Shown: piece after piece, positions 1 to 64,000 of the stretch
Layout: each line of letters starts with the position of its first letter
Numbering within the stretch: position 1 is the stretch's first letter
DNA from: a virus
Taxonomy: Duplodnaviria > Heunggongvirae > Uroviricota > Caudoviricetes
Strand: one strand, 5' to 3'
Length of the DNA stretch: 64,000 bases
IMG/VR virus record: IMGVR_UViG_2974574300_000001
Span: 20,420-84,419 of that record
Program-made: the position numbers and the translations under genes
Notes under the pieces: model-generated
Seen by the model: only the letters and a program-made list of their open reading frames with translations
Told to the model about the DNA's origin: nothing
Databases searched by the model: none

Positions 1-1
1 A

Positions 2-5694
<5,693 letters not shown>

Positions 5695-5696
5695 TA

Positions 5697-6863
5697 ATGG
5701 CAGTAGGTGAAATTCAAATTAGTGCCTTGCCTCAAGCAGCCTTACCAATTGACCTTAGTGATATCTTCCATCTTAAGCAGGGTATTGAGGATAAGAGATG
5801 TACTCTTGAGCAATTACTTGCTCCACACTCAAGCCTAAGAAATAACCCTCACGGTGTTACTAAAACACAAATTGGTTTAGATAATGTTATCAATGCTCTT
5901 CAGTTAGTTGCTGCAAATAACTTATCAGATGTTGCTAATGTCACTGAGGCAAGAGCAAATCTACAGATTATGTCTTCAGAAGAGGTTAATAGTCTTGTTC
6001 AACAGCATATTAATGATAAAAGTAACCCACACAATACAACTAAGGCACAGATTGGTTTGAGCAATGTCCAGAACTGGACAACATCTAATCTTTATAATGA
6101 AGATGCAGATAAGTACGCTACAGCAAGAGCAGTAAATAACTTGTACAAGGCTGTTCAGGCTTCTTATCCAGTAGGTACTATCCATCTCTCTATGAATCCT
6201 GCAAACCCTTCTACATATTTAATTTGTGGGGGTACTTGGGAGTTAGTTTCAAGAGGAAGAGCACTTGTAGGTTATGATAGTGATTCTAGGCCAGTTGGTA
6301 GTAACTTTGGCTCAAGTAGTGTTAGCTTATCTAGTAACAACCTACCATCACATAGCCATTCAATCTACCTAACTGGTGGTGGACACACTCATGGTGCTGC
6401 TATTACTATTGATGGCTTTGATTACGGCAATAAGAGCACAAACAGTTTCGATTATGGAACAAAGACCACTAATAGCACTGGTGCTCACACCCACTCAGTG
6501 AGTGGTTCAACAAATACCACAGGTAATCACACACATACTGTAGGTGGTCGTTATGGTGGTGACTCTATCGGTGGTAAACCGCGTGTTCAGGTATCTGGTA
6601 CAGAACAGGTTTCCAGTGTAGCTGGTGACCACTCACACACTATTAGCGGTTCAACAAATACCACAGGCAATCACCAACACACTGTTGCAATTGGTGCTCA
6701 CACGCATACTGTTGCAATTGGTGCTCATACCCATAAAGGCACAGTAACTTTGCAGTCATCTGAGCATACTCACTCAGGTACTACAGGTACTACAGGTGCT
6801 GGTCAAGCATTCAGCGTTGAACAACCATCCTTTGTGGTTTATGTATGGCAAAGAACCGCTTAA
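5697..6863 (+). CDS. tail fiber protein with C-terminal His-x-His repeat (metal-binding-type) tip
   Basis: 388 aa; C-terminus has many HxH motifs (SHSHS, GHTHG, AHTHSVSG, NHTHTV, DHSHT, NHQHTV, AHTHTV x2), as in T4 gp37/gp12-type fiber tips; shares a near-identical module with 8322..9257. Confidence 0.6.
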   Translation: MAVGEIQISALPQAALPIDLSDIFHLKQGIEDKRCTLEQLLAPHSSLRNNPHGVTKTQIGLDNVINALQLVAANNLSDVANVTEARANLQIMSSEEVNSLVQQHINDKSNPHNTTKAQIGLSNVQNWTTSNLYNEDADKYATARAVNNLYKAVQASYPVGTIHLSMNPANPSTYLICGGTWELVSRGRALVGYDSDSRPVGSNFGSSSVSLSSNNLPSHSHSIYLTGGGHTHGAAITIDGFDYGNKSTNSFDYGTKTTNSTGAHTHSVSGSTNTTGNHTHTVGGRYGGDSIGGKPRVQVSGTEQVSSVAGDHSHTISGSTNTTGNHQHTVAIGAHTHTVAIGAHTHKGTVTLQSSEHTHSGTTGTTGAGQAFSVEQPSFVVYVWQRTA

Positions 6864-6876
6864 AAATTCTTTTACA

Positions 6877-6898
6877 GGGGGCTGTACAGCCCTCTTTC
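6877..6898 (+). terminator. stem-loop plus T-rich tract between tail fiber genes
   Basis: gggct-gtac-agccc followed by tctttct; preceded by ctttacagggggct motif also present in the 51-54 kb cassettes. Confidence 0.3.
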
Positions 6899-6913
6899 TA
6901 GAGGACAAAAATA

Positions 6914-8275
6914 ATGGCAGATTACAAATTGAGTGAATTAAACTCAATCGATACAATCCGTTCAGACGACCTTCTTCATGTCAGGGTTAAAAAGAGACCT
7001 GAAATGCTGGGTGATGAAGACCGTCGAATGACCTATCAAGACTTCTTAGCATCTTTTAAGCTTGAAAGATTTGTTCAGATTGCTGGTAGTACTATGACTG
7101 GTGACTTAGGGATTGTTAAGTTACTTTATGGTGGTAAGGCAGTCTTTGACCCTACAGGCTCTTCCGAGATTACTATGGGGGATGTTTTAAAGACTTTTAA
7201 AATTAATGCAAATGGTCTTAAACTAACTATTGCAGATGCTTCAAGGTCTGCAACTGTTTATCATACTCTTAATAAGCCAAGTCCTAATGAGCTTGGGATG
7301 AGAACTAATGAAGAGAATGATGCAAGATATGCAAGGCTTGCTGTCACAAACACATTCTCTGGGACTCAGAACATTCAAGGTGATGTTAACTTACTTCGCC
7401 TTAGAAACCAAAATGCAAATAATGCACAATATATTGAAGGTGTAGACCTAGATGGCTCGGCTAGATGGTTGGTTGGTATTAGTAAAAATGGTTCTGATGC
7501 AGTGCAGTTGTACAATAATAAATATGACTCAGCTTTGACTATTGCAAGTAATATCTCTGTTAATAAGTCTTTAGCAATCACTGGTCAAGTCCAACCTTCG
7601 GATTTCTCTAACTTAGATGCTAGATACTTTACTCAGACAGTTGCTAATCAGAGATTTGCACAGTTAGCTGGGAATAACACTTTTACAGGTGCTAATACTT
7701 TCACTAACCTTGTTGTTAAGAAGAATGCTAATGCTATTACTTTGCAGAATACTGATGCAGGTACAGCACTTTATATTCTCGGTAAGAGGTCTGATGGAAC
7801 AAATAAATGGTATGTTGGTACAGATTCTGATGAGACACGTCTGAACATTTATAACTACCTTACAGGTTCACAGGTTTCACTAGGGACTACTATTGGTATT
7901 AATAAAACCGTGCAAATCAATGGTCAAGTTCAGCCATCTGATTGGACTAACATTGACTCTAGATATATTCCGGCAGCAACATTAAGTACAATTGCAAGAA
8001 CTAATGCACAAAATACTTTTAATGGTGCGCAAACAGTTGTTAGTGATGGCGAAGGTTTAGTTATTAAAAACTCTACTCAGAATAGGCCATTGTATATTCG
8101 TGGTAAGGACGCTGCCAATGTATCAAGATGGTGGTTAGGTGTTGGTGACCCAAATTCTACTGATGTAGCCTTAAACAACAGCTTCTCTGGCACTCAGTTA
8201 ATTTTAGGTAACTCATCTGCAAGTATCAATAAGACATTAACCCTAGCAGCAGATTCAACCTTCAGATTTCTCTAA
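6914..8275 (+). CDS. tail fiber protein with triplicated ~115 aa module
   Basis: 453 aa; internal repeats each ending GQVQPSD(F/W)(S/T)N(L/I)D(A/S)RY; third copy runs across the stop into the frame of the next ORF. Confidence 0.55.
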   Translation: MADYKLSELNSIDTIRSDDLLHVRVKKRPEMLGDEDRRMTYQDFLASFKLERFVQIAGSTMTGDLGIVKLLYGGKAVFDPTGSSEITMGDVLKTFKINANGLKLTIADASRSATVYHTLNKPSPNELGMRTNEENDARYARLAVTNTFSGTQNIQGDVNLLRLRNQNANNAQYIEGVDLDGSARWLVGISKNGSDAVQLYNNKYDSALTIASNISVNKSLAITGQVQPSDFSNLDARYFTQTVANQRFAQLAGNNTFTGANTFTNLVVKKNANAITLQNTDAGTALYILGKRSDGTNKWYVGTDSDETRLNIYNYLTGSQVSLGTTIGINKTVQINGQVQPSDWTNIDSRYIPAATLSTIARTNAQNTFNGAQTVVSDGEGLVIKNSTQNRPLYIRGKDAANVSRWWLGVGDPNSTDVALNNSFSGTQLILGNSSASINKTLTLAADSTFRFL

Positions 8276-8321
8276 CTTAGATGCTAGATATTACACGCAA
8301 TCTACCGCAAACTCTAGGTAT

Positions 8322-9257
8322 ATGCTTGCTTATTCTTCTGGCACTGGTACAGAGGTAGGTGATAGTGATGGCATTGCTTGGAATGCTAAAACTGGTCTGT
8401 ATAATGTTACAGGTTATAGTGGAGGCTCAACACAGCTTGTTTTCCAAATGTATCAGGGTGCAAGCTCTACTCCCTCTGCTCAATTAAAATTCAACTACAG
8501 GAATGGGGGTTTTTGGTATAGGTCATCAAGGGATGGTTTTGGTTTTGAAGAGGACTTCACACAAATTTATACAGAGAAGTATAAACCAACTCCTTCAGCT
8601 ATTGGTGCATACACTAAAGCAGAGACTGACCAGAAGATTGCAGAAGCGATTAGTGACTCTACAGACCTTAATAAAATCTATCCAGTAGGTATTGTAACGT
8701 GGTTTAACAGTAATGTTAACCCTAATACCGCACTTCCTGGATTAACTTGGACGTACCTGAACAATGGTGTAGGTAGGACAATCAGGGTTGCAGCAGCTAA
8801 TGGTTCAGATGTTGCTACAACTGGAGGCTCAGATTCTGTTACGTTAGCAGTTGGAAACTTACCTTCACACACTCATAGTTTCTCTGCGACAACCTCTAGC
8901 TTTGACTACGGTACTAAAACCACTAACACTACTGGTGCTCACACCCACTCAGTGAGTGGTTCTACTAACAACACTGGTGCTCATACACATACAGTTGGTG
9001 GTCGTTATGGTGGTGACTCTATCGGTGGTAAACATCGTGTTCAGGTCTCAGGGACTGAACAGGTATCTAGCTATGATGGTGCTCACTCTCACACTGTATC
9101 TGGTACTGCTGCCTCTAACGGAAACCATGCTCACACAGTTGGTATTGGTGCTCACAGTCATACAGTTAGTGGTAACACTGGTGGTACAGGTTCTGGTTCA
9201 GCATTTAGTGTAACTAACCAGTTCTATAAGCTGATGGCTTGGGTAAGAACTGCTTAA
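8322..9257 (+). CDS. tail fiber protein, HxH-tip paralog; frame open upstream from 8247 and possibly fused to 6914..8275
   Basis: 311 aa from first ATG; C-terminal FDYGTKTTNTTGAHTHSVSGSTNNTGAHTHTVGGRYGGDSIGGKHRVQVSGTEQVSS nearly identical to 5697..6863; upstream in-frame translation QQIQPSDFSNLDARYYTQSTANSRY continues the repeat of the preceding gene. Confidence 0.55.
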   Translation: MLAYSSGTGTEVGDSDGIAWNAKTGLYNVTGYSGGSTQLVFQMYQGASSTPSAQLKFNYRNGGFWYRSSRDGFGFEEDFTQIYTEKYKPTPSAIGAYTKAETDQKIAEAISDSTDLNKIYPVGIVTWFNSNVNPNTALPGLTWTYLNNGVGRTIRVAAANGSDVATTGGSDSVTLAVGNLPSHTHSFSATTSSFDYGTKTTNTTGAHTHSVSGSTNNTGAHTHTVGGRYGGDSIGGKHRVQVSGTEQVSSYDGAHSHTVSGTAASNGNHAHTVGIGAHSHTVSGNTGGTGSGSAFSVTNQFYKLMAWVRTA

Positions 9258-9336
9258 TCCCTTATTGACTGATTGTTAAGATGGTGTTAATATTCTTTAT
9301 GGGTATTCTCACCATCTTGGCTGATGAGGTGATTAA

Positions 9337-9531
9337 ATGCCTACAATCCTAGCAATTCTCCTAAAAAATCTAGGTAGCTTCTTCTGGAAACTCATTTTAT
9401 CCCTTCTAAGTGAATACATGATTGAGAAAGTGTTCTTTAAGCTTGCAAGATACCTTGCGGGTAAGACAGACACACCTATTGATGATGAGTTCGTAGATAA
9501 CTTAGAAAAAGCTTTTAAGGGGGAGAAATAA
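9337..9531 (+). CDS. small membrane protein
   Basis: 64 aa, hydrophobic N-terminal segment ILAILLKNLGSFFWKLILSLL. Confidence 0.35.
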   Translation: MPTILAILLKNLGSFFWKLILSLLSEYMIEKVFFKLARYLAGKTDTPIDDEFVDNLEKAFKGEK

Positions 9532-9897
9532 ATGAAGTGGCTAGAGGAAGCTTTTAAAAATAATATTGGTGCAATTGTTGTTGGTATTTTTAGTGTTATT
9601 GGGATGTATACCACGATGCAAGTTTCAAGTGGTAAGCAAGAAGTGTCTGTCACAACAAAGTTACAGCAGCTAGATAATTATTCCAGAAGTAACTATTCAG
9701 CTATTCGTGATTTACAGTCTGACATGAGACTGATTCAGCTAGGGATGGAGAACCAGAAAGTTCAGTTAGAGAATGTTAAGGGTGAAAACGCAAAACTTAC
9801 CAAAACCCTTGATAAATTCTCTGACAGTGTAAATAATCTGGCTCAATCAGTATCAGCCCTCCAAGCTATTACTGAGAAGAACACAAAAGAACACTGA
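9532..9897 (+). CDS. membrane-anchored coiled-coil protein
   Basis: 121 aa; N-terminal TM (IGAIVVGIFSVIGMY) then coiled-coil-like region. Confidence 0.35.
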   Translation: MKWLEEAFKNNIGAIVVGIFSVIGMYTTMQVSSGKQEVSVTTKLQQLDNYSRSNYSAIRDLQSDMRLIQLGMENQKVQLENVKGENAKLTKTLDKFSDSVNNLAQSVSALQAITEKNTKEH

Positions 9898-9910
9898 AAA
9901 TAAAATTTTA

Positions 9911-9940
9911 AGGCTCCTTTTTACGGGAGCCTTTTTGTTT
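9911..9940. terminator. bidirectional rho-independent terminator between convergent operons
   Basis: aggctcc-tttttac-gggagcct followed by ttttgtttt and preceded by an A-run. Confidence 0.6.
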
Positions 9941-10839
9941 TACTTACCTACTGACAAAGGTGCTTCAATCTTCCCTGCGTGTTTGTAGTTGTTAATACCA
10001 CCAATAAAATCACTCGCAGTAAGGTGTTTTAGGTCACTTAGCGTGTTAAGTGGTAGACCAATCTCAAAAGTTGGTGCATGGAACTCTTCATTATTCATCA
10101 ATTCATAAACCTGCTTCATATGGTTCTGATAAATCTGAGTATCCCCAAAGACACCTATCAAGTATCGTGGAGTGTACCCAGTCATCTTGCAAAGTACTTC
10201 CAGAATAAAACCATAAGATGCAATGTTAAACGGAAGTCCTAAAAAGGTGTCTACAGAACGTTGATACCATTGTAAGTCAACTTCACCCTCGTTAGTGATA
10301 TAAATCTGAAACAGAACATGACAAGGTGCTAAAGCCATCGAGTTGGATGCAATATCTGCTGCATTCCAAGCATTAACAAGCATGTAGCGGTCTGTGATAT
10401 CACCTTTCATCTTCGTTACTAAGGTCTCTAACTGGTCTACAACACAACCATTATGACCTTCAAAGTTTCTCCACTGAACCCCGTAGATTCTCCCACCTGC
10501 ATCTTCTAACCAATCTTGTTCAGAAGAATAATTAGAGCTTAACCAGCGTTTAAAATCATCTGACCAGATAGTCCAGCGTTCTCCATCATTTTCACCCCAA
10601 GTACGGTAACGGAGTTCACCAAGTTTATTCTCACCGTTCAGGAACCATAAAGCTTCCCCAATAACTTGCCGTGTAAACACCTGTTTAGATGTTAAGAGTG
10701 GGAAACCAGTACGCATATCAAAACGAAATTGTGGTGGAGCGAATGCAGAGATAACATCTCCAGTTCGTGTAGTACGCAGTTCACCAACGGATAAAACATG
10801 GTTCAGGATATTTTTGTAACTTGAATCTGCTTGTGACAT
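9940..10839 (-). CDS. thyA: thymidylate synthase
   Basis: 299 aa with FAPPQFRFDMRTGFPLLTSK, ALAPCH active-site region and GLPFNIASY motifs. Confidence 0.9.
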   Translation of the reverse strand: MSQADSSYKNILNHVLSVGELRTTRTGDVISAFAPPQFRFDMRTGFPLLTSKQVFTRQVIGEALWFLNGENKLGELRYRTWGENDGERWTIWSDDFKRWLSSNYSSEQDWLEDAGGRIYGVQWRNFEGHNGCVVDQLETLVTKMKGDITDRYMLVNAWNAADIASNSMALAPCHVLFQIYITNEGEVDLQWYQRSVDTFLGLPFNIASYGFILEVLCKMTGYTPRYLIGVFGDTQIYQNHMKQVYELMNNEEFHAPTFEIGLPLNTLSDLKHLTASDFIGGINNYKHAGKIEAPLSVGK

Positions 10840-10840
10840 A

Positions 10841-11386
10841 TCAAAAGTGTCCTTTTACTTGTGGAACATAGATTTCAAAGGTTGCTTTACCATCATCTGA
10901 AGGTCTTGACTGTACCTTTGCAAACACACGGCTATCATACAGTTTATCGAAGAAGTTTTCAAAAGGTAAATACACAGTGGCCTCTTCAGTAACTTTATGG
11001 AAAACTGTATGGAAAACTACACCAGCATACGGTAAAGCATCGACAAGAACACCTGCACCACCAATTACAAAGACATCTTCATCAATAGAGCTATCAAGAT
11101 ACTTCAAAAATGCTCCAAAGGACTCTTTGCTGGCCTTAGCATACATTACATCATCTTTGTCAAAGTCTATACCTAAATATGGTACAGAATTTGTTAAGAT
11201 GAGGTTTGTACGTTCTGGTAAAGGTTTACTACCCAGAGTCTTAAAAGTCTCATTACCCATCACTACTAAATTATCTTTAGTGAGTCTCTTAAACTCTTGC
11301 ATATCCTGTTTATGTCGAGGCCACGGCATACCAGTTGGAGTACCAAACTCTCCATTTTCACCACTTGCAAAGATTAATTTAATCAT
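10841..11386 (-). CDS. folA: dihydrofolate reductase
   Basis: 181 aa; N-terminal IFASGENGEFGTPTGMPW and LVVMGNETFKTLG match DHFR; adjacent to thyA. Confidence 0.8.
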   Translation of the reverse strand: MIKLIFASGENGEFGTPTGMPWPRHKQDMQEFKRLTKDNLVVMGNETFKTLGSKPLPERTNLILTNSVPYLGIDFDKDDVMYAKASKESFGAFLKYLDSSIDEDVFVIGGAGVLVDALPYAGVVFHTVFHKVTEEATVYLPFENFFDKLYDSRVFAKVQSRPSDDGKATFEIYVPQVKGHF

Positions 11387-11643
11387 TTTGTAAACCCTTT
11401 CTTAATGAACCAGTTGATAACATTCTTCACAGCTTTATTGCTATGGTAGATTAAGTGCGGTGTGGGTTGGTATGAACCATAAGCCCAGAAAGCAATGATT
11501 TCATTACATCCTGTACACCTTGTACTCTCTTCAGCAATATGACCGTTGGCTATTTCACTTACCTCACCTTGTAAGTCTGTACACCCACAATGTGGACATC
11601 GGATAGGTGTTCCGTCAGACTCACAGCAGTGTTCAATTTTCAT
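11383..11643 (-). CDS. small zinc-ribbon protein
   Basis: 86 aa with CPHCGC...CTGC cysteine pairs. Confidence 0.4.
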   Translation of the reverse strand: MKIEHCCESDGTPIRCPHCGCTDLQGEVSEIANGHIAEESTRCTGCNEIIAFWAYGSYQPTPHLIYHSNKAVKNVINWFIKKGFTK

Positions 11644-12159
11644 TTACTTAACCTCAAAAACTGGCTCAAGAACCAATATAAAGTCTACACAGTCATCTTC
11701 TTCATCCAGAATACCATCAAAGTTCTTAGGAACGAAGTCGAAGAGGCTCATAACAAAACAGTCAGAAGTGACCCTGATAGTTCCTCCCATGTTCTCTACA
11801 GTTAACACTGTACGACTTTCTTTTACCTCCCTCAGAAGATTACTCACAAAGTCATCTAAGAAATACTTCATTAGTGACTTGAAACCTTTAGGGTAATCTG
11901 TACCAGAGTATGTTTCAATCTGCGGTACAAGCTTAACATTTATACTAGTCTTTGTTAAGAATGTGCTAGAGAACATGCTATCAGGTAACTTACAAACAGT
12001 CTTTCCAGTACCTTCATGCTCAATCTCAACAAAACCAGCTTCATCGCCACATGTAACTATTTTAAAAGATGCTTCATTCTCATACTGTGAAGCCATAAAC
12101 TTTTTAAGCATCACTTTAAGGAAATCTGCATGAGCATCTTGTAAGTAGATATCAATCAT
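11644..12159 (-). CDS. hypothetical protein
   Basis: 171 aa ORF in co-oriented operon. Confidence 0.4.
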   Translation of the reverse strand: MIDIYLQDAHADFLKVMLKKFMASQYENEASFKIVTCGDEAGFVEIEHEGTGKTVCKLPDSMFSSTFLTKTSINVKLVPQIETYSGTDYPKGFKSLMKYFLDDFVSNLLREVKESRTVLTVENMGGTIRVTSDCFVMSLFDFVPKNFDGILDEEDDCVDFILVLEPVFEVK

Positions 12160-12172
12160 AGTTAATCACCTA

Positions 12173-12532
12173 TTATGGGAACAAGCACTTAATGTCATCG
12201 TTTTTGAAAACAAAACTTGTGTAGTTGTGACCGTCAACATCCAGCCAAACAGCCTGAACATCTACACCATCAAGATTCTGGTAAAGCTCTTTGATGAAGT
12301 GGTCTTTTACAATCTGACTGCTAGTTGTTTCCAGCTTAATGTTCGAGATTGCTGAACCTACAGCCATATAACCCATGACACGTTTCTTCTCAGTATGCTT
12401 AATCTTACCATCTTTGTAAGCCATAATGAGATTGGAAAGAATCTTTACACCATAATACTTTTCAAGGTGAGTAGGTACACCATAAAAGCCTAATGCGAAG
12501 TTTTCAGAGTGGATAATGTTTTCACGTTTCAT
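12173..12532 (-). CDS. hypothetical protein
   Basis: 119 aa ORF. Confidence 0.4.
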   Translation of the reverse strand: MKRENIIHSENFALGFYGVPTHLEKYYGVKILSNLIMAYKDGKIKHTEKKRVMGYMAVGSAISNIKLETTSSQIVKDHFIKELYQNLDGVDVQAVWLDVDGHNYTSFVFKNDDIKCLFP

Positions 12533-12533
12533 A

Positions 12534-12863
12534 TTAGTCTGCCAACCTTAAATTGAAATTAACACCAAATTTTTCACATACTTCCAACATATACTCAAGG
12601 GAAACATTACCAGTGAGGTGGATTATGTTGGATACACGAGCCTGAGAGATACCGCAAATTTTAGCAACTTGTTCTTGAGAAAGACCTCTGGATTTAATCT
12701 CTCTCTTAAAACGATGTGCAACGAAGTCTCTCATTTCGTCTACATCCATTGGACAAATATAACTCTCCATTTCAGCCTCTCTATCAGCCTCCCAATCATC
12801 TTGTGGGGCATAAGGGTCAAAAACATCATTCATCTTTCTTCTTCCGTTTGCGTGAAGTGTCAA
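12534..12863 (-). CDS. helix-turn-helix (XRE-like) DNA-binding protein
   Basis: 109 aa; LSQEQVAKICGISQARVSNIIH resembles an XRE-family HTH. Confidence 0.5.
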   Translation of the reverse strand: MTLHANGRRKMNDVFDPYAPQDDWEADREAEMESYICPMDVDEMRDFVAHRFKREIKSRGLSQEQVAKICGISQARVSNIIHLTGNVSLEYMLEVCEKFGVNFNLRLAD

Positions 12864-13038
12864 TCAATGAATCTATGTTTGTAGCCCTAACCTTTTCACG
12901 TTCATCGTTAAGATAATCATCAAGAACCTTTTCAATCTGTGAATCATCTTGACAGATAACTGTAAAGACTGTAAAGCCGTCTGTATCATCAATTATCTTA
13001 CCATAACCGCTTCTGGGATGTAACTTTTTAAGAGCCAT
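12826..13038 (-). CDS. hypothetical protein
   Basis: 70 aa ORF overlapping neighbour. Confidence 0.3.
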   Translation of the reverse strand: MALKKLHPRSGYGKIIDDTDGFTVFTVICQDDSQIEKVLDDYLNDEREKVRATNIDSLIDTSRKRKKKDE

Positions 13039-13039
13039 A

Positions 13040-13423
13040 TCAAATACCTGTGCAGCTTCTGTTTTCTAAGAAATACTCAACACCATACATAGCTTTTTGC
13101 ATCAAATCTTCTTTAAACTGGATACGATGGTTGCGCATAGCCTGTACATCAATATCATCATGGTGCTTCTCTTTAATATTTGCAGATTGCAGGAAATACT
13201 CTCCAAGAACGCGATACTGATAGTCAGTTACCTTATCAGTCATCTCTGTTAAAGACTCTTCAGAGATTGGTTTCAGTAGCTCACCATTAGCTAGAGCAAG
13301 ACCTTTAACAATCTGGCAAGTGTCTTCTGGAACACCTGATAAGTCCACATTTGGAAGTTCTGTTGCATTGACTGGTAAATTCATTGCCATAACCATTGCA
13401 GCAGCTAATAAAATCTTTTTCAT
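13040..13423 (-). CDS. secreted (signal-peptide) protein
   Basis: 127 aa; N-terminus MKKILLAAAMVMAMNLPVNA is signal-peptide-like. Confidence 0.45.
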   Translation of the reverse strand: MKKILLAAAMVMAMNLPVNATELPNVDLSGVPEDTCQIVKGLALANGELLKPISEESLTEMTDKVTDYQYRVLGEYFLQSANIKEKHHDDIDVQAMRNHRIQFKEDLMQKAMYGVEYFLENRSCTGI

Positions 13424-13705
13424 AATGACCTCAAAGTTATATTAAATTTTGTATTACATTGAGTATAAAAATAAGCTATAACACCTGACTTGTCAACAGA
13501 TTTTATAGCTTATTTGGCAGATTTTTTATAAGGCTACTGCCATCCTTCCATACCAGACTACGCCATGCCAGACCAGACTTCACATCACCTTACCGTGCAA
13601 TACATCGCTTAAAACCCTCTTAGAAGACTCTTAAGTGATGCTGGTGAGTACCCGTTGGTTCATGCTGCTCAGTATACTCACCAAATTTTCTATGTCAACA
13701 ACTTT

Positions 13706-14845
13706 TTATTCGTAATCTCGAATAACTAGCCCAACAGGGAACTGTAAAGACCCCTTACGAGTCATCTTCTGGAACTGAACCGTCAAAGGTTTCCCGATAA
13801 ACTCTTCAGGATGCTCAGCAAGATACTGTTTCTTCTCATGAGTAGTTTTCCATGAGACATCTACAAAGACGTTAGGAAGAGTCTCTACAACGAACTTGCC
13901 ATGACCACGTTTATCGGTCTTTACACCAGTCACTTTAAACTCTTCAGTGTGCATCTTCTTGTGCTTAATCAAGAAGTAGGAACGGTGACCACACTCGTAG
14001 AAAGATTCTTCAGAGATTGAGCGGTACATTGCACCTTCAAACTTAGCTTCAACCCACTTATCATGAGCTTCATCAAACTCTTCCCAAGAATTTACACGAC
14101 GAGACTTAACAGGAACAACTTTACAGCCGTCTCTAAAGTCATTCAATGGTGAAGTCTCAATAATATCTCTACGCTCAGGCCACGTCTTAGTACTGTCACA
14201 GATATCATACCAGTAAAACTTGAGTAGATGTCGGTCAGGATTGTCTTCATTTTTAATCATGGAGACAATATCTTCTAAGTCCAACCCATGAGCATAGATT
14301 TCACCATCAAATTCATCAACATCTTTATGGAGCCTCAACATTGCCATAATGTCAGGTATTAGCTCAGTAGGAATTTTATAAATAGTGTTCTCACGAGAAT
14401 ATGCTGTAAATACACTGCCAATACTTAAGTGTCTTGAAATTCTACAACGGACACCATCAAGTTTTGGTTGAGCATCAGCAGGGAACTTCAGATACTTTGC
14501 ATGGCTAACCTTTGCAGCATCATGAGCAAGCTGTACACCTACCTTCTCAGTATTCTGTGCAGACTCTTTTGTGTAAGCGTAACCTTTACGGTCTACTTGT
14601 TTCTTGTACTTAGCAGAAACTTCAAAGAGAGCTTGCTGTTCAGCGTTACGCTCATTCTTTTTACCGATGTTCTTAGGCTCTGCTGTGTACTCTTCAAACA
14701 TCATCTTGCCATTTTCTTTACCGTAGGTTGTAATAACTTTGTCACCTACAGCAACACATGACCAGACGTTAAAAGAGCCGTCTTTATTTTGTTTGTATAG
14801 GATTGTCATTTTATTCCTCTGAGTGATACCAAGTATTGCAAGCAT
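13706..14845 (-). CDS. ATP-dependent DNA ligase
   Basis: 379 aa with ligase motif I PKLDGVR, motif III FDGEIY, EGAMYRS and motif V LIKHKK. Confidence 0.7.
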   Translation of the reverse strand: MLAILGITQRNKMTILYKQNKDGSFNVWSCVAVGDKVITTYGKENGKMMFEEYTAEPKNIGKKNERNAEQQALFEVSAKYKKQVDRKGYAYTKESAQNTEKVGVQLAHDAAKVSHAKYLKFPADAQPKLDGVRCRISRHLSIGSVFTAYSRENTIYKIPTELIPDIMAMLRLHKDVDEFDGEIYAHGLDLEDIVSMIKNEDNPDRHLLKFYWYDICDSTKTWPERRDIIETSPLNDFRDGCKVVPVKSRRVNSWEEFDEAHDKWVEAKFEGAMYRSISEESFYECGHRSYFLIKHKKMHTEEFKVTGVKTDKRGHGKFVVETLPNVFVDVSWKTTHEKKQYLAEHPEEFIGKPLTVQFQKMTRKGSLQFPVGLVIRDYE

Positions 14846-15002
14846 TACATGCGTAAAGCTCTAAGTCATTTTTATCTGGTTTGTGGAAACAGTTGGCTCC
14901 GCAGTGGCAACGAAATGGCTTTCCACCAACTGTCAGGATGAAGGACTGAACCTTTCCATCAGGAGTTCGTACAGCATTTTTATGCTTATCTTCTTTGTTC
15001 AT
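14811..15002 (-). CDS. small zinc-ribbon protein
   Basis: 63 aa with CHCGANC and CNACN cysteine clusters. Confidence 0.35.
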   Translation of the reverse strand: MNKEDKHKNAVRTPDGKVQSFILTVGGKPFRCHCGANCFHKPDKNDLELYACNACNTWYHSEE

Positions 15003-15304
15003 TTTCTCTTACCACCAATCTCTACGTCGATAACTTGAACATCGCCAGCAACATCAAACTTATGAATGATGCTTTCAACAGTGTAAGTCCAACCATCAAT
15101 GCGAACCAGCTCACCTTCTCGTGGAACTATTGGATTACGTTGAGCTACGGTTGTAGTGGAGTGAACAGCATCATAACAGTAGATATAGTTTACTAGGACT
15201 TCCATCGTGAAAACCTCACTCAATAACCGTAGTATGTGATTCCCCATTTTTGCCATAGCTGTAAGATGTTGTTGTTTGAGAGTTTGGGCATCTGACAACA
15301 ACAA
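14999..15304 (-). CDS. hypothetical protein
   Basis: 101 aa ORF. Confidence 0.35.
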   Translation of the reverse strand: MLLSDAQTLKQQHLTAMAKMGNHILRLLSEVFTMEVLVNYIYCYDAVHSTTTVAQRNPIVPREGELVRIDGWTYTVESIIHKFDVAGDVQVIDVEIGGKRK

Positions 15305-15473
15305 TATCTCTGCTTATAGCATCACCATGTAACTTGTATACTCTGCAATCTTGCATCTCTGGTGGGAGGCTGTAAGAAGCATTTTTATCTTCATAAGAAG
15401 GGTTGCAGCCAGATAGAAAAATTACTCCAAGTGCAACCATTGCTTTCACACAACTCTTAACCTTATTGTTCAC
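15216..15473 (-). CDS. small lipoprotein (possible superinfection-exclusion type)
   Basis: 85 aa; signal peptide with lipobox LSGC, two further Cys in the mature part. Confidence 0.45.
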   Translation of the reverse strand: MNNKVKSCVKAMVALGVIFLSGCNPSYEDKNASYSLPPEMQDCRVYKLHGDAISRDIVVVRCPNSQTTTSYSYGKNGESHTTVIE

Positions 15474-15605
15474 GATAGTCTACCTCTCTGTATGTTTTTA
15501 AATAGTGAGTGATGAGTTCTGGTAATTCACTACGTTTAACGTTTGAACGAAGAAGTGTCCAGTCAAAACCTTTACCAACCCTTCCCCAGAGACTGTACAT
15601 TTTCT

Positions 15606-15839
15606 TCATAGCAACTCCAGAATATCAATACGTTCACCTTTGAGTACTCCAGTACGGTCTCTTGCAATCTTACCATCAACAATAAGAATGTGCGCAGACT
15701 TTAAAGCCTCACGATTAAAACCTTTTACGAACTTACTAGGCATCACTACAATGTACATCTCCTGAATCAACTCTGGAGTATAGCAATTGTCATGAAGTTG
15801 CTGAATAACGTCTGCAAGTGTCATTTTTGATGTCTCCAA
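15606..15839 (-). CDS. hypothetical protein
   Basis: 77 aa ORF. Confidence 0.35.
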   Translation of the reverse strand: METSKMTLADVIQQLHDNCYTPELIQEMYIVVMPSKFVKGFNREALKSAHILIVDGKIARDRTGVLKGERIDILELL

Positions 15840-16030
15840 TACTCAATGTCAATAAGTTCTTGTGCAATGCTTTTCAGATTACCTTTCAAGAAAACCTTCT
15901 CAGAACCTGAAAGAGATGAATTGTCAATTAACCTGTTCATCCTCTCAAACAACTTCTGCTTACGGTTCTTGATAGTTTCCTTTGAAGCACCTTTCATCAT
16001 TGCTGCATGGGTTCTTCCACGGTGGCTCAT
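15821..16030 (-). CDS. hypothetical protein
   Basis: 69 aa ORF. Confidence 0.3.
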   Translation of the reverse strand: MSHRGRTHAAMMKGASKETIKNRKQKLFERMNRLIDNSSLSGSEKVFLKGNLKSIAQELIDIEYWRHQK

Positions 16031-16081
16031 AAGCCCTCCTATATAAGATACAGTATAAGGTACTCTTCCCTGAGCACCTTG

Positions 16082-16597
16082 TCAACTTAGTTTTGCAAAC
16101 TCTCCGTGGAGTTTAATAGCAGCTTCACAGTAAGCTTTATGGGCTTCTTCTTCCGTTGTGTATGTTCCTATATGTATAGTCTTGCCATTATGGTTAATCT
16201 GGGCTATCCACTTACCAGACTTGCTTCTACTTGTACCTTTTAAGTTTTTTGATGTTCTGGGTTGTCTCCTATTAGACATGTTCTGCTCTTTTGTGGCCTC
16301 TCTTAGATTGTCCCAAGCGTTATTCAAACCATCTCCATCTTTGTGGTCAATGTGTTTATCAGGCCACTTACCTGTCATCCAGAACCAAGCAATTCGGTGA
16401 TTACCTGTCCTGTATCCTAAAATCTGTGTGTGCATATACACACCAGACCTTGTGCGCTTAATTGCTCCGGCTTGGCTTCCAATGACCACCCTACTACTAT
16501 GTGGAGGTCTCCCAATCCATGTTAAGACCCCTGTTTCGGGGTCATAATCTAACCAAGACTTTAACTGTTCATGTGTGAATCCACAATCTCTCATCAA
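16082..16597 (-). CDS. HNH homing endonuclease with AP2-type DNA-binding domain
   Basis: 171 aa; YDPETGVLTW N-terminus, IDHKDGDGLNNAWDNL HNH region, C-terminal EEEAHKAYCEAAIKLHGEFA; free-standing, directly downstream of the polymerase. Confidence 0.65.
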   Translation of the reverse strand: MMRDCGFTHEQLKSWLDYDPETGVLTWIGRPPHSSRVVIGSQAGAIKRTRSGVYMHTQILGYRTGNHRIAWFWMTGKWPDKHIDHKDGDGLNNAWDNLREATKEQNMSNRRQPRTSKNLKGTSRSKSGKWIAQINHNGKTIHIGTYTTEEEAHKAYCEAAIKLHGEFAKLS

Positions 16598-17148
16598 TGT
16601 ACCTCATACCAGCTCTTACCAACTTTACCAGTACCAGTTACAAGCGTTTCCTCCTTAAGACCTAAGTTTCTTGATGCCTGACCATACATCCAGTCAATTA
16701 CTGCTTTAACATCCTGTGTCATCTCTTCTGGGCACTCCCAACTATTCTCGTCGTGGTATGCTAAAAGCAATCTAGCACCAATAGCTGGTTTTCGACCATT
16801 CAGCTTTGTAAGACCCTCTTCACAAGCCCTTCTACAAGCAAGGTTGATAGCTTCATTCTGAACCTGACTTTCCGAACCCATGAGCAAGTAATTTAAAAGT
16901 TTGTGCGGAGATTTACACCACAACCATGCACCTGCTACCTTTACAAAACCACCCTTAGAGATTGCAGCAGTCTTACCAAACACCTCTTCAAGAGCCTTCT
17001 TAGTGGCTTTGAAGTCTGCTTCCAAATTATCTATCAACTTTTTAATCTTAGGAAGGCGTACAAAGTAAGTTTGCTTAGTTAAAGCACCCTCTTCAGTAGT
17101 TGCAGCTTTAATCGTCTTAGCAAACTTCTCGTCACCTGCCCCAAACAA
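16594..17148 (-). CDS. DNA polymerase (family A), 3' exon
   Basis: 184 aa with FGAGDEKF (end of motif B) and LLAYHDE (motif C); separated from upstream pol ORF by an ORF-bearing intron-like insert. Confidence 0.7.
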   Translation of the reverse strand: MFGAGDEKFAKTIKAATTEEGALTKQTYFVRLPKIKKLIDNLEADFKATKKALEEVFGKTAAISKGGFVKVAGAWLWCKSPHKLLNYLLMGSESQVQNEAINLACRRACEEGLTKLNGRKPAIGARLLLAYHDENSWECPEEMTQDVKAVIDWMYGQASRNLGLKEETLVTGTGKVGKSWYEVH

Positions 17149-17951
17149 TACATCTGGTCAATACACTCGCAAGGTGTACCAGTTCTCTTATGAACTTCTC
17201 CGCATTTCTACGGAGTGTCGGACTATATCACGTAGCAGTGCTGCTACCGTTGCGCTTGGGATGGTCATTAGCTTACCACCCTACTCTACTCAGTTCATAC
17301 GTTAAGTATGCTTTTCGATAGTCTCTGAACGTTTCTCTGTTAGGAATCTCTATAATCATGTTATTTACTCAGGTAGTCAATTGCCCTTTGCATATTATCA
17401 ACGCTATCTGCAAGCAACCCCAAAGCTCTATTGCAATTGTGGCACAACATACCTCTTACTTTTCCGGTTTTGTGGTCATGGTCAACGACAAGTTTAGCCT
17501 TATGCCGTGAGCTATTCATGATAAAACCTTCACCGCCACAAATTTGACATTTGTAATCACAGTTACGAAGTAGGGTTTCAACCTCTTCTCTTTCTAAACC
17601 ATATGTTCTCAGGTAGTAATTCTTAACTCTACCTTTCTCTCCGCAATGCGAAGAACAATAAACTTGCCTTGCTGTTCTAGGCATGAACACCTTCTCACAG
17701 CTAGGACATTTCTTAGTAAGAACCCTATGTTCTGCTCTTCTGTCAAATTTTAATACGCAACTTCTGCACCGTTTTTGATTGTATTGGTATGGTTTAAACT
17801 CTGCACCACACTCAGTACACAATCTCTCTTTGTAACCTGCCATTGTCTCTCTCCTTTGTTTTAGGAGTCCTAACAGAGACTTCGCTGCTGATTACCATGT
17901 CTTTACAGACTTAGGCTTCCAGCAATTCACAACGTTTTACATGCGCCACTG
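17149..17951 (-). mobile_element. putative group I intron in the DNA polymerase gene (boundaries approximate)
   Basis: ~0.8 kb insert with stops in all pol frames, carrying an endonuclease ORF; joining ...RKKAKNGIYA to LLFGAG reconstructs the pol-A motif B spacing. Confidence 0.5.
17361..17843 (-). CDS. intron-encoded endonuclease (endonuclease VII-like HNH)
   Basis: 160 aa with multiple CxxC pairs and VVDHDHKTGKVRGMLCHNCNRALG, resembling T4 endo VII-type HNH. Confidence 0.6.
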   Translation of the reverse strand: MAGYKERLCTECGAEFKPYQYNQKRCRSCVLKFDRRAEHRVLTKKCPSCEKVFMPRTARQVYCSSHCGEKGRVKNYYLRTYGLEREEVETLLRNCDYKCQICGGEGFIMNSSRHKAKLVVDHDHKTGKVRGMLCHNCNRALGLLADSVDNMQRAIDYLSK

Positions 17952-20124
17952 ACGCATAAATACCATTCTTGGCTTTCTTACGACCCTTACTAATTTCTTG
18001 AAGAAGGTTTGTATCCTGAGTAGCTCGACAAGTCAAGATATCTTCCTCTTTATTAAGGCTGAAGTAGATACTATTTAAAGTATGTGCATCAGTTCCTGAG
18101 TACACCACGTACAAGTCATTTTCCGAATCATAATGCAAATACTTGTCAATCTCTGGGTTTAGATACTGGTCAAAATGTTTACAATAGTATCTACCATCCT
18201 CTTGTTTGACAAACTCAACCTCTTCTTTACCCTCTGTCACTGCTTTGGTGAACTCTTTATCACCCATAAAGTTACACAGCAGTACAAGTTGCGCGCTATT
18301 CATATCTGCTGAAACAATATTAGTCCCTTCTTCACAAGTCCACACCTCCCGCATAGGTGCTCCATAGACAGCAGCACCAGATGGTACGTTTACAATACCA
18401 TATTGTGTCATACGCCCAGTTGAAGTACCAAACACCATTGCACCAGCACTAAGGCGACCATCAGGACGAATCTGGTTCAACCAACCTTTTTCATCATCCT
18501 TTGAGTTCTCAATAGTTCTGCGTCTGTGCATCAAAGTATAGTATTTAGCAATCTTCTGTCCAAGCTCACCTTCAATCGTATCATAAGATGATTCAGTAAG
18601 TTTTGGCGAAGTACGGATTAAGCAAGGCTCAAGCAAATCTGTGTACTTCTTCACAGACCAGTTATGCTCAATGTACTGGACACCTTCATGTTCAACATAA
18701 CTCAAACCACACCGCTCAACCATTTCCTGCCACTTAGGATGTTTTGTAATCATCTTTTTATTGTCTTTGAAACGACAAACTTTGACAGGACGACCATCTG
18801 AGTCTTTCTTGTAGTTCCAGTCATCTGGAATCCAACCAACTGATTTCAAGTAGTCTTTAACAACTGCTACCTGAGTCATACGAGAAACTTCGAACTCAAT
18901 TGGTGTATATGGTGCATCAATCAAACCTGTGTAGCGACTTGACTCAAGTTCAAAGTGGTTAACGACGTGGCTGTTATAGTACTTCACAGTTTTGACTGTT
19001 TTTACTGGTTTCCAGTCTTTGCATTTCTTACCAATCTTTGCGTTCAACTCATTGCAAATTGCACGAGCATCCTTCATTGCTACAAAGCCTTCCTTGTACT
19101 CTTCACCAGTTACAGTGTTGGTTGGTGTATAGCAATTTCTCTTTTCAATGTTAAAAATCTTTGTAGTTGGCTTACCAAATGGCTTGATTTCATAAGTTTG
19201 CATCTCACCGTTACGTACCTGCTGACGATACTTTGTTTTAGGGTACTTGGTAATTCTCTTCAGTCCATCTGCATGACCAAATGTTTCAACATACTCATTC
19301 CAAGCTTTTGCAAACTCTTCTCCAGTGACTTTACCTTTGGTCTTAATAGTTGGAGGAAGATGTGGTTCAACCTCTGAAGCAAGCTCATTAGTCAACTTGT
19401 CAAGTTCCTTCACATGGAACTCCATAAGCTCTTTATCAGCTTTCCAACCATTGATAGCTTGTTGACTCATCCAGAAAGATGTTTCTTTAGCTCGCATGTA
19501 GGTTTCATAAGTGTCTATGCCACACTTCTTAAGCTTGAGATACTCATTATCAAGTGCCCGTTTAGTTTTGGCGTTAATACGGATATCTTCTACAACACGA
19601 GTGAAGATTTCTGCATTCCACACACCCCAATGCTCAATCTCTGGTTTACGAACACCAACACGAGCACCCCATGCAGCCAAACCATGAGCACCTTTATAAC
19701 CCTTTGGAGTTGGTCTATCCATCCACTGAACACGAGACTGGATAAGAGAATCCTGAAAGAAATTACTCCACGGCTTACATTTTGGATTATCAAAGTTCCA
19801 TAAATCCGGTGCAATGTGATTGAAGACCCACCAGTCATAACCGAGGCCGTTATGGATACAAAGTCGTTTTGCCTTTAACGCAAACTCAACACCTTCACGT
19901 AAACCACCCTTAATGTACTTAGTGTACTTGTGACCGAGGATAGGCTCATCTGTAAAGACCCATACAGGTGGCTCTTCATCGTCAGATTTATAGTCTGCAA
20001 AGGCCATTACGTGAACTTTAGTGAACTCAAGGAGTAAACCATCAGTTTCTGTATCACCAACCAAATGTAAGTTTTTAAAATCTACGTTTTCCATTTTTAC
20101 TCCCTCTAAAATCATTAACCCCAT
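17952..20124 (-). CDS. DNA polymerase (family A), 5' exon with 3'-5' exonuclease region
   Basis: ORF 17911..20124 (737 aa); the last ~13 codons are probably intron sequence; C-terminus reaches the start of motif B (RKKAKNGIY). Confidence 0.7.
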
Positions 20125-20154
20125 ACATTACTGCAAAAAATTATAAAAAGCAAG

Positions 20155-20183
20155 TTGACAATACACTTGACAAGGTGTTAATC
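20155..20183 (+). promoter_or_regulatory. sigma70-like promoter in divergent intergenic region
   Basis: ttgaca-N17-ttaatc; a second ttgacaagg box lies inside the spacer. Confidence 0.3.
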
Positions 20184-20350
20184 TTTGCGAAGTGGGTTTT
20201 TACTTAAAAGGTTACTTAACAGTTTAACTATACAGATACTTTAAAACTCTTAAAAGATTATTTAATAGCTTTTAAAAAGCTTTAAAGTATAACGTATAGA
20301 ATACGTTAAGATAAAAGATTAAACTTAATAGTTACTTAAAAGAGGCTTAC

Positions 20351-20773
20351 ATGCAGAAAATGTTTGTTCACCCAGACATAGCTGACTTTGTTAGAGCTTT
20401 GCAGAAGTTGGAAGAACTTGACATTGCTGCTCAACGGGAATATGCTCACCATCACAGGAGAATGGTTGATATACAACATGAAATAGAGTTGTCTGAAAAC
20501 TATGAAGATGACTTAAAATGCTCTGTATTTGAGCATATGAAAGATGTTGCTACAGCGAGACGTAAAGCTAAAGACACAGTTGCTTTACTAGATTCTCTTA
20601 AAAAGAGGTTGCAAAGTGGTACAGACCTGTGTAATCTAGCGTCACTGATTAACGATGTTGAAACTTCTTGGGATAGGCACTATTATCCACGTTCTGAAAA
20701 GACACTTGACTTTTCTTCATCCGAAAACTTAAAATGTTCTAGAAAGAAACTTAACCAACTGAGAGAGAAATAA
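20351..20773 (+). CDS. hypothetical protein
   Basis: 140 aa ORF opening the + strand replication block. Confidence 0.4.
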   Translation: MQKMFVHPDIADFVRALQKLEELDIAAQREYAHHHRRMVDIQHEIELSENYEDDLKCSVFEHMKDVATARRKAKDTVALLDSLKKRLQSGTDLCNLASLINDVETSWDRHYYPRSEKTLDFSSSENLKCSRKKLNQLREK

Positions 20774-20774
20774 T

Positions 20775-21575
20775 ATGAATATCGATGTAGAAAAGATGCT
20801 TGAAGAAAAAGGTATTGACGAAGCGTTCTTAATCAATGCTGTAGAAAGCATGGCTATGATTCTTCGTGGTAACAACTACACAGAACAGTTTATGCCTGCA
20901 AGCTATAACTTGCCTGAAGACAAGTCTGATAACGGTGCTTTTGCAGAACAGGTTAACATGATGTTGACAGACACTACACTTGCTCTAGCATCTATTGCTG
21001 TTGGTGTTGATGCACTTGCTGAGTTTATTTTTTATGAAATGCAAAAGAATGACTATATCAGGATGTCAGACGAAGATAAGGAACTGTTACTGACTAAGGA
21101 TACTGATTTCCTTATTGACATGCTTATCTCATCAACAAGTGTTGTTATGGCTGCGCTTGAGAAGCGTATGGAAGAAAAGCTGTCACGATATGAAAAGCTT
21201 GATTGGGGCGTAGAAGAATTAAGCCCACGAATCAAAGAGATTATCCAGCAAACTAAAAAGTCTTTGGAAGAAGCTGTTGAAAATGACTCTGTAGCTGATA
21301 TAGAGCCACTTCAGGTGAAAGTTGCGCTAATGATTCCAGCTATCTCTACGATGATGAATATCGTTGCACTAATCCAACTTTCACAGATGATGGGTATGAG
21401 TATTGAGTTCATTGAGGAGATGACTGGTGGTGTTAGTATGCAAGCAATCAATGATGTTTTGGTGAATATTGGTGCTTCAATCATTGAAGAGAAACTACGC
21501 ATTAACTTCGGTGATGATTTTGTGAAGCAACTCTCAGCTATGGCTGAAAAAGAGTCTGCTGAGCAACTGCACTAA
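20775..21575 (+). CDS. hypothetical protein
   Basis: 266 aa ORF. Confidence 0.4.
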   Translation: MNIDVEKMLEEKGIDEAFLINAVESMAMILRGNNYTEQFMPASYNLPEDKSDNGAFAEQVNMMLTDTTLALASIAVGVDALAEFIFYEMQKNDYIRMSDEDKELLLTKDTDFLIDMLISSTSVVMAALEKRMEEKLSRYEKLDWGVEELSPRIKEIIQQTKKSLEEAVENDSVADIEPLQVKVALMIPAISTMMNIVALIQLSQMMGMSIEFIEEMTGGVSMQAINDVLVNIGASIIEEKLRINFGDDFVKQLSAMAEKESAEQLH

Positions 21576-21594
21576 GCCTTTATAAATCTTACAA

Positions 21595-21620
21595 GCCTCC
21601 TTAGTTGGGGGCTTTTTAGT
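21595..21620 (+). terminator. rho-independent terminator
   Basis: agcctcc-ttagttg-gggggct followed by ttttt. Confidence 0.4.
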
Positions 21621-21636
21621 AATTAATGGAGATAAA

Positions 21637-22380
21637 ATGAGTAAAATCATCGCATTTACTGGAAAGGCACGTTCTGGAAAAGACACCTCGTGCTCTATTG
21701 TGAAGAACATCTTAGAGGATGAGTACGGCTACAATGTTGCAGTAATGGCCTATGCAGACAACCTTAAGCTATCTGCATCAAAGATATTTGACCTGACTTG
21801 GAATGACCTGTATGGTGAAACTAAAGAGACTCCACAGGTTTTTGACTTATCATATCCTGAACTGATGTCAAAAGTTACGGAAGCTATGGAGTTCACCTTC
21901 AGAGATGAACGTTACCATATGGACTTCAAGCTTATGTCAGAGTTAACCGGACGATTGATTATGGAGCTTAAGAAGGTCGCTAAACCAACTCTATTGACAC
22001 GTCTGGGATTTAGCAAGAAGTATAAATTCTCATCAAGACAAATTCAACAGATTTGGGGTACTGAAGTTATCCGTAAAGTTATGGGTGACAAATTCTGGGC
22101 TAAAGACCTTGAAAAAAGAATGGTTAGATTCTATGAAATGTGCTCACTTAGAAATCAATATGGTTTTGTCTTAATCAGTGATTTAAGATTTGACTCTGAA
22201 GCTGAATGGCTGAGTAGATTTGCACACCAAACTATTGAAGTAAAAAGAGACAATGTGGACAAAGTTTCATCACATGTTTCAGAAAATGGGATTTCTACAA
22301 AATATGAGCGTGACATTATTCATAATAATGGTACTCTTGCAGACCTTGAGAACAAGCTAAGAGCCATCATTAAAGTTTAA
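21637..22380 (+). CDS. deoxynucleoside monophosphate kinase-like P-loop kinase
   Basis: 247 aa; N-terminal IIAFTGKARSGKDT P-loop like T4 gp1 dNMP kinase (GVKRSGKDT). Confidence 0.55.
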   Translation: MSKIIAFTGKARSGKDTSCSIVKNILEDEYGYNVAVMAYADNLKLSASKIFDLTWNDLYGETKETPQVFDLSYPELMSKVTEAMEFTFRDERYHMDFKLMSELTGRLIMELKKVAKPTLLTRLGFSKKYKFSSRQIQQIWGTEVIRKVMGDKFWAKDLEKRMVRFYEMCSLRNQYGFVLISDLRFDSEAEWLSRFAHQTIEVKRDNVDKVSSHVSENGISTKYERDIIHNNGTLADLENKLRAIIKV

Positions 22381-22388
22381 AAGAGAGA

Positions 22389-22589
22389 ATGAAGATGAGA
22401 GTAAAAGACAATTTTAAAGTTATTGACCACCGTTTAGTGGAACTCTCATCTCTTTCCAATGAGGTAATGATTGAACGTCTTAAGAGAGTTGAATCACGAA
22501 GGAAAGAGATTGCAGATGAAATTCATGAACTGGACAAGATTGAAAATGGATTGAAGGCAGAACTACAACGAAGAGGTGCTAATGTCTAA
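22389..22589 (+). CDS. small coiled-coil protein
   Basis: 66 aa ORF. Confidence 0.3.
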   Translation: MKMRVKDNFKVIDHRLVELSSLSNEVMIERLKRVESRRKEIADEIHELDKIENGLKAELQRRGANV

Positions 22590-24567
22590 AGGTCGTAAAT
22601 TGAAAGAGGCTGGTCAGTTTATTGGTCATTGTGCATGTCCACGTTGTGGTTCATCAGATGCTGGTTCAATCTACCATCATGACGATGATTCTTATTCGAT
22701 GACTTGCTTTAGCTGTAACAAAGGTTTCCCAGAGTGGGATTTTGATAAAGGACAAATCGTGAGCACTTATTCTACTGGTTCAGACAATAAAAACCGTACT
22801 TTCCGTGGAATGGATTTAGAAGATGTAAAAGAAAACCTTGAAGCAATGGACTTGAAAGACAGGAAGATTCCTGCAAAAGTTCTTGAGCGTTTGGGTATCA
22901 AAGTTGACATTGACAGTGACGGTGAAATTGACGCACATTTCTACCCAACTTACAAACGCAATGAAGATGGCAAGCTAGAGCACGTTGGTTACCGTGTACG
23001 TCATCGTTATCCAGAAGACCATCCAAAAGAACACCTACGAGGTAAGCTAAAAGACTTTTCAGGTGGTGTTGGAGACATTAAAGGTGAACTGGCAATGTTC
23101 GGTTCATGGATTGCTCCAGAAGGTGGTAACCGTCTATTCATCTGGGAAGGTGAGATGGAATGTGCGACAGCAATCTATATGACTTCTCTTGCGATTAAGG
23201 ACAAGTCTCGTCGTAAAAATTACTGTCACGTATCTGTTCCATCAGGTGCAAACATCAAGTCTATCAAAGATAACTATCAGTACATTACATCATTTGATGA
23301 AATCTACTTGTGCTTTGATAACGATGAAGCAGGTGCTAAAGCTACCAAAGAGGCTGCTGGCATTCTCCCTATCGAGAAGGTTCGTTTATTCCAGTATCCA
23401 GAGGGTGTAAAAGACCTTAACGAATGGTGGACAAAGTTCTATAAAGAGAAAGATACAGTTCTGGAAGGATTTAAGCAGCGTATCTACAATGCACCCCGTT
23501 ACTGCCCTGCTGGTATCAAGAACTTCGCAGATGGTTTTGAGGCAATGAAGAACCGTGGTCAGATTCCATTGATTCCTTTCCCAGAATCATTCGGAGATTT
23601 GAACAGACTGACTTATGGTGGTTATGGGCTAGGTGAGATTACAACTCTGGCAGCACCATCTTCAGTGGGTAAATCAGCATACACTCGTGAAATGATTTAC
23701 ACAGCTTGGAAAGATACCGATTACAATATTGGTGTAATTCCTGTAGAGGATACCTATGAAGAGTTGATGGAGATGCTCTGTGCAATCCACCTGAGCAAGC
23801 AGATTTCTGAGATTCCTTATGACGAACGTGATTGGGATGAATTGAAGGAAGCACACGCAGAACTATCTAAAGGTCGTCGTATCCACATCGTAGACCATCA
23901 AGGGGCAATTGACCAAGATAACTTGCTGGAGTTTGTTGACTATCTTGTTAATAGCCTTGATTGTAAGATTATTATTCTTGACCCTATTACGTTGGCTCTG
24001 TCACGTTCAGATACGGATGAAGAGGAAGTTTTGTCTGAGCTATTGCGCCGTTGCAAACGCTACCAGTATGCACAGGTGAACGTCTGCCACGTTCGTAAAA
24101 GTGCAGGTGGTCAGAAGGCTAACTCTGAAGGTGGAGATATCTCTGAAGAGGATATTAAAGGTTCTGGTGCGTATTTCCAGATTTCTATGAACAACATTCT
24201 GTTAATGCGTAACAAGGTTGACCCAGACCCTGTTAAGAAAAACCTGACAAAAATCAAGTTAACTAAATGTCGTCGTCACGGTAAGTCAACGGGTATTGCT
24301 GGTCATACTTGGTACAATCCAGATACAGGACGCCTCATCAAAGCATCTGGTTGCGGAGTTGACATTGATGGTGCAGCAGAGAATATTCGCCAACAGTTTG
24401 GTATTGGCGAAGCTGAAGACCATTACGATGACTCTTTGCCACATTATGAGGATGAAGTGTTTGACCGTGAGACTGGTGAAGTCTATACTGAAGAGCAGCG
24501 TCAAAGCTCAACGATTCCACCTGTATTAAGTGAGGATGCAGATGACTGCCCATTCGAAACTGAGTGA
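22576..24567 (+). CDS. bifunctional primase-helicase (zinc-finger primase plus DnaB-like helicase)
   Basis: 663 aa; N-terminal CPRCGSSD...CFSCNKGF zinc ribbon, central acidic primase-like region, Walker A LAAPSSVGKSAYT. Confidence 0.75.
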   Translation: MLMSKGRKLKEAGQFIGHCACPRCGSSDAGSIYHHDDDSYSMTCFSCNKGFPEWDFDKGQIVSTYSTGSDNKNRTFRGMDLEDVKENLEAMDLKDRKIPAKVLERLGIKVDIDSDGEIDAHFYPTYKRNEDGKLEHVGYRVRHRYPEDHPKEHLRGKLKDFSGGVGDIKGELAMFGSWIAPEGGNRLFIWEGEMECATAIYMTSLAIKDKSRRKNYCHVSVPSGANIKSIKDNYQYITSFDEIYLCFDNDEAGAKATKEAAGILPIEKVRLFQYPEGVKDLNEWWTKFYKEKDTVLEGFKQRIYNAPRYCPAGIKNFADGFEAMKNRGQIPLIPFPESFGDLNRLTYGGYGLGEITTLAAPSSVGKSAYTREMIYTAWKDTDYNIGVIPVEDTYEELMEMLCAIHLSKQISEIPYDERDWDELKEAHAELSKGRRIHIVDHQGAIDQDNLLEFVDYLVNSLDCKIIILDPITLALSRSDTDEEEVLSELLRRCKRYQYAQVNVCHVRKSAGGQKANSEGGDISEEDIKGSGAYFQISMNNILLMRNKVDPDPVKKNLTKIKLTKCRRHGKSTGIAGHTWYNPDTGRLIKASGCGVDIDGAAENIRQQFGIGEAEDHYDDSLPHYEDEVFDRETGEVYTEEQRQSSTIPPVLSEDADDCPFETE

Positions 24568-24637
24568 TAGTTATAAAAGAGAGGGGTTCACACCCTTCTT
24601 TGAAGAAAAAAGTTTAAATAAATTTCAGGAAGAGTGT

Positions 24638-24666
24638 TTGACAAAGATTGATAGGTTCTATAGAAT
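24638..24666 (+). promoter_or_regulatory. sigma70-like promoter
   Basis: ttgaca-N17-tagaat upstream of a small basic ORF and the SSB-like gene. Confidence 0.45.
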
Positions 24667-24819
24667 GCTCCTTATGAAATGCGATGGGGAAGTTGAGATA
24701 AAAGAAGATTTCCACCAAAGCATAATTACAGTCATCATTGCGCTGCCTCAGCATAATATTAGTTGGCTGTTTATAATTAAAGAAAATGTGTTTGAATATC
24801 AAGTATATCGGAGAATATC

Positions 24820-24969
24820 ATGAAACACTCTAAAGCATTTGAAAAAGTTTTTGGGGATTCCTTAAAAGCCACTGCTGGAAAACCAGCAAAATACTATGAA
24901 GAAAAACGTGTAAGAACTGGAAAAACTGCACGTAAAGCAGCTTCTAAAGATAAGCACAACTTCCAGTAA
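24820..24969 (+). CDS. small basic protein (not in ORF track)
   Basis: 49 aa, Lys/Arg-rich, ATG with ggag RBS 8 nt upstream. Confidence 0.3.
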   Translation: MKHSKAFEKVFGDSLKATAGKPAKYYEEKRVRTGKTARKAASKDKHNFQ

Positions 24970-25041
24970 TTAGTATTTGACAATAGAGTATCAACAAATT
25001 AGAATTGGTACTCTTCATAAATTGAGATAGAGGTTTAAATA

Positions 25042-25905
25042 ATGTCTAAAGTTGTTAAAATGAAAGCTCCGGTAGAGAAGTACAACGGTACTGAACGTCA
25101 AACTCTGCGTTACCTGCTGAAAGATGTCTGGTTTTATTACCTGAACACTTCACCACGTCCGGGAAAAGGTAAGTCTATTGATAAGAAATTCCCAGGAAAA
25201 GACTGTAACTACAGCGTATCAATTCTGGCAGAAGACGGTAACAAACTGTTTAAAGAGTTTACTAAGTCTAAGAAAAATCCAGAAGGCTGGGATAAAGTTA
25301 CTACTGAAGCAGTTGATGCAGATGACTTCGAAGAGAAGTTTGGTTGTAAACCACCTTTTGAAGCAGACACTTACTACATCTTGAAAGTAAGTCGTGCAGC
25401 AGCTTATAAAGATGGTGCTGTATGGACAGCTAAACAGTCATTCCCTGTTATGCTTATTGAAGAAGTAAATGGTAAGCGTGTAGCTGTTAAACAGCCGATG
25501 AAGAAAATCAAAGCTCAAGCATCTGATAAACATGAAGATGACAAGAACTATGATGTAATTCATCCAGATATTGCAGTTGGTAACGGTTCTTTTGGTAGTG
25601 TGATTCTTTCTACTCACTTCTACACTTTTGAGAACAATGTTCTGACAAAACCTATTCAGGAACAGTTTATCATTGATACTCTTGTACCTTACACTGGTGG
25701 TAACGGTGCTAATGGTGAACCTGAACTTGATGAAGATGAACTGGCTATGCTTGGTCTTGATGGTGTTGAAGATAACGGTGAAATCACTGAAGAAGACGCA
25801 ACAGACCATAAACCTTCGAATGCTTCTGATGATGGCGATGGCGATGACGAAGACTTGCCAGACCCAGATGACGAAGAAGATGAAGACTTCGATACAGAAG
25901 ACTAA
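25042..25905 (+). CDS. putative single-stranded DNA-binding protein with acidic C-terminal tail
   Basis: 287 aa; C-terminal ~50 residues strongly acidic (DDGDGDDEDLPDPDDEEDEDFDTED); sits between primase-helicase and flap endonuclease. Confidence 0.45.
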   Translation: MSKVVKMKAPVEKYNGTERQTLRYLLKDVWFYYLNTSPRPGKGKSIDKKFPGKDCNYSVSILAEDGNKLFKEFTKSKKNPEGWDKVTTEAVDADDFEEKFGCKPPFEADTYYILKVSRAAAYKDGAVWTAKQSFPVMLIEEVNGKRVAVKQPMKKIKAQASDKHEDDKNYDVIHPDIAVGNGSFGSVILSTHFYTFENNVLTKPIQEQFIIDTLVPYTGGNGANGEPELDEDELAMLGLDGVEDNGEITEEDATDHKPSNASDDGDGDDEDLPDPDDEEDEDFDTED

Positions 25906-25924
25906 TCTCTAAAAGTTACTTTAA

Positions 25925-25952
25925 AGCCCTGTACTTAGTATGGGGCTTTTTC
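25925..25952 (+). terminator. stem-loop terminator
   Basis: agccc ... gggct followed by ttttt. Confidence 0.3.
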
Positions 25953-25967
25953 ATATGGAGAGCCATA

Positions 25968-27014
25968 ATGGAGAAGTACACATTAACAAAACTTCCCGAT
26001 TCAGTTACACATGTTTTTATTGACTCTGACAGCATTGCCTATAAAGGTGCTTGTGTAGTTGAGAAAGCAAAATATAAATACGTCAATAAACTCACAGCAG
26101 AAGAATCTGAACCATTTGACAATGCGAAAGATGCTGCAAGATGGTTAGCAGACCAGAGAATCCTTGTGGAAGAACTTGGCCTGACATTTGATGAAGATGA
26201 ATGGGAAAGACAGACTTGGAAAGAAGCTAAGAGTGAGAAAGAAGCTATCATGGCGACTCAACAGGTGCTTCAGGAATGGCTTAAGGTTGTTGGGAAAGAG
26301 AGAACTTGGGTAGGTTATTTAACAGAGAAAGGTGTGCATAAACATAAAGACATTAAAGGTCTTGAGCACCAATATCAAGGTAACCGCAAAGATGCTGTCA
26401 CACCAACACACTTAGTTGCTTGTCGTGAGTATCTTCTGTCAAGACCAGAGTTCAAATTGATTCTTGATGGATTTGAAGCTGACTCTATCGTTATTGCTAA
26501 AGCTGAAAAAATGGGAAAAAAGGCTGCCTTAATGAGTATTGATAAAGACCTTCGCCAAGCTGAAGGGACTTACTGCATTGATATGACCTATGAAAAGTCA
26601 CCTTTGATTTTCATTGCTGACAACAACGTAGGTGAAATTTGGGATTGCCCAATAAAATCTACACCAAAAGCTAAGAAGACAGTCGGGGTAGGTTTTAAAT
26701 TTCTTTGCTATCAAGCCGTGGCTGGTGATAATGCGGATAATTATTTTGGCTTAAAGGGTGTTGGCAAGGTTACTATAATGAAAGCCCTTGAAGGTAAAAC
26801 CACCTACAAAGAGTGTCTTGATGCAATTTATGAGCTTTATGCTAAGAAAGAGTCATATACTTATGTCTCGTGGGATGGTCAAACAATTACCAGAACACCT
26901 TTAGAGTTAATGCAACAACACTTTTTCTTAGCTTATCAGGAAAGAAATAAGAAAGACGATTTCACTTTTGATAAGTATGGATGGACACCAAATGTTAACC
27001 CAACAAACTCTTAA
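25968..27014 (+). CDS. flap endonuclease / 5'-3' exonuclease (FEN family)
   Basis: 348 aa with GDNADNYFGLKGVGKVTIMKAL (H3TH-type motif) and acidic active-site residues. Confidence 0.65.
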   Translation: MEKYTLTKLPDSVTHVFIDSDSIAYKGACVVEKAKYKYVNKLTAEESEPFDNAKDAARWLADQRILVEELGLTFDEDEWERQTWKEAKSEKEAIMATQQVLQEWLKVVGKERTWVGYLTEKGVHKHKDIKGLEHQYQGNRKDAVTPTHLVACREYLLSRPEFKLILDGFEADSIVIAKAEKMGKKAALMSIDKDLRQAEGTYCIDMTYEKSPLIFIADNNVGEIWDCPIKSTPKAKKTVGVGFKFLCYQAVAGDNADNYFGLKGVGKVTIMKALEGKTTYKECLDAIYELYAKKESYTYVSWDGQTITRTPLELMQQHFFLAYQERNKKDDFTFDKYGWTPNVNPTNS

Positions 27015-27491
27015 AGAATACCTACACTATGACCCGAAACAGGGGTCTTTACTTGGTTAGTTGATAGAAAAGGTAAGGCCAAAGCTGGCTCAGTAGCAGG
27101 TTTTAAACACCATAGCGGTTATATCTATATAAAACTCTTCGGAAAAAGATATGCAGCACACAGGCTGGCATTCTTGTATATGAAAGGATACCTCCCAAAA
27201 TTTGTTGACCACAAGAATTGTATCAGATACGACAACTGGTTCGACAATTTGAGAGAGTGTAGCAGGTCAGACAACAACTGTAATGCAGTCAAAAGAAGAG
27301 ATAATAAGTCTGGTGTGAAGGGTGTATATTACCACAAGCAAAGAGGTAGATGGGCTGCACAAGTTAAGCATAATAAAGTTTGCTACCATCTAGGTCTATT
27401 TGACTCTGTTGCTGAGGCTGAAGAAGTTGTCAAAAAGAAAAGAGAAGAACTTCATAGAGAGTTTACAAATCACGGAGAAGCTCATGAATGA
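26992..27491 (+). pseudogene. HNH-AP2 homing endonuclease interrupted by a frameshift near 27033-27040
   Basis: ATG at 26992 gives MLTQQTLKEYLHYDPKQGSLLG then stop; next frame continues PETGVFTWLVDRKGKAKAGSVAGFKHHSGYIYIKLFGKRYAAHRLAF into ORF 27174..27491; YDPETGV(F/L)TW matches the intact paralogs at 16082 and 40416. Confidence 0.55.
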
Positions 27492-27988
27492 TTAAAGTTA
27501 AAGGTTTTGGGAGTTGTCCAACTTATGGACATTGGATTTCACTATGTGGTGAAGTTGACCCAGCAAAGCACTTTGGTTTTGTCTACCTAGTGTACTGCAA
27601 AAAGACTGGACAGTACTATTTGGGTAAAAAACAGCTTAACAGTGTGACCAAAAGAAAAGTTGCTGGTAAGACTCGGAAGAAGATAGTCACTAAGGAAAGT
27701 GATTGGATGACTTATGAGACTTCTTCTGAGTATATCAAAAAAGATATTGAAAGTTTTGGAAAAGAATTTTTTGACTTTTACATTATCCAAACCTACTACA
27801 CAAAAGGTGGTCTAGTTTATGGTGAAGCAAACCTTCAACATAAGTTCGATGTAATGACAAAAAGGATTGACTCGAAGCTCAGACTCTTCTACAATGCCAA
27901 TATTGCAGCAATTAAGTTTATTACCAAAGAAACTTATGAAGATGCTGAAAAAAGAATCCATAAGGTAATGAAAGTAAATTGTGCTTGA
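27488..27988 (+). CDS. putative GIY-YIG-like endonuclease
   Basis: 166 aa; FVYLVYCKKTGQYYLGKK resembles GIY-(x9-10)-YIG, then basic region. Confidence 0.35.
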   Translation: MIKVKGFGSCPTYGHWISLCGEVDPAKHFGFVYLVYCKKTGQYYLGKKQLNSVTKRKVAGKTRKKIVTKESDWMTYETSSEYIKKDIESFGKEFFDFYIIQTYYTKGGLVYGEANLQHKFDVMTKRIDSKLRLFYNANIAAIKFITKETYEDAEKRIHKVMKVNCA

Positions 27989-28009
27989 TAACTATTAAGA
28001 GAGAATAAA

Positions 28010-28258
28010 ATGTTTAACAAAAGTAAAGCTGTAAGTCATGTAGCAAAAGTTGACAGCAAGATTGAAGAACTTGAGCGCATCCTTGCAAATGCTAGAGAGT
28101 CAATAATTAAAGAAGTTGAAGCTGTTGAATCTCAAATGCAGCATCTAATGCTTAAACGTCAAGAGCTACGTGAGCATCTAGAATATATTGAAACACGAGA
28201 GCTAAAGGTTAACAAATATTTTAAGGAGTCCGAATGTTTAACTCAAGAGAATCAGTAA
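28010..28258 (+). CDS. small coiled-coil protein
   Basis: 82 aa, heptad-like pattern. Confidence 0.3.
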   Translation: MFNKSKAVSHVAKVDSKIEELERILANARESIIKEVEAVESQMQHLMLKRQELREHLEYIETRELKVNKYFKESECLTQENQ

Positions 28259-28989
28259 AAAACTGGAACCTTCGTTGTGGAAACACTCAAAAGCAACCTT
28301 ACAGTGATGAGTATTGGGAATCTTTAAAATCTCAATCTCTGTGTATGCTTGAAGAAGCAAAAGAACTTGTAAAAGCAATTGAAGAGGAAGACCCCATTGA
28401 GACACTGGATGCTCAGGCAGATTTACAATATGTTCTTGACGGCTTGATTTACCTGTCACAACATGACCATAACGGTGCTATGAAAGCTGTTTGTCATAAT
28501 AATGACCTGAAGTACACAGATGATTATGAAGAAGCTTTAAAACGTCTTGCAGACATTGAAAAGCGTACTGGTCAAGAGTGTATTATCAGAATGTCAGTAG
28601 TTGATGGTAAAGAGTGGTATGCGATTGTTCGTGCAGCCGATGGGAAGATTATGAAGCAATCAAATCTCCCTAAAGTACAGCTTGGTGAATACATTGTAGA
28701 GCTTGAAAGCCAAGAACTTTTTGTGGTAGTATCTGAGACATGCGTTATCTGCAAAGGTATTGTAGGTAGCTTAAAGGATTTGGGTGTAGATGGTTTTGTA
28801 GAAGTTAATCCAATTACCTCTAAAGCAGATAAAGATTTCTGTAAAGAGAACGGACTATGGATTGCAGATATTGTCTACTATGATGGTGAGCAGTTCCATG
28901 TAACCTCATACCCGAAACTGAATTATGATGCTAATAACCTGAAGTGCTGGTTAAAAGGGGTTGGTTATAATGGATTCACAGAACATTAA
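28234..28989 (+). CDS. hypothetical protein, possible MazG-like pyrophosphohydrolase N-terminal region
   Basis: 251 aa; LEEAKELVKAIEEEDPIETLDAQADLQYVLDGL resembles the MazG E-x-x-E...D helix pair; weak. Confidence 0.3.
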   Translation: MFNSRESVKNWNLRCGNTQKQPYSDEYWESLKSQSLCMLEEAKELVKAIEEEDPIETLDAQADLQYVLDGLIYLSQHDHNGAMKAVCHNNDLKYTDDYEEALKRLADIEKRTGQECIIRMSVVDGKEWYAIVRAADGKIMKQSNLPKVQLGEYIVELESQELFVVVSETCVICKGIVGSLKDLGVDGFVEVNPITSKADKDFCKENGLWIADIVYYDGEQFHVTSYPKLNYDANNLKCWLKGVGYNGFTEH

Positions 28990-29293
28990 TAAAGAGGGTG
29001 TGGCTCAGAAGAGCCACTTCTCAAACTACAATATTTCTATGACGGTGTTTATGAATGACCCGTTACTAGAAAAATATAGTGAGACTCCAGATACACTTCT
29101 GGACAATGAACAAGTTTTAAAAGCAGTCCTGTACAAATACGGGATTGATATTGAGAAAGAGTATTCCTTTGAAATCTGCCAACACAGGAATACTTTCGGT
29201 AAAGTTGTGATGGCTCCACTCTTTATGGGTGTAGAAAGGACTGACTATGGTTGGTTGTATCTAAAAAGAAACTTGGAGAAATACCGTGTCTAA
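28961..29293 (+). CDS. hypothetical protein
   Basis: 110 aa ORF. Confidence 0.35.
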   Translation: MVIMDSQNINKEGVAQKSHFSNYNISMTVFMNDPLLEKYSETPDTLLDNEQVLKAVLYKYGIDIEKEYSFEICQHRNTFGKVVMAPLFMGVERTDYGWLYLKRNLEKYRV

Positions 29294-29624
29294 AGCAAAA
29301 AAGCTATCTTATGATGACATTATCTCAGGTGCTAAATTAGGTGTTGATAGTATCGGACAAGATGTTAAGCACGGGGACACAGTTATGTACTGTGATGACC
29401 GAAGAGGCAGAAGTGCAATCTTGTTTGGAAGAATTGTTTGCAAGATGCGAGGTAATTACGTTGTTGCAGACATGGATGTGAACGTTACACAAAAACTTGA
29501 AACACTTATGGATGATAATACACCATCATGGTTCTCCCTGAATTGTATGCACACTTCTTCAGTCACAAGAGTAAGTGATAAGTTTTACGATATGTGGCAG
29601 AATGAGCAAATTTTCAAGATTTAA
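29286..29624 (+). CDS. hypothetical protein
   Basis: 112 aa ORF. Confidence 0.35.
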   Translation: MSKAKKLSYDDIISGAKLGVDSIGQDVKHGDTVMYCDDRRGRSAILFGRIVCKMRGNYVVADMDVNVTQKLETLMDDNTPSWFSLNCMHTSSVTRVSDKFYDMWQNEQIFKI

Positions 29625-29628
29625 ACTA

Positions 29629-29654
29629 GGGAGCCTCTTCGGAGGCTCTTTTCA
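29629..29654 (+). terminator. rho-independent terminator
   Basis: gagcctc-ttcg-gaggctc followed by ttttc. Confidence 0.6.
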
Positions 29655-29670
29655 TCTGTAGGATTCGAAA

Positions 29671-31905
29671 ATGATTAAGACAATTAAAAAATCAAACGGT
29701 ACAGTAGTAAGCTTTGACCCAGAAAGACTGAATAAGTGGGCATCATGGGCAGATAAGCGTGGAATTATCTGGTCAGAAGTCACTATGGAAGCCATGAAAC
29801 GTGTCTATGAGGGTTGCACTACAAAAGAGATGCACCAAGCCATGATTGATGTTTGTGTTGATAAACAAACTCAAGAGTACTCAGATATGGCTGGACGGCT
29901 GCTTTTGGGTATTATCTACAAAGAAGCCTTTGGAGGCTTTACTAAGGTTCCTACGCTGGTTACCTTCGTTAAAAATATGGAGAGAGCAGGACTTTGGGAG
30001 AAGATGGATTATTCACAGGAAGAGCTTGAATACCTGCAAGGTTACATCGTACACTCAAAAGATATCTCTTACGGTTATGCAGTCTTGAAACAGTTCAGAG
30101 ACAAGTATGGTATCCGTGATATTAAAACGGGAAGACTTTTTGAGTCACCACAATTTATGTTTATGGGTATGGCTATGAAAGCCTTTGAGAAGCAACCAAA
30201 GCACCGTAGACTGCAAGATGTTATCAAGCTGTACACTTACCTATCTGACCTGAAGATTAACGCTCCTACGCCTTATTTAAATGGTTTAAGAGCAACTAAA
30301 TCAGGTTATGCGTCATGCTGTTTGATTAAGGCAAATGATACTGCTGAGTCTCTCGGTATTGCTGCAAAGGTTGCTTATGATATGACCACAAAGCAAGCTG
30401 GTATTGGGATGCTGATGGAGACTCGCACTATTGGTGATGGTATCCGTCAAAATACGATTGAGCACATGGGTAAGCTACCTTATTACAAGCTTGTACGTTC
30501 ATCTGTAGAGGCAAACAAACAGAAGAGTCGTGGTGGTTCAGCTAATAACTTCTACACTGCTCTAGACCCGCAGATTGAAGATTTACTGCGTTTGAAGCAC
30601 CCTACAACGGTTCCTTCTAAACGTATTAATGAGATGGACTACTCATTCGGCACAAACGATTATTTCTGGCAGTGTGTTCAGTATGATACAGATTGGTTGC
30701 TATTCTCTTACAAAGATGCACCAAAACTCTATGACATGTTCTACACAGCATCTGCTGATGAGTTTGCTATGGCAGTTGGTCACGCAGTACATTCAGGAGT
30801 TAAGCACAGACGAGTAAAGGCTCGTGAAATTGCTAAGCTGTTTATTCAACAGCGTTATGCTACAGGTCGTGTGTATCCATTCTTCACAAATAATGCGAAC
30901 ACACATACACCATTTAAAGAACCATTGAAGATGTCAAATCTTTGTATGGAAATTGTGTTGCCAGTGTATGGTTTTGAGAAAGAGACAGACCTTTACAGAG
31001 ACGATGCTGTGAAAGAGGATGGTGAGGTGGCTCTTTGCTTCCTAGCTAGTTTGGTTGCAGGGAGAATTTCAGAAGATGAATACGCTGACGTTGCTTATTA
31101 TGCTCTTGCAATGGTTGACTCCGTTATTGACCTTATGGATTATCCGTATCCGTCGATGCGTAACCATGTTCAGAAGCGTCGTTCTGTTGGGATTGGCCTT
31201 ACAAATGTGGCTCATTACCTTGCGAAGAACTACGTGAACTACTCTTCACGAGCAGGTAAAACAAAACTTCATGAACTGGCAGAGATGCACTCTTACTATC
31301 TGCATGAAGCCTCTCTGAGACTTGCTAAAGAGCGTGGCGTTCCAGAGTACATGAAGTTCACTAAGTATCCTGAAGGCTGGGTTCCTCCAAAGACAGCTAA
31401 CAAGAAGATTGATGAAAAGCATGATGCAAAACTACGATATGATTGGGATGACTTAGCACAACGTATCAAAGAAAATGGTGGAATCCGAAACTCTGTATTA
31501 GAAGCTTACATGCCTAATGAGAGTTCTTCACTAGCAACTAATACGACAAATGGCTTGTACCCAATTCGTGACTTTATTTTAACTAAAAAATCTGCAACTG
31601 GTAACGTACTATTTATTGTTCCAGATTATGAAGAGTTGAAGTATGTCTATGAGATTGCTTGGGATATTGACACCTTTGATATGATTGATTGTTATGCAAT
31701 TGTTCAAAAGTTCACTGGTCAAGCTATCTCTTCAGACTTCTATGTTGACTATGCAAAGTCTAAGAAGGTATCATTGGCTCAAGCTTTGAAGTACATGATT
31801 TATGCCAACTCGGTAGGTATGAAAACCATGTACTACCTTAACAGTCGCATTGGTGTAGGTAAATCTGCACTGCAAGATGCTTATTGCGAGGGTTGCGGTG
31901 TTTAG
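29671..31905 (+). CDS. nrdA: ribonucleotide reductase class I large subunit
   Basis: 744 aa; N-terminal ATP-cone region, class Ia large-subunit length and conserved Cys. Confidence 0.85.
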   Translation: MIKTIKKSNGTVVSFDPERLNKWASWADKRGIIWSEVTMEAMKRVYEGCTTKEMHQAMIDVCVDKQTQEYSDMAGRLLLGIIYKEAFGGFTKVPTLVTFVKNMERAGLWEKMDYSQEELEYLQGYIVHSKDISYGYAVLKQFRDKYGIRDIKTGRLFESPQFMFMGMAMKAFEKQPKHRRLQDVIKLYTYLSDLKINAPTPYLNGLRATKSGYASCCLIKANDTAESLGIAAKVAYDMTTKQAGIGMLMETRTIGDGIRQNTIEHMGKLPYYKLVRSSVEANKQKSRGGSANNFYTALDPQIEDLLRLKHPTTVPSKRINEMDYSFGTNDYFWQCVQYDTDWLLFSYKDAPKLYDMFYTASADEFAMAVGHAVHSGVKHRRVKAREIAKLFIQQRYATGRVYPFFTNNANTHTPFKEPLKMSNLCMEIVLPVYGFEKETDLYRDDAVKEDGEVALCFLASLVAGRISEDEYADVAYYALAMVDSVIDLMDYPYPSMRNHVQKRRSVGIGLTNVAHYLAKNYVNYSSRAGKTKLHELAEMHSYYLHEASLRLAKERGVPEYMKFTKYPEGWVPPKTANKKIDEKHDAKLRYDWDDLAQRIKENGGIRNSVLEAYMPNESSSLATNTTNGLYPIRDFILTKKSATGNVLFIVPDYEELKYVYEIAWDIDTFDMIDCYAIVQKFTGQAISSDFYVDYAKSKKVSLAQALKYMIYANSVGMKTMYYLNSRIGVGKSALQDAYCEGCGV

Positions 31906-31960
31906 TTTTAACAACTATGAGGGTCGTAAAAGACCCTCTAAAAATAACTTTGGAGAGACC

Positions 31961-32218
31961 ATGAAAGATTTAATAGAAAAACATGAGCGACCAATATACT
32001 TGCTCCACAAGCCTCGGAAAACGATGTACTATGTGGGTAGCACAGACATGATGATAAAGCAAAATGATGACTCATGGGTTGCTGGTATCTCTTACATCTC
32101 TACAGCAGATGGTAAAATTTATGCAAGACCTTATGAGATGTTTAACAAAGAAAATTGGGAAGTTTTAGACAGAAAACAAGCCTTAGAAATGATAAAGAAA
32201 GGAGAAATCACACTATGA
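31961..32218 (+). CDS. small hypothetical protein between nrdA and nrdB
   Basis: 85 aa from ATG with ggagag RBS (track ORF 31877..32218 trimmed). Confidence 0.35.
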   Translation: MKDLIEKHERPIYLLHKPRKTMYYVGSTDMMIKQNDDSWVAGISYISTADGKIYARPYEMFNKENWEVLDRKQALEMIKKGEITL

Positions 32219-33288
32219 TTAACCAGCACCCAATCTTTTTAGGTGGTGAGAGAAAAACTTTTGACTCACTTAATAAACACTACCCAAAAATCTTTGAGCT
32301 TTATAAACAACAAAAAGCACAAGATTGGTCAGAAGATGAGTTCCCTTTTGAACAATCACGTCTTGATTTTGAGAGTGTCCCAGCATCAATGTCAGGTGTA
32401 ATGCTTGAGATTCTTAAGTGGCAATGGGAAGCAGACACTCAAGTTGCTAAGAGCTTGGCATTTGCCTTTGCACCCTTTATCTCTGATGACATCTATGCAA
32501 CTGCAATTATGAAGCAGTCTGAGATTGAAAACCTACATGCTCTTACTTACTCAGAGATTGTAAGACAATGTATTAAAAACCCTGAAACAATCTTAGATGA
32601 GATTAACCAGAATGTTGCTGTGCAAGACCGATTAAAAACTGTGAATCGTGTTCTTGAAGAATTACTGGATGAAGGGATAAACTACCGACTGAGTTATGTC
32701 CGTGATTCACTTCTGGACAAAGACCCTTTACACTTCCATAAAGTTATTCTGAAAGGTCTGTTTGCAGTGACTGCACTTGAAGGTATATCTTTTATGGCAT
32801 CCTTTGCATGTACCTTTGCACTTGATGCTCAAGATAAATTTCAGGGTATTGCTCAAGCTGTCCAGAAAATTATGCTTGATGAAATCCTTCACACTAAAAT
32901 TGATATTGAAGTTTTAAAAGAAACTTTAAGAGATGATGAGTGGCAGAAAGCTTTTCAACAAATTCTTCCAGAGATTAAAGTAATCTTAGATGAAGTAGTT
33001 GAAAGTGAAGAAAAATGGTCGTATTATATCTTCTCCGAAGGACGTGCTGTAGTAGGCTTAAATACAAAGCTTCTTCATGAGTGGGTTTACTATAATGCTG
33101 CCCCACTGTATGATATGTTTGGCATTCAAAGAGATTTTGTAGCTCCTAAAGAACCACCTTTGAAGTATATGATTAAGAAGATGGAAATTGATAAAGAGCA
33201 GAATGCTAATCAGGAGCAACAGAACGGTGCGTACCTATTGAATACTGTTGTAGATGATTTGAATAGTGGATTTTTAGAGGTTCCTTAA
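32215..33288 (+). CDS. nrdB: ribonucleotide reductase class I small subunit
   Basis: 357 aa from ATG with aaggag RBS (track ORF 32155..33288 trimmed); ferritin-like R2 character, directly after nrdA. Confidence 0.8.
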   Translation: MINQHPIFLGGERKTFDSLNKHYPKIFELYKQQKAQDWSEDEFPFEQSRLDFESVPASMSGVMLEILKWQWEADTQVAKSLAFAFAPFISDDIYATAIMKQSEIENLHALTYSEIVRQCIKNPETILDEINQNVAVQDRLKTVNRVLEELLDEGINYRLSYVRDSLLDKDPLHFHKVILKGLFAVTALEGISFMASFACTFALDAQDKFQGIAQAVQKIMLDEILHTKIDIEVLKETLRDDEWQKAFQQILPEIKVILDEVVESEEKWSYYIFSEGRAVVGLNTKLLHEWVYYNAAPLYDMFGIQRDFVAPKEPPLKYMIKKMEIDKEQNANQEQQNGAYLLNTVVDDLNSGFLEVP

Positions 33289-33530
33289 TGACTTATGTAA
33301 TTTACTCCAAAACTGGATGCCCTCAGTGCGAGACCGCAAAGAATTTTGCAAAAGCTCGTGGTATTGACCATGTTGTGAGAATGTTAGGGCAGGATTATGA
33401 GCTATCAGAACTAATGGATATTGCACAGATGCCAGTTCGTCAGATGCCATTCATCATGAAAACTGATGGACAAAACCTAAAACCTGTTGGGACGCTACAG
33501 AATTTTATGGCAGAGGTGAATAATGCTTAA
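33288..33530 (+). CDS. glutaredoxin/NrdH-like redoxin
   Basis: 80 aa with CPQC active-site motif near the N-terminus. Confidence 0.65.
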   Translation: MTYVIYSKTGCPQCETAKNFAKARGIDHVVRMLGQDYELSELMDIAQMPVRQMPFIMKTDGQNLKPVGTLQNFMAEVNNA

Positions 33531-33729
33531 ACGCCTTTGGGAAGGTTTGGTTGTTGATGCACCAGCTATTGTGATTGGTATGCTTATTGTTAACCTATTT
33601 ACTGACTTTGAACAAGGTTCATTGTTTGGAGCCATGTTACTATGGGTTATCTTTGAAATATTAGAGATACAGTTAGGTATCACTGAAAACCTAAGAGAAC
33701 TCTTTGCGAAGTTTTCTAAAAAGATTTAA
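33523..33729 (+). CDS. small membrane protein
   Basis: 68 aa, two hydrophobic segments. Confidence 0.3.
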   Translation: MLKRLWEGLVVDAPAIVIGMLIVNLFTDFEQGSLFGAMLLWVIFEILEIQLGITENLRELFAKFSKKI

Positions 33730-33736
33730 AATGAAA

Positions 33737-33758
33737 GGGTCTCTTCGGAGACCTTTTT
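33737..33758 (+). terminator. rho-independent terminator
   Basis: gggtctc-ttcg-gagacc followed by ttttt. Confidence 0.6.
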
Positions 33759-33777
33759 AGCATGTAAAGGGGCAATA

Positions 33778-34974
33778 ATGAACAAAGTACAGATTATTAA
33801 AAAGAATGGCTCACTCGAAGAACCTGATATCAAAAAAGTTTTAGCAGCAGTCACAAAGTCAGCTAACAGAGTTGGTTATAAAGAGCTTCCACCAGATGTT
33901 ACTCAAGCTCTTGAGTCAGCATTTATGAGGATTCTGGTAAAGTCCACTAAGCAGAATAATTTACTCATTTCAGTAAATGATATTCACAGTATTGTTGAGG
34001 GTGCTTTGGCAGAAGTCAATCACGAGATTTATGAGTCTTACTCAACATATAGAAATTACCGTAAAGAAGTTGCTCAGAATTGGGATGAACTCTACCAGAA
34101 GACCAAAGATACACTCTTCTTAGGTGACCGAGAAAACGCTAATTTTGACAGCAGTTTAATTTCTACAAAAGGTTCAATTATTCGTGGTTATCTGACTAAA
34201 GAAATCTTTAAACAGTACCATTTAACACCAGAGGAACTTGAAGCCATTGAAAAAGGGTTTATCTATATCCATGATTTAAGAGACCTAATTTTTGGTGGTA
34301 TCAACTGTTGCCTGTTTGACATTGGTAAAGTCCTGAAAGGTGGCTTTGAAATGTCTGGCATTGAATATTGTGAACCGAAGTCTGTACTGTCAGCCTTACA
34401 GGTTATTGGTGACGTAGTTCTTTCAGCAACTGCACAGCAATTTGGTGGCTTTACTTTAGCAGAGATTGATAAGGTACTTGTGCCGTATGCTAAGAAGTCT
34501 CTACGCTATCATGCTGAGAAAGCAACAGCTTATGGTATTCCTAAAGAACATTACCACAACTATGTCATGGAGCAGCTACAGATTGAATTAACTCAAGGTT
34601 TTCAGTCTCTTGAAATGAAACTAAATACTGTACCTTGTAGCCGTGGTGATTTTGCATTCACAACTTTGACATTCGGGTTGCTTGACTCAGATATGTCTAA
34701 TGAAGATAACCGACTGCAATACATGATTGCGAGCACTCTCCTAGATGTTCGTATGAATGGACAAGGTAAGAGCAAGAAGCCTGTTGTATTCCCTAAATTG
34801 GTTTATATTTATGACCAGAAGAGACACAATGAGAATATCTGTCAAGGCCACCTGTACAGTAAAGCTATTGAGTGTTGCTCTAAAGCTATGTATCCAGATT
34901 TCTTAAGTGTATCTGGACATGGTGCTGTAGCAGAGGCTTTTGAGCGTTCTGGCAAGGTAATTTCCCCGATGGGT
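33778..34974 (+). CDS. nrdD: anaerobic ribonucleotide reductase (class III), 5' exon
   Basis: 399 aa beginning with an ATP-cone-like N-terminus; frame ends ...VISPMG then stop at the proposed intron start. Confidence 0.75.
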
Positions 34975-35716
34975 TAACAGGCTCTATAGCTCATCTAAAA
35001 CGTGCCTAAACAGGGAAACTCTACAGATGTAGACAATCCTGTGCTAAATGATGTACGATGTAAGAAACTATACAACATAGGAGTCTTACATGCCAAACTA
35101 TCACGTCACTGAAGATGGAAAAGTCTTTAGGGAAAATGGTGTAGAGCTTACGCAGTGGAAATCCAACACTGGGTATATGAAAGTGAGGTTTTACGGTAAG
35201 AAGAATCGTGACATGTATGTCCACAGGTTAGTTGCTGAGAAATATGTACCTAACCCAAATAATCTTCCAATTGTAAAACATAAGGACGATAACAAACTAA
35301 ATAACCACGCATCTAACTTAGAATGGGGTACTCATTCTGAGAATGCTAAAGAAGGTTATGAGAACGGATGCTACAAGTTCCACAAGCGTTCATATGCCGT
35401 GAAAGCCACACACAAAGTGACAAAGGAAGTTATTGTTGCTAAGTCAATACGAGAGTTATCCAATATACTTGGACACAATCGCAAGACCATCTCTTCAATA
35501 TTGAAGGGTGTAAAAGAGCATAATAACTTCGAATATGAGTTTGAATACATCTAAATGCCGAACGACTAACCGTGATGAATGTAGCGGTGTAGGGTCAAGC
35601 GACTCGAAATGGTACGCTACTTAGAAATAAGTAGAAGATATAGTCTGGACTTACTGGCGACAGTAAGCAGCTTGAATAAAGCGGGGTAAGCTTAGCGAAC
35701 TTACCTGAACAACAAG
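34975..35716 (+). mobile_element. putative group I intron in nrdD carrying an HNH endonuclease ORF
   Basis: 742 nt insert; upstream exon ends in T, insert ends in G; splicing gives ...VISPMG-CRAFLSPYHNEYGEEFYVGRANIGAVSLNLP and a 714 aa product. Confidence 0.6.
35090..35554 (+). CDS. intron-encoded HNH homing endonuclease
   Basis: 154 aa with VHRLVAEKYV...KHKDDNKLNNHASNLEWGTHSEN (HNH-type His/Asn motif). Confidence 0.6.
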   Translation: MPNYHVTEDGKVFRENGVELTQWKSNTGYMKVRFYGKKNRDMYVHRLVAEKYVPNPNNLPIVKHKDDNKLNNHASNLEWGTHSENAKEGYENGCYKFHKRSYAVKATHKVTKEVIVAKSIRELSNILGHNRKTISSILKGVKEHNNFEYEFEYI

Positions 35717-36664
35717 TGTAGAGCATTTTTATCACCATACCATAACGAATATGGTGAAGAGTTTTATGTAGGTCGTGCTAACATTGGTGCTGTATCTTTG
35801 AACTTACCAATGATTTACCAGTATTCTAAAGAGAATGGCTTAGATTTCTGGAAAGAGCTTGATAAGTACCTAGAAATGATTCGCAGCTTCCACAAGAAAC
35901 GTTACGAAATGATTGCTAATATGCCAGCAAGTTCTAACCCTCTTGCATTCACACAAGGTGGTCTGTACAAAGGGAATAAGAAACCTACTGACAAGGTTGG
36001 CTGGGATATCGTGAAGTCCTTCACAGCTTCTTTTGGGGTTACTGCGCTTGATGAGCTAGATGTTCTTGCTGAAGGTAAACGACTTCATGAAGTTGGAAGC
36101 TGTAGTTTTGCATATGATGTTCTGGAATATATCAACATGAAGACTGAAGAGTTTAAAAATGAAGATGGCTTCTTATATGCAGTCTATGGCACTCCAGCAG
36201 AATCACTTTGTGGAACTCAGCTAAAACAGTTCAGAGATATGTTTGGCGTTATCAAAGGCGTTTCTGACAAGGAATACTTTACAAACAGCTTCCATATGAA
36301 TGTTGCAGCCGACATTACACCATTTGAGAAGCAGGACTTAGAAGAACCCTTCTTCCATATCTGTAGAGGCGGCAGAATCCAGTATGTAAGAGTGGCTAAT
36401 CCAGAAAACTTACCAGCACTTAAGAGTTGTATTACAAGAGGGATGTTGAAAGGTTTCTATCAGGGACTTAACTTTGACTTAGCAATCTGTGAGCATTGTG
36501 GCAACAGACCAAAGGCTGATGTTGAAGAATGTGAGGTTTGTCATTCACACGATATCTCTGTGATTAACAGGGTGTGCGGGTACTTGTCATTCACAAAAAT
36601 TAAAGGTCAGTCTCGAATGAATGACGCTAAGATGGCAGAAATTAAGGATAGGGTTTCTATGTAG
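35717..36664 (+). CDS. nrdD: anaerobic ribonucleotide reductase (class III), 3' exon
   Basis: Frame open from 35696; contains a four-Cys cluster and C-terminal glycyl-radical motif RVCGYL. Confidence 0.75.
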   Translation, partial: CRAFLSPYHNEYGEEFYVGRANIGAVSLNLPMIYQYSKENGLDFWKELDKYLEMIRSFHKKRYEMIANMPASSNPLAFTQGGLYKGNKKPTDKVGWDIVKSFTASFGVTALDELDVLAEGKRLHEVGSCSFAYDVLEYINMKTEEFKNEDGFLYAVYGTPAESLCGTQLKQFRDMFGVIKGVSDKEYFTNSFHMNVAADITPFEKQDLEEPFFHICRGGRIQYVRVANPENLPALKSCITRGMLKGFYQGLNFDLAICEHCGNRPKADVEECEVCHSHDISVINRVCGYLSFTKIKGQSRMNDAKMAEIKDRVSM

Positions 36665-36671
36665 AATACAA

Positions 36672-37229
36672 ATGAATTACGAACTAATATATAATGCAAT
36701 TATTAAGAAGGCACATTCTGAAAGGGGTGTGCCTCTTACATACTACAAATGTCAAGGTAAGGGTTATGAAAGACACCATATCATACCAGTGTGTCTAGGT
36801 GGCGATAAAATTAGTGGAGATAATATTGCTTTACTTACACCTAGAGAGCATTATGTAGCTCATAAATTACTGGTTAAGATGTATCCAAACAATCATAAGT
36901 TATGGTTTGCATGGAACAGGTTAGCTCATGATGGCCTAGATAGGAAAATATCATCCAGAGACTATGAAAAGGTAAGGGCTTTGAACTCGAAAGCTTCATC
37001 CATTGTGAATAAAGGTAGGGTTTTCACTGAAGAACATCGAAGACGATTAGGAGAATCTCAAATAGGTAATACAAAATCAAAAGGTTGTAAAAGGTCTATA
37101 GAAACAAGGAAGAGGATGTCAGAAGCCGGAAAAAAGCCAAAGAAAAAGAAAACTTGCCATCATTGTGGTATGACTGGTGGTGCTGGTAACATGACTCGAT
37201 ATCATTTTGACAATTGTAAGAAAAAATAA
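36672..37229 (+). CDS. free-standing HNH homing endonuclease
   Basis: 185 aa from ATG at 36672 (track start 36621 overlaps nrdD); GYERHHIIPVCLGGDKISGDNIALLTPREHYVAH HNH core, basic C-terminus. Confidence 0.6.
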   Translation: MNYELIYNAIIKKAHSERGVPLTYYKCQGKGYERHHIIPVCLGGDKISGDNIALLTPREHYVAHKLLVKMYPNNHKLWFAWNRLAHDGLDRKISSRDYEKVRALNSKASSIVNKGRVFTEEHRRRLGESQIGNTKSKGCKRSIETRKRMSEAGKKPKKKKTCHHCGMTGGAGNMTRYHFDNCKKK

Positions 37230-37242
37230 CCTTATGTAAAAC

Positions 37243-37272
37243 TTGACAAGGCGGTGTAGGTCTTGATAGGCT
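37243..37272 (+). promoter_or_regulatory. sigma70-like promoter upstream of nrdG
   Basis: cttgacaagg -35 box with a weak -10 (ataggc/taggct) 17-18 nt downstream. Confidence 0.3.
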
Positions 37273-37303
37273 TACATCACCTTTTTATTGGTGAGGTAAC
37301 TAT

Positions 37304-37789
37304 ATGAATTACATGGAGATTAGACCATTTGACACAGCTAATGGTGAAGGGGTTCGTGTAAGCCTCTTCGTAGCTGGTTGTAAGCATCACTGTGAAGGCT
37401 GCTTTAACAGGGAGTCTTGGAAGTTTAATGCTGGTAAAGAGTTTACTTATGCAAACCTTTACGGGATTCTAAGACTTTTGGAAGATGATTCTTTAAGTGG
37501 ATTATCTATTCTTGGTGGAGAACCACTAGATGACCGTAACGTTGAAGAGGTCACAAAGATTTGCCAGAAGGTAAAGTCTATCTACCCAGAAAAATCTATC
37601 TGGCTCTGGACAGGTTTTCAGTTACACGAAAAAATTCACCTAGATGTGATGAAATATGTTGACGTGGTGATTGATGGTAAGTATGATTCATCTAAACCAA
37701 CAGTTAAACCATATCGTGGTTCTGATAACCAAAACCTCTGGAGAAAAGAGTATGGGTGGCAAGGTGATTGTCAGTGGAGAGCCGAGTAA
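37304..37789 (+). CDS. nrdG: anaerobic ribonucleotide reductase activating protein (radical SAM)
   Basis: 161 aa with GCKHHCEGC (CxxxCxxC radical-SAM cluster motif); next to nrdD. Confidence 0.8.
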   Translation: MNYMEIRPFDTANGEGVRVSLFVAGCKHHCEGCFNRESWKFNAGKEFTYANLYGILRLLEDDSLSGLSILGGEPLDDRNVEEVTKICQKVKSIYPEKSIWLWTGFQLHEKIHLDVMKYVDVVIDGKYDSSKPTVKPYRGSDNQNLWRKEYGWQGDCQWRAE

Positions 37790-37826
37790 GTCTCGTCGTA
37801 GAGTAGGTTACGGAAAAGGTGAGATA

Positions 37827-38129
37827 ATGGTTCTTTCTTTTAACAGTGCTTTATTAGGTACTTACAAAGTTAAGACCGAACTCCTTGATGAGTGGAGAAA
37901 GTATACAAACTCACTTTTCGGTAATGTTGGAATGGAAGCCTTAGCAGAGATTGAGAAGGCTGGAACATTTGAAGTTGTCGGTAAAGGTAACTACACAATG
38001 TTCTACAAAACAAATTTAAACGTTGGTGACAGTATTGTTGGTGTCACTGAAGAAGAACTTAAAACATTTTGTGAAAAGATTGAGAGAGATACGAAATGGG
38101 ACTCTGGAACAGTTTTAAATCAAAAGTAA
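37827..38129 (+). CDS. hypothetical protein
   Basis: 100 aa from ATG with ggaaaaggtgag RBS (track ORF 37671..38129 overlaps nrdG). Confidence 0.35.
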   Translation: MVLSFNSALLGTYKVKTELLDEWRKYTNSLFGNVGMEALAEIEKAGTFEVVGKGNYTMFYKTNLNVGDSIVGVTEEELKTFCEKIERDTKWDSGTVLNQK

Positions 38130-38353
38130 AAGCAGCACTAGCTTCATTAGGTATGCTCACTGGTGTTGATGTGACTCATCTTATGCAGAACTTTAAGATG
38201 GATGAGAAGCTGGCTAATGAGATTATGAAAAGTATCTATGTAGGCCGTGGTAAAGGTGGTAAGAAACAAGCCCATCGTCCGTCTGGTGCAGCAGCTATTA
38301 AACGAGCAGCTAAGAAAGCTCGTAACCGTAAACGTAATAAGAAGGCTAAATAA
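38096..38353 (+). CDS. small highly basic protein
   Basis: 85 aa; C-terminal half Lys/Arg/Ala-rich (GRGKGGKKQAHRPSGAAAIKRAAKKARNRKRNKKAK). Confidence 0.4.
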   Translation: MGLWNSFKSKVKAALASLGMLTGVDVTHLMQNFKMDEKLANEIMKSIYVGRGKGGKKQAHRPSGAAAIKRAAKKARNRKRNKKAK

Positions 38354-38355
38354 TC

Positions 38356-38676
38356 ATGAGCAAAATCTATAACACTCGCAAATTACAGATTTTCGTACTG
38401 TGCCAGTTTATGGCTAAAGAATATAACTTCTACTATTGTGGTACAGGTTTTATTAGTGATGATGATGGTTCATATCTACCATTTAAAGAAGCTGTGAAGC
38501 TCTTTAATGAAGAGAAAAACTCTAAGAAAGATATTGAAAAGGTTAAGCTAACCTACAGCAAGAAAGATAAGAAGATTATCTGCCTAGATAACTTTGTAAA
38601 AGTTACTGGAGAAGCAAAAGAGTTTATGGATGAGAGTGAGATTTCATTCACAAGCATCTTGAAAGTAGCTCAGTAA
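38356..38676 (+). CDS. hypothetical protein
   Basis: 106 aa ORF. Confidence 0.35.
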   Translation: MSKIYNTRKLQIFVLCQFMAKEYNFYYCGTGFISDDDGSYLPFKEAVKLFNEEKNSKKDIEKVKLTYSKKDKKIICLDNFVKVTGEAKEFMDESEISFTSILKVAQ

Positions 38677-38689
38677 ACAGATACTATAA

Positions 38690-38715
38690 GGGAACTGTAA
38701 AGGTTCCCTTTTTAT
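38690..38715 (+). terminator. rho-independent terminator
   Basis: gggaac-tgtaaag-gttccc followed by tttttatttt. Confidence 0.55.
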
Positions 38716-38727
38716 TTTGGAGATAAA

Positions 38728-39243
38728 ATGTATCTGTCAAACCTGAAACGTTCGGCTGCAATGTCAGTCCTAAGACTCAGCTTTGAGGAACGTCAAGAGT
38801 TCATTGACTCCCACCAATACGACCCTTCTAACTCGAATCACATGGTTCTTTGGAATCGTGATAACTTCCGTGAAAGAGCACTTGTCCGTTATTACCCACA
38901 CTACACAATAGATAACCTGTATGAATGGTGTGTTGTGAAGAACACTATTGCAACACTGAACAATCTTTGCAGGTATACAGGTAAGCAAGCATTTACATTA
39001 GGCCACCACAAACCTGTTACAAAGGGTGGTGAGCATCACTGTGCAAACTGGTTTATCCAGACTAAGCTCGATAACCAGAAGCAAGGAGATAACCTTCTAA
39101 GCACACCTAAGATGACCTATGAAGAGCAAGAGAAATATATCAAAAATAATATGCCAGATGTGCTTGACAACAACTATACAGATTTGGCAATATCTCTCCT
39201 GTTGAAGTTCGAGACAGTTTATAGGGCAACTTATAATGGCTAA
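38728..39243 (+). CDS. hypothetical protein, possible HNH-like nuclease
   Basis: 171 aa; LGHHKPVTKGGEHHCANWFIQTKLDNQ loosely fits an HNH core. Confidence 0.3.
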   Translation: MYLSNLKRSAAMSVLRLSFEERQEFIDSHQYDPSNSNHMVLWNRDNFRERALVRYYPHYTIDNLYEWCVVKNTIATLNNLCRYTGKQAFTLGHHKPVTKGGEHHCANWFIQTKLDNQKQGDNLLSTPKMTYEEQEKYIKNNMPDVLDNNYTDLAISLLLKFETVYRATYNG

Positions 39244-39514
39244 AGAGAAGTGGAAGATTTTACCATTAGTCAGTGAAGGTGGTAATGGTTGTGAAATGTA
39301 CATGATACGTGGTCATGTTCCAGAACCAATTGCACTTGAGATGGTAAACAACTTTACAGATGGCTCTTACAAAGACTTAGGGGAGCCAACTATAAAGCAG
39401 CAATGGGTAAAGCCTGTACCAGACAGCACAGGTAACTGTAGTGTACTTTATCACGTTGTAGACCCTGCAAAATGCAAATCTGCAATGGCAGTAACAAACG
39501 TAACTTTTGATTGA
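39236..39514 (+). CDS. hypothetical protein
   Basis: 92 aa ORF. Confidence 0.35.
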   Translation: MAKEKWKILPLVSEGGNGCEMYMIRGHVPEPIALEMVNNFTDGSYKDLGEPTIKQQWVKPVPDSTGNCSVLYHVVDPAKCKSAMAVTNVTFD

Positions 39515-40407
39515 GAGAGAAAACTATGAAAACATCTATCCGTGTTACAGTTCATTCACCAACTAAAGGGACTCATGAAGAAGAGTTTAACATCGTCCAA
39601 TTTCCTTCTGGTGAGATTGGTGGACATTTTTCACCAGAGTTTGTTGATTTTACTGCTTATGCTGCATCATCCATCAACAACGTGATTATGATTGTAAAGG
39701 GTTATGACAAAGACACATTATTTGCTGTGGCACTTGCTAAAGAGGCAATTGATGATTTAGTACCTCATAAGTTTGCTATGAAGACTGCTATCTTTTACTA
39801 TTTGCCAAATGCACGTTACGACCGTCACATGTTTAAAGGCGATGCAGCAGCTTTGAAAGTGTTTGCACAACAGGTTAATGCAATGGGTTTTGATGCAGTC
39901 TGTGCAGTTGACCCTCATAGTTACGTTCCAGATAACCTTTTCAACTGCTTCCAGAGTATTCCTCAAAAGGAGATTGCAGTCCACTATGCAAATGACCCTC
40001 TGATTGATTACTTAGTAGCCCCAGATGCAGGTGCTTCTAAGAAGATTGCAGAGACTGCTAAAGAGGTGGATAAACCATATATCACAATGTCTAAAGTACG
40101 CAACCTTAAGACTGGTGAAATAACTGGTATGCGAATCCTTGATGATGTTGATTTGACAGATAAAACTGTCATGATTCTTGATGATATTTGTGATGGTGGT
40201 CGAACCTTCGTAGAAGCAGCGAAACATCTTCGTGAAGCAGGTGCAAAACGTGTGGAACTTTATGTAACACATGGTATCTTCTCTAAAGATGTTGAAAACC
40301 TTCTTGACAATGGTATCGACCATATTTACACTACAAACTCTTTAGGCGAAGCTAAAGACCGTGGCTTAACACATTACAGTCAAGTTACTGTAGCAAACCT
40401 TGATTAG
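39511..40407 (+). CDS. ribose-phosphate pyrophosphokinase family protein (Prs-like; candidate Adps-type)
   Basis: 298 aa; two-domain phosphoribosyltransferase-like architecture with PRPP-binding-loop-like VMILDDICDGGRT. Confidence 0.6.
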   Translation: MREKTMKTSIRVTVHSPTKGTHEEEFNIVQFPSGEIGGHFSPEFVDFTAYAASSINNVIMIVKGYDKDTLFAVALAKEAIDDLVPHKFAMKTAIFYYLPNARYDRHMFKGDAAALKVFAQQVNAMGFDAVCAVDPHSYVPDNLFNCFQSIPQKEIAVHYANDPLIDYLVAPDAGASKKIAETAKEVDKPYITMSKVRNLKTGEITGMRILDDVDLTDKTVMILDDICDGGRTFVEAAKHLREAGAKRVELYVTHGIFSKDVENLLDNGIDHIYTTNSLGEAKDRGLTHYSQVTVANLD

Positions 40408-40415
40408 GTAACAGT

Positions 40416-40907
40416 ATGAATAAGGGTTATTTTGAAAGATACCTAATATATGAACCAGATACAGGTTTATTAATTTGGAGAGTAACCCTTTGCAGTACCG
40501 CTATTGCTGGTAATGTGGCTGGCACAAGGTCTAAGAAGGGTTATATCCAAGTCCAGATAAATAAGAAGAGGTACTATGCACATAATATTGCATGGATTAT
40601 GTCTGGAGGTGAGATACCAAGTGGATATGAGATAGACCACATAGACCTTGATAAATCTAATAATAAGTTGGAGAATTTAAGACTTAGCACAAAGTCACAA
40701 AATCAGAGGAATAGGGGTATATACAAGAATAATAAAACTGGTGTGAAGGGTGTAAGTTTTTGTAAACAAACAGGTCTTTACAAAGCAAGAGTCATGCTTT
40801 ACCATAAAGAATACTTTTGTGGAAGATTTAAAACGGTAGAAGAAGCAAAAGAAGCTGTAATTAAAAAGCGAATAGAACTTCATGGTGAGTTTGCAAGACA
40901 TAACTAA
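40416..40907 (+). CDS. HNH homing endonuclease with AP2-type DNA-binding domain
   Basis: 163 aa; YEPDTGLLIW N-terminus, YEIDHIDLDKSNNKLENL HNH region, C-terminal EEAKEAVIKKRIELHGEFA; sits between the Prs-like and NAMPT-like genes. Confidence 0.65.
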   Translation: MNKGYFERYLIYEPDTGLLIWRVTLCSTAIAGNVAGTRSKKGYIQVQINKKRYYAHNIAWIMSGGEIPSGYEIDHIDLDKSNNKLENLRLSTKSQNQRNRGIYKNNKTGVKGVSFCKQTGLYKARVMLYHKEYFCGRFKTVEEAKEAVIKKRIELHGEFARHN

Positions 40908-40921
40908 GAGAGAGATAAAAT

Positions 40922-42703
40922 ATGAGTAAGTCACTTTACGCAGTACCAGCAGGTCTTAATGCAGATGCTTACAAGGCATCACATATATATCAGTATCCAG
41001 ATGCTACGCAATATCTTATGTTGAACCTGACACCACGTAGTGATAAATGGTTTAACAGTCCTTTAGCAATTGACGGTGTAGTGGCTTTTGGTATTCAACG
41101 TTTTGTTAAAGATTACTTGATAGACCACTGGAACGCCACTTTCTTTGAACGTGATAAAAAAGAAGCAATTGATGAAATCTTAGAAGTCATGAATGGTGTT
41201 CTGGGTAAAGATGCTATCGGTCGAGAGCATTGGGAAGCACTTCACGACTTAGGTTATCTACCAGTTGAAGTATACGCTGTAGAAGAAGGCACAGTTGTCC
41301 CTATGCGTGTTCCAATGATTGTCTTCCAGAACACTGTTTCAGGTTTCCATTGGGTAGCAGGTTATCTGGAAGATGCTTTCTCTGCTGAGATTTGGAAGGC
41401 TTGCACCATTGCGACTATCGCATTGCACTACAAACGTATCTGTAAGAAGTGGGCTGACCTTACTTGCGACAACGACTTACATTTACCTTATCAGTGCCAT
41501 GACTTTGCTATGCGTGGTATGTCCGGCTTTACTGATGACGCATTTAATGCTGTAGGTCACTTAACCAGCTTTAAAGGGACTGATAGCTTCCCTGCTGTAT
41601 ACACAGCTAAACGTATCTATGGACAGTCTTGCCCAATCTCTGATATTGGCAGTTCTGTACCAGCCACTGAACACTCTGTGATGTGTGCAAACATTGCTTG
41701 GGAAGGTGGTAACGAGTTGGTTGAAGAAGAAAGACGATTTAAAGGTGAGTTGCAAACCTTCCGTCGTTTCTTAACAGAAACTTACCCAACTGGTATTGCA
41801 AGTATTGTTTCAGATACTTATAACTTCTGGAGAACTGTGTCAGAAATCTTACCAGCACTTCGTAAAGAAATTATGGAACGTGATGGTAAGCTGGTAATTC
41901 GCCCTGACTCTGGAGACCCTGTACATATTGTCACAGGTTATAAAGCAATCCACTTAGAGTGTGCTAAAAAGGCTTACTACGAGCACCTAAGCAAGCTAGA
42001 GGCAAGTGATACAATGCTGAACTCTGTCCTGAACATGAAGCTTGAAAACATTAGTTACGGTATTGCTGGATGGCTACTGTCAGAAGGCTACGAGATGGTT
42101 GTTGACAGAGAAGACTTTGGAGTTGCTGATACAGTGATGTTGAAAAATGCTTATATGGTTGGTTCTGCAAACGTTGTAACACGTCCTGTAGCTGAAATTG
42201 ATGGAGCTATTAAGACACTGTACAACATCTTTGGGGGAACTATTAACTCTAAAGGATTTAAGGTACTTGATGAGCACATCGGCCTTATCTATGGTGACTC
42301 TATCACGCTGGAACGTGCAAACGAAATCCTGAAGCGTCTGTATGAAATGGGTTTTGCAAGCTCTAACGTAGTGTTTGGTGTAGGCTCTTACACTTACCAG
42401 TACATGACTCGTGACACCTTTGCATTTGCTGTCAAAGCAACTCTTGCAAGCATTGGTGGTAAAGAGATTATGCTTGCAAAAGACCCTAAAACAGATAGTG
42501 GTGTTAAGAAGTCTGCCTTTGGTGGTGTAGCACCCATGTGGGATGGTGATAAGCTGAAAGCTGTAGATGGCTATGGATTCCGGAGTTTTGCAGATGTACT
42601 TGACCACCCAGCTTGTGCTTTACGTTTAGTCTTTAGCGACTCTGAGCAGTTCGGTTATACAACTCTTGGTGATATTCGAAACAATATTGACAAGCAGCTT
42701 TAA
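40922..42703 (+). CDS. nicotinamide phosphoribosyltransferase family protein (NAMPT-like; candidate Namat-type)
   Basis: 593 aa; NAMPT-like N-terminus (GLNADAYKASHIYQYP), ~100 aa longer than typical NAMPT. Confidence 0.6.
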   Translation: MSKSLYAVPAGLNADAYKASHIYQYPDATQYLMLNLTPRSDKWFNSPLAIDGVVAFGIQRFVKDYLIDHWNATFFERDKKEAIDEILEVMNGVLGKDAIGREHWEALHDLGYLPVEVYAVEEGTVVPMRVPMIVFQNTVSGFHWVAGYLEDAFSAEIWKACTIATIALHYKRICKKWADLTCDNDLHLPYQCHDFAMRGMSGFTDDAFNAVGHLTSFKGTDSFPAVYTAKRIYGQSCPISDIGSSVPATEHSVMCANIAWEGGNELVEEERRFKGELQTFRRFLTETYPTGIASIVSDTYNFWRTVSEILPALRKEIMERDGKLVIRPDSGDPVHIVTGYKAIHLECAKKAYYEHLSKLEASDTMLNSVLNMKLENISYGIAGWLLSEGYEMVVDREDFGVADTVMLKNAYMVGSANVVTRPVAEIDGAIKTLYNIFGGTINSKGFKVLDEHIGLIYGDSITLERANEILKRLYEMGFASSNVVFGVGSYTYQYMTRDTFAFAVKATLASIGGKEIMLAKDPKTDSGVKKSAFGGVAPMWDGDKLKAVDGYGFRSFADVLDHPACALRLVFSDSEQFGYTTLGDIRNNIDKQL

Positions 42704-42716
42704 AAGTATATGATAA

Positions 42717-42740
42717 GAGGCTCCTACGGGAGCCTTTTTA
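42717..42740 (+). terminator. rho-independent terminator
   Basis: gaggctcc-tacg-ggagcc followed by ttttt. Confidence 0.6.
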
Positions 42741-42756
42741 ATTTCTGGAGAAAGAC

Positions 42757-43092
42757 ATGAAAATCAAAGAGATGAATATTAACGTTGTCTTGGAAGAACG
42801 CTGGGAAAACATTAAGAAACCTGAAGATGGTAAAAAGTTTCTTAACAAAATTTTAGTAGCAGCTAAAGAAGAACTGACGGGTAAGGTTGCAGCAGCAATC
42901 ACAATAAAGGTTTGTGTAAAAGGTCTTCCACAACATCACCAATTTGCACTTGACGAGTTTAAAGAAAGCTTCTACAATCCAAACAAACAGATGCTTGAAA
43001 GTAACTTTGCAGTGTCTACAAGTATCGTCCATGACAGAAGCTTTATCCTTTACAAAAACATGAGAGGTGAGTCATGCAAGCATATTGGATAG
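42757..43092 (+). CDS. hypothetical protein
   Basis: 111 aa ORF. Confidence 0.35.
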   Translation: MKIKEMNINVVLEERWENIKKPEDGKKFLNKILVAAKEELTGKVAAAITIKVCVKGLPQHHQFALDEFKESFYNPNKQMLESNFAVSTSIVHDRSFILYKNMRGESCKHIG

Positions 43093-43250
43093 AAATTTTA
43101 CTGTCACTTGGTAGTGTAGCAGTATTTGTTTACCTTCTTTGCAAGTACTATGCAGAGCACAAGAAGTGTGACTACTGCAACGGAGAAGGGTATACAAGAG
43201 CAGGTTGTTGCCCTATGTGTGGCGGTTCTGGTAAAATGTTTAATAAGTGA
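43074..43250 (+). CDS. small membrane-anchored zinc-finger protein (not in ORF track)
   Basis: 58 aa; N-terminal TM (ILLSLGSVAVFVYLL) then CDYCNGEGYTRAGCCPMCGGSGK (two CxxCxGxG-type units); gaggtg RBS. Confidence 0.35.
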   Translation: MQAYWIEILLSLGSVAVFVYLLCKYYAEHKKCDYCNGEGYTRAGCCPMCGGSGKMFNK

Positions 43251-43278
43251 TTTAACAGTAAACTAAGAGGAAAGTATT

Positions 43279-45645
43279 ATGCGCATGGTAAACGACCACG
43301 CAGAAGTGATTAAGAGTTCAACTTCTTTAGAGACGTCTCAAGCACAGATTACAATGACACCTGAAATGTTCAGCCTTCTGAGTTCTGGTGTATACACATT
43401 CAAAGAAAGGGCAGTGATTCGTGAGCTGTCATGTAATGCAGTAGATGCTCAGAAAGAAGCTGGAAAAGAGAACATCCCATTCCATGTGCATTTACCTACT
43501 CGATTTGAGCCTTACTTTGAAGTCCGTGACTTTGGAACTGGTTTAACCCATGACAAAGTAATGAGTTTGTACCTGAACTACGGGGCTTCTACGAAGAACG
43601 ACTCTAATGACTACATTGGTGCAATGGGTATCGGCTCAAAGTCACCGTTTGCAATTGCTCAGTCATTCACAGTATCTAGCTATGTTGATGGTGTTGTTAA
43701 TAAGTACTCTGTTTACCTTGAGAATGGTATCCCTCAAGTGACTAAGCTTACTACCAACCCAACAAATGAACCTAATGGCTTAGCTGTACGTGTGGCAGTT
43801 GCTGACCATCGTATTTCAAAGTTCTTTGAAGAGGCTGGTAACGTATACTCATACTTTGCTGTAAAACCAGAAAGTAATATTGTATATGATGATGTATTAG
43901 CAGACATGAATGTCATTGCCCGTGAAAAAGGTGTTTATGATGCTATGATTCATAAGCAAAGCTGGCGTTCTAGTGGCAACAGGACAGATTTTAATGTGGT
44001 AATGGGTAATATTGCCTATCCAGTTAATATGGAAGCATTACTTGGTGATGATTTCTTCAAAGTCTTGCCAGAATTTTTCCGTAGGAGCGTAGACCTTGTA
44101 AACATTTACATGCCTATTGGTTCAGTTGCTATTGCTGCTTCTCGTGAAGCATTGCAGATGAATGATACGACAAAAAATGTTATCATTGAGGCTACTAAAA
44201 AGATAACTGAAGCAATTACAAAGGATGTTATCAAGAAAGTTAATAGCCAACCTACACTTATGGATGCTGCACAGGCTTATGCGGAGTTGCGTTTGAACTC
44301 ACGAGAAATGTTTAATGCTGTGTGTCCAAAGCTAGAGTGGGGTGGTGTTAAACTTGATACTCTGGAAGAAGAATTACTAAACATTCGTCGTGGGATTATC
44401 TACGCAGAAGACGGCTCAATCATTTATGAACGTGACGGTAAAGGTAATATTAAGGTTGATAGGAACGGAAACAACATCCCTAAAGTAGATTATCTTTATA
44501 ACCCAGTTGCTTATGTCAAGTTCAACTCTTTAGAGAGCAAGATTCGTGCAACAGCACTTTCCTACACTCAAGAGGCAAGTATGTTCAATATCTTTGGCGC
44601 AATGCGTAAAAGCCAAATTGAACAGTTTTTGTTCGTGATTAATGACCGTCGCAATAAAAACGGTACTGAGAAGACTGTAGGCCGCAATCAGATTCTGCGT
44701 GGTGCATGTCGAGACTATGCCAACGAATCAAGTCTGTTTCACAGATACAATGGTATTGTGTTTGTATTCTCGACTGAGAAAGAGTTAGATGATTTAATCA
44801 ATCTGCACAAACTTGATAAAAGCTTGTTAAAGATTGTGAAAATGTCTGATAAGGAACACCATTACCAGCGCAAAGAAGCTGTAAGGGGTGTTGTAAAACT
44901 CTGGAAAGCAGTTCCAGCAGAATCTGTAGCTTCATACACAGAGGTGTCAGAAGACTTAGACACAATTGAAGAACCCCAGCTTTACATTAAGGCAGTAGGT
45001 GACACAGTTGACAGCGAATGTTTTTGCTCATCTCCAGAAGATGTAGCTAAGTCAGTTGCTAATGTTATAGGGAAGACAGTCTATGTTTTCCGAAAAGCAA
45101 ATTGGAAAAAGATACCAGAAGACTGGATTGAAGTAGATGAGAAGCTCTTGAACGACAGCTTAACTGATGTTCATTGGATTAATCATAACAGGTATATGAC
45201 ACGCATCTACATGAATGGTGTTCTTGACCTTACAAGCAGTTGGATTATTGCCAGAAACTTTACATTCAATAACAGGAAGATTTCTCGTGGTTATTGCTAT
45301 TCACGAGATACTAGCAAAACTATCTTCCTAGAGGGTAACGAAGAGGCTGTAGAGGCAATTTTCGGTAAAATCCAGTATGTTGCTGCACCATTTGCATACA
45401 CTTACACTATTAGTGTCTTGCAAACTCTGAAAGGGTGTCTTGACAATAACACAAAGCTTTACAAGAAAATCAGGAAAGCTGGTGACCGTATGGTTATTAA
45501 GGTGACAAACTACCTTTCAAAAAGAAAACAAGAAAACTTCTTGCTTTCCCATTTAGATTGGAATAAAGTGTCACCTATTGAAGTGAGTAAGTTTTTGGGC
45601 TTTAATGTGAAATGTGTTCCAGAAGGTACAACAGTTTACGATTAA
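43279..45645 (+). CDS. rIIA: rIIA protein
   Basis: 788 aa; N-terminus TMTPEMFSLLSSGVYTFKERAVIRELSCNAVDA closely parallels T4 rIIA, followed by GIGSKSPF ATPase-fold motif. Confidence 0.85.
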   Translation: MRMVNDHAEVIKSSTSLETSQAQITMTPEMFSLLSSGVYTFKERAVIRELSCNAVDAQKEAGKENIPFHVHLPTRFEPYFEVRDFGTGLTHDKVMSLYLNYGASTKNDSNDYIGAMGIGSKSPFAIAQSFTVSSYVDGVVNKYSVYLENGIPQVTKLTTNPTNEPNGLAVRVAVADHRISKFFEEAGNVYSYFAVKPESNIVYDDVLADMNVIAREKGVYDAMIHKQSWRSSGNRTDFNVVMGNIAYPVNMEALLGDDFFKVLPEFFRRSVDLVNIYMPIGSVAIAASREALQMNDTTKNVIIEATKKITEAITKDVIKKVNSQPTLMDAAQAYAELRLNSREMFNAVCPKLEWGGVKLDTLEEELLNIRRGIIYAEDGSIIYERDGKGNIKVDRNGNNIPKVDYLYNPVAYVKFNSLESKIRATALSYTQEASMFNIFGAMRKSQIEQFLFVINDRRNKNGTEKTVGRNQILRGACRDYANESSLFHRYNGIVFVFSTEKELDDLINLHKLDKSLLKIVKMSDKEHHYQRKEAVRGVVKLWKAVPAESVASYTEVSEDLDTIEEPQLYIKAVGDTVDSECFCSSPEDVAKSVANVIGKTVYVFRKANWKKIPEDWIEVDEKLLNDSLTDVHWINHNRYMTRIYMNGVLDLTSSWIIARNFTFNNRKISRGYCYSRDTSKTIFLEGNEEAVEAIFGKIQYVAAPFAYTYTISVLQTLKGCLDNNTKLYKKIRKAGDRMVIKVTNYLSKRKQENFLLSHLDWNKVSPIEVSKFLGFNVKCVPEGTTVYD

Positions 45646-45650
45646 AGTGT

Positions 45651-45680
45651 TTGACAAGGGGCTTTGAAGCCCCTTAGAAT
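45651..45680 (+). promoter_or_regulatory. sigma70-like promoter with a hairpin in the spacer, upstream of rIIB
   Basis: ttgaca-aggggctttgaagcccc-tagaat; spacer forms ggggc/gcccc. Confidence 0.4.
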
Positions 45681-45724
45681 AGCCTCACAAAATGATTTAT
45701 TAACTAACAAGAGAGAGTAATAAG

Positions 45725-46834
45725 ATGACTACTAAAACTAAAGCACAGATTGACGCAGAAATTTACAAACTGGTTAAAGAAGGTAAGCTGACTAAAACAG
45801 CTATTGCACAGAAATTTAATACTTCAACCCGTTCAGTTGGTCGTGCTGTAGAGCGTCATGAAGCAACCTTAAAAGGGGATAAGAAGGTGACTTCTACACC
45901 AGCTACTAAGACTTTGAAACAAGTTGCTAAGACTTTTAAAAAGAAAGCTGACAAACCAGTTGAAAAGGTTGTTAAAGAGTCTGTACAGAAAGCTCCAGTA
46001 AATAAACTACATGAAGCTATGCAGAAAGATGACAAGATTGAGTACATGATTACTGGTGACTCTGTAATTATGACTTACGGTTCAGAATCTGAAATTGTTG
46101 AGTCTACTCATCCGAACTATCAAGGGATTGTAGTTCATGTTGTGAAAGGTGAGTTCAAAAAAGCCTTTGAACTGATGAACATTCGTAAGTCTATCGAAAA
46201 CTTCACTCAGGGTGCTATCACAATCAAAGGTGACAAGTTATTCTACGGTGCTGTTGAGATGCGTTCTACTCTGGTTGACCGTATTCTTCACATGATGAAG
46301 ACTGGTGATAAAGGTTTTGAACGACTTGTAATGTTCTTCGAAAAACTGATGGAAAACCCATCTAAAGATTCTGTAGAACAACTTTGGGGCTTCGTATCTC
46401 ACCTTGATGTTGAAATTGATGAAGAAGGATACATCATTGGTTGGAAGAAAGTCTCTACTCGTGAAGGCAAGCTGGTTGACTCCCACACCTACAGAGTACC
46501 TAATGATTTAGGCAACATTGTAGAAATGCCACGTTGGATGGTTGATAATAACCGTAACGTGACTTGCTCTCAAGGTCTTCACGTTGGTGCTTGGGATTAT
46601 GTTCGTTGCTTCTCAGGTGATACAATTCTGAAGGTTCGTGTTCATCCACGAGATGTTGTATCTGTTCCAACTGATTACAACGATATGAAGATGCGCTCGT
46701 CTCGTTATGAAGTTGCAGCAATCGTTGATAATCAACGTAAAGTACTGAAAGCATGGGATGGCAAGACTGAAGCTTTGCATGTCATCGTTGGTACTGCTGG
46801 AGAACTTATCTCCCAACGTAAACGTGAAATCTAA
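45725..46834 (+). CDS. rIIB: rIIB protein
   Basis: 369 aa; LFYGAVEMRSTLVDRIL, EEGYIIGWKKV and PRWMVDNNRNVTCSQGLHVGAWDYV parallel T4 rIIB. Confidence 0.85.
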   Translation: MTTKTKAQIDAEIYKLVKEGKLTKTAIAQKFNTSTRSVGRAVERHEATLKGDKKVTSTPATKTLKQVAKTFKKKADKPVEKVVKESVQKAPVNKLHEAMQKDDKIEYMITGDSVIMTYGSESEIVESTHPNYQGIVVHVVKGEFKKAFELMNIRKSIENFTQGAITIKGDKLFYGAVEMRSTLVDRILHMMKTGDKGFERLVMFFEKLMENPSKDSVEQLWGFVSHLDVEIDEEGYIIGWKKVSTREGKLVDSHTYRVPNDLGNIVEMPRWMVDNNRNVTCSQGLHVGAWDYVRCFSGDTILKVRVHPRDVVSVPTDYNDMKMRSSRYEVAAIVDNQRKVLKAWDGKTEALHVIVGTAGELISQRKREI

Positions 46835-46850
46835 TAAGTAATTTCTTAAA

Positions 46851-46875
46851 AGGCTGCTTCGGCGGCCTTTTTTAT
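46851..46875 (+). terminator. rho-independent terminator
   Basis: aggctgc-ttcg-gcggcct followed by tttttt. Confidence 0.55.
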
Positions 46876-46934
46876 TTGTATTTTGTGCAGAGTGCTGTAT
46901 AATTGTTGTCACGATAAACTAAACAGGAGAACCA

Positions 46935-47483
46935 ATGAAGAAATTGATTCTAGGTTTGTGCTTAATGTTTACAGCACACTTATCTTATGCAGTTGACTGC
47001 CCAGAGCTATCAATTAGCCAAAAAGTAAACATGTTAAAAGCTTACCAGTATGGTGAGAATAACATGGGTAAAGGTTGGGGTATTACTCTAGCAGCTATAG
47101 CCTTACAAGAGTCAGAGTTAGGTCTGAAGGTAGAGAATAAAAAGACCCATGACTATGGTATTTTCCAGAATCACTTGAAGACTGTTGTAAAGCGTAACAA
47201 AATTAGCCCTAATGTGGCTAAAAAGAAACTCTTAAGAGATTTTGATTATGCTGCGAAGGAAACGCACAAAGAGCTTGAGTTTTGGACAAAGGTACATGGT
47301 CAGCCAAAGTCAAAGAAGACTTTACAAAAAGTTTTAGCATCATATAATGCTGGGTATTCGTACAGAATCCCTAAAGCTAAGAAATATTCTCAAGATGTTT
47401 ATAACAATATGAAAGTAATTGCTCAATGTGAATTTGCAACAAACATTTCTAAGGTAAACCATGAAAAAATTAAGAAAGTCTGA
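46935..47483 (+). CDS. secreted lytic transglycosylase-like protein (SLT family)
   Basis: 182 aa; signal peptide MKKLILGLCLMFTAHLSYA; SLT-like motifs AIALQESELG, YGIFQN and ASYNAGYS. Confidence 0.55.
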   Translation: MKKLILGLCLMFTAHLSYAVDCPELSISQKVNMLKAYQYGENNMGKGWGITLAAIALQESELGLKVENKKTHDYGIFQNHLKTVVKRNKISPNVAKKKLLRDFDYAAKETHKELEFWTKVHGQPKSKKTLQKVLASYNAGYSYRIPKAKKYSQDVYNNMKVIAQCEFATNISKVNHEKIKKV

Positions 47484-48156
47484 TGAAGTATTGTGCCATG
47501 CTTATGACTTACAGCCTCATGAGTTAGGACTTGATTCCTGTGTATGGACTCCAGAACAGTGCAGGGATTTTGAAGACACCGCAAGAGAAGTTGTATGTTC
47601 ACTTGAAGAGTTCCACATATCAGAACCAATTGTGAACGTTGTGGACAAAGAGACTGGGCAATCCATAGGTGTAAAACGTGATAGCTTAGTCATAGTCAAC
47701 AAAGACCTTGTAGAGAAAGGTAATCTTATCTTAGCAGATATTGATGGAGTTCTTACAAATTTTAATCACGAAGATTGTTCAACGGAATTGACTGATGGTT
47801 CATTTTCACAGTACACTAATCTTCTTGATTCTGTAAGAGCAAAACCAACGTATGTTTTCAATATCATTGATGCAATTGCTAATCATGCTGCCGTTGGACT
47901 CTTGACAGCGAGAGGTGAATCTCAGAGAATACCCACTGAGATGTTTTTAAGGCATAACACGGAGCATGACTACATGCTTTTTATGCGTGGTTTTGGGACT
48001 AACTCTATAAGTGCAGAAAGTTTGAAAGTGAGGATGATTCAGTCTTGCATTCTGCCTTACTTTAATATAGTATGTTTTATAGAAGACACAGAGAAGAATG
48101 TGCAGAAGGTGAACAGAATCCTTCCACACATCAAAACCATGTTAGTTAAACATTGA
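47461..48156 (+). CDS. hypothetical protein, possible HAD-like hydrolase
   Basis: 231 aa; LILADIDGVLT resembles HAD motif I but is not N-terminal; weak. Confidence 0.3.
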   Translation: MKKLRKSDEVLCHAYDLQPHELGLDSCVWTPEQCRDFEDTAREVVCSLEEFHISEPIVNVVDKETGQSIGVKRDSLVIVNKDLVEKGNLILADIDGVLTNFNHEDCSTELTDGSFSQYTNLLDSVRAKPTYVFNIIDAIANHAAVGLLTARGESQRIPTEMFLRHNTEHDYMLFMRGFGTNSISAESLKVRMIQSCILPYFNIVCFIEDTEKNVQKVNRILPHIKTMLVKH

Positions 48157-48166
48157 GAGAAAACTT

Positions 48167-48631
48167 ATGAACAATATCATTACGGTAGCACTGGACGTTA
48201 CGGCAAACAAATCTGAAGTAGTTCGTAACATTATCAAGAGCAACTTTGAGGGTAAAATCTTCCGTGCTGTCAATGTAAAAGCAGACGGTAACATTCGGGA
48301 GTATCGTGCCCTTTTGAATGTTAAGAAACACGTCAAAGGTGCTGGTTCAACGACTGCACACAAAGAAAACCTGATGACCATCTATGATATTGGGATGGCT
48401 TCAGAATTAGGTGCTGAAGGTATCGTTAAAGAAGGTGCTCCGTATCGCTCTTTCAATCTGGAAACTGCTCTCATGCTTTCCTTTACAAGTGGTTCTAAAA
48501 CAACTACTTATCTCTTTACTGATGCTGCAACGGTATCTGCTATCAAGGATAGCACTGTCAAAGCTGGGGTAGCTGCTGCTGCAAAAGCTTCTTCGATGGC
48601 TGCAAATGTCCTTGCTAAAGTCCTCGGTTAA
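48167..48631 (+). CDS. hypothetical protein
   Basis: 154 aa ORF with Ala-rich C-terminus. Confidence 0.35.
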   Translation: MNNIITVALDVTANKSEVVRNIIKSNFEGKIFRAVNVKADGNIREYRALLNVKKHVKGAGSTTAHKENLMTIYDIGMASELGAEGIVKEGAPYRSFNLETALMLSFTSGSKTTTYLFTDAATVSAIKDSTVKAGVAAAAKASSMAANVLAKVLG

Positions 48632-48642
48632 GGTTAAGATAC

Positions 48643-48666
48643 AGGCTCCTTCGGGAGCCTTTTTCA
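48643..48666 (+). terminator. rho-independent terminator
   Basis: ggctcc-ttcg-ggagcc followed by tttttc. Confidence 0.6.
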
Positions 48667-48683
48667 TTTCAGGAGATTGTTAA

Positions 48684-49031
48684 ATGACATTTAAAGAGTT
48701 CTGTCAAGCCACTTTCATAATTGTTTTCTTAGTTGGGGCAGGTGTCTGGGGAGGATACTCTTACAGAGACTGTCAAGTTGCTGAAACTGAGCTAAACAAT
48801 CAAAAGCTCATAAGTGTTGCTAAAGATGCTTATCAGGAAGGATTAGTCACACTGAGCACCAATTACAAAAATGATTTGAAAGATGTGCTTGCTAAGAATA
48901 AGCATACAAAAGAGGTACTAACATATGAAAAAACTAAGCCAGAGTTTTATAATGTTTGTGTTACTGATAACTATGTCAGGGTGTTCAACGAACAAAGTGA
49001 ACAGTACATTCAAAAACTCCCAAGTAAGTGA
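48684..49031 (+). CDS. putative i-spanin (inner-membrane spanin subunit)
   Basis: 115 aa; N-terminal TM (ATFIIVFLVGAGVWGGY) and charged periplasmic domain; 3' end overlaps a lipoprotein ORF in another frame. Confidence 0.45.
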   Translation: MTFKEFCQATFIIVFLVGAGVWGGYSYRDCQVAETELNNQKLISVAKDAYQEGLVTLSTNYKNDLKDVLAKNKHTKEVLTYEKTKPEFYNVCVTDNYVRVFNEQSEQYIQKLPSK

Positions 49032-49194
49032 GAGCGATAAGTACACTCAAGAAGAGTCACAGTATATCATCAAAGGCAACACAGGCAGTGATGTAGCAGC
49101 AGCCCTTGAGTTCTATCGTGACGGCTTTTACCAGTGTACAATCAAAGCTAATAACCTTATTGACATGATTTTATTAGGGAATAAGCAGCAATGA
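48925..49194 (+). CDS. putative o-spanin (outer-membrane lipoprotein spanin subunit)
   Basis: 89 aa; signal peptide with lipobox ITMSGC, one further Cys; start embedded in the 3' end of 48684..49031. Confidence 0.45.
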   Translation: MKKLSQSFIMFVLLITMSGCSTNKVNSTFKNSQVSESDKYTQEESQYIIKGNTGSDVAAALEFYRDGFYQCTIKANNLIDMILLGNKQQ

Positions 49195-49460
49195 CAGAGA
49201 ATCAAGATACTTTCTATGTAGAAGGTTACTTACTGTTACCACGACCAAAAGAAACTTATATGCGAATTGATTTCTCACCAACCATCATGGATAATGTGAT
49301 GTGCCATATCTTTATGCAAGGTGTCACAGCACAACTTAAGCATGTTGGCAAAGAGTGCAAAATAAAGGTTGACACTCATCCAGAAATCAAAGAAAATCAC
49401 TACACATGGTTCTTACCAGACTCTAAAGAAATCTTAGCAGTTCTTAAAACGAGGAAGTAA
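49191..49460 (+). CDS. hypothetical protein
   Basis: 89 aa ORF. Confidence 0.35.
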   Translation: MTENQDTFYVEGYLLLPRPKETYMRIDFSPTIMDNVMCHIFMQGVTAQLKHVGKECKIKVDTHPEIKENHYTWFLPDSKEILAVLKTRK

Positions 49461-49462
49461 CT

Positions 49463-49786
49463 ATGCAGATTAATGGAAGAGACTTTGTAGCCGTTTACTA
49501 CGAGAAAGGTAAAGAGGTTGGTGTAGCACAAGTAACTTATGGCAATGGTAAGTGGCTATATGGAACAATCGCAGTAGTAGGAACAAGAAGTGATACAAAA
49601 ACTTTTAAAGATTGTGTTGACCTTCTTGAAGAATCCATCCAGAATCATTGGTGTCTGATATGGATGACTGATAACGAAGTGATGGAGCGTTTCAAAAAGA
49701 TTGATATCAACATTGACAGTATTGAGCATGTTGATTTATATGAGCTAACTGAGAAGGTAAACTATGAAAGCTCTAGAGGTAATTGA
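49463..49786 (+). CDS. hypothetical protein
   Basis: 107 aa ORF. Confidence 0.35.
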   Translation: MQINGRDFVAVYYEKGKEVGVAQVTYGNGKWLYGTIAVVGTRSDTKTFKDCVDLLEESIQNHWCLIWMTDNEVMERFKKIDINIDSIEHVDLYELTEKVNYESSRGN

Positions 49787-49991
49787 TAAAGACACTGGAG
49801 AAGTTACATCAGCATGTGTTTTCGTTAGTAACGACACAGTGATACCATTTTACAATCTCGATAGTTTTAGTTTTACAGGGATAACTCCAGAAGAATACTT
49901 TGAAGACCTTACCTTTGCCAGAATTTCTATAGATACATTCTATAAATGCTTCTATGATGAAGGTAAAGAATTACGAGAAACTGAACTATAA
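49764..49991 (+). CDS. hypothetical protein
   Basis: 75 aa ORF. Confidence 0.3.
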   Translation: MKALEVIDKDTGEVTSACVFVSNDTVIPFYNLDSFSFTGITPEEYFEDLTFARISIDTFYKCFYDEGKELRETEL

Positions 49992-50003
49992 GGTGTAAAT
50001 TAC

Positions 50004-50204
50004 ATGGCTGACTTCTGCAAAGATTGTTCTATCGAGATGTTTGGACGTGATACAGGTGACTTAAAAGGTCTTATCACTGAAGATGACTTTAAAGCTGGTT
50101 ATGCAATGCCAGTAATATGTGAAGGTTGTGGGTGCATCTGGGTAGACCACGAAGGGCAACGTGTAAAACCTTCAGAAGATAAAGAATCTTGGGAGAGATG
50201 TTAA
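50004..50204 (+). CDS. small zinc-ribbon protein
   Basis: 66 aa with CKDC ... CEGCGC cysteine clusters. Confidence 0.35.
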   Translation: MADFCKDCSIEMFGRDTGDLKGLITEDDFKAGYAMPVICEGCGCIWVDHEGQRVKPSEDKESWERC

Positions 50205-50984
50205 ATGGGTATTGTAAAAGTTGTGAAAGGTAACTTACTGGCTGCCTTCAAAAACACAGATATTGAGTTAATTGCTCATGGTTGCAACTGTCGTAACCTC
50301 ATGGGTGCTGGAATCGCTCAAAAAATTGCTAAGATTTTCCCAAAAGCTGAAGAAGCTGACCGGAAATTCCATAAAAAGTTTGGCTACAGTGCTCATGATA
50401 TCGGATACCAGATGGTCGGTGAGGTGTCACATGCTCGAACGGAGTATGGTTACATTTTTAACCTATATACACAGTTGGATGTTGGGAAGTGTGCATCATA
50501 CCGATACTTAGTGGAGTCACTAGAAAAACTCCGTAAATTTTGCTGGCTGCACAACATTCGTAAGATTGGTTTACCCATGATTGGGGCAGGTATAGGTGGT
50601 TTAGATGCACAAGCTGTGAAAAGCCTCATTAATAGTGTTATGTATAACGTTGATGTGTACCTCTACGTCTATGATGAAACAATGGCAAGTGTAGTTACCC
50701 CTAAGTATGCTACCTCAGCACCACAATTCTATGATGGTGTCGTGCTAAGTGACGGGAAGACTAATCAAGTTACCCTCTATCAACTTGTTGAAGGTAAGGT
50801 CGAGGTTAGTTACCCTCTGGTTAGTGAGATGGGTATGTGCAACAGTGAAATGTTCCCAGTTGACCCGTTTGGAAGATATGAAGGTGTATTCTTTGATAAC
50901 TACCCAGCAGCGTACATCTACACAACAAATCAGGATGAAGTTCACTACTTGCTGTATTCTAAAAAGTTCAAATTCATAAGCTGA
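50205..50984 (+). CDS. macro-domain-like protein (ADP-ribose binding/processing)
   Basis: 259 aa; ELIAHGCNCRNLMGAGIAQKIAKIFP resembles the macro-domain glycine-rich loop of the OARD1/TARG1-like subgroup, as recalled. Confidence 0.45.
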   Translation: MGIVKVVKGNLLAAFKNTDIELIAHGCNCRNLMGAGIAQKIAKIFPKAEEADRKFHKKFGYSAHDIGYQMVGEVSHARTEYGYIFNLYTQLDVGKCASYRYLVESLEKLRKFCWLHNIRKIGLPMIGAGIGGLDAQAVKSLINSVMYNVDVYLYVYDETMASVVTPKYATSAPQFYDGVVLSDGKTNQVTLYQLVEGKVEVSYPLVSEMGMCNSEMFPVDPFGRYEGVFFDNYPAAYIYTTNQDEVHYLLYSKKFKFIS

Positions 50985-51130
50985 TTAGTACTTCACAGTA
51001 TCTGTAAGGTATTTAAGAAGGTCACCTAACCCATTGAAAAATTTAAGGTAAGGTGGCCTTTTTCATTTTCAATTCGTGCAGGTATCTGTATAGGTCTGTA
51101 CAGATATCTCCAAAAATCTCATCGCCGGAT

Positions 51131-51201
51131 AGAAAAATCATTTTCAAAACGTGCAGACCCCGCTCAGGTCGGGCAAGAAAAATCATTTTAGAATTGTGCA
51201 G
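51131..51201 (+). repeat. two ~25 bp direct repeats with a third partial copy at 51061-51081
   Basis: agaaaaatcattttcaaaacgtgcag and agaaaaatcattttagaattgtgcag. Confidence 0.5.
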
Positions 51202-51220
51202 GTAGGTTTTTATAGAGAGC

Positions 51221-51259
51221 CAGCCCAGCCCCTCTCCCCCTCTTACTCCCCCTCTCCCC
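51221..51259. repeat. C/T-only tract, G-rich on the minus strand
   Basis: cagcccagcccctctccccctcttactccccctctcccc; at least five C-runs of 3 or more in 39 nt. Confidence 0.5.
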
Positions 51260-51380
51260 AAAAGTCAAGAGAAAAATTTGTAGCGGATTGAAAAATAATT
51301 CTTGATTTGCGTTCTGTTTTGTGGTAGTCGTGTGCGCCCGTTCATTTCCCAACCTTACAAAAAATATTTAATAAAAACCG

Positions 51381-51409
51381 TTGACACGCCAAACAAGTTT
51401 ACGTACTAT
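51381..51409 (+). promoter_or_regulatory. sigma70-like promoter for the small-ORF cluster
   Basis: ttgaca-N17-tactat, then ggag RBS and ATG at 51459. Confidence 0.5.
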
Positions 51410-51458
51410 TTGCATCAGACGGGCAAGCAAGCCCACTTCCTAAACTGGAGAATCGAAA

Positions 51459-51665
51459 ATGCTTTACAGTCGTGAATTGATGGCTACAACTAACGTTAAC
51501 ACAAATGCAAAACGTTTTTACATGCAAATTTGTGGCGTATGGTCTAGAATATCAGAAGCTGACTATTGCAACTATGTAGAAACAGCTATAAACTCTAATT
51601 GCTACCTTACAAGAAATACTAAGAAGTTTACAAGGCAAACAGCGATTTACTATTACGATAAATAA
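51459..51665 (+). CDS. small early-type protein
   Basis: 68 aa; ATG with ctggag RBS. Confidence 0.4.
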   Translation: MLYSRELMATTNVNTNAKRFYMQICGVWSRISEADYCNYVETAINSNCYLTRNTKKFTRQTAIYYYDK

Positions 51666-51753
51666 AAAGTACTTTACATGGGGCTTAAAAGTCTGTAAAG
51701 TAAGCCCCAGATAAAGAGCTTTACCACTCAATCCTAAATTGGAGAACTTAAAA
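51666..51753 (+). promoter_or_regulatory. cassette A copy 1 (stem-loop plus conserved leader)
   Basis: ctttacatggggcttaaaagtctgtaaagtaagccccagataaagagctttaccactcaatcctaaattggag then ATG. Confidence 0.5.
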
Positions 51754-52134
51754 ATGGCATACCGCGCACCGAAATTCATCAATAAAGAAAATTTTCGTAA
51801 TGTATTAGAGAAGGCGCTTGATGAAAAATTTAACGGCAAAATAATTGTTGTTCACTCGTTCAATTTCAAGTATGATATCAACGGGAATAAAATCAACCAT
51901 TACACGGCAACCATGTTAGATGGCACTCTTTCAAGTGAAAAAACAATTCTCCATGCACTTGCTGGACGTGGAAAAAACCTGATAAGATGCGATAAGAGAC
52001 GTTATCAAGGTGGCGCATATGGTTATGATGATGCTATTTATCATCTTGAAAATATGGGCTATCAAGTAGAAAAAGCTGGAGTATCACAAATCATCGGGAG
52101 TGATGGTTATGTAACAACTTTCAAAATTAGATAA
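51754..52134 (+). CDS. small early-type protein
   Basis: 126 aa from ATG after the cassette (track start 51739 is an alternative start inside the cassette). Confidence 0.4.
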   Translation: MAYRAPKFINKENFRNVLEKALDEKFNGKIIVVHSFNFKYDINGNKINHYTATMLDGTLSSEKTILHALAGRGKNLIRCDKRRYQGGAYGYDDAIYHLENMGYQVEKAGVSQIIGSDGYVTTFKIR

Positions 52135-52223
52135 TAAAGTACTTTACAGGGGGCTTATAGTTCAATAAAGTAAGCCCCAGATAAAGAGCTTTACCACTAA
52201 ATCCTAAATTGGAGATTCAAAAA
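52135..52223 (+). promoter_or_regulatory. cassette A copy 2
   Basis: ctttacagggggcttatagttcaataaagtaagccccagataaagagctttaccactaaatcctaaattggag. Confidence 0.5.
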
Positions 52224-52514
52224 ATGGCTATTATCAAAAACGTTGTAATTCCTGCAAAAACTCGTGATGACGCTCGCATCATGGCGAAAAAGTTAGGCGG
52301 GAAAGTGGTTGACAATGGGAAACAATCTGCTGTAAGGTGGGGCGTGAAGGTTGATAAACAGTTGAAGTTAAAAAATTCACCAATAAACCTTTTTACATGT
52401 GTAAACACTATCGGGAAGACAAATGTATACACGAAAAAGGCATATATTAGACGCGTAGCCTTAACATCTCCCATTCGTACAATGAGAAGCTATGCAAAGC
52501 TAAAAATTAACTGA
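52224..52514 (+). CDS. small early-type protein
   Basis: 96 aa from ATG at 52224 (track 52209 trimmed). Confidence 0.4.
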   Translation: MAIIKNVVIPAKTRDDARIMAKKLGGKVVDNGKQSAVRWGVKVDKQLKLKNSPINLFTCVNTIGKTNVYTKKAYIRRVALTSPIRTMRSYAKLKIN

Positions 52515-52601
52515 TAAAGTACTTTACAGGGGGCTTAAAAGTTGATATCTTAAGCCCCAGATAAAGAGCTTTACCACTAAATCCTAAATTGGAGATTCAA
52601 A
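52515..52601 (+). promoter_or_regulatory. cassette A copy 3
   Basis: ctttacagggggcttaaaagttgatatcttaagccccagataaagagctttaccactaaatcctaaattggag. Confidence 0.5.
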
Positions 52602-53114
52602 ATGAAAAATGTAGACGCTACCTTTGAAGTTGTAAAAGAAAAATTTTCCATCATCTACGAAGCGGTAAATTGCTATGAAGCAAGCCATAATCTTGATAAT
52701 TGGAAGTTTACAGATGACCATCAAGGCGGCGTGACTGTTAAAAATCCTAACTGTCAGTATAATGAATTTAAATATGCAATCCCTTTGCATTACAGCCTTA
52801 AACAGCTTTCAAGTGACTATGCAAAACAAGGCCGGGAAAATCCATCAAAAGATGCTTACATTAGCTTACAGAAAGAATTAGAAAGAGATTTAGAGGCTTC
52901 AGAATACGACCTTGCCGCGAAAGTTGTCGATGCAAATGGCAACACGGTTTTAGAGAGTTTTTATCTAGGATATGCCTTTGACTGGTGCTATAGTGACGGT
53001 GATGATTTAGAGGAAAGACTAAAAGAAGAGGTGAGCAATTCAGACGCAGAAACTGAAGTATTAGAACGTTTGGAATCATTAAAAGACTCAGTGATGAATA
53101 TCTTTAAGAACTAA
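52602..53114 (+). CDS. small early-type protein, acidic
   Basis: 170 aa ORF directly after cassette A copy 3. Confidence 0.4.
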   Translation: MKNVDATFEVVKEKFSIIYEAVNCYEASHNLDNWKFTDDHQGGVTVKNPNCQYNEFKYAIPLHYSLKQLSSDYAKQGRENPSKDAYISLQKELERDLEASEYDLAAKVVDANGNTVLESFYLGYAFDWCYSDGDDLEERLKEEVSNSDAETEVLERLESLKDSVMNIFKN

Positions 53115-53200
53115 AGAGATTTCTTTACACGGGGTTATCAAGCTGATAAGATAGCCCCAGATAAAGAGATTTATCAACTGTCCTAAACTGGAGATTCAAA
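53115..53200 (+). promoter_or_regulatory. cassette A copy 4 (diverged)
   Basis: ctttacacggggttatcaagctgataagatagccccagataaagagatttatcaactgtcctaaactggag. Confidence 0.45.
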
Positions 53201-53497
53201 ATGAAATTATCAAATAAAGTTCGTGAAAATCTAAGCAAGTTACTAAACAAAATTGATTTCATTGAAACATCAAGGAATAATCATGATGTTATGGAATGGT
53301 TACATGGAAAAATAAAAGGCCGTCGTGTAGTGATTTGCTTATGGAATAGTTGCAGGGAGTATAAAAAACCTGTATTGCAAGTCAATATTTATGATGACAC
53401 TTTTAAAAGTCCAGTAAAGTCTAAAAGCGATTTATTAGAATCCTATGAGATAACTGTAAATGGCAAAGTATCACGTAAAGAGGAAACACCATGTTAA
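53201..53497 (+). CDS. small early-type protein
   Basis: 98 aa ORF after cassette A copy 4. Confidence 0.4.
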   Translation: MKLSNKVRENLSKLLNKIDFIETSRNNHDVMEWLHGKIKGRRVVICLWNSCREYKKPVLQVNIYDDTFKSPVKSKSDLLESYEITVNGKVSRKEETPC

Positions 53498-53823
53498 TGA
53501 CTGGTATCACTGCAATCATTGCCATTTTCGCGCTATATAAGGCATATAAAGCCTATAATCTAGCAAATAAGGCAATCACGCAACAGGTTAGCAATAGCCT
53601 TGTAGAGAGCTTTCTAGAGCGCCTCAGTGATGAGCAAATAAAGCGGCTAGAGATGAGCTTCAGATATAAAGCGAAAACCTATCAGATAAGTGACATCTTC
53701 AAAGATGATTTTCAGTTAGTCGATGATTATAATTCACTGATAAATGCTTTAAATATCAGTGACTTAAAAGACTACTACGCTGTAATTGTTCAAGAATTGA
53801 GCAAACGAAAACAAAGTGTTTGA
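53491..53823 (+). CDS. small early-type protein
   Basis: 110 aa; start overlaps upstream stop; hydrophobic N-terminus. Confidence 0.4.
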   Translation: MLMTGITAIIAIFALYKAYKAYNLANKAITQQVSNSLVESFLERLSDEQIKRLEMSFRYKAKTYQISDIFKDDFQLVDDYNSLINALNISDLKDYYAVIVQELSKRKQSV

Positions 53824-53913
53824 CACTGGTTTTTAGATAGATTAAATTACACATCAACGGGGAGGGAATGACCTTCCCCACTAAATAAAGTCCTTAAACT
53901 AGGAGAGTCTAAA
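53820..53913 (+). promoter_or_regulatory. cassette B copy 1: sigma70-like promoter, leader stem-loop, RBS
   Basis: ttgaca-ctggtttttagatagat-taaatt, then ggggagggaatgaccttcccc hairpin and aggag before ATG 53914. Confidence 0.55.
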
Positions 53914-54186
53914 ATGTATACTACTAACAATGGTCGTACTTTAAATGTAACTTTACGTCACTATGTAGACGGTGTAATGCACTTTGAGGATTTACGGGCT
54001 GAACAACATATCTTAGATTGGCAAGTAGCAGGACTCCAAAAAACTGCTACGGGATACGGTAAAAAGATTCCAACCAGTTGGAAAGTACACTACGAAGGAC
54101 GTTTGCGCAGAATTTATCAAGATGTATGTAGTAATAGTGCATCAAGTTACATCATAGTAAAAGGTAAAAAGCTGCATTTAGTATAA
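53914..54186 (+). CDS. small early-type protein
   Basis: 90 aa ORF after cassette B. Confidence 0.4.
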   Translation: MYTTNNGRTLNVTLRHYVDGVMHFEDLRAEQHILDWQVAGLQKTATGYGKKIPTSWKVHYEGRLRRIYQDVCSNSASSYIIVKGKKLHLV

Positions 54187-54271
54187 AGTACTTTACAAGG
54201 GGCTTAAAAGTCTGTAAAGTAAGCCCCAGATAAAGAGCTTTACCACTAAATCCTAAATTGGAGATTCTAAA
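54187..54271 (+). promoter_or_regulatory. cassette A copy 5
   Basis: ctttacaaggggcttaaaagtctgtaaagtaagccccagataaagagctttaccactaaatcctaaattggag. Confidence 0.5.
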
Positions 54272-54676
54272 ATGGCTATTAACAACCGTGAATTAGCAAT
54301 CTTAAAAGCACGTTTGACCGTTAACCGGATTAATGTTATTACGTCATCAGCACCGGATGAAACATTGCATAACATTATTGGGAAGATTCAAAGTGTTATC
54401 TTAGACGTTGAAAATGTAAAAAGCTCATTGGCTGACGTTGCAGCAGGTATCACGCTAGACGGCGCACAATATGAAATGTCCGACATGTTAGGCAAATCAA
54501 AGGTAATGAATAAAGAATTAGACTTGAAAATGTTTCGATTTGCTGTCAAAGTGTGGCTATCTGTCGAGTATGACGCTAATTTTGCAATCGCTGATTTCTT
54601 TGCCACTTGGTTACAACGTAATTTGACAAATCACGATTTTCGTGATGTCTGTGATGCAATTTATGCAGAACTCTAA
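54272..54676 (+). CDS. small early-type protein
   Basis: 134 aa ORF after cassette A copy 5. Confidence 0.4.
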   Translation: MAINNRELAILKARLTVNRINVITSSAPDETLHNIIGKIQSVILDVENVKSSLADVAAGITLDGAQYEMSDMLGKSKVMNKELDLKMFRFAVKVWLSVEYDANFAIADFFATWLQRNLTNHDFRDVCDAIYAEL

Positions 54677-54684
54677 AAATTTTG

Positions 54685-54779
54685 TTGACACTGGTTTTTA
54701 TATAGATTAAATTACTAATCAACGGGGAGGGAATGACCTTCCCTACTAAATAAAGTCCTTAAACTAGGAGATTCTAAAA
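54685..54779 (+). promoter_or_regulatory. cassette B copy 2: promoter, leader stem-loop, RBS
   Basis: ttgaca-ctggtttttatatagat-taaatt, then ggggagggaatgaccttccc hairpin and aggag. Confidence 0.55.
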
Positions 54780-55127
54780 ATGGCTTATGTAACCGTAATT
54801 ACTGATAAAGCTGGCGCATCTTGGTCAACTCAGGTTAGTGATAAGATGTCACCTATGCAGTGTCTAAAATACTTTGAGCAATGGAATAAAGGCGAAGATG
54901 TAAGCCCCTTTCAAGTGATGCAGGTTATCCATGTAGATAACGAAGGGAATAAAACGACCTTAAATAGTGAGTACTACGCAAGCCGTTTTGAAACGAGAAG
55001 TAAAGCAATGAAGCTCTTACGTGAGGCCGGATATGGTCACATTGCCGCGATAATCTGGGATGACCTTCTAAAAAGTCAACGTATCAGCTATGTAAAACCT
55101 GAAAAATATTCATCAGTTAATCAATAA
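54780..55127 (+). CDS. small early-type protein
   Basis: 115 aa ORF after cassette B copy 2. Confidence 0.4.
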   Translation: MAYVTVITDKAGASWSTQVSDKMSPMQCLKYFEQWNKGEDVSPFQVMQVIHVDNEGNKTTLNSEYYASRFETRSKAMKLLREAGYGHIAAIIWDDLLKSQRISYVKPEKYSSVNQ

Positions 55128-55152
55128 CTTACAAAAAACTTTTAAAAAATTG

Positions 55153-55343
55153 TTGACAATACCCCTTGACATTGGTAACTTTGTTCGAGGGGGTTTATCT
55201 AAAAGGGATTCACTTAAAAGATTCTTTATAGATAAGCTTAAAAAATTGCTTGCAATCAGCTATCAAAAATCTGTAAATTACTAATCAACGGGGAGGCGAT
55301 AACCTCCCCACTAAATAAAACCCTTAAACTAGGAGATTCTAAA
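55153..55343 (+). promoter_or_regulatory. cassette B copy 3 (extended): tandem ttgaca boxes, then B-type -10/stem-loop/RBS
   Basis: ttgacaataccccttgacattgg; later ttgcaa-N18-taaatt, ggggaggcgataacctcccc hairpin, aggag before ATG 55344. Confidence 0.45.
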
Positions 55344-55592
55344 ATGGCTACTATCCGCGCAACTGTTAACGAATTTGGCTTCTACTCTCTGGATGTTAAA
55401 TTTGACATTGCAGGCACTGATAACGCCTTTGAAATGGTGAAAGGCCTTATCAGTCAGACCATCAAAGATTATAATCCTTCGGATGAGTTCTGGGAGGAAA
55501 CAAAACAAGAAGTTCTCAAGGATGGCTATACTTATCACTATTGGGGAGAAAAAATCGTCTCCCTGTACTACAATAAACAAGATTATAACTAA
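55344..55592 (+). CDS. small early-type protein
   Basis: 82 aa ORF, last of the cassette-framed array. Confidence 0.4.
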   Translation: MATIRATVNEFGFYSLDVKFDIAGTDNAFEMVKGLISQTIKDYNPSDEFWEETKQEVLKDGYTYHYWGEKIVSLYYNKQDYN

Positions 55593-55612
55593 ATAGCCCC
55601 AGATACCTTTAC

Positions 55613-55637
55613 AGCCCCTTCATAGGGGCTTTTTTAC
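55613..55637 (+). terminator. rho-independent terminator ending the small-ORF array
   Basis: agcccct-tcat-aggggct followed by tttttt. Confidence 0.6.
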
Positions 55638-55978
55638 GTCTATCGAATCTTTATACAATCCCTTTTCCTCGCCTTTCTAGAATCTTACTAGACCTTAAAA
55701 AGCAATAACTCTATAGCCTACTCTATAGCCTTTTATCAAATCAACTTAAATATAAGCCATAACCCGAAAGGGAAGGGCAACCACTAAAACGCTCTATAAC
55801 GCTCTATAACAGCCTTATCAACCTAACTTAAGCAATCATATTAACCCACCCTAAAAAGCCCTTTATAAAGCTTCTTAGAGCCTTAAAAGAATCTTATAAG
55901 GGTGTAAGCTTTATTATCTCGTTAGTTATCTTGTGAACTACTAAAAAGGGCTTGGTAGCTCCTTTAAAGTATGTTATA

Positions 55979-56133
55979 GGGGCTATGAAGTTACTTCAAA
56001 GTAACGTAAAAGGGGCTTAAAAGTTACTTCAAAGTAACGTAAAAGGGGCTATGAAGTTACTTCAAAGTAACGTAAAAGGGGCTTAAAAGTTACTTCAAAG
56101 TAACGTAAAAGAGGTTATAAAGTTACGTAAATG
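55979..56133. repeat. tandem array of a 33 bp unit (4 full copies plus a partial), each with a short palindrome
   Basis: ggggct(atgaa/taaaa)gttacttcaaagtaacgtaaaa repeated; internal inverted repeat gttac-ttcaaa-gtaac. Confidence 0.7.
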
Positions 56134-56141
56134 CTAGCCCC

Positions 56142-56193
56142 CTTAACATTTTCTTAACATTTTCTTAACATTTTCTTAACATTTTCTTAACAA
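56142..56193. repeat. 11 bp tandem repeat, about 4.7 copies
   Basis: cttaacatttt repeated head-to-tail. Confidence 0.7.
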
Positions 56194-56222
56194 ATCCTAC
56201 ATAGTTATGCTTTTAAGCAACT

Positions 56223-56752
56223 TGTTAGCCCCTTGTTAAATCTCTGTTAAGACCACGTAAAAGCCTTGTAAGAGTCTTTGACATAGCCTTAAAAGCCCCT
56301 GTAAAGCCCTATAAAGAGCTATCCGTACAGTTGAGGGGTAAATACTAGGAAGAGACTTAAAAGAGCCTATAAAGAGCTATAGAGGGCTTTTAAGAGGTAT
56401 GTTTAAGGAATCACTAAGAAAGGAAAGGGAACGATAAGAAAGAAGAGTTGTGTTTGTAAACAACCACTGTGACCATGTTAATAGCTTGTTAAAAAGATTA
56501 AACACTTGTTAGGAACTTGTTAATTATCTTAACAAAATAACTCTTTAAAATTAACTAATTAACTCTTGTTAGTCATCTGTTAAGCCTCTGTAAAGACTAT
56601 GTATCAACTGTTAAGAAACTGTTACACCCTTGTTAGTTCTGTTAAGAATCTGTTAAGACCTTTGAAGAGTTGTTAAGAAGATGTGAGAACTGTTAAGAGA
56701 TTGTTAAGGATATTTTAAAATTCTGCAAAGGGGGTGTTAAGGGGCTGTTAAG
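56223..56752. repeat. cluster of TGTTAAG / TGTTAG heptamers (iteron-like), many phased about 11 bp apart
   Basis: at least 17 copies; spacings of 11, 11, 9, 11 and 20, 20, 11 nt between successive copies in 56609-56752. Confidence 0.6.
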
Positions 56753-57125
56753 GGCTACCAAGCAGATATACATCCTCTACAGATATTTTTCAGTTCCTTC
56801 AAAGACCCTAAAAAATGACTTGATAGTCCTATTTTATAAAAATTTTAAAATTCTGAATAATTACCTATACAGTCTTTCTAAAATACAGGTGATAACAGGC
56901 TTATAAGATACCTTGTTAGTACCGTGTTAGACCTTGTGAGATAAGGTCTGTAAAGATATTCCTGTTAAGTTTGTTAAAACAGTCTATATAGAGGCTTAGT
57001 AATACCGAGTGAACACCTATAGAGGGTCACATAGCTAACCTAATGGGTTACTGTTAAGTAACACAGATAACCCAGAGATTAAGAGGTGTATAGGAGCTTC
57101 TAAGAGGGTATAGAGAGGTGGTTAA

Positions 57126-57167
57126 GGTGATTGTATAGGTTGTTAAGGTGATTGTATAGGTTGTTAA
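57126..57167. repeat. perfect 21 bp direct tandem repeat
   Basis: ggtgattgtataggttgttaa x2, flanked by more gttaag motifs. Confidence 0.7.
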
Positions 57168-57363
57168 GATGGCTTGTTAGAGGGCTAGTTAGAAGGGTTA
57201 TACAGAGGGCTATTAAGACCACTAGATAGTTACTAAGATACTATATAGTACTATATAACTATATAGAGAGTAAGATTAAGAAGGTTGTTAAGAAGGATAG
57301 ATATTTTGTTCACATATGATGGTGACCCAGAGGTTGGGACAACCGATAAAATTTTATAAAAAT

Positions 57364-57392
57364 TAAAAAGCCCCCAATTAAGGAGGCTCTTA
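57364..57392 (-). terminator. rho-independent terminator for the minus-strand cluster
   Basis: minus strand reads agcctcc-ttaatt-gggggct followed by ttttaattttt. Confidence 0.5.
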
Positions 57393-57399
57393 AGATATT

Positions 57400-57951
57400 T
57401 TAAATCAGTGTTTCCAGAACTGTTTTTAATGATGACTTGGTTGTCTGATAAAAATGAGTGAATCCATTGTTGTTATCAAATATCTGCATCATAACAGCAT
57501 CTCCCTTGATTGGGTACACTCGGATATCATAGTGAAACCCATTAAAGACACAAGACCCATTACAGAATGCACTAAAGTCATCCACTGAGATATACTCTTC
57601 ATGACCTGTGATTTTTATACAGACACCTTTACTTGGTCTCTTAGGGTTGATATCTTCCATCACAGACATACTCTGTCCACCAAGAGATACCATCGTGACC
57701 ACTTTACGGTTCTTCTGTTTAAAGTACATTTTAACTTTCTGTAAAGTGTCTTCATAGAACGGATAAGACTTTTCTACAAAGATTCCTTCAAGTGGCTCTT
57801 TACCATTTCTAACTTCTCTGATATGTCGTACTGAGAAAATAAGTTGCTCTAGTATGTCAAGACTTTCTTTGGAGAGTGCTTCTCGAACATCACTCCAATC
57901 AAGAACTAGGTAGTTACCTTCAACTTCTTTTACATCCATAAGCTCTTTCAT
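57400..57951 (-). CDS. hypothetical protein
   Basis: 183 aa ORF; no confident motif. Confidence 0.4.
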   Translation of the reverse strand: MKELMDVKEVEGNYLVLDWSDVREALSKESLDILEQLIFSVRHIREVRNGKEPLEGIFVEKSYPFYEDTLQKVKMYFKQKNRKVVTMVSLGGQSMSVMEDINPKRPSKGVCIKITGHEEYISVDDFSAFCNGSCVFNGFHYDIRVYPIKGDAVMMQIFDNNNGFTHFYQTTKSSLKTVLETLI

Positions 57952-58005
57952 TCCGCTACCTTCTAAGTTTCTATAAAGGGGCTATCAAGTAACCCCCTCA
58001 AGTTA

Positions 58006-58230
58006 CTACTCAGACTTTTCAGTCTTCTTATCGGATTTCTTACTAGTCTTCTTCTCAGCTTTCTGCTCAGGTTCCTTCTCAGAAGTTGCCTTGATAACCA
58101 TATCAAGAAGTTCTGATAAGTCACTCTTCAGAAGTGTTACAGGCTGCTCATTATAGAAGTTTTTGTCAAGATAAACTTTAAACTCTTCTATAGAAGGAAA
58201 TCCAAAAATTGGTACAGGTGTCTTAATCAT
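58006..58230 (-). CDS. small acidic/basic-tailed protein
   Basis: 74 aa; C-terminal Lys/Glu/Ser-rich tail. Confidence 0.3.
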   Translation of the reverse strand: MIKTPVPIFGFPSIEEFKVYLDKNFYNEQPVTLLKSDLSELLDMVIKATSEKEPEQKAEKKTSKKSDKKTEKSE

Positions 58231-58306
58231 TACTTAGTCTCTCCATAGGCATCTTTTAAGATTGCCTTGTTAATCATTTCAGCGATTGCAAAACGAACAC
58301 ATACAG

Positions 58307-58840
58307 CTATAATTGTAGGTTGCATTCTTTACTTACCTCTTCAAGTTTAACCTCAGAGTCCTTAAGTCGTTTCTTATGAACTCTGAACCTCATTAGTGAG
58401 ATGATGATACCAGCTAAAGGAACAGCATACAAGTACCAAATATCGTGTATCTTTGTAGTAATCTGTGTAATTGTCAAATCTTGAGCTGTGTAGCTGATTA
58501 CTGATACTGCCAGTAACGTTGCTAAGAAGAATGCTAGTACCATAATAATACTCAGGCATCCTCTGGCATGGTGTTCATGCTTAATGCACTTATTCTTTTC
58601 GTCAACGACCCTGTTGTAGTCATTTGTAAAGTCTCTGTAGAAAGCTTTCAAGTATTCTTGAGTGTAGCCTTCAAAGCAACCTGTACCATACCAATAATCA
58701 CCACCAAAATGTGCGATGATACCAGTATCTCCATTTGGTTTCGTCACTCTTAAAGAAGTGTGATGGCGAGTATCCTGAAAATCTATCTTGTATCTTTCTT
58801 CGTAAATCATTTTCCAACCCCTCTCAATCGTTTGTTCCAT
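58307..58840 (-). CDS. membrane protein
   Basis: 177 aa with two hydrophobic segments. Confidence 0.4.
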   Translation of the reverse strand: MEQTIERGWKMIYEERYKIDFQDTRHHTSLRVTKPNGDTGIIAHFGGDYWYGTGCFEGYTQEYLKAFYRDFTNDYNRVVDEKNKCIKHEHHARGCLSIIMVLAFFLATLLAVSVISYTAQDLTITQITTKIHDIWYLYAVPLAGIIISLMRFRVHKKRLKDSEVKLEEVSKECNLQL

Positions 58841-59025
58841 TCAAGGCCAACAAATCTTTGCAGAACTTTCCCTCTAGGTGTTACGCCTTTTAAATCTGCA
58901 TCATAGCAATGGTAAAAATCACCTTCAGCGTGCTTACCATAGCATTTTCTGATATTCTGGCTTCTGCGATACTGTTCTAACAGGGAAAGTTTGTAGTAAT
59001 CTTCAACTGTAGTTAACTTTTTCAT
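58807..59025 (-). CDS. hypothetical protein
   Basis: 72 aa ORF. Confidence 0.3.
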   Translation of the reverse strand: MKKLTTVEDYYKLSLLEQYRRSQNIRKCYGKHAEGDFYHCYDADLKGVTPRGKVLQRFVGLEWNKRLRGVGK

Positions 59026-59108
59026 TCTTTTACCATGTCTCTTATCTAGAAACTAAAAAGGGAACTACCTCTCGATAGCTCCCATCATAAGCAGTTTTGT
59101 ATACTCGG

Positions 59109-59690
59109 TCAAGAGTATTTTTTAGGCAGTAATGCACTGCGCTTGTTACTCTCTTCACTCAATAGTGCGATAAAATCATCACTTTTACCTTTCCACGGGC
59201 TGAATGAAGGGATATGTTCGCGGATAGCCTCAATCACTGTTTTAAGTGCTGTGTTCTTCATCCACCAATCAGAATCTGCTGATGCTACCACGTAGTATCC
59301 ACCGTCATCAGTTAAAATTGGCTCTGAAATACATGGTGAAATCAAAGTGGTGATAATTGAACCGTTGTTCATGTAGTATGTACGCTTCATAACCTTTTCA
59401 AGAAGCTTGTGAAGGTCACCAAACAGTGTTACAAGTTCTTTATGGTCAATATCTTTTTCGAGACTAGCTCGATACTTCAAAAGTGCAGCATCAACTTCTC
59501 TGTCATTAAACTTGAAGTACTGGACTTCATCAACAAGGCAAACACTGATATTGTTAACGTTCATAGTCAACTTGCAAACTTTTACAGGAGAATTGATGTT
59601 TGGTTGAAAAAGTGCAACACACCCTTCAATATTTCCAAAGTGTTGTACAAGTGTTACTTGTGGAATGATATCCTGTTGCTCTTCGGACAT
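59109..59690 (-). CDS. hypothetical protein
   Basis: 193 aa ORF. Confidence 0.4.
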   Translation of the reverse strand: MSEEQQDIIPQVTLVQHFGNIEGCVALFQPNINSPVKVCKLTMNVNNISVCLVDEVQYFKFNDREVDAALLKYRASLEKDIDHKELVTLFGDLHKLLEKVMKRTYYMNNGSIITTLISPCISEPILTDDGGYYVVASADSDWWMKNTALKTVIEAIREHIPSFSPWKGKSDDFIALLSEESNKRSALLPKKYS

Positions 59691-60034
59691 TACAGTTTCC
59701 TCATTAAATACTTTTTAAGTTGTGTGTTAGGTTTCTCAAAAACTTCTATAGAAGATATCTTGACAGATTCACCACGCATACCAGTATGTTTGAATATGTA
59801 ATACTCTAGCATCCCTATGTACTTTGCTGGTAAATCATATTTGACATACACCGTCACAGAATCTTCAAATTCAACGACCTTCGTACCATCTTTGTAGTTG
59901 AACTCTTTAGGATGGTTGTAGTTGTCTATGTCATACATTAAAAAGAGTCTTTTACGTTGTAAGTCAAGCTTATTTGTTAAAGACTCTTTGATATCTGAGA
60001 AGTTTTTGTACACTGTGACATGGAGCTTACTCAT
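59690..60034 (-). CDS. hypothetical protein
   Basis: 114 aa ORF, coupled to neighbours. Confidence 0.35.
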   Translation of the reverse strand: MSKLHVTVYKNFSDIKESLTNKLDLQRKRLFLMYDIDNYNHPKEFNYKDGTKVVEFEDSVTVYVKYDLPAKYIGMLEYYIFKHTGMRGESVKISSIEVFEKPNTQLKKYLMRKL

Positions 60035-60320
60035 CGTTAAACTCTCTGACGAAGAAATAGTTGACTTTGTTATTGCCTACCATAAGGTCAAAACAGGTAT
60101 TCTCAAAAGGTTTGTTGTAGGCATCATAAGAAGTATATGTATCAGCTACTTGTTTAGTATTGAGCTTTTTACTTGATGGGTTTAAGAGGCCACCATACAG
60201 TTTCTTGATAGCCTCTTCTACAACAGACCAGATAATTTCGTCAGTAATTTCTTCGTACAGGTCAAGTTCACGCTCTAGTGAGAAGTCACAAATAGGGAAA
60301 ACAACCTGTACTTTACTCAT
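60027..60320 (-). CDS. hypothetical protein
   Basis: 97 aa ORF. Confidence 0.35.
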   Translation of the reverse strand: MSKVQVVFPICDFSLERELDLYEEITDEIIWSVVEEAIKKLYGGLLNPSSKKLNTKQVADTYTSYDAYNKPFENTCFDLMVGNNKVNYFFVREFNDE

Positions 60321-60715
60321 TAACGAATAACCTGTGAGACTTGAATTGCTTCGGTTACTGACAAGTCACCTACTTTCTCTTCTTTGATAAAAGTGAAGGT
60401 AAGTTCAACGGGTTCTTGCTCTTCTTGCTCAACTGGAATACCGTTAAGCTCATCAAAGATTGCTTGAGTAGTCCAGTCTTCCCCACCATCTGGGTAGTGG
60501 ATTGCATAAAGAGGTAACTCTAAATTATAACAAGCAAAAACAGGACAACCATCTACATCATCTCGACATCTGTGTAGACATGTGTTTGTGCATTCAAAAT
60601 GTAAATGAAGATTACCATTCTTCTCATAGAGAATCGCATCTCGCAGGTCTAATTCTTCATCTCCACTGTAACGGCTAACATCGACTTTAACTTTAATCTG
60701 ACTGATATTATTCAT
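60320..60715 (-). CDS. hypothetical protein with Cys/His cluster
   Basis: 131 aa; HLHFECTNTCLHRCRDDVDGCPVFAC. Confidence 0.35.
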   Translation of the reverse strand: MNNISQIKVKVDVSRYSGDEELDLRDAILYEKNGNLHLHFECTNTCLHRCRDDVDGCPVFACYNLELPLYAIHYPDGGEDWTTQAIFDELNGIPVEQEEQEPVELTFTFIKEEKVGDLSVTEAIQVSQVIR

Positions 60716-61106
60716 AAAAACCTCTCTCTGCTTGTTCGATTTTTGCTCTTAAAGTTTCGCAATGCTGTAAATGGTAGTTAGCTTCTTGTTCATGTGTTGC
60801 TAACTGCCTTTCCAGAACAGTTTTATAATAACTTGCAAGTTGCTCTTTTGTCAATGGGTGCTCTGAAATAATATCAAGTCCACTTTCACCAAGAGGGTTG
60901 AATTGTCCATGTTCGTTGACATTGTAAGTCTCAAACTTGAACAGGCCATTGTTCACAGACTCAATAGGTGACAGTTCAACAAGCTCTACAGTAAACCGTG
61001 TATATACCTTGTCACCTCTTGAAACCACATTGTTCCCGACAATGCGTACAAGCGAGCCATTACGAGTGTACTTAAAAGTTCCAAAGTCACTAGCCCAAAG
61101 TTTCAT
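60708..61106 (-). CDS. hypothetical protein
   Basis: 132 aa ORF. Confidence 0.35.
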   Translation of the reverse strand: MKLWASDFGTFKYTRNGSLVRIVGNNVVSRGDKVYTRFTVELVELSPIESVNNGLFKFETYNVNEHGQFNPLGESGLDIISEHPLTKEQLASYYKTVLERQLATHEQEANYHLQHCETLRAKIEQAERGFYE

Positions 61107-61119
61107 AGTTTTCTCCTTA

Positions 61120-61146
61120 GAAAATAAAAAGGCTCCCGAAGGAGCC
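61120..61146 (-). terminator. rho-independent terminator downstream of the endolysin
   Basis: minus strand reads ggctcc-ttcg-ggagcc followed by tttttatttt. Confidence 0.6.
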
Positions 61147-61156
61147 TATGAAGATA

Positions 61157-61621
61157 TTACTTTGGGTATACACTGTCAAGATAAATGTCAGCTTCCATTC
61201 TACGTCTGTTTTTCAGGCCGTTTGAAGTGACCTTCTTACCTTTGACTGTAACCTTGTTCCACCACTGCATAGCTTCTGCACAACCTACCTTATTACCAGC
61301 GTTGTGGCGCTTGATAAATGTAGAATCCTGCATAGCTGTGATACCGATGTTGTATGTTTCACTTACAAGTGCATCGAACTCGTTCTGAGAAGTTGGAACC
61401 TTGATGGCTTTGTTCACCGCTGCAACGAACTTCTCAACATCTGCGAGAAGATACTGTTCAGCTTGTTCAGCCGTAATTTTCATACCCATCTTAACAGGTT
61501 TTCCGTCAATACGGATTGTACCATACCCGATTGTTGGGATTCCGGCAGAATCTTCGTAAGCCTCTAGCTTAAGACCTTCAAAGAACTTAATAGCTTCTAA
61601 ACCTTTTCTTGAGAGTTGCAT
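61157..61621 (-). CDS. endolysin, phage lysozyme (GH24-type)
   Basis: 154 aa; N-terminal GLEAIKFFEGLKLEAYEDSAGIPTIGYGT matches the phage-lysozyme E...D...T(I/L)GYG signature. Confidence 0.8.
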   Translation of the reverse strand: MQLSRKGLEAIKFFEGLKLEAYEDSAGIPTIGYGTIRIDGKPVKMGMKITAEQAEQYLLADVEKFVAAVNKAIKVPTSQNEFDALVSETYNIGITAMQDSTFIKRHNAGNKVGCAEAMQWWNKVTVKGKKVTSNGLKNRRRMEADIYLDSVYPK

Positions 61622-62505
61622 TATGCCTCCCCTGCTGGGTTAACAGTAACTGTTGCTGCGTTAGATGTTACAGAGCCACCTGCACCAGTAACTACACAGG
61701 TGTAGCTTCCTGCATCAGCAGTGGTTGCACCTTCTTTGGTGTAAGTTGCAGTAGTTGCATCGAGGATGTCTTCCTCCCCTTTCTTCCACTGGTAACCTGT
61801 CGCACCTGTTGCAGTCACTTCCAAGTTAATGCTTCCACCCTCATTGATGGTCTGGCTAGAAGGTTGCTGTGTAATCACAGGCAGTGCGTTGACAGTAACT
61901 GTTGCCGCATCTGAGGTAACACTTGTCCCAGCCTCTCCAGATACAACACAAGTATAGGAGCCAGCATCAGAAGGTGCTACAGACTGTTTTGTGTAGGTTG
62001 CAGATGTGGCACTAGTGATATCCTCACCACCCTTTTTCCACTGATATCCAGTGGCATTGGTTGCAATAACGCTTAGGGTAAGTGTGTCACCTTCATTTAC
62101 TGTTTGATTGGTTGGCTGCTGAGTGATTGCTGGTGGCTTGATAGCATCCTTCAACTTAGCATTCAACATTGAGAACGGATTAACCCTTACCAGCCATTCA
62201 CAATAAATTGTATCAACGTCTTTACCATTGATAATTGCATATTGTAAGTCCATGAAGAAGTCAGAAGTTCTCATTTGAGCACCGATGCTGTAAAGCAACT
62301 CATCACTAAATGGAACTTTGTAGTCTGGTTTGTAGTCAAACTCCTCAACTTCTGCAATATCAGCTTCAGGCCAATACGAACTATAGGTAAGCGGTAAAAT
62401 AGCCTCTTGATATGTTCTAAAATCATATCTCTTACCAGCTTTTACGTTTGCAATGAAGCCCTTCACAAACTCTTTGAAGTCTGGGTAAGTCTTTGCTTTA
62501 ATCAT
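61621..62505 (-). CDS. protein with N-terminal domain paralogous to 62502..62873 plus two tandem Ig-like repeats
   Basis: 294 aa; C-terminal half has two ~85 aa repeats (ITQQP..NEG..L.V.ATGATGYQWKKG.EDI..AT.ATYTK...AGSYTCVV.G..GSVTS.AATVTV). Confidence 0.45.
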   Translation of the reverse strand: MIKAKTYPDFKEFVKGFIANVKAGKRYDFRTYQEAILPLTYSSYWPEADIAEVEEFDYKPDYKVPFSDELLYSIGAQMRTSDFFMDLQYAIINGKDVDTIYCEWLVRVNPFSMLNAKLKDAIKPPAITQQPTNQTVNEGDTLTLSVIATNATGYQWKKGGEDITSATSATYTKQSVAPSDAGSYTCVVSGEAGTSVTSDAATVTVNALPVITQQPSSQTINEGGSINLEVTATGATGYQWKKGEEDILDATTATYTKEGATTADAGSYTCVVTGAGGSVTSNAATVTVNPAGEA

Positions 62506-62873
62506 TTCTTTTTAGCCTCTAAATGTGCGTTTAGTCTAAAATAACCTTTGTGATGCGGAGATACATCACCAACAACAATACCTTTAACCTTATAACCTTT
62601 ACCAATTACATACTGGATATCCATAAGGAATCTTCCAAGTCCAACAATATGGAACATTGGATATAATAGATTCTCAGAGTCTGGAATATTGATTTCGGGT
62701 TTGTAGGTACGCTGTTCGATTGTTGGTGTAATATCTTCTTCAGGCCATTTGCTGAGTCTCCATGTCAAAGGTGTTGGGATAACATCATTAAGGCTGTACC
62801 TTTCACCATTTTGCACGGAATTGATATAGGATTGTAGGAAGCAATAAAAGTCTTTTGCACTCTTAGCTTTCAT
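62502..62873 (-). CDS. paralog of the N-terminal domain of 61621..62505
   Basis: 123 aa; shared features KAK..(Y/K)(P/D)F..F...I.NV..G.RY, WPE.DI and FLMDIQY/FFMDLQY. Confidence 0.4.
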   Translation of the reverse strand: MKAKSAKDFYCFLQSYINSVQNGERYSLNDVIPTPLTWRLSKWPEEDITPTIEQRTYKPEINIPDSENLLYPMFHIVGLGRFLMDIQYVIGKGYKVKGIVVGDVSPHHKGYFRLNAHLEAKKK

Positions 62874-62919
62874 TAAATATCCTTATAAATAGTTAAAGGG
62901 GCATCAGCCCTATTCACAC

Positions 62920-63510
62920 TTAAGCTTTGGTCTTAAGTAGGTTCTTAAGTTTTTTAAGATTCATACTCTCATCAAACTTAAAACCAAATCCATTGACATA
63001 ATCAATGAACTCGGATTTCTTACTGAGTGACAATGCGTAACTCATATCAAAGTTCTTACTTGTTTCTGCGTCTGGACTAGAGTTCACATCAAATGAAATT
63101 TCTGTAGGCTCTTGCTTACTTTTTCTCATATTATCAATCAACAAACATGTATAGTTTGCTGGATAGAAATTTACACTACCATCAACGTAGCTGTACTTAT
63201 TATTATGGATAAGGTTGGAAAATACCTTAAGGAATGTTTCTGAGTCGTGGCAAACAAGTTTGAATTGGCTGGACTCTCCAAGCGCAACTAATGAGTACGG
63301 ACTTTCACTATCAAAGTCATAGTTTGGATTTGATGCCGTCACTGTTACACGCATCAAGTTATTAGCAATAGTCTTCTGTTTAAAAGAATTTTGAACATAG
63401 TGAAGACCCCTCTCACACTGATTGACTAGCTCTTTAAGTAGGTCATTTGCATATGGTGAGTTAATTGATACAGAGCCGTCACTATTGTAATTAAAACTTA
63501 CTGTTAACAT
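62920..63510 (-). CDS. hypothetical protein
   Basis: 196 aa ORF. Confidence 0.4.
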   Translation of the reverse strand: MLTVSFNYNSDGSVSINSPYANDLLKELVNQCERGLHYVQNSFKQKTIANNLMRVTVTASNPNYDFDSESPYSLVALGESSQFKLVCHDSETFLKVFSNLIHNNKYSYVDGSVNFYPANYTCLLIDNMRKSKQEPTEISFDVNSSPDAETSKNFDMSYALSLSKKSEFIDYVNGFGFKFDESMNLKKLKNLLKTKA

Positions 63511-63737
63511 TTTTCAGTTCTCCTGCGATTTATAATTTTGCTGCAATAGAGAAACGAAGTAAACTCACTGGAAGAAACCACTAAGTGTTGTTCACTAGAT
63601 TGAGCCATTGCCCTGAAATACATTCCAGTCAAAGCATCATAGTGACTATTCTTTCCAATTGAGGTTATATAGCCATGACTCTTTGCAGTTTGATATAAAT
63701 CTATAATATCTGCGATTTCTAATTGGGAACTACACAT
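63504..63737 (-). CDS. hypothetical protein
   Basis: 77 aa ORF. Confidence 0.3.
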   Translation of the reverse strand: MCSSQLEIADIIDLYQTAKSHGYITSIGKNSHYDALTGMYFRAMAQSSEQHLVVSSSEFTSFLYCSKIINRRRTEKC

Positions 63738-63901
63738 AGATAATCCTCTTGTCTTCTGTAATTTTGAAAGAACAGGTACAGACCAATTTCAGAGGATGAA
63801 TAGTAGATTAATTCTACCCTTTTTGATTCCTTACAGTGATTGGTATTCTTACCTTTCTTCGGTTTATTTGATTTTCTCATTAAGTCTCCTTTGTAGAACA
63901 A
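63719..63901 (-). CDS. small basic protein
   Basis: 60 aa ORF, Lys-rich. Confidence 0.3.
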   Translation of the reverse strand: MFYKGDLMRKSNKPKKGKNTNHCKESKRVELIYYSSSEIGLYLFFQNYRRQEDYLCVVPN

Positions 63902-64000
63902 GGCAGACCTACAGCTTTAAGTAAGATGGTACAGTAATCCATACAACAAGTCAAGAACTATTGCAAGTTAAAAAAGTTGTTGACAAAGTACTTGACAAGG

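Follow-up and report, generated by a model that had tools for sequence, protein, structure and literature searches.

A shared gp37-type tip cassette in the short and long tail fibre genes of a Felix O1-like phage

The window, as we call the whole 64,000-nt stretch of DNA analyzed here (positions 20,420 to 84,419 of IMG/VR record IMGVR_UViG_2974574300_000001), has 98.5% nucleotide identity to Salmonella phage PMBT20, the closest relative of this genome, and on sequence grounds is a Felix O1-like myophage of the genus Felixounavirus. Felix O1 is a classic phage of Salmonella diagnosis and biocontrol. The window has counterparts of its short and long tail fibre genes (STF and LTF), and the corresponding genes of PMBT20, VSe11 and Felix O1 are annotated as tail fibres. 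Downstream of the two fibre genes are ORFs for a 64-aa protein and a holin. A promoter and terminator scan of positions 5300-9700 gave no signal above shuffled expectation. The features of the locus are as follows.

5697..6863, + strand, STF gene, 388 aa, from the ORF list; equivalent of Felix O1 gp76 and Bas63 gp26
6444..6641, + strand, shared cassette as present in STF, aa 250-315, made up of the SFDYGTK box, a pair of HxH boxes on the up strand, the head and the first HxH box of the down strand
6486..6536, + strand, STF up-strand HxH boxes within the cassette (HTH at 6486-6494 and 6528-6536)
6543..6617, + strand, STF head domain GGRYGGDSIGGKPRVQVSGTEQVSS, at the predicted chain reversal; presumed receptor contact
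6630..6638, + strand, STF down-strand box HSH within the cassette
6914..9257, + strand, LTF gene, equivalent of Felix O1 gp77 and Bas63 gp27; a single 781-aa gene in relatives
7562..8299, + strand, three LTF shaft repeats spaced by about 339 nt (INK...QPSDFSNLDARY), from the repeat finder, frame analysis and Pfam gp37_trimer (three stretches)
8246..8251, + strand, frameshift site, where 2 nt are missing between 8248 and 8249 (relatives CTAGCAGGGCAGATT, window CTAGCAGCAGATT)
8898..9095, + strand, shared cassette as present in LTF, aa 193-258 as numbered in the 311-aa ORF
8940..8990, + strand, LTF up-strand HxH boxes within the cassette (HTH at 8940-8948 and 8982-8990)
8997..9071, + strand, LTF head domain GGRYGGDSIGGKHRVQVSGTEQVSS, a mosaic
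9084..9092, + strand, LTF down-strand box HSH within the cassette

The initial annotation counted 8322-9257 as the second of two tail fibre genes, a reading we correct: this segment encodes the C-terminal end of LTF, a 781-aa gene that is frameshifted here. LTF is one CDS of 2346 nt in relatives and is split in the window into an ORF at 6914-8275 (453 aa) and, downstream, a second frame (311 aa) that has its first ATG at 8322, an internal Met codon in relatives. The deletion at 8248/8249 leads to a stop at 8273-8275, and putting GG back gives an ORF of 781 aa whose only stop is the terminal one. Pfam found gp37_trimer three times on the first ORF and gp37_C, Phage_fiber and Gp10_C on the second, the Gp10_C match scoring 26.7 bits, slightly below the cutoff of 27. 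Because the third shaft repeat spans the frameshift, the two ORFs are one gene.

The deletion is the only real indel relative to PMBT20 across 8 kb. Among 50,697 phage records, Salmonella phage ST11 was the one other carrier, and an exact-pattern scan found the frameshift allele in 0 IMG/VR contigs. An uninterrupted LTF ORF of about 780-850 aa was found in 30 of 31 tabulated relatives, the gene being broken in L013 and ST11; the window LTF likewise lacks the single uninterrupted ORF of an intact Felixounavirus LTF. We considered programmed frameshifting at 8249 and rejected it: the site has no slippery run, and relatives with the GG read straight through and have the downstream ATG as an internal codon. 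The window and ST11 have frameshifted LTF genes, yet come from propagated phage lineages.

STF comprises an N-terminal baseplate-binding part, a collar from about aa 154, a needle with nine HxH boxes and a head at aa 283-307; six HxH boxes are present in LTF. The initial annotation had likened both fibre ends to the HxH tips of T4, and phmmer supports this likeness, with matches to the T4 gp37 tip (PDB 2XGF) at E=2.5e-25 for STF (aa 146-359) and E=5.4e-14 for LTF. Structures of gp10 were also matched in the STF tip search (E about 6e-8), and Pfam Gp10_C matched STF at E=2.4e-17 (64.6 bits, cutoff 27). In the alignments to 2XGF, each of the seven T4 HxH boxes is paired with an STF box and five are paired with LTF boxes; the boxes of the STF cassette align to T4 boxes that include the Fe-binding H929/H931. 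Judged from these alignments, both fibre C-termini are homologous to the T4 gp37 tip. A collar, needle and head with HxH boxes were described in 2025 by cryo-EM in both fibres of the Felixounavirus Bas63 (PMC12609058), in agreement with this assignment.

We placed the head using the functional roles reported for T4 gp37 tip residues (PMC6957217). The STF head lies opposite T4 residues ~932-960, the tip of domain D11, and where T4 has H929/H931, W936, G938, G942 and G943, STF has H, H, Y, G, G and G. GGRYGG...QVSS aligns to this T4 segment with the key glycines and the aromatic kept; the same segment has pLDDT <50 in an AlphaFold2 monomer of STF. That model, built from a 43-sequence alignment, was poor overall (mean pLDDT 61.5, pTM 0.28). 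A Foldseek search of it against the PDB returned nothing at E<=0.001, the weak matches being to the gp10 collar (probability 0.77-0.90). From the homology and the cryo-EM description of Bas63, we infer that each tip is a homotrimer with metal ions in octahedral coordination by six histidines.

The module shared by the two genes had been described as a set of HxH repeats. The boxes are indeed there, and the centre of the block is a different element, nonrepetitive and predicted to be the head domain at the chain reversal. Since the 66-aa block spans the final pair of HxH boxes on the way out, the head and the first such box on the way back, it forms the distal third of the tip and is the presumed cassette that should contact the receptor.

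The repeat finder recovered the two copies as a two-copy family (6444-6641 and 8898-9095) of 198 nt, gap-free, with 82% nucleotide identity and a spacing of 2454, and blastn of gene against gene gave one strong HSP of 270 nt (76.3%, E=2e-54). The remaining HSPs were short and weak (best E about 0.002), several of them cross-matches between HxH boxes. The longest identical runs, of 37 nt (6543-6579 = 8997-9033) and 32 nt (6477-6508 = 8931-8962), contain both nucleotide strings quoted in the initial annotation. Its remark that the flanks differ also holds: on the left nothing aligns, and on the right identity falls to about 60% over the first 72 nt. At the protein level, 59 of 66 residues of SFDYGTK...HSHT are identical and seven positions differ, and the 58-aa consensus first proposed has four differing positions; variable block positions 46, 51 and 54 fall in the STF head. 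At the DNA level the copies are similar, and "near-identical" overstates the case: by the NG86 method, pS is 0.53, dS 0.91 and dN 0.07. Saturated synonymous divergence, named beforehand as an argument against conservation of the DNA itself, is partly borne out in the left half of the block (dS 1.65).

These values bear on the proposal that the tip module was recently duplicated within the genome. The single repeat pair, clean and without gaps, and its identical stretches of 32-37 nt are what such an event would leave. A dS of about 0.9 is not recent, however, the arrangement is already present in Felix O1, and both gp37-tipped genes occur throughout the genus, including in members with two unrelated heads, so that the distribution over more than 40 relatives contradicts a recent origin. 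We give this explanation almost no weight, dS and the genus-wide distribution having ruled it out. Recent conversion in the window pair fares little better, with 82% nucleotide identity, dS of about 0.9 and a permutation p of only 0.02.

The relatives give a different picture and uphold the suggestion that the block is a substrate for recombination. Perfect STF/LTF identity tracts were found in 4 of 18 relatives (permutation p<=0.0002), at 189 nt in BPS17L1, 141 nt in Seyj1-1, 115 nt in PMBT20 and 113 nt in L005 (UAB_Phi87-like). Each tract has its own allele, synonymous sites included, and all finish at block nt ~198. In these genomes both copies have alleles otherwise confined to the one genome, for example YVGD/VYGT (BPS17L1) and QASGTAQ (L005). 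By comparison, the tract in Felix O1 is 51 nt and the longest identical run in the window 37 nt. In a Sawyer-type permutation test on 94 variable sites, the four genomes gave pairwise p<=0.0002 and global p of 0.0002-0.015; the window pair gave p=0.02 pairwise and was not significant globally. Across relatives, tract ends fall at conserved boxes (block nt 9, 57, 83, 87 and ~198).

The nearest neighbour lies in the other gene for 16 of 37 sequences in the head segment and for 8 of 37 in the intermediate segment (nt 60-99); over block nt 0-60 and 198-270, the outer flanks, this is so for 0 of 37. Distances in the head segment are 0.137 between paralogs and 0.111 within them. To judge by these comparisons, head alleles are one pool across STF and LTF genes, and interlocus gene conversion is well supported in the clade; sequence evidence for conversion in the window itself is weak. 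At a repeat, consensus or assembly errors might in principle account for such perfect tracts in published genomes.

Selection might instead act alone, a shared receptor and fold keeping the tips alike with no DNA exchange between the genes. The window block (dS 0.91, dN 0.07; dS 1.65 in the left half) and the weak permutation result for its two copies (p=0.02) agree with this, and similarity in the window could be held mainly by selection. For the fibres as a whole we find selection alone very unlikely, since protein selection cannot yield 113-189 nt of perfect identity with genome-specific synonymous variants in four independent genomes, nor a shared allele pool restricted to the head alongside paralog-specific flanks.

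The LTF head region of the window is a mosaic, in which a Felix O1-type STF allele occupies 8997-9062 and the LTF allele of GEC_vB_B1 is matched exactly by 9063-9095. Over block nt 99-130 and 130-165, the window LTF agrees at every site with the STF alleles of Felix O1, VSe11, Mushroom, ST11, GEC_B1 and FG1m, and over block nt 126-170 it has 1 difference from these alleles; relative to GEC_B1 LTF, it has 0 differences over block nt 165-198. The window STF head is the same allele as both PMBT20 copies. The window head type is present in 84 phage records, 78 of which are Salmonella phages, and different head types correlate with host, in line with the link to host range drawn in the initial annotation. 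Tequatrovirus GRNsp7 has a gp37 of T4 frame bearing the window head type, with 90% nucleotide identity to one STF allele, and the T4 head is present in L008 and L012.

Identity within a genome might then be a by-product of exchange between co-infecting phage genomes, at either locus or across loci. The LTF patch in the window, which matches the STF allele of other phages and not its own STF, fits such exchange, as do cassettes that cross family borders into T4-like phages and the T4 head carried by L008 and L012. As the main explanation this seems unlikely to us, because both copies are identical with genome-private alleles in four genomes, for which copying within a genome or lineage is simplest. 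Both routes work by the same kind of ectopic homologous recombination, and one does not rule out the other.

We consider it likely that both fibres have gp37-type tips and that the STF and LTF copies are kept alike by selection together with gene conversion. Under this explanation, both baseplate fibres (STF 5697-6863, LTF 6914-9257) would end in a T4 gp37-type receptor-binding tip in which, by homology, three chains would go out along the needle, reverse in a small head domain and return, with metal ions stapling the needle and each ion bound by six histidines that three HxH boxes supply. The Salmonella-infecting branch has one head type on both fibres and presumably binds the same LPS-core receptor with each. 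Purifying selection on the protein would be one force keeping the copies alike; the other would be gene conversion, in the form of repeated ectopic recombination over short tracts between genes separated by 2.45 kb. Homology for exchange would come from the conserved SFDYGTK and GxHxH boxes on either side of the head, and the same boxes may let whole cassettes be swapped with further gp37-type fibres, those of T4-like phages among them. PMBT20 shows a fresh conversion in the direction STF to LTF. In the window the last STF/LTF exchange was probably old, so that the copies drifted to 82% identity, and the LTF reading frame is broken upstream of the tip, with presumed consequences for fibre function.

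More tentatively, and with less confidence than doubt, we propose that frequent conversion makes the head cassette one pool in which an adaptive change is copied across, retargeting both fibres, and that the proposed redundancy of the tips means that LTF can be lost. If both fibre sets share an exchangeable head cassette with defined boxes as its borders (6444-6641 and 8898-9095), it would offer a handle for engineering or predicting host range and would help account for mosaic tail fibre alleles in the genus; resistance at one LPS-core receptor may then defeat both fibres together. Gp37-type tips, metal-binding HxH boxes and cassette swapping are established concepts. A literature search on gene conversion, His boxes and recombination found no description of STF/LTF exchange in Felixounavirus fibres; with the architecture and cassette swapping already known, STF/LTF homogenization is a modest new detail.

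One close comparison is with other Felixounavirus fibres (Felix O1 gp76/gp77 and Bas63 gp26/gp27), which are direct orthologues in the same gene order, with the same lengths (388 aa and, once repaired, 781 aa) and gp37-like tips with HxH boxes on both. Bas63 and other Escherichia coli members differ in having two unlike heads, whereas the Felix O1/Salmonella branch has one head type on both fibres; the window differs further in its frameshifted LTF. Homology to the T4 gp37 tip (2XGF; D10 collar, D11 needle and tip) is significant over collar, needle and tip, and the function-critical W936, G938, G942 and G943 are kept as Y/G/G/G in the window fibres. In contrast to T4, the window head is of another type (GGRYGGDSIGGKxRVQVSGTEQVSS), the HxH boxes number nine (STF) and six (LTF) rather than seven, no gp38-type chaperone gene follows the fibre genes, and the presumed receptor is Salmonella LPS core rather than OmpC or E. 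coli B LPS.

Recombination at His boxes and conserved motifs reportedly swaps adhesin domains of T-even distal tail fibres, as is said to have been described by Tetart, Desplats and Krisch in 1998, Sandmeier in 1994 and Haggard-Ljungquist in 1992. There, as here, a variable receptor-binding segment is flanked by conserved GxHxH and related boxes; the observed tract ends fall at such boxes, and cassettes are held in common with T4-like gp37 genes. The present case differs in that the partners include two fibre genes within one genome, and the outcome would be homogenization of the tips (concerted evolution) and not only diversification between phages.

The window's gene order agrees with Felixounavirus records: a baseplate J-like protein, two small baseplate proteins, two tail fibres, a small ORF and a holin, followed on the opposite strand by thymidylate synthase and DHFR. 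Over the 4.1 kb around the fibre block, identity is 98.5% to Salmonella phage PMBT20 and 91–97% to a large number of Felix O1-like phages in this genus. A complete Felix O1-type fibre locus with 91% identity to the window was also found in GU169904.1 ("Staphylococcus phage SA1", flagged UNVERIFIED_ORG), a record that is probably mislabelled or assembled from mixed sequence.

The short tail fibre (STF; 5697–6863, + strand) and long tail fibre (LTF; 6914–9257, + strand) genes share the single long two-copy family detected by the repeat finder (6444–6641 and 8898–9095; 198 nt, gap-free, 82% identity). In blastn, the two genes gave a single strong HSP (270 nt, 76%, E=2e-54); all others were short and weak (best E ~0.002), and several were cross-matches between His-x-His (HxH) boxes. 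The initial annotation had described a near-identical HxH tip with differing flanks in two tail-fibre genes, and such a block does exist. The nucleotide strings that it quoted are contained in exact runs of 37 nt (6543–6579 = 8997–9033, the longest) and 32 nt (6477–6508 = 8931–8962); the sequences left of the block are unalignable and the 72 nt following it on the right are ~60% identical. "Near-identical" is apt for the protein, with 7 residue differences in the 66-aa block (SFDYGTK...HSHT), but not for the DNA at 82%.

The second gene had been delimited as 8322–9257, which is a fragment of the LTF gene. ORF 6914–8275 terminates with ...INKTLTLAADSTFRFL*, and the sequence goes on one frame over as QIQPSDFSNLDARYYTQ..., which forms copy three of a shaft repeat whose earlier copies lie upstream at 7592 and 7931. 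The three repeats of the shaft (7562–8299) lie ~339 nt apart (INK...QPSDFSNLDARY), with three Pfam gp37_trimer matches. At this locus one CDS of ~2346 nt is found in PMBT20, VSe11, Felix O1 and almost every other relative, LTF length varying from 777 to 849 aa among relatives. Alignment places the lesion at two missing G's at 8248/8249, where relatives have CTAGCAGGGCAGATT and the window CTAGCAGCAGATT, the only true indel relative to PMBT20 across 8 kb.

Frameshift site in the LTF gene
8246–8251, within LTF gene 6914–9257 (+): 2-nt deletion, GGG to G, giving 453-aa and 311-aa ORFs

Reinsertion of GG yields a clean 781-aa ORF. Of 50,697 phage records, that of ST11, a Salmonella phage, was the only one to share the deletion, which occurred in 0 IMG/VR contigs. 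ST11 differs from the window by 1–2.6% in the LTF region, and its LTF has an extra 175-nt deletion in the counterpart of the shaft-repeat region and is annotated as three CDSs. The allele would be either a true mutation passed on within a small LTF-defective lineage or an error of sequencing common to both records. The LTF of another related locus (L013, IMGVR_UViG_2706796256) is likewise not an uninterrupted reading frame, a C-terminal ORF of 259 aa being all that was found, so LTF disruption may recur in Felixounavirus.

Both tips match the T4 gp37 receptor-binding tip (PDB 2XGF), the family to which they had initially been assigned. The 388-aa STF matches Pfam Gp10_C (E=2.4e-17) and, over residues 146–359, 2XGF (phmmer, E=2.5e-25), with all seven T4 HxH boxes paired with STF boxes. 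The repaired LTF matches 2XGF (E=5.4e-14), Pfam gp37_trimer, gp37_C and Phage_fiber and, further upstream, the phage Mu/P2-type fibre 8JU3. Nine HxH boxes are present in STF (four outward, five returning) and six in LTF (three of each). In the T4 needle, HxH histidines hold seven iron ions, and H929/H931 directly precede the tip, residues 930–959 of which bind LPS and OmpC (PMC6957217). An AF2 monomer model had a pLDDT of 61.5 and its Foldseek matches were uninformative. Gp37-like C-termini were reported for both gp76 and gp77 in the Felix O1 genome paper (PMC3185647) and likewise for VpaE1 (PMC4690856), and cryo-EM work on Felixounavirus Bas63 from 2025 showed that the short fibre, gp26, and the long fibre, gp27, both comprise collar, HxH needle and head (PMC12609058); the two-fibre gp37-type tip architecture is therefore already known.

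On the T4 alignment, the block takes in the final pair of outward HxH boxes, the head where the chain turns back, and the HxH box that comes first on the return.

Elements of the shared block
6486–6494 and 6528–6536 (+): outward HxH boxes, STF
8940–8948 and 8982–8990 (+): outward HxH boxes, LTF
6543–6617 (+): head, STF
8997–9071 (+): head, LTF
6630–6638 (+): first returning HxH box, STF
9084–9092 (+): first returning HxH box, LTF

T4 residues W936, G938, G942 and G943, which are intolerant of change (PMC6957217), are matched by Y, G, G and G. The most variable block positions among relatives, 46 (P/Q/H/L), 51 (S/Y/F/E) and 54 (E/N/A/Q/V), all fall in the same tip region, position 46 aligning opposite T4 K945, which tunes receptor choice (PMC6957217). 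Based on this mapping, we presume that the block is a receptor-binding cassette, more than an HxH repeat. Directly before it, a 10-aa unit, FDYGxKxTxx, occurs in two copies in the window STF (6420–6470, aa 242–259) and in three or four in other felixounaviruses (e.g. L026 and L027; homologous positions compared in fibre loci L020–L031), so that the outward strand of the needle differs in length by whole units.

The shared block had been attributed to recent duplication or gene conversion. Conversion holds for the clade: STF and LTF are perfectly identical over 189 nt in BPS17L1, 141 nt in Seyj1-1, 115 nt in PMBT20 and 113 nt in a UAB_Phi87-like genome (L005), and the tracts differ in allele from genome to genome, at synonymous sites as well as through private replacements (e.g. 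YVGD/VYGT, QASGTAQ). All four tracts end on the right at block nt ~198, just past the returning HxH box, where STF/LTF homology collapses; their left ends (block nt 9, 57, 83 and 87) adjoin the SFDYGTK box and the two outward HxH boxes. A Sawyer-type permutation test on 94 variable sites gave pairwise p<=0.0002 and global p of 0.0002–0.015 for these genomes. In the head segment, mean distance is almost equal between paralogs (0.137) and within a paralog (0.111), and the nearest neighbour lies in the other gene for 16 of 37 sequences, compared with 8/37 for nt 60–99 and 0/37 for the outer flanks (nt 0–60 and 198–270; between-paralog distance 0.19–0.40). Felix O1 has a 51-nt identical STF/LTF run, its LTF head being one substitution from STF alleles. 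We found no description of this homogenisation in the literature on Felixounavirus fibres, and regard it as a modest new detail within a well-known framework.

The window's own pair, by contrast, is in a diverged state (permutation p=0.02), and a block dS of 0.91 (dN 0.07; dS 1.65 in the left half, 0.56 in the head half) contradicts a recent duplication in this genome. Traces of past exchange can nevertheless be seen in it. The window STF head is identical to both PMBT20 copies over block nt 130–198, with one difference over nt 99–198, which means that the PMBT20 LTF was overwritten by an STF allele still present, in unconverted context, in the window. The window LTF head is a mosaic: 8997–9062 carries the STF allele of Felix O1, VSe11, Mushroom, ST11, GEC_B1 and FG1m (no differences across block nt 99–130 and 130–165), and 9063–9095 is identical to the GEC_B1 LTF allele.

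Both fibre tips were taken from 43 related loci. The head is hypervariable across the genus, with many unrelated types. Members infecting E. coli have different heads on the two fibres; 18 genomes of the Felix O1/Salmonella branch, including the window and Felix O1, have the same type on both, and a BPS17W1-like member of that branch (L022) has it on STF only. A tblastn search with the 43-aa head matched 84 phage records, of which 78 are Salmonella phages.

Exchange extends beyond the genus. VpaE1 gp75 was reported to share 54% identity with T4 gp37 (PMC4690856). In the T4-like Salmonella phage GRNsp7 (Tequatrovirus; locus L094, 2300–2794), a Felix O1-type head cassette, 90% identical in nucleotides across 120 nt to an STF allele from Felixounavirus, is inserted in a T4 gp37 frame, followed by a gp38-type gene; Escherichia phage PTE-Eco15 (L095) similarly has such a cassette between T4-like gp37 flanks, and P2-like Salmonella phages have a version of the head at 62% identity. 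Two E. coli felixounaviruses from IMG/VR (L008 and L012) carry the T4 gp37 head almost unchanged on LTF.

T4-like LTF head in L008 and L012
LTF C-terminus, locus ~7900–8070: HYIEAWNGTG.GG.KMSSYA..YR.GGSNTNAAGNHSHTFSF

This head implies that cassettes have moved between Felixounavirus and T4-like phages, and the LTF of these two phages possibly has T4-like OmpC/LPS specificity. Such cassette sharing is classical tail-fibre mosaicism, in which conserved boxes serve as crossover points, as reportedly described by Haggard-Ljungquist (1992), Sandmeier (1994) and Tetart et al. (1998).

Follow-up and report, generated by a model that had tools for sequence, protein, structure and literature searches.

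The split long tail fibre gene in the genome record of Salmonella phage Si3 is probably a sequencing artefact

Introduction

Two adjacent ORFs annotated as tail fiber proteins can be two proteins or one gene that has been interrupted, and an interruption can belong to the phage or to its genome record. This question is raised by a locus within the window (the whole stretch of 64,000 nucleotides analyzed here), which comes from Salmonella phage Si3, a Felixounavirus (Felix O1-like). The Si3 genome is in RefSeq (YP_009600277/278) and features in comparative as well as structural surveys of the fibres of Felixounavirus. Left uncorrected, its annotation implies a fibre of two subunits or a receptor-binding protein cut short, neither of which probably exists. 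Here, we show that the two ORFs are halves of a single long tail fibre (LTF) gene, and we weigh the possible causes of the split.

Results

We find that the two ORFs together match the LTF family over its whole length. Against profile PHROG 4277 (780 positions), ORF1 covers positions 1-447 (E = 2e-249) and ORF2 positions 471-780 (E = 1e-158). The domains follow the order of the family, namely an N-terminal attachment region, gp37_trimer repeats, gp37_C collar, and HxH needle. The surroundings agree as well, with the short-fibre gene directly upstream and two small genes, then td/frd, downstream. The Si3 gene is thus a member of the LTF family, orthologous to Felix O1 ORF77/gp77 and Bas63 gp27, and its reading frame in the record is not intact: instead of a single polypeptide of ~780 aa, the record gives 453 + 311 aa. 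It shares with other Felixounavirus LTFs (PHROG 4277) three PF20744 gp37_trimer repeats, PF12604 gp37_C, six HxH motifs, and its place after the short-fibre gene. It differs from them in the interruption at 8249/8250, whereas the other members are single ORFs except in ST11 (same gap) and EC6 (different site).

Table 1. Features of the Si3 fibre locus, in window coordinates.
Feature	Position	Strand	Content
Short tail fibre gene, 388 aa	5697..6863	+	Intact; Gp10_C, Phage_fiber, PHROG 2097
LTF gene	6914..9257	+	Si3; broken by 2-nt gap in the record
ORF1, 453 aa, 49.4 kDa	6914..8275	+	N-terminal baseplate-binding region and 2.7/3 gp37_trimer repeats
Repeat copy 1, QPSDFSNLDARY	7592..7627	+	ORF1 aa 227-238
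Repeat copy 2, QPSDWTNIDSRY	7931..7966	+	ORF1 aa 340-351
Stretch open in ORF2 frame 5' of the ATG	8247..8321	+	Encodes QQIQPSDFSNLDARYYTQSTANSRY, the remainder of repeat copy 3
Lesion site, GG of GGG run absent	8249..8250	+	From alignments to relatives
Repeat copy 3, QPSDFSNLDARY	8256..8291	+	ORF2 frame
ORF2, 311 aa, 32.4 kDa	8322..9257	+	gp37_C collar, HxH (di-histidine) needle, head of receptor-binding tip

The ORF1 protein is identical to ARK07275.1 / YP_009600277.1 (phage Si3) and matches PF20744 (gp37_trimer) in three stretches (E = 2.4e-72). ORF2 matches PF12604 (E = 2.1e-34) and PF03335, and the PDB entries 2xgf (T4 gp37 tip) and 8ju3 (Mu fibre). The repeat motif, QPSD[FW]xN[LI]D[AS]RY, occurs in three copies with a period of ~109-113 aa. 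The third gp37_trimer copy spans aa 379-473 of the intact orthologue, and the break, at aa 446/447, falls inside it. ORF1 terminates in INKTLTLAADSTFRFL, with 7 out-of-frame residues (ADSTFRFL) before the TAA stop at 8273-8275. The rest of the copy is encoded in the frame of ORF2, as the original prediction had described: this frame is open from 8247, right behind a TAG at 8244-8246, and across the annotated ATG it reads QQIQPSDFSNLDARYYTQSTANSRY-MLAYSSG. Between 8247 and 8321, the ORF2 frame contains no ATG, GTG, or TTG start codon.

Alignment to relatives locates the lesion precisely. Where they read CTA GCA GGG CAG ATT (L A G Q I), the window has CTAGCAG^CAGATT, so that CTAGCAGGGCAG in phage PMBT20 becomes CTAGCAGCAG in Si3. 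The two frames do differ by +1, consistent with the 1-nt shift first proposed for 8247-8255; the lesion itself is the loss of 2 nt, GG, from a GGG run. No other indel separates the LTF genes of Si3 and PMBT20, and apart from it the two are identical from before 7890 to 8433. At the junction, the intact allele reads GCAGGGCAG and the deleted allele GCAGCAG. The extra 2 nt are present in at least 16 records that share this context and absent only in ST11. Elsewhere, the deleted allele has 0 matches in IMG/VR and 0 in GTDB genome contigs; two matches in JGI metagenomes both carry a 2-nt spacer, and one of these is an unrelated sequence. An exact-protein cluster look-up in a collection of 15 billion proteins returned no 453-aa form of ORF1 from a source other than Si3.

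When the two G's are re-added, the gene encodes an LTF of 781 aa (83.7 kDa) with six HxH motifs at aa 653-748, which bears out the expectation of a fibre of ~780 aa ending in an HxH tip. There is no sign of decay: ORF2 is intact, and 771 of the 781 residues (98.7%) are identical to the PMBT20 protein. The alternatives differ at the peptide level. A tryptic digest of the intact LTF would yield TLTLAGQIQPSDFSNLDAR across the junction, and a truncated ORF1 product would end ...TLTLAADSTFR(FL).

In relatives whose flanks are identical, one protein spans the break, in agreement with the view that the two ORFs are one gene frameshifted in its third repeat copy. PMBT20, VSe11/102, Felix O1, and FO1a have GGG and a single LTF ORF of 779-782 aa; in PMBT20, VSe11, and Felix O1, this CDS of 2346-2349 nt follows the short-fibre gene. 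One open LTF frame of 785-872 codons is likewise present at 21 of 24 IMG/VR loci. A two-gene arrangement in which the second gene has its own ribosome binding site occurs in none of these relatives. Among ~200 Felixounavirus genomes, the only split LTF beyond those of Si3 and ST11 is that of EC6, at a different site beside a T-run. In Felix O1, gp77 forms an 82-kDa major virion band that includes N-terminal peptides (PMC3185647), and is therefore one polypeptide. The LTF of Bas63 is a trimer made from a single gene (PMC12609058).

Homopolymer anomalies in the Si3 record were assessed by site comparisons and a five-way census. A tblastn search of 115 PMBT20 ORFs against the window recovered only two real frame breaks, one in the LTF gene and one in an HNH endonuclease gene, where the cause is a C4-to-C3 contraction at 27032. 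Another C4-to-C3 contraction is present at 62907. Two further contractions are confined to Si3: an A4-to-A3 change at 20320, with no identical record among at least 144, and an A6-to-A5 change at 61125, which departs from nearly all of ~200 records. These four length anomalies lie at otherwise invariant sites, and the LTF gap is itself an indel in a homopolymer run (GGG to G) that near-identical relatives do not have.

The LTF break and the contractions at 27032 and 62907 are exclusive to Si3 and ST11 (57 to >200 records compared). These are not sister genomes. They are 97.6% identical, with 13 exclusive SNPs in 38 kb, and their local haplotypes around 27032 differ. The ST11 record has ~18 further deletions of 1-2 nt, mostly in homopolymers, and many split genes. 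In the fibre tip, no record is closer to Si3 than ST11 (98.1% over 8254-9257; 11 SNPs at 8729-8891 are exclusive to the pair), and the shared gap could therefore have been inherited with the tip allele. The ST11 fibre is not a plain copy of that of Si3, since the two differ at 22 positions in 7890-9257, 19 of them in 8254-9257. Reference 112 in PMC8749512 places the work on Si3 and St11 with one group.

Discussion

We conclude that the LTF split is a homopolymer under-call, that is, a sequencing or consensus artefact in the record rather than a property of the phage, with a probability of roughly two in three. Under-calling of the GGG run would have dropped two G's at 8249/8250 and left split ORFs in the record, and the gap is most likely absent from the phage DNA. 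The real Si3 would then make one LTF polypeptide of ~84 kDa, trimerizing into six straight fibres. The record resembles those with 454/Ion Torrent-era homopolymer errors: the gap lies in a G run, contractions occur at 27032, 62907, 20320, and 61125, and the gap is shared, along with the first two of these, only with an error-rich record from the same laboratory. It departs from the usual pattern, the loss of one base, in that two bases of a 3-mer are missing. Si3 was probably sequenced on a platform of the Ion Torrent/454 type. The Obolensk group, who are collaborators, work with Ion Torrent PGM and Newbler and call the phage "Vsi3" (PMC5968733). Of the causes put forward in the original prediction, sequencing error is thus the best supported; a recent inactivating mutation is less probable but credible, and programmed frameshifting is unsupported.

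Programmed frameshifting and an evolved two-part fibre would both make the split a functional arrangement. Programmed +1 frameshifting is used by E. coli prfB and reportedly also in structural genes of Listeria phage PSA (cps/tsh), which Zimmer et al. are said to have described in 2003. As in these systems, two frames overlap in a Si3 structural gene and a +1 shift would lead to a longer product. The ORF2 frame is open from the start of 8247-8255 and carries the remainder of the repeat, such that a +1 shift confined to three codons would suffice for a functional protein; a programmed +1 (or -2) shift there would supply full-length fibre along with a truncated isoform, and its junction peptide would read TLTLA[A]IQPSDFSNLDAR or TLTLAQIQPSDFSNLDAR. 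The likeness is one of geometry, and we regard this reading as very improbable and reject it. The shift is not conserved, and relatives with identical flanks (+/-180-400 nt) are in frame. A slippery codon of the CCC/CUU type is lacking, and the codons GCA GCA GAT allow no +1/-2 re-pairing for tRNA-Ala. In 8247-8255, there is no rare or stop A-site codon that could serve as a slow codon, and upstream of it no Shine-Dalgarno-like stimulator. There is also no homopolymer for transcriptional slippage, and no stimulatory RNA structure was detected in a 111-nt region (z = -0.36; 73 of 200 shuffles fold as well). Still more improbable is an evolved fibre of two subunits like T4 gp34-gp37, in which ORF2 would be translated from the ATG at 8322 and dock noncovalently onto ORF1. 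An ATG is indeed present 46 nt past the ORF1 stop, but it encodes an internal Met of the intact protein, and this Met is not conserved, being replaced in relatives that have another tip module (KYIWSAV). The Shine-Dalgarno sequence suspected to be weak proves to be so: AGGT lies only 2 nt before the ATG, compared with AGGAG, AAGGA, and GAGGTGA at 4-8 nt in neighboring genes. The break sits within a repeat domain, initiation at this ATG would lose 25 codons of conserved repeat sequence, and no relative has the arrangement. We therefore reject this candidate too.

The remaining alternative, a real 2-bp deletion by which the LTF is truncated, is possible, though unlikely. Si3 would then produce an N-terminal fragment of 49 kDa that lacks the receptor-binding tip, and the free 32-kDa tip would occur in trace amounts at best. 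Such a phage would have no functional LTF and would infect via the intact short fibre, the orthologue of Felix O1 ORF76 and Bas63 gp26, which carries its own gp37-like HxH tip and would be the sole complete fibre. The presence of the allele in ST11 would be due to common descent, or to recombination among phages maintained in one laboratory or cocktail. The precedent is lambda PaPa, in which a frameshift in stf led to loss of the side fibres (Hendrix and Duda 1992, as summarized in PMC12617516); this frameshift stops side-fibre synthesis, and plaque formation is kept (PMC12617516). Si3 resembles it in having a small frameshifting deletion relative to an intact ancestral gene, two adjacent ORFs left behind, another receptor-binding protein, and intact relatives. 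For lambda, fibre loss is shown experimentally, whereas the Si3 case is read from the record sequence. A real deletion would also fit a window that is otherwise clean, with two real frame breaks among 115 ORFs, and an allele present in ST11, a distinct genome. In Bas63, whose structure paper describes the short fibre gp26 and the LTF gp27, virions carry 0-6 LTFs, and LTFs are thus dispensable for particle assembly (PMC12609058). The PhageMaP preprint contains no explicit statement on LTF essentiality. Against a real deletion, no further record among ~200 Felixounavirus genomes has the allele beyond Si3 and ST11, both phages would have to retain a null allele although the LTF gene recombined several times, and in Felix O1 gp77 is among the major virion proteins (PMC3185647). 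The sharing with ST11 is no proof of a real feature, because the other two indels exclusive to the pair are plain homopolymer contractions on unrelated backgrounds; with an error-rich record from the same laboratory, ST11 cannot count as independent confirmation. The fuller proposal is slightly more doubtful, namely that a genuine GG deletion circulates among distinct phages, Si3 and ST11 at the least, whether natural or laboratory-selected, which lack a functional LTF and infect Salmonella through the short gp37-tipped fibre alone, as a myovirus counterpart of lambda PaPa.

Since the split is most likely a sequencing error, the finding is an ordinary one, and the two "tail fiber proteins" of Si3 are best treated as a single LTF gene that probably carries a 2-nt error. 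If the deletion were real, the long fibre of Felix O1-like phages would be dispensable on some hosts, which would be useful to know for phages in Salmonella biocontrol cocktails. Even so, knockouts of fibre genes by frameshift are already known, and this would be one of that kind.

Some features of the locus sit uneasily with an under-call. Loss of 2 nt from a 3-mer is unusual for flow-based chemistries, in which errors typically amount to 1 nt. VSe11 and VSe102, Ion Torrent records from a collaborating laboratory, keep GGG in the identical context. The phage nearest in the fibre tip, ST11, has the same gap.

ST11 also lacks 7709-7889 (181 nt); added to the 2-nt gap, this comes to 183 nt, equal to 61 codons. 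Frame compensation by this deletion was considered and rejected: stops occur in the shifted stretch, and the first ST11 CDS ends ~95 nt past the junction. We also considered the gap as a recombination scar at the module boundary at 8254, which found no support, PMBT20 being identical across this point apart from the GG. Repeat copy 3 does mark a boundary for module exchange, because the homology of many relatives begins or stops there (records matching only query 105-201 or 1-141/153), and the tip modules of relatives diverge directly past DARYY.

A long tail fiber gene recorded as two ORFs

The products of ORF1 and ORF2 are exact sequence matches to ARK07275 and ARK07276 of Salmonella phage Si3, a Felixounavirus (genome KY626162, 84,419 bp). 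Within the phage collection, PMBT20 has the genome closest to that of Si3 (97 to 99% identity by segment). PMBT20, VSe11, VSe102, Felix O1, and FO1a each have one coding sequence of 779 to 782 codons at the position of this long tail fiber (LTF). Furthermore, 21 of 24 related IMG/VR loci have one open frame of 785 to 872 codons through the break point (the remaining three comprise one cut by a contig end, one without a match to the search motif, and one, EC6, split elsewhere). Pfam places three PF20744 (gp37_trimer) domains ahead of PF12604 (gp37_C) and HxH "Phage_fiber" repeats. The break, at aa 446/447, thus falls within the third gp37_trimer copy, which covers aa 379-473 of the intact orthologue. 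Likewise, ORF1 aligns to positions 1-447 and ORF2 to positions 471-780 of PHROG 4277, a tail-fiber family of 780 positions. The original prediction of one fiber gene broken in its third internal repeat is therefore upheld both by these families, which span the break, and by the orthologous fibers, which are encoded as a single LTF and not as two genes.

Coordinates of the fiber features in the window
Feature	Position	Strand	Basis
ORF1, 453 aa	6914..8275	+	ORF call; C-terminal end ...INKTLTLAADSTFRFL-TAA
ORF2, 311 aa	8322..9257	+	ORF call
Short fiber	5697..6863		
Long fiber (LTF)	6914..9257		

The fiber tip matches the solved structures of the T4 gp37 tip (2xgf) and the Mu fiber (8ju3). In Bas63, another Felixounavirus, cryo-EM shows that the short fiber gp26 and the long fiber gp27 are trimers, each from a single gene, and that the long fiber also has beta-helix repeat domains (PMC12609058). 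The Felix O1 orthologue of the LTF, gp77, is a major virion band of 82 kDa that yielded N-terminal peptides, and hence one polypeptide (PMC3185647).

The reading frames agree with the layout first described. ORF1 contains the motif QPSD[FW]xN[LI]D[AS]RY at 7592-7627 and 7931-7966, while the third copy (8256-8291) continues in the frame of ORF2, one repeat period (~109-113 aa) beyond the second. Shifted by +1 from that of ORF1, this frame runs open from 8247, directly after a TAG at 8244-8246, and encodes QQIQPSDFSNLDARYYTQSTANSRY ahead of its first possible start codon. In the junction alignment, the sole difference is that relatives read CTA GCA GGG CAG ATT (LAGQI) and the window reads CTAGCAG--CAGATT. 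The frames thus differ by +1 as predicted, but the lesion consists of 2 nt missing from a G run rather than a shift of 1 nt. It is the only indel relative to PMBT20 across the whole LTF gene, and at least 16 GenBank records of the same local context have the two extra bases. Restoring GG in silico yields the anticipated fusion of ~780 aa with an HxH tip: a protein of 781 aa and 83.7 kDa with six HxH motifs, identical to that of PMBT20 at 771 of 781 positions. The junction peptide of the restored protein is TLTLAGQIQPSDFSNLDAR.

The LTF of Escherichia phage EC6 (IMGVR_UViG_2706796256, 3725-3804) is split into 541 and 274 aa at another site (after ...YRNGG), where an extra base adjoins a T6 run. 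This split is probably another record-level error.

Homopolymer anomalies in Si3 and ST11

Exactly the same GG gap occurs in one other record only, that of Salmonella phage ST11 (MF370225), with 201/201 identity around it. Weighed as a possible independent confirmation of the gap, the ST11 record is poor and unreliable for comparative work: its LTF is in three pieces with a 181-nt deletion in the repeat region (window 7709-7889), rIIA, NAMPT, nrdG, and the DNA polymerase gene are split, and single bases are missing relative to the window at ~18 places, mostly homopolymers. Si3 and ST11 are part of the same laboratory collection (reference 112 in PMC8749512). They are not sister genomes, sharing 97.6% identity and each being closer to PMBT20 in a 38-kb alignment of five genomes. 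In that alignment, the only short isolated indels common to any subset are those of Si3 and ST11. Of the 13 SNPs exclusive to this pair, 11 fall in the fiber tip (8729-8891), and for 8254-9257 no record in the whole phage collection is closer to Si3 than ST11 (98.1%). This genealogical link between the two phages is real and confined to the LTF gene.

The window is much cleaner than the ST11 record; a tblastn search with 115 PMBT20 ORFs found only two real frame breaks, in the LTF and in an HNH homing-endonuclease gene. In the latter, a C4-to-C3 change at 27032-27036 frameshifts the gene start, which overlaps the end of an exonuclease gene. C3 is common to Si3 and ST11, and C4 is present in the other full-length matches listed (>30), a count that leaves out the unannotated draft GE_vB_B1, which also spans 191 nt at this site. 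Local haplotypes differ between Si3 and ST11, with five Si3-private SNPs in the 50 nt upstream. At 62907 (62895-62915), a C4-to-C3 change in a terminator-like hairpin (GGGGCATCAG-CCC) is identical in ST11, and the 30 best matches listed, among 51 records at 99% identity or higher, all have the extra base. Two intergenic changes are A4-to-A3 at 20320, found in Si3 alone (no match among at least 144 near-identical records), and A6-to-A5 at 61125, which sets Si3 against nearly all of ~200 records. The LTF gap and these four anomalies are all homopolymer contractions, a signature of flow-based sequencing. Compared with PMBT20 and ST11 only, Si3 also has an intergenic A run one base shorter at 55101 and an intergenic T run one base longer at 37281.

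Origin of the split

We consider a homopolymer under-call in the Si3 record the likeliest origin of the split (probability roughly 0.68): two G's of the GGG run at 8249/8250 would have been missed, so that one LTF gene was recorded as two ORFs. The collaborating Obolensk group, which names Si3 once as "Vsi3", sequenced VSe11 and VSe102 by Ion Torrent PGM with Newbler assembly (PMC5968733), and we infer that Si3 was sequenced likewise. However, GGG was read correctly in VSe11 and VSe102, and the loss of two bases from a 3-mer is atypical of flow-chemistry error. A genuine, recent LTF knockout is possible, if doubtful. The tip kinship of Si3 and ST11 means that the gap could have traveled with that allele, and a knockout phage would rely on the short fiber, which is intact; Bas63 particles carry zero to six LTFs, which are not required for assembly (PMC12609058). 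The closest analogue would be lambda PaPa, in which a frameshift in the fiber gene stf blocks side-fiber synthesis while plaque formation is kept (PMC12617516). Against a knockout, the LTF is unbroken in all high-quality genomes of Felixounavirus, and a null allele would need to persist in two lineages through several recombination events in the gene. Whether under-call or deletion, the event is commonplace and of a type already known; the practical value lies in correcting the annotation of the Si3 RefSeq genome.

Programmed frameshifting to give two fiber isoforms, once proposed, now seems highly improbable as a source of full-length fiber, because conservation would be expected and yet relatives identical for hundreds of bases on each side stay in frame. 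Any shift that keeps the conserved QPSD motif is confined to the codons GCA GCA GAT, where tRNA-Ala has no re-pairing option in the +1 or −2 frame. Inspection of the sequence there showed neither a stop nor a rare codon in the A site. An SD-like stimulator is likewise absent upstream, as is any A/T run on which transcription could slip at the junction, and the junction RNA is no more strongly folded than shuffled controls (z = −0.36). An evolved two-subunit fiber is also highly improbable, and translation of ORF2 on its own from its ATG appears unlikely. In the intact LTF that ATG encodes an internal Met, and relatives with another tip module read KYIWSAV there. As noted at the outset, its Shine-Dalgarno is weak and badly spaced (AGGT only, 2 nt upstream), whereas neighboring genes have AGGAG, AAGGA, or GAGGTGA at 4 to 8 nt.

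Tip exchange and mosaicism

In many Felixounavirus records, the match to the window is confined to one side, upstream or downstream, of the conserved stretch encoding QPSDFSNLDARY (8254, at the third motif copy), and LTF tip modules diverge directly after DARYY. Receptor-binding tips thus seem to be swapped by recombination at the third copy.

Large presence/absence differences among Si3, ST11, PMBT20, VSe11, and Felix O1 occur at 16194-18141 and 34977-35725. These surround the DNA polymerase and nrdD genes, where HNH or endonuclease VII insertions split the genes, a known homing-endonuclease mosaicism. Finally, GU169904 ("Staphylococcus phage SA1", UNVERIFIED_ORG, 147 kb) contains a Felix O1-like tail-fiber/td/frd block and appears to be chimeric or contaminated.

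Follow-up and report, generated by a model that had tools for sequence, protein, structure and literature searches.

The window analysed here, a stretch of 64,000 nucleotides from a virus of the class Caudoviricetes (IMG/VR record IMGVR_UViG_2974574300_000001, positions 20,420 to 84,419), carries on its minus strand a block of genes arranged in the order DNA polymerase, HNH endonuclease, several small ORFs, the gene of a predicted small lipoprotein, two small ORFs, and DNA ligase. The immediate neighbours of the lipoprotein gene (Table 1) encode soluble proteins of 48 and 68 amino acids, and its location among replication genes on the same strand, as described in an earlier note on this DNA, was confirmed. 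The 3-kb stretch around the gene matched 257 phage records at 80-95% identity, nearly all of them representing Felix O1-like myophages (Felixounavirus) with hosts belonging to Escherichia, Salmonella, Shigella, and Citrobacter; the phage analysed here is itself a Felixounavirus. The ORF itself is the orthologue of Felix O1 p170; its counterpart in phage ASO1B is annotated as similar to Felix01p170.

Table 1. Features of the lipoprotein gene and of the spanin gene pair in the window (positions refer to the window).
Feature	Position	Strand	Description	Basis
Lipoprotein precursor CDS	15216..15473	minus	85 aa from GTG 15473; stop codon 15216..15218	ORF list, sequence
Shine-Dalgarno-like GAGG	15483..15486	minus	9 nt upstream of GTG 15473	read from sequence
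Signal peptide, predicted	15408..15473	minus	residues 1-22, MNNKVKSCVKAMVALGVIFLSG	read from sequence
Lipobox L-S-G-C	15405..15416	minus		PROSITE-like rule
Mature lipoprotein, predicted	15219..15407	minus	63 residues; predicted small beta-domain	AlphaFold2
Conserved family core	15249..15374	minus	Y34 to K75	alignments, cysteine statistics, secondary structure
i-spanin	48684..49031	plus	phrog_1152, E 2e-40	
o-spanin lipoprotein	48925..49194	plus	MKKLSQSFIMFVLLITMSGC...; overlaps i-spanin in +1 frame	

Pairwise dN/dS values between 0.07 and 0.23 were obtained for the gene among its Felixounavirus orthologues, and the ORF is a real gene under purifying selection rather than a chance ORF. Its translation reads MNNKVKSCVKAMVALGVIFLSGC followed by NPSYEDKNASYSLPPEMQDCRVYKLHGDAISRDIVVVRCPNSQTTTSYSYGKNGESHTTVIE. 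The start codon is ambiguous, the candidates being GTG 15473 (85 aa), GTG 15449 (77 aa), and ATG 15440. Most homologues start at MWK, and in that of Citrobacter phage Moogle this start is preceded by a stop codon; GTG 15449 of the window falls approximately at the position of the homologues' MWKA start (one codon downstream in the alignments). Compared to most members of its family, phrog_902, the window copy features an extra N-terminal extension from the GTG start and otherwise no substantial difference. The stop codon of the upstream ORF (15463..15465) overlaps the start of the gene, suggesting translational coupling of the two. A listed ORF at 14999..15304 apparently overlaps the lipoprotein gene as well; its real start is ATG 15205, and its PHROG match begins at residue 34, indicating that the two genes do not truly overlap. 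Scanning of the region 12500..20600 for sigma-70 promoters and terminators gave results no better than those for shuffled sequence, so that no transcription-unit boundaries were obtained and the expression timing of the gene is deduced from its position only.

The predicted signal peptide comprises a positively charged n-region and a hydrophobic core, followed by the lipobox. Together with C23, the peptide MNNKVKSCVKAMVALGVIFLSG fits the lipobox pattern [LVI][ASTVI][GAS]C of a PROSITE-like rule, in agreement with the lipoprotein signal recognized earlier. The mature protein is predicted to begin with Cys23 (codon 15405..15407), which would carry the lipid, and Asn follows at +2. Application of the same rule to all six frames of the window yielded only two matches in real genes, namely the gene described here and that of the o-spanin. 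The product is very likely a lipoprotein of the phrog_902 family. Its orthologues are annotated inconsistently, being 'hypothetical' in most genomes, 'Cor superinfection exclusion protein' in phage vB_Ec-M-J, and unannotated in phage Andreotti (MN850610). Such omissions by some annotators, together with the ambiguity among the three start codons, would fit a product that is not a lipoprotein in vivo, being translated from ATG 15440 or not exported, with an incidental lipobox. This explanation is regarded as extremely unlikely, because the lipobox is retained with each of the three candidate starts, even the product of ATG 15440 begins MVALGVIFLSGC, and the ORF omitted from the Andreotti record is intact (locus L002, 4220..4474). 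Furthermore, the lipobox cysteine is invariant in every family alignment, and at least 209 of 216 diverse family representatives possess a lipobox.

In the mature part, the core motif of the protein is Y-x-L-P-x-E-M-x-D-C43-[KR]-[VI]-Y ... V-V-R-C62-P-N-S-x-T-T ... G-K. C43 (codon 15345..15347) is invariant in the family alignments and C62 (codon 15288..15290) is conserved in at least 90% of the sequences. Strands were predicted at mature residues 5-7, 22-26, 35-39, 45-51, and 54-60 (AlphaFold2 model m4f8f81b963d1, mean pLDDT 72.5), the structure models being of moderate confidence only (pLDDT 64 and 72.5). According to these models, C43 and C62 flank a predicted beta-hairpin, an arrangement that would suit the disulfide which the earlier note had considered for the two further cysteines. 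A PDB fold search with the protein returned no match, and sequence searches against Pfam, NCBIfam, and PDB gave no meaningful match.

Several further observations were made in the same block of genes. The second exported protein proposed to lie nearby (13040..13423, minus strand) does carry a Sec-type signal peptide, MKKILLAAAMVMAMNLPVNA; it belongs to phrog_4332 and is 34% identical to its Moogle orthologue, compared to 76% for the lipoprotein, indicating that it evolves much faster. The DNA polymerase gene is interrupted (16594..20124, minus strand). Its first ORF covers 17911..20124 (737 aa), and ORF 16594..17148 (184 aa) aligns at 89% identity to residues 723-906 of the uninterrupted, 906-aa polymerase of phage ASO1B. 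The insert of approximately 760 nt carries the HNH endonuclease ORF (17361..17843), and a sub-threshold match to a group I intron was found at 17792..17928 (26 bits vs. a gathering score of 50, E 2.8e-4). A mobile group I intron carrying a homing endonuclease gene is the probable explanation of the insert. A Cys/His-rich ORF of 63 aa (14811..15002, minus strand; phrog_5768) separates the ligase gene from the 68-aa ORF. In VpaE1_ev108, no CDS is annotated at the corresponding place, and in phage Andreotti the corresponding stretch is labelled as a second 'DNA ligase' CDS. Related genomes match the 3-kb region as two pieces with approximately 94% coverage, suggesting an indel at this position.

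The lipoprotein matched phrog_902 (PHROGs v4, labelled 'unknown function') with an E value of 1.1e-16 (62 bits, residues 2-83), and distant homologues matched the same group with E values from 1e-7 to 5e-13. Members of phrog_902 include Felix O1 p170, Moogle gp40, A5-4 gp44, Ab_121 gp80, and vB_Ec-M-J gp513. In common with these members, the protein has the lipobox, a linker of the same length, and the core Y-x-LP-x-E[LM]-x-D-C-K-[VI]-Y ... VVRCPNS-x-TT ... GK, which spans approximately 45 residues, contains two conserved cysteines, and recurs in phages of Vibrio, Acinetobacter, Escherichia, and Pectobacterium. By means of tblastn, relatives were detected in 586 phage records, among them 295 Vibrio phages of approximately 114 kb; others belong to Felixounavirus, Vequintavirinae, the jumbo phages of Asteriusvirus, and Acinetobacter phages of Saclayvirus, and the host range includes Salmonella. 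A profile search of 1.84 billion representative proteins recovered at least 1,157 clusters (50% identity) at E<=1e-3 and 632 at the stricter E<=1e-10. Among the best 150 clusters listed, members are between 71 and 154 residues long. Exactly two further cysteines were found in 186 of the 209 lipobox-bearing representatives, and the lipid cysteine is separated from the first core cysteine by 17-26 residues. The longest members featured only low-complexity or repeated-strand tails, and neither an enzymatic domain nor a fusion was found in them.

Phages appear to be the exclusive carriers of the gene within the data searched. No DNA-level match was obtained in 5,426 complete E. coli genomes (blastn down to approximately 65-70% identity), and 72,556 plasmids were devoid of protein-level matches. 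A role as a lysogenic-conversion 'moron' was dropped on these grounds; the gene is one of virulent phages and no prophage moron. Five phage groups were compared in order to detect a conserved partner gene, and no neighbour was common between groups. Phrog_902 is thus shown to be a large stand-alone family of virulent-phage lipoproteins. The Vibrio phage homologue sits between the genes of an origin-binding protein and a helicase, and a location of exported proteins among early or replication genes is accordingly not unusual for this family, contrary to what had been assumed in the earlier note. In the literature, no functional study of the phrog_902 family or of Felix O1 lipoproteins was found.

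In precomputed tables (PF16225.11), every homologue is tagged with the Pfam family PF16225 (DUF4884), two of these tags being free of the mark for weak or faint matches (i.e., E<=1e-5). Using hmmscan with the local Pfam version PF16225.10 (gathering score 30 bits), no match was obtained for the protein at E<=1 and none for its close relatives even at E<=10. Since the local version failed to reproduce the tags, the connection to DUF4884 is treated as distant, and the sequence comparisons suggest a faint link between phrog_902 and this family. Rtp3 of phage Rtp matched phrog_6360 strongly and both phrog_902 (E 9e-5) and DUF4884 (E 9e-4, 19.4 bits) weakly; hhalign of Rtp3 against the family profile gave E 1e-5. 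Like the lipoprotein of the window, DUF4884/phrog_6360 proteins including Rtp3 are small lipoproteins with an early-gene location and two core cysteines, the Rtp3-type core pattern being C-x-x-Y-[RK]-[FL] ... C-x-x-S-T ... Y-K-S-G-[KR]. Relatives of Rtp3 were found in 119 records of T1-like (Drexlerviridae) and other phages, and are sometimes annotated as 'DUF4884 domain-containing protein' (PMC12210894).

A possible function originally suggested for the protein was that of phage T5 Llp, namely receptor blocking that prevents superinfection. Such a lipoprotein would attach from the periplasmic side to the outer-membrane receptor used by its own phage and render it unusable, thereby protecting the infected cell and the released progeny. 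T5 Llp and the Cor proteins of N15 and phi80 are outer-membrane lipoproteins that inactivate FhuA (PMC9586334, PMC12685063). Rtp45, the superinfection-exclusion lipoprotein of phage Rtp, binds LptDE (PDB 9RPS), contains one disulfide and a beta-hairpin, and acts from the periplasmic side (PMC12685063). The general design is the same: Llp, Cor, and Rtp45, like the protein studied, combine a lipobox, approximately 60 mature residues, and cysteines suited to a disulfide (PMC12685063), and T5 Llp is likewise a protein of a virulent phage. The disulfide and the beta-hairpin of Rtp45 have predicted equivalents here. Moreover, Asn at +2 fits sorting to the outer membrane, and the homologue EcMJ_513 is labelled as a Cor superinfection exclusion protein.

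The comparison of the sequences, for which T5 Llp, N15 Cor, and Rtp45 were taken from their own genome records, pointed in the opposite direction. The group matched by T5 Llp (E 1e-19) and by N15 Cor (E 3e-32) is phrog_1119, and that of Rtp45 is phrog_4281, whereas the lipoprotein of the window matched neither group at E<=0.01. Profile-sequence alignments of the family with Llp, Cor, and Rtp45 (by hhalign for Rtp45) did not extend beyond the signal peptide, and with an HMM built from the mature domain, scores of 4.7, 1.2, and -1.9 bits were obtained, respectively. The Cor label of EcMJ_513 was rejected, because the underlying match (E 9e-4) covers residues 1-49, mostly signal peptide, compared to E 5e-13 for phrog_902. 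As judged by sequence, the lipoprotein is unrelated to T5 Llp, and the PDB fold search offered no match that would connect it to this group.

The genomic context differs as well. In T5, llp adjoins oad (pb5); N15 cor is part of the tail-fibre region, between gene 23 and gene 25 (a probable tail fibre component), with the tail-tip fibre gene 21 located a few genes before it; and rtp45 adjoins rtp44 and the tail-fibre gene rtp43. The gene in the window is located approximately 6 kb from the tail-fibre gene (ending at 9257), with no receptor-binding gene adjacent. Felix O1-type phages were reported to target LPS and no protein receptor (PMC8594841), which leaves a periplasmic lipoprotein without an evident route to receptor masking. 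Furthermore, this phage and Moogle share 76% identity in the lipoprotein but approximately 50-55% in the tail fibre and 36-55% in the small ORFs flanking the lipoprotein gene; the better conservation of the lipoprotein relative to the tail fibre indicates that it does not track receptor specificity. Finally, phage Rtp carries Rtp45 beside its tail-fibre gene and, separately in the early region, the distant relative Rtp3, and the coexistence of the two lipoprotein types speaks for distinct roles. The phage is consequently unlikely to mask its own receptor as Llp and Cor do, and exclusion of the Llp/Cor/Rtp45 type as a whole is considered improbable. While the signal, the cysteines, and the location described in the earlier note were borne out, the Llp-like function failed with regard to every testable feature of membership. 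Receptor-independent superinfection exclusion in a broader sense is conceivable.

Lysis was considered as a further possibility, the protein acting as a second o-spanin or as a spanin or holin regulator anchored in the outer membrane. O-spanins (Rz1-like) are likewise small phage lipoproteins with a predicted outer-membrane destination, lysis genes occur at dispersed genomic positions in Felix O1-like phages (PMC4319497), and the Acinetobacter homologue weakly matches Rz-like spanin PHROGs (E 6e-4 to 2e-2). These matches cover, starting from the signal peptide, the N-terminal 43-60 of 81 residues. The window carries its own spanin genes in the classical overlapped architecture (48684..49194), and the lipoprotein is therefore not the o-spanin; this assignment was rejected. 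The inner and outer membrane spanins of Moogle were annotated separately (PMC4319497), Moogle40, the homologue of the lipoprotein, being left hypothetical in the Moogle genome record by the authors who annotated these spanins, and a spanin survey catalogued the spanins of Felix O1, Moogle, and wV8 as one two-component family (PMC6139136). Unlike an o-spanin gene, the gene studied here belongs to the replication block and not to the late genes, no gene for an i-spanin or another protein with an N-terminal transmembrane segment adjoins it, and the mature part of its product is not proline-rich (4 of 63 residues). A role in lysis is accordingly judged to be very improbable.

In the surroundings of the spanin and tail-fibre genes, other membrane-associated or exported products were recognized. 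Just upstream of the spanin region, a 182-aa exported protein of phrog_600 with the N-terminal signal peptide MKKLILGLCLMFTAHLSYA is encoded at 46935..47483 (plus strand). Directly after the tail-fibre gene, two ORFs for small membrane proteins follow (9337..9897, plus strand), both labelled 'unknown function' in PHROGs. One of them, ORF 9532..9897, features an N-terminal transmembrane segment and a coiled-coil-like tail and was considered as an i-spanin-like candidate; it is the orthologue of the Moogle 'putative holin' (92% identity), and a link to the lipoprotein was discarded.

No function of the lipoprotein is established by this analysis, and we infer the following course of events from position, sequence, and models. 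The gene would be transcribed together with the DNA polymerase-to-ligase block and hence before the late genes. Its product would leave the cytoplasm through Sec, receive its lipid on Cys23, and be processed by signal peptidase II. According to the enterobacterial +2 rule, Asn at this position directs a lipoprotein to the outer membrane and Asp retains it in the inner membrane, so that the window protein is predicted to be sorted to the outer membrane. The beta-domain, probably oxidised to a C43-C62 disulfide, would hang in the periplasm on a linker of approximately 10 residues. As the models predict a small beta-domain and the longest family members feature neither an enzymatic domain nor a fusion, this part represents a putative binding module, which may bind a component of the host envelope or periplasm conserved throughout Gammaproteobacteria. 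Most likely, this would result in a function in envelope takeover, with receptor-independent exclusion of later-arriving phage DNA or protection and conditioning of the envelope during the latent period as possible outcomes. Taken as a whole, this explanation, a family lipoprotein with an envelope-takeover role, is preferred with slightly less than even confidence, and an envelope-binding or exclusion function as such is put forward tentatively. T4 Spackle (Sp), a periplasmic inhibitor of the incoming tail lysozyme, was considered as an analogy in function only; the sequence and fold searches of PDB gave no match resembling Sp.

The residue at +2 is variable within the family. Asp was found in 47 of the 209 lipobox-bearing representatives, with A5-4 (CDQ) and vB_Ec-M-J (CDA) as examples from E. 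coli phages, and by the +2 rule some members would stay in the inner membrane, which weakens models that need an outer-membrane location. The membrane of residence may thus not matter, and a target in the periplasm agrees with this no less well than an outer-membrane barrel. In favour of a factor of counter-defence or stress control, the same variability, and Asp in particular, would suit a soluble periplasmic target better than such a barrel. This factor would neutralise a conserved host periplasmic protein, for instance a protease, a nuclease, a peptidoglycan hydrolase, or an envelope-stress sensor, and keep the infected cell productive without excluding other phages. The restriction of the family to virulent phages and the conservation of its core despite large differences in virion, receptor, and host among these phages also agree with such a factor. 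No similarity to known families of periplasmic inhibitors was detected in Pfam, NCBIfam, and PDB, and this alternative, including the targets named as examples, is considered rather unlikely, even though the present data do not separate it from the envelope-takeover explanation.

With regard to the family as a whole, the phrog_902/DUF4884 lipoproteins might represent a type of periplasmic effector that is widespread among virulent phages and independent of the receptor, a generalization that is rather doubtful at present. In this view, a small domain stapled by a disulfide and tethered by its lipid would bind a single envelope machine conserved in Gammaproteobacteria. Candidate partners would be, for example, a component of outer-membrane biogenesis, the Tol-Pal system, or peptidoglycan remodelling. 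Such an effector would broadly exclude unrelated phages or condition the envelope; it would be distinct from Llp, Cor, and Rtp45 and could coexist with them. The small phage lipoproteins known to act in the periplasm are few, and all of them are tied to one outer-membrane protein receptor (FhuA for Llp and Cor, LptD for Rtp45). The phrog_902 family is far larger, the phages that carry it are unrelated in virions and hosts, and T1-like phages possess a distant relative next to a receptor-linked lipoprotein in their repertoire. If binding to a conserved envelope component proved true, a general step in the takeover of the envelope by virulent phages would be revealed, possibly along with a new way to perturb an envelope machine. 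The gene is already known as a 'hypothetical protein' in hundreds of sequenced genomes, with its family catalogued in PHROGs, and can be regarded as a moderately interesting experimental subject.

Variation at the C-terminus and a possible duplication were also observed within the family. Some members (the set of P0031, P0033, P0041, P0081, P0130, and P0198) carry a C-terminal extension or a repeated strand. In one subset, the extension ends approximately in L-x-K-L-[TS]-x-E-[ED]-[RK]-[KQ]-[AVL]-L-G-[LIV], and in another, [IV]-[DN]-G-x-T-Y strand repeats follow a Pro/Thr-rich linker. Phage vB_Ec-M-J encodes a second lipoprotein, MIKKLLTVVFVFCTMFLTAC..., two genes downstream of EcMJ_513 (locus L003, 3120..3395). 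Its YVYECPGH motif resembles the VVRCPNS motif of the family, and it may be a diverged paralogue.

Follow-up and report, generated by a model that had tools for sequence, protein, structure and literature searches.

Group I introns that carry homing endonuclease genes have been known in phage polymerase genes since SPO1. The td, nrdB and nrdD (sunY) introns of T4 are subgroup IA2 phage introns with looped-out homing endonuclease ORFs, and the mark of this subgroup is a pair of hairpins, P7.1 and P7.2, between P7 and the 3' strand of P3 (P3'), usually joined by a short GUA linker. Polymerase introns have been described in SPO1/SP82 (I-HmuI, I-HmuII), Bastille (I-BasI), Pf-WMP3 (I-PfoP3I) and ΦI/W31 (I-TslI) (PMC3428280). 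The Pf-WMP3 intron lacks P2 and has its ORF in P6a, as in ΦI and W31 (PMC3428280), and the intron ORFs of Berlin, YpP-G and LUZ24 are of the endonuclease VII type (PMC6083498). The introns of SPO1/SP82, Bastille, Pf-WMP3, ΦI/W31, phiL7, LUZ24 and Yersinia phage Berlin are all group I (IA2) introns with ββα-Me ORFs in family-A polymerase genes. The Felixounavirus intron described here resembles them in being apparently of the self-splicing type, in interrupting a conserved polymerase motif and in having P7.1 and P7.2.

The DNA that we analyzed, a stretch of 64,000 nucleotides (the window), comes from a Felixounavirus; a 4.3 kb stretch is 100% identical to Salmonella phage SBA-1781. Its minus strand, on which all features discussed below lie, encodes a family-A DNA polymerase whose gene is split by an 801-nt insert. 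As an earlier note on this DNA had reported, the polymerase is found in two ORFs, a 5' piece of 737 aa (17911..20124) and a 3' piece of 184 aa (16594..17148). The note had also taken the insert to be intron-like, a view now strengthened by its group I boundaries, ribozyme core and P10 and by related alleles that pass the Rfam model RF00028. With a probability of about 0.93, we interpret the insert as a group I intron that would be self-splicing and that carries a homing endonuclease ORF.

Comparison with homologues lacking the intron, a check that the earlier note had proposed, locates the insertion site to the base. The intron-less relatives wV8 and Andreotti are collinear across the junction, and alignment with them places the intron at 17151..17951. 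The note had given 17149-17951; the 17951 end holds, while the other end was two bases off. The insert is not a chance pattern, because intron-less relatives are collinear and the same insert occupies the same site in 95 of the 258 GenBank phage records with a match to the polymerase region. Exon 1 (17952..20124) spans 724 complete codons and one base of the next, L725, whose other two bases open exon 2 (16594..17150), so the intron sits in phase 1. It begins with CAGUGGCGCAUG and ends with GACCAGAUG. Alleles without the intron read TATGCA followed by CTGCTGTTC (A-L-L), and alleles with it read TATGCGT-intron-TATTGTT. Only the 17151..17951 boundary restores A-L-L, and the same boundary yields three splice-site features: a U·G pair in P1 (17952/17946) made by the terminal U of the 5' exon, with P1 formed by AUGCGU and GCGCAU; a G as the final intron base, at 17151; and a P10 pairing of intron CAGUG with UAUUG, the first five bases of exon 2. 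All three are unchanged across eight alleles.

In-silico ligation of the exons gives an open polymerase of 909 aa with no internal stop, reading ...NGIYALLFGAG, and the sequence at the ligated junction is the same as in wV8 and Andreotti. The exonuclease motif (TETDG) and motif A of the polymerase (SADMNSAQL) lie in exon 1; exon 2 contains motif C (YHDE) and the remainder of motif B (LFGAG), and ends at the stop codon TGA (16596-16594). Motif B, the O-helix, spans the exon junction, and RKKAKNGIYALLFGAG aligns to T7 R518-G533 in the T7 polymerase alignment, in agreement with the earlier proposal that joining the pieces restores this motif. The last 13 residues of the 737-aa ORF, SVAHVKRCELLEA, are read-through into the intron. 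At the other end of the gene, relatives have their start annotated three codons downstream of 20124, and the polymerase may in fact begin a few codons inside that position.

The ribozyme core, the absence of which the earlier note had named as grounds for discarding an intron, is complete: it comprises P1, P3 to P9, the P3/P7 pseudoknot and P10, with the conserved elements GUUCAGAGACUA and GAUAUAGUC, and all of its helices are complementary. The 5' half of the ribozyme (17868..17957) holds P1 (17957-17952 with 17946-17941), the P10 guide (17951-17947), the 5' strand of P3 (17934-17928), P4 (17925-17920 with 17890-17885), P5 and P5a with a GUAA loop (17916-17894) and the 5' strand of P6 (17879-17868); P2 is absent from the helix map. 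A terminal loop of 522 nt on P6 (17867-17346) encloses the intron ORF. The 3' half (17151..17345) continues with the 3' strand of P6 (17345-17334), J6/7 and the 5' strand of P7, GUUCAGAGACUAU (17330-17318), P7.1 (17310-17296), P7.2 (17281-17259), the 3' strand of P3 (17254-17248), P8 (17247-17232), the J8/7-P7 element GAUAUAGUC (17229-17221, including the 3' strand of P7 at 17226-17221), P9 (17215-17198), P9.1 (17195-17182) and P9.2 (17181-17155).

When the ORF is excised and the core is folded without constraints, P1, P3, P4, P5, P5a, P6, P7.1, P7.2 and P8 form as drawn, and P9 and P9.1 form only in a shifted version. The folding z-score of this ORF-excised core is -4.55, and none of 100 shuffled sequences folds equally well. 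Across the eight alleles, 99.8% of cells are paired, compared with 29-46% when the 3' partners are slid. These alleles include two compensatory pairs (U-A to C-G in P6 and C-G to U-A in P8) and three wobble changes, a thin basis for covariation given that the alleles are 96% identical, that covariation is limited to two pairs and that the same alleles served to draw the structure. The RNA-polymerase intron of vB_EcoP-ZQ2 was dropped as a distant member of the covariation set, its P7.1-P8 region having been misaligned by MAFFT.

The covariance-model search, likewise proposed in the earlier note, places this intron through its relatives. The gathering score of RF00028 is 50 bits. The ORF-less allele of REP6 scores 58.5 bits with a full-length match and the ORF-deleted allele of NS7 scores 62.3 bits; the window core is identical to REP6 at 275 of 287 bases (about 96%) and to NS7 at 301 of 309 (about 97%). 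The window intron alone scores 26.2 bits (E = 0.001) in a partial match covering P3-P6, with a second, weak match of 9.9 bits (E = 4.8) over the 3' strand of P7 and P9, and in a scan of the entire window no Rfam family reaches the gathering level. The low score arises because the 522-nt ORF loop splits the core. In its partial match, Rfam put the 3' strand of P6 and J6/7 within the ORF, at GGUGCAGAGUUUAAAC. That local placement is spurious: the true J6/7-P7 comes after the ORF, at 17330-17318.

The two hairpins between P7 and P3' (17310-17296 and 17281-17259) are joined by a linker that is 14 nt long, AACUGAGUAGAGUA, rather than the bare GUA. Because it has P7.1 and P7.2, and by analogy, the intron can tentatively be called IA-like or IA2-like. 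The T4 td, nrdB and nrdD introns differ from it in their host genes and in their endonucleases, which are of the GIY-YIG and HNH types, and no close sequence match to them was found among the distant BLAST matches listed. The insertion site is equivalent to E. coli Pol I 763/764 (T7 G527/F528, in motif B), whereas the sites given for polymerase introns in PMC3428280 are 674, 676 and 881.

The intron ORF (17361..17843, 160 aa) lies entirely within the terminal loop of P6. It has its own ATG, preceded by a Shine-Dalgarno sequence GGAG at 17854-17851, and its frame differs from that of exon 1. The earlier description of an independent, endonuclease VII-type ORF with CxxC pairs is upheld by a match to Pfam Endonuclease_7 (PF02945) at 70.8 bits against a cutoff of 23.6, and its PDB matches are Hpy99I (1.5e-5) and T4 endonuclease VII (4e-3). 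The motif that the note had called HNH-type instead belongs to the endonuclease VII/DHHRN branch of the ββα-Me fold and is not a canonical HNH. All residues of the DHHRN signature are present (C99/C102, D121 H122 D123 H124, R130, C134/C137 and N138), and the protein consists of two N-terminal zinc ribbons of the form CxxC...CxxC followed by a C-terminal DHHRN ββα-Me nuclease domain. The ORF is under purifying selection, with pN/pS between alleles of 0.03-0.17; this ratio was used in place of Jukes-Cantor dS, for which saturation of the synonymous sites precludes a comparison of the two ORF clades. We infer that the 160-aa protein is a homing endonuclease, with a presumed target in the intron-less polymerase gene; indirect support comes from the purifying selection, from decayed alleles of the ORF and from the fact that the intron is present or absent at one exact site.

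How does this ORF compare with known endonucleases? Its pattern of CxxC...DHDH...R...CxxC-N is common to the F-CphI/DHHRN family, T4 endonuclease VII and Hpy99I. An ORF of a T7-like Yersinia phage is 51% identical to it over residues 44-159. The endonucleases in the published comparison set (PMC3428280) are HNH-type, whereas the Felixounavirus ORF is endonuclease VII-type. As in the "endonuclease clade," the motif is C-terminal, while that of T4 endonuclease VII is N-terminal; moreover, T4 endonuclease VII is a Holliday-junction resolvase, and the intron ORF has two extra N-terminal zinc ribbons. F-CphI stands free next to a psbA intron that has no ORF; the Felixounavirus ORF is inside its intron. 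The 5' strand of P6 (GUCUCU) has an alternative partner in AGAGAC, shortly before the endonuclease AUG, and the resulting hairpin would also bury the Shine-Dalgarno GGAG. This sequestering hairpin is predicted in two diverged alleles with z-scores of just -1.4 and -1.6, and we regard it as a lead and not a finding.

The intron is polymorphic among relatives. Most of the 95 phage records that carry it are cultured isolates, and the essential gene that it interrupts must therefore be expressed. At 29 informative loci, the site is empty in 20 and carries the intron in nine, of which two are ORF-less, five have an intact ORF, one is frameshifted (VpaE1) and one has a deleted ORF (NS7). All stages of the homing cycle are thus represented. 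The insertion site is identical in JH2, EC6, FSL SP-010, VpaE1, GEC_vB_B1, REP6, Meda and other Felixounavirus members. At the loci compared, their cores are 96-98% identical to the window and their ORFs 79-97% identical in amino-acid sequence; unlike the window, these relatives also include ORF-less, ORF-deleted and frameshifted forms. Overall, the ribozyme core is 96-97% conserved, the ORF 74-92% in nucleotide identity and the exons about 90%. That the core is far better conserved than the ORF or the exons indicates selection on the RNA. The window allele has C for U in P3 and G-C for G·U in P5a, and a one-base deletion adjoining the 3' strand of P7.2 sets it apart from all other alleles. 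A search of IMG/VR for footprints of precise loss, that is, intron-less alleles with intron-type flanks (TATGCGTTATTGTTYGG), gave five matches; none of them aligns with the spliced polymerase in tblastn, and they are due to chance. In print, Fang et al. 2018 (PMC6083498) count the homologues of the intron ORF in JH2, EC6 and FSL SP-010 as intron-encoded. In the literature on Felix O1, Felixounavirus, Ounavirinae and VpaE1, we found passing mentions of the intron and no explicit description, and the literature searched held no published splicing or endonuclease-activity assay for it.

Could the polymerase instead be made as two subunits? In this scenario, a homing endonuclease gene fractured the polymerase gene, and the halves are translated separately and assemble without splicing. 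The mobE insertion in nrdA of Aeromonas phage Aeh1 is a precedent for a fractured gene. In its favor, the polymerase is entered in most of the GenBank records examined as a pair of separate "DNA polymerase" CDSs, next to an "endonuclease VII," and a TTG at 17148 could open the 3' piece; the Meda record joins the polymerase from two pieces. However, that piece has no in-frame ATG or Shine-Dalgarno sequence, the sole nearby ATG (17153) being out of frame, and the break falls inside the O-helix, between T7-equivalent G527 and F528. Moreover, a group I core that is complete and has canonical features at its splice sites flanks the endonuclease ORF, and ORF-less inserts exist, of which a plain endonuclease-gene insertion would leave none. 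We consider a split polymerase, the alternative kept in the earlier note, very improbable. An intein or other in-frame protein-level insertion, which has nothing beyond the position in a conserved motif to recommend it, is refuted by the sequence. The exon-1 frame meets a stop 13 codons into the insert, as the note had argued from its stop codons; the ORF lies in another frame with its own Shine-Dalgarno sequence and ATG; and Pfam detects no intein domains.

The intron might also be a decayed relic that splices inefficiently, leaving the phage to live on little spliced product or on a host polymerase. The one-base deletion next to P7.2 in the window copy and its score below the Rfam threshold would fit such decay. 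However, the deletion takes out a bulged base and all seven P7.2 pairs remain, every core helix is intact with nearly all cells paired, the core has changed less than the ORF or the exons, and the long loop accounts for the low score. We consider decay very improbable as well.

Downstream of the polymerase lies an ORF (16082..16597) with Pfam HNH_3 (53.9 bits) and AP2 (38.1 bits) domains, which confirms the free-standing HNH-AP2 gene that the earlier note had seen abutting the 3' end of the polymerase. Its start is likely the ATG at 16594 (gene 16082..16594), which shares one base with the polymerase stop codon and has GAGG 7 nt upstream. The slot that it occupies is empty in wV8, filled in Andreotti and filled in other relatives by alleles 39-47% identical, and neither its occupancy nor its allele type tracks the intron. 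The HNH-AP2 gene is a separate, free-standing mobile element of the homing-endonuclease type, outside the intron. "Collaborative homing" of this gene with ORF-less introns is not supported, since genomes lacking the intron also have the slot filled, and some that carry the intron have it empty. Promoter and terminator sites between 16000 and 20400 were no more numerous than in shuffled sequence.

We propose that the polymerase gene is transcribed into a single pre-mRNA, in which the 801-nt intron would fold and excise itself by two guanosine-initiated transesterifications. Ligation would join ...UAUGCGU to UAUUGUUU..., and one 909-aa family-A polymerase would be translated. During mixed infection, the 160-aa endonuclease would cleave or nick polymerase alleles that lack the intron, close to the site of insertion, and recombinational repair would copy the intron and a few flanking exon bases into the cut alleles. 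The HNH-AP2 gene would act as a second, independent selfish element.

The Felixounavirus polymerase intron is an ordinary one, already known, noted in print and widespread in Felix O1-like phages. The scientific gain is therefore small, and the practical value lies in annotation: a standard Rfam scan at the gathering score fails to detect the form of the intron that contains the ORF. Felix O1-like phages are used for biocontrol of Salmonella and E. coli, and because of this use, correct annotation of a replication gene is of some value. With its empty, ORF-less, intact, frameshifted and deleted members, the allele series could also be useful as a small-scale natural model for the homing cycle. 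More speculatively, and we think doubtfully, motif B (the O-helix, Pol I 763/764) may be an uncharacterized fourth intron site in family-A polymerases that presents every stage of the homing cycle within one genus and at which folding of the ribozyme and translation of the endonuclease are mutually exclusive. If so, the natural population at the 763/764 site would be a tractable model of the homing cycle.

The DNA polymerase gene of this Felixounavirus is interrupted by an 801-nt insert that is, with a probability of roughly 93% judged from sequence, a standard mobile group I intron, in support of the earlier note's interpretation. That note described a family-A polymerase in two pieces, an intervening 160-aa ORF and a further ORF downstream. 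All were found on the minus strand: the 5' piece at 17911..20124 (737 aa), the 3' piece at 16594..17148 (184 aa), the intron ORF at 17361..17843 and the downstream ORF at 16082..16597 (171 aa). The polymerase region is 100% identical to Salmonella phage SBA-1781 over 4301 bases and matches many Felixounavirus (Felix O1-like) genomes at 90-97% identity, and 258 phage records match the polymerase query region. When the exons are joined in silico, a stop-free ORF of 909 aa results, with motif A (SADMNSAQL) in exon 1, motif C (YHDE) in exon 2 and motif B straddling the junction, where the predicted residues read NGIYALLFGAGDEK. The proposal that motif B is split between the pieces and restored by joining them is thus borne out by this join and by alignment to T7 DNA polymerase. 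Because GRKKAKNGIYALLFGAG aligns to T517-G533 of the T7 enzyme, the intron falls between the equivalents of G527 and F528, inside the O-helix. By motif-B alignment, we equate this site with residues 763/764 of E. coli Pol I. It differs from the sites at 674, 676 and 881 (E. coli numbering) at which introns interrupt other family-A polymerase genes (PMC3428280).

The insert boundaries come from aligning four relatives to the window: the intron-less phages wV8 and Andreotti, each with the polymerase as one 2721-nt CDS; REP6, with a short insert that lacks an ORF; and GEC_vB_B1, whose insert contains an ORF. This comparison with intron-less homologs places the insert, previously estimated at ~0.8 kb, at 17151..17951. 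Intron-less alleles read TATGCA CTG CTG TTC (A-L-L-F) and intron-bearing alleles TATGCG T[insert]TA TTG TT, and A-L-L is lost if the boundary is moved one base either way. The predicted ligated junction is ...ATTTATGCGT|TATTGTTTGG... (ligated-exon sequence GCGTTATTG), and the wV8-type intron-less target site is ...AATGGTATCTATGCACTGCTGTTCGGTGCAGG.... The final exon base, U 17952, makes a U·G pair in a 6-bp P1 (AUGCGU/GCGCAU), the final insert base is G at 17151, and a possible P10 pairs the intron's first five bases, CAGUG, with exon 2's first five, UAUUG.

An Rfam scan of the whole 64-kb window at gathering thresholds returned zero families, neither tRNAs nor a group I intron. Searched in sections against RF00028 (threshold 50 bits), the window gave a partial match to P3-P6 in 16000..20500 (26.2 bits, E = 0.001) and a weak one to the P7 3' strand and P9 in 17100..17400 (9.9 bits, E = 4.8). 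The covariance-model check proposed in the earlier note succeeds on related alleles that exceed the threshold: the 268-nt ORF-less REP6 intron matches at full length (58.5 bits, E = 1.8e-14), and the 311-nt ORF-deleted intron of GEC_vB_NS7 scores 62.3 bits. With its ORF excised, the window core is identical to these at 275/287 and 301/309 positions, and the window misses the threshold solely because a 522-nt loop splits its core.

We drew P1, P3, P4, P5, P5a, P6, P7, P7.1, P7.2, P8, P9, P9.1, P9.2 and P10 by hand, checking each pair; the structure has no P2. Conserved GUUCAGAGACUAU forms J6/7-P7 (17330-17318) and conserved GAUAUAGUC forms J8/7-P7' (17229-17221). Folded without constraints, the ORF-excised core independently recovered P1, P3, P4, P5, P5a, P6, P7.1, P7.2 and P8 as drawn, with P9 and P9.1 shifted; the fold z-score is -4.55, equalled by 0/100 shuffles. 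Across eight alleles, 99.8% of cells are paired, versus 29-46% when partners are slid. Compensatory changes occur at two pairs (P6 U-A to C-G; P8 C-G to U-A), three more vary through wobble only, one cell is broken and the remaining variable sites are all unpaired. This covariation is thin: the eight alleles share 96% identity and also served to derive the structure. Better evidence for a group I intron comes from the curated Rfam model. With P7.1 and P7.2 between P7 and P3' and no P2, the Felixounavirus intron resembles IA2 introns in other phage polymerase genes (PMC3428280), an analogy that makes IA2 a candidate subgroup.

Other readings of the interruption fare poorly. An intein is excluded, as the earlier note had argued from stop codons, because the exon-1 frame ends 13 codons into the insert. 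The alternative raised there, a genuinely split two-subunit polymerase, would have the two pieces made as separate polypeptides. We consider this very unlikely: the 3' piece has neither an ATG nor a Shine-Dalgarno sequence, the break lies inside the O-helix, and the intervening ORF is surrounded by a complete ribozyme in an insert that also exists in ORF-less versions. A decayed intron that no longer splices is unlikely too, given that the core is strongly conserved with its helices intact and that many carriers are cultured phages in which it interrupts an essential polymerase gene.

The group I intron carries its ORF wholly inside the terminal loop of a 12-bp P6 (17879-17868 with 17345-17334), with GGAG seven bases 5' of the ATG. 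The suggestion that this ORF is of the endonuclease VII type is confirmed by a Pfam Endonuclease_7 match (70.8 bits) and by all residues of the 'DHHRN' signature (C99xxC102, D121-H-D-H124, R130, C134xxC137-N138), which was defined for F-CphI by Fang et al. 2018 (PMC6083498). The protein aligns with the ββα-Me domains of Hpy99I and T4 endonuclease VII, and its two N-terminal CxxC...CxxC pairs may be zinc-ribbon modules that bind DNA. Its pN/pS between alleles is 0.03-0.17, and it is therefore maintained as a protein. Nucleotide identity between alleles is 74-92% in the ORF versus 96-97% in the surrounding ribozyme (17151-17345 and 17868-17951), and synonymous sites in the ORF are saturated between two clades. 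This contrast points either to very strong constraint on the RNA or to exchange of endonuclease genes among otherwise near-identical introns. Among the matches listed, the closest relative outside Felixounavirus is in a T7-like Yersinia phage (51% over residues 44-159).

The P6 5' strand could also form an alternative hairpin (17879-17841, minus strand), in which GUCUCU pairs with AGAGAC just 5' of the endonuclease AUG and CUCC pairs with the Shine-Dalgarno GGAG. At a predicted -12 kcal/mol it would mask the ribosome-binding site. The same hairpin, with a longer inner stem, is predicted in the diverged GEC_vB_B1 allele; z-scores for the two alleles are only -1.4 and -1.6.

How is this intron distributed among related phages? 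Among 29 informative polymerase loci from the window, GenBank and IMG/VR, the site is empty in 20 and holds the intron in nine. The ORF is intact (160-161 aa) in five of the nine. In vB_EcoM-VpaE1 (1716-2503 of that locus) the endonuclease gene is frameshifted and decaying, with a longest ORF of 101 aa. GEC_vB_NS7 (598-916) has lost the ORF, keeping its long P6 stem together with 43 nt of the loop, and its deletion fuses the ORF's upstream leader to its last few bases. The remaining two, REP6 and tootiki, are short-P6, ORF-less forms. More broadly, the intron occurs in 95 GenBank phage records, is ORF-less in 45 among the 60 intron-bearing GenBank records listed, and the ORF is found at >= 60% identity in about 40 records. 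GCGT|TATTG, the junction bases required by P1 and P10, is present in all nine intron-bearing alleles and exactly in none of the 20 empty sites, which usually read GCACTGCTG. Two of these empty sites, in IMG/VR loci L020 and L024, carry GCGTTACTG or GCGTTGCTG (junction 2496-2503), intermediate between the two; these may be intron-loss footprints or partly converted alleles.

The earlier note also pointed to a free-standing HNH-AP2 gene abutting the polymerase 3' end, and the downstream gene indeed has HNH_3 and AP2 domains (Pfam), its ATG overlapping the polymerase stop codon. Many phages, wV8 among them, have nothing in this slot; it holds alleles 39-47% identical in other relatives and is filled in intron-less Andreotti by an allele 99% identical to the window's. 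Because its state varies in this way, the gene is an independent free-standing element; no support for a functional link to the intron was found among the relatives compared. HNH-AP2-type paralogues also lie at 27033-27464 and 40431-40898 (plus strand), with 35% and 38% protein identity to the polymerase-adjacent gene, and the window therefore has at least four homing-endonuclease-type genes.

Several observations concern other records. In Escherichia phage vB_EcoP-ZQ2 (MW630115; Gamaleyavirus; positions 460-703 and 764-1408 of the locus), a related group I intron (RF00028 91.8 bits) interrupts what is annotated as an RNA polymerase gene. It shares 71% identity with the Felixounavirus core and is followed by an HNH-AP2-like ORF; MW630115 annotates nothing at the position of the intron match. 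In GEC_vB_B1, the DNA ligase downstream of the polymerase is annotated as two overlapping CDSs (6803-7021; 6996 onwards), which could reflect a frameshift, another interruption or an error in sequencing. Felixounavirus polymerase sequence, at 90-97% identity, also turns up in records under the names Campylobacter phage A126/A132 and Staphylococcus phage SA1; these are probably mixed or mislabelled assemblies.

Public data already include the Felixounavirus polymerase intron and recognise it as one. Felix O1 itself is reported to have no introns (genome paper, PMC3185647); Moreno Switt et al. 2013 described homing endonuclease genes inserted in Felix O1-like phage genes (PMC3728262); Fang et al. 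2018 classed the JH2, EC6 and FSL SP-010 ORFs, which are of the endonuclease VII type, as intron-encoded (PMC6083498); and the SPJ41 paper lists 'two introns' from an ncRNA scan (PMC9951933). Our sequence searches found the window's intron in JH2 and EC6 as well. In the phage Meda record the polymerase pieces form one joined CDS, and the other records examined annotate two polymerase CDSs. We found no splicing assay or secondary structure of this intron in the literature searched. What our analysis adds is only mildly new: the motif-B site, the full homing-cycle series within one genus and an ORF-containing form missed by routine Rfam searching. The allele series fits what would be expected if a mobile intron were passing through invasion, endonuclease-gene decay and loss, and routine ncRNA annotation is blind to group I introns that contain an ORF.
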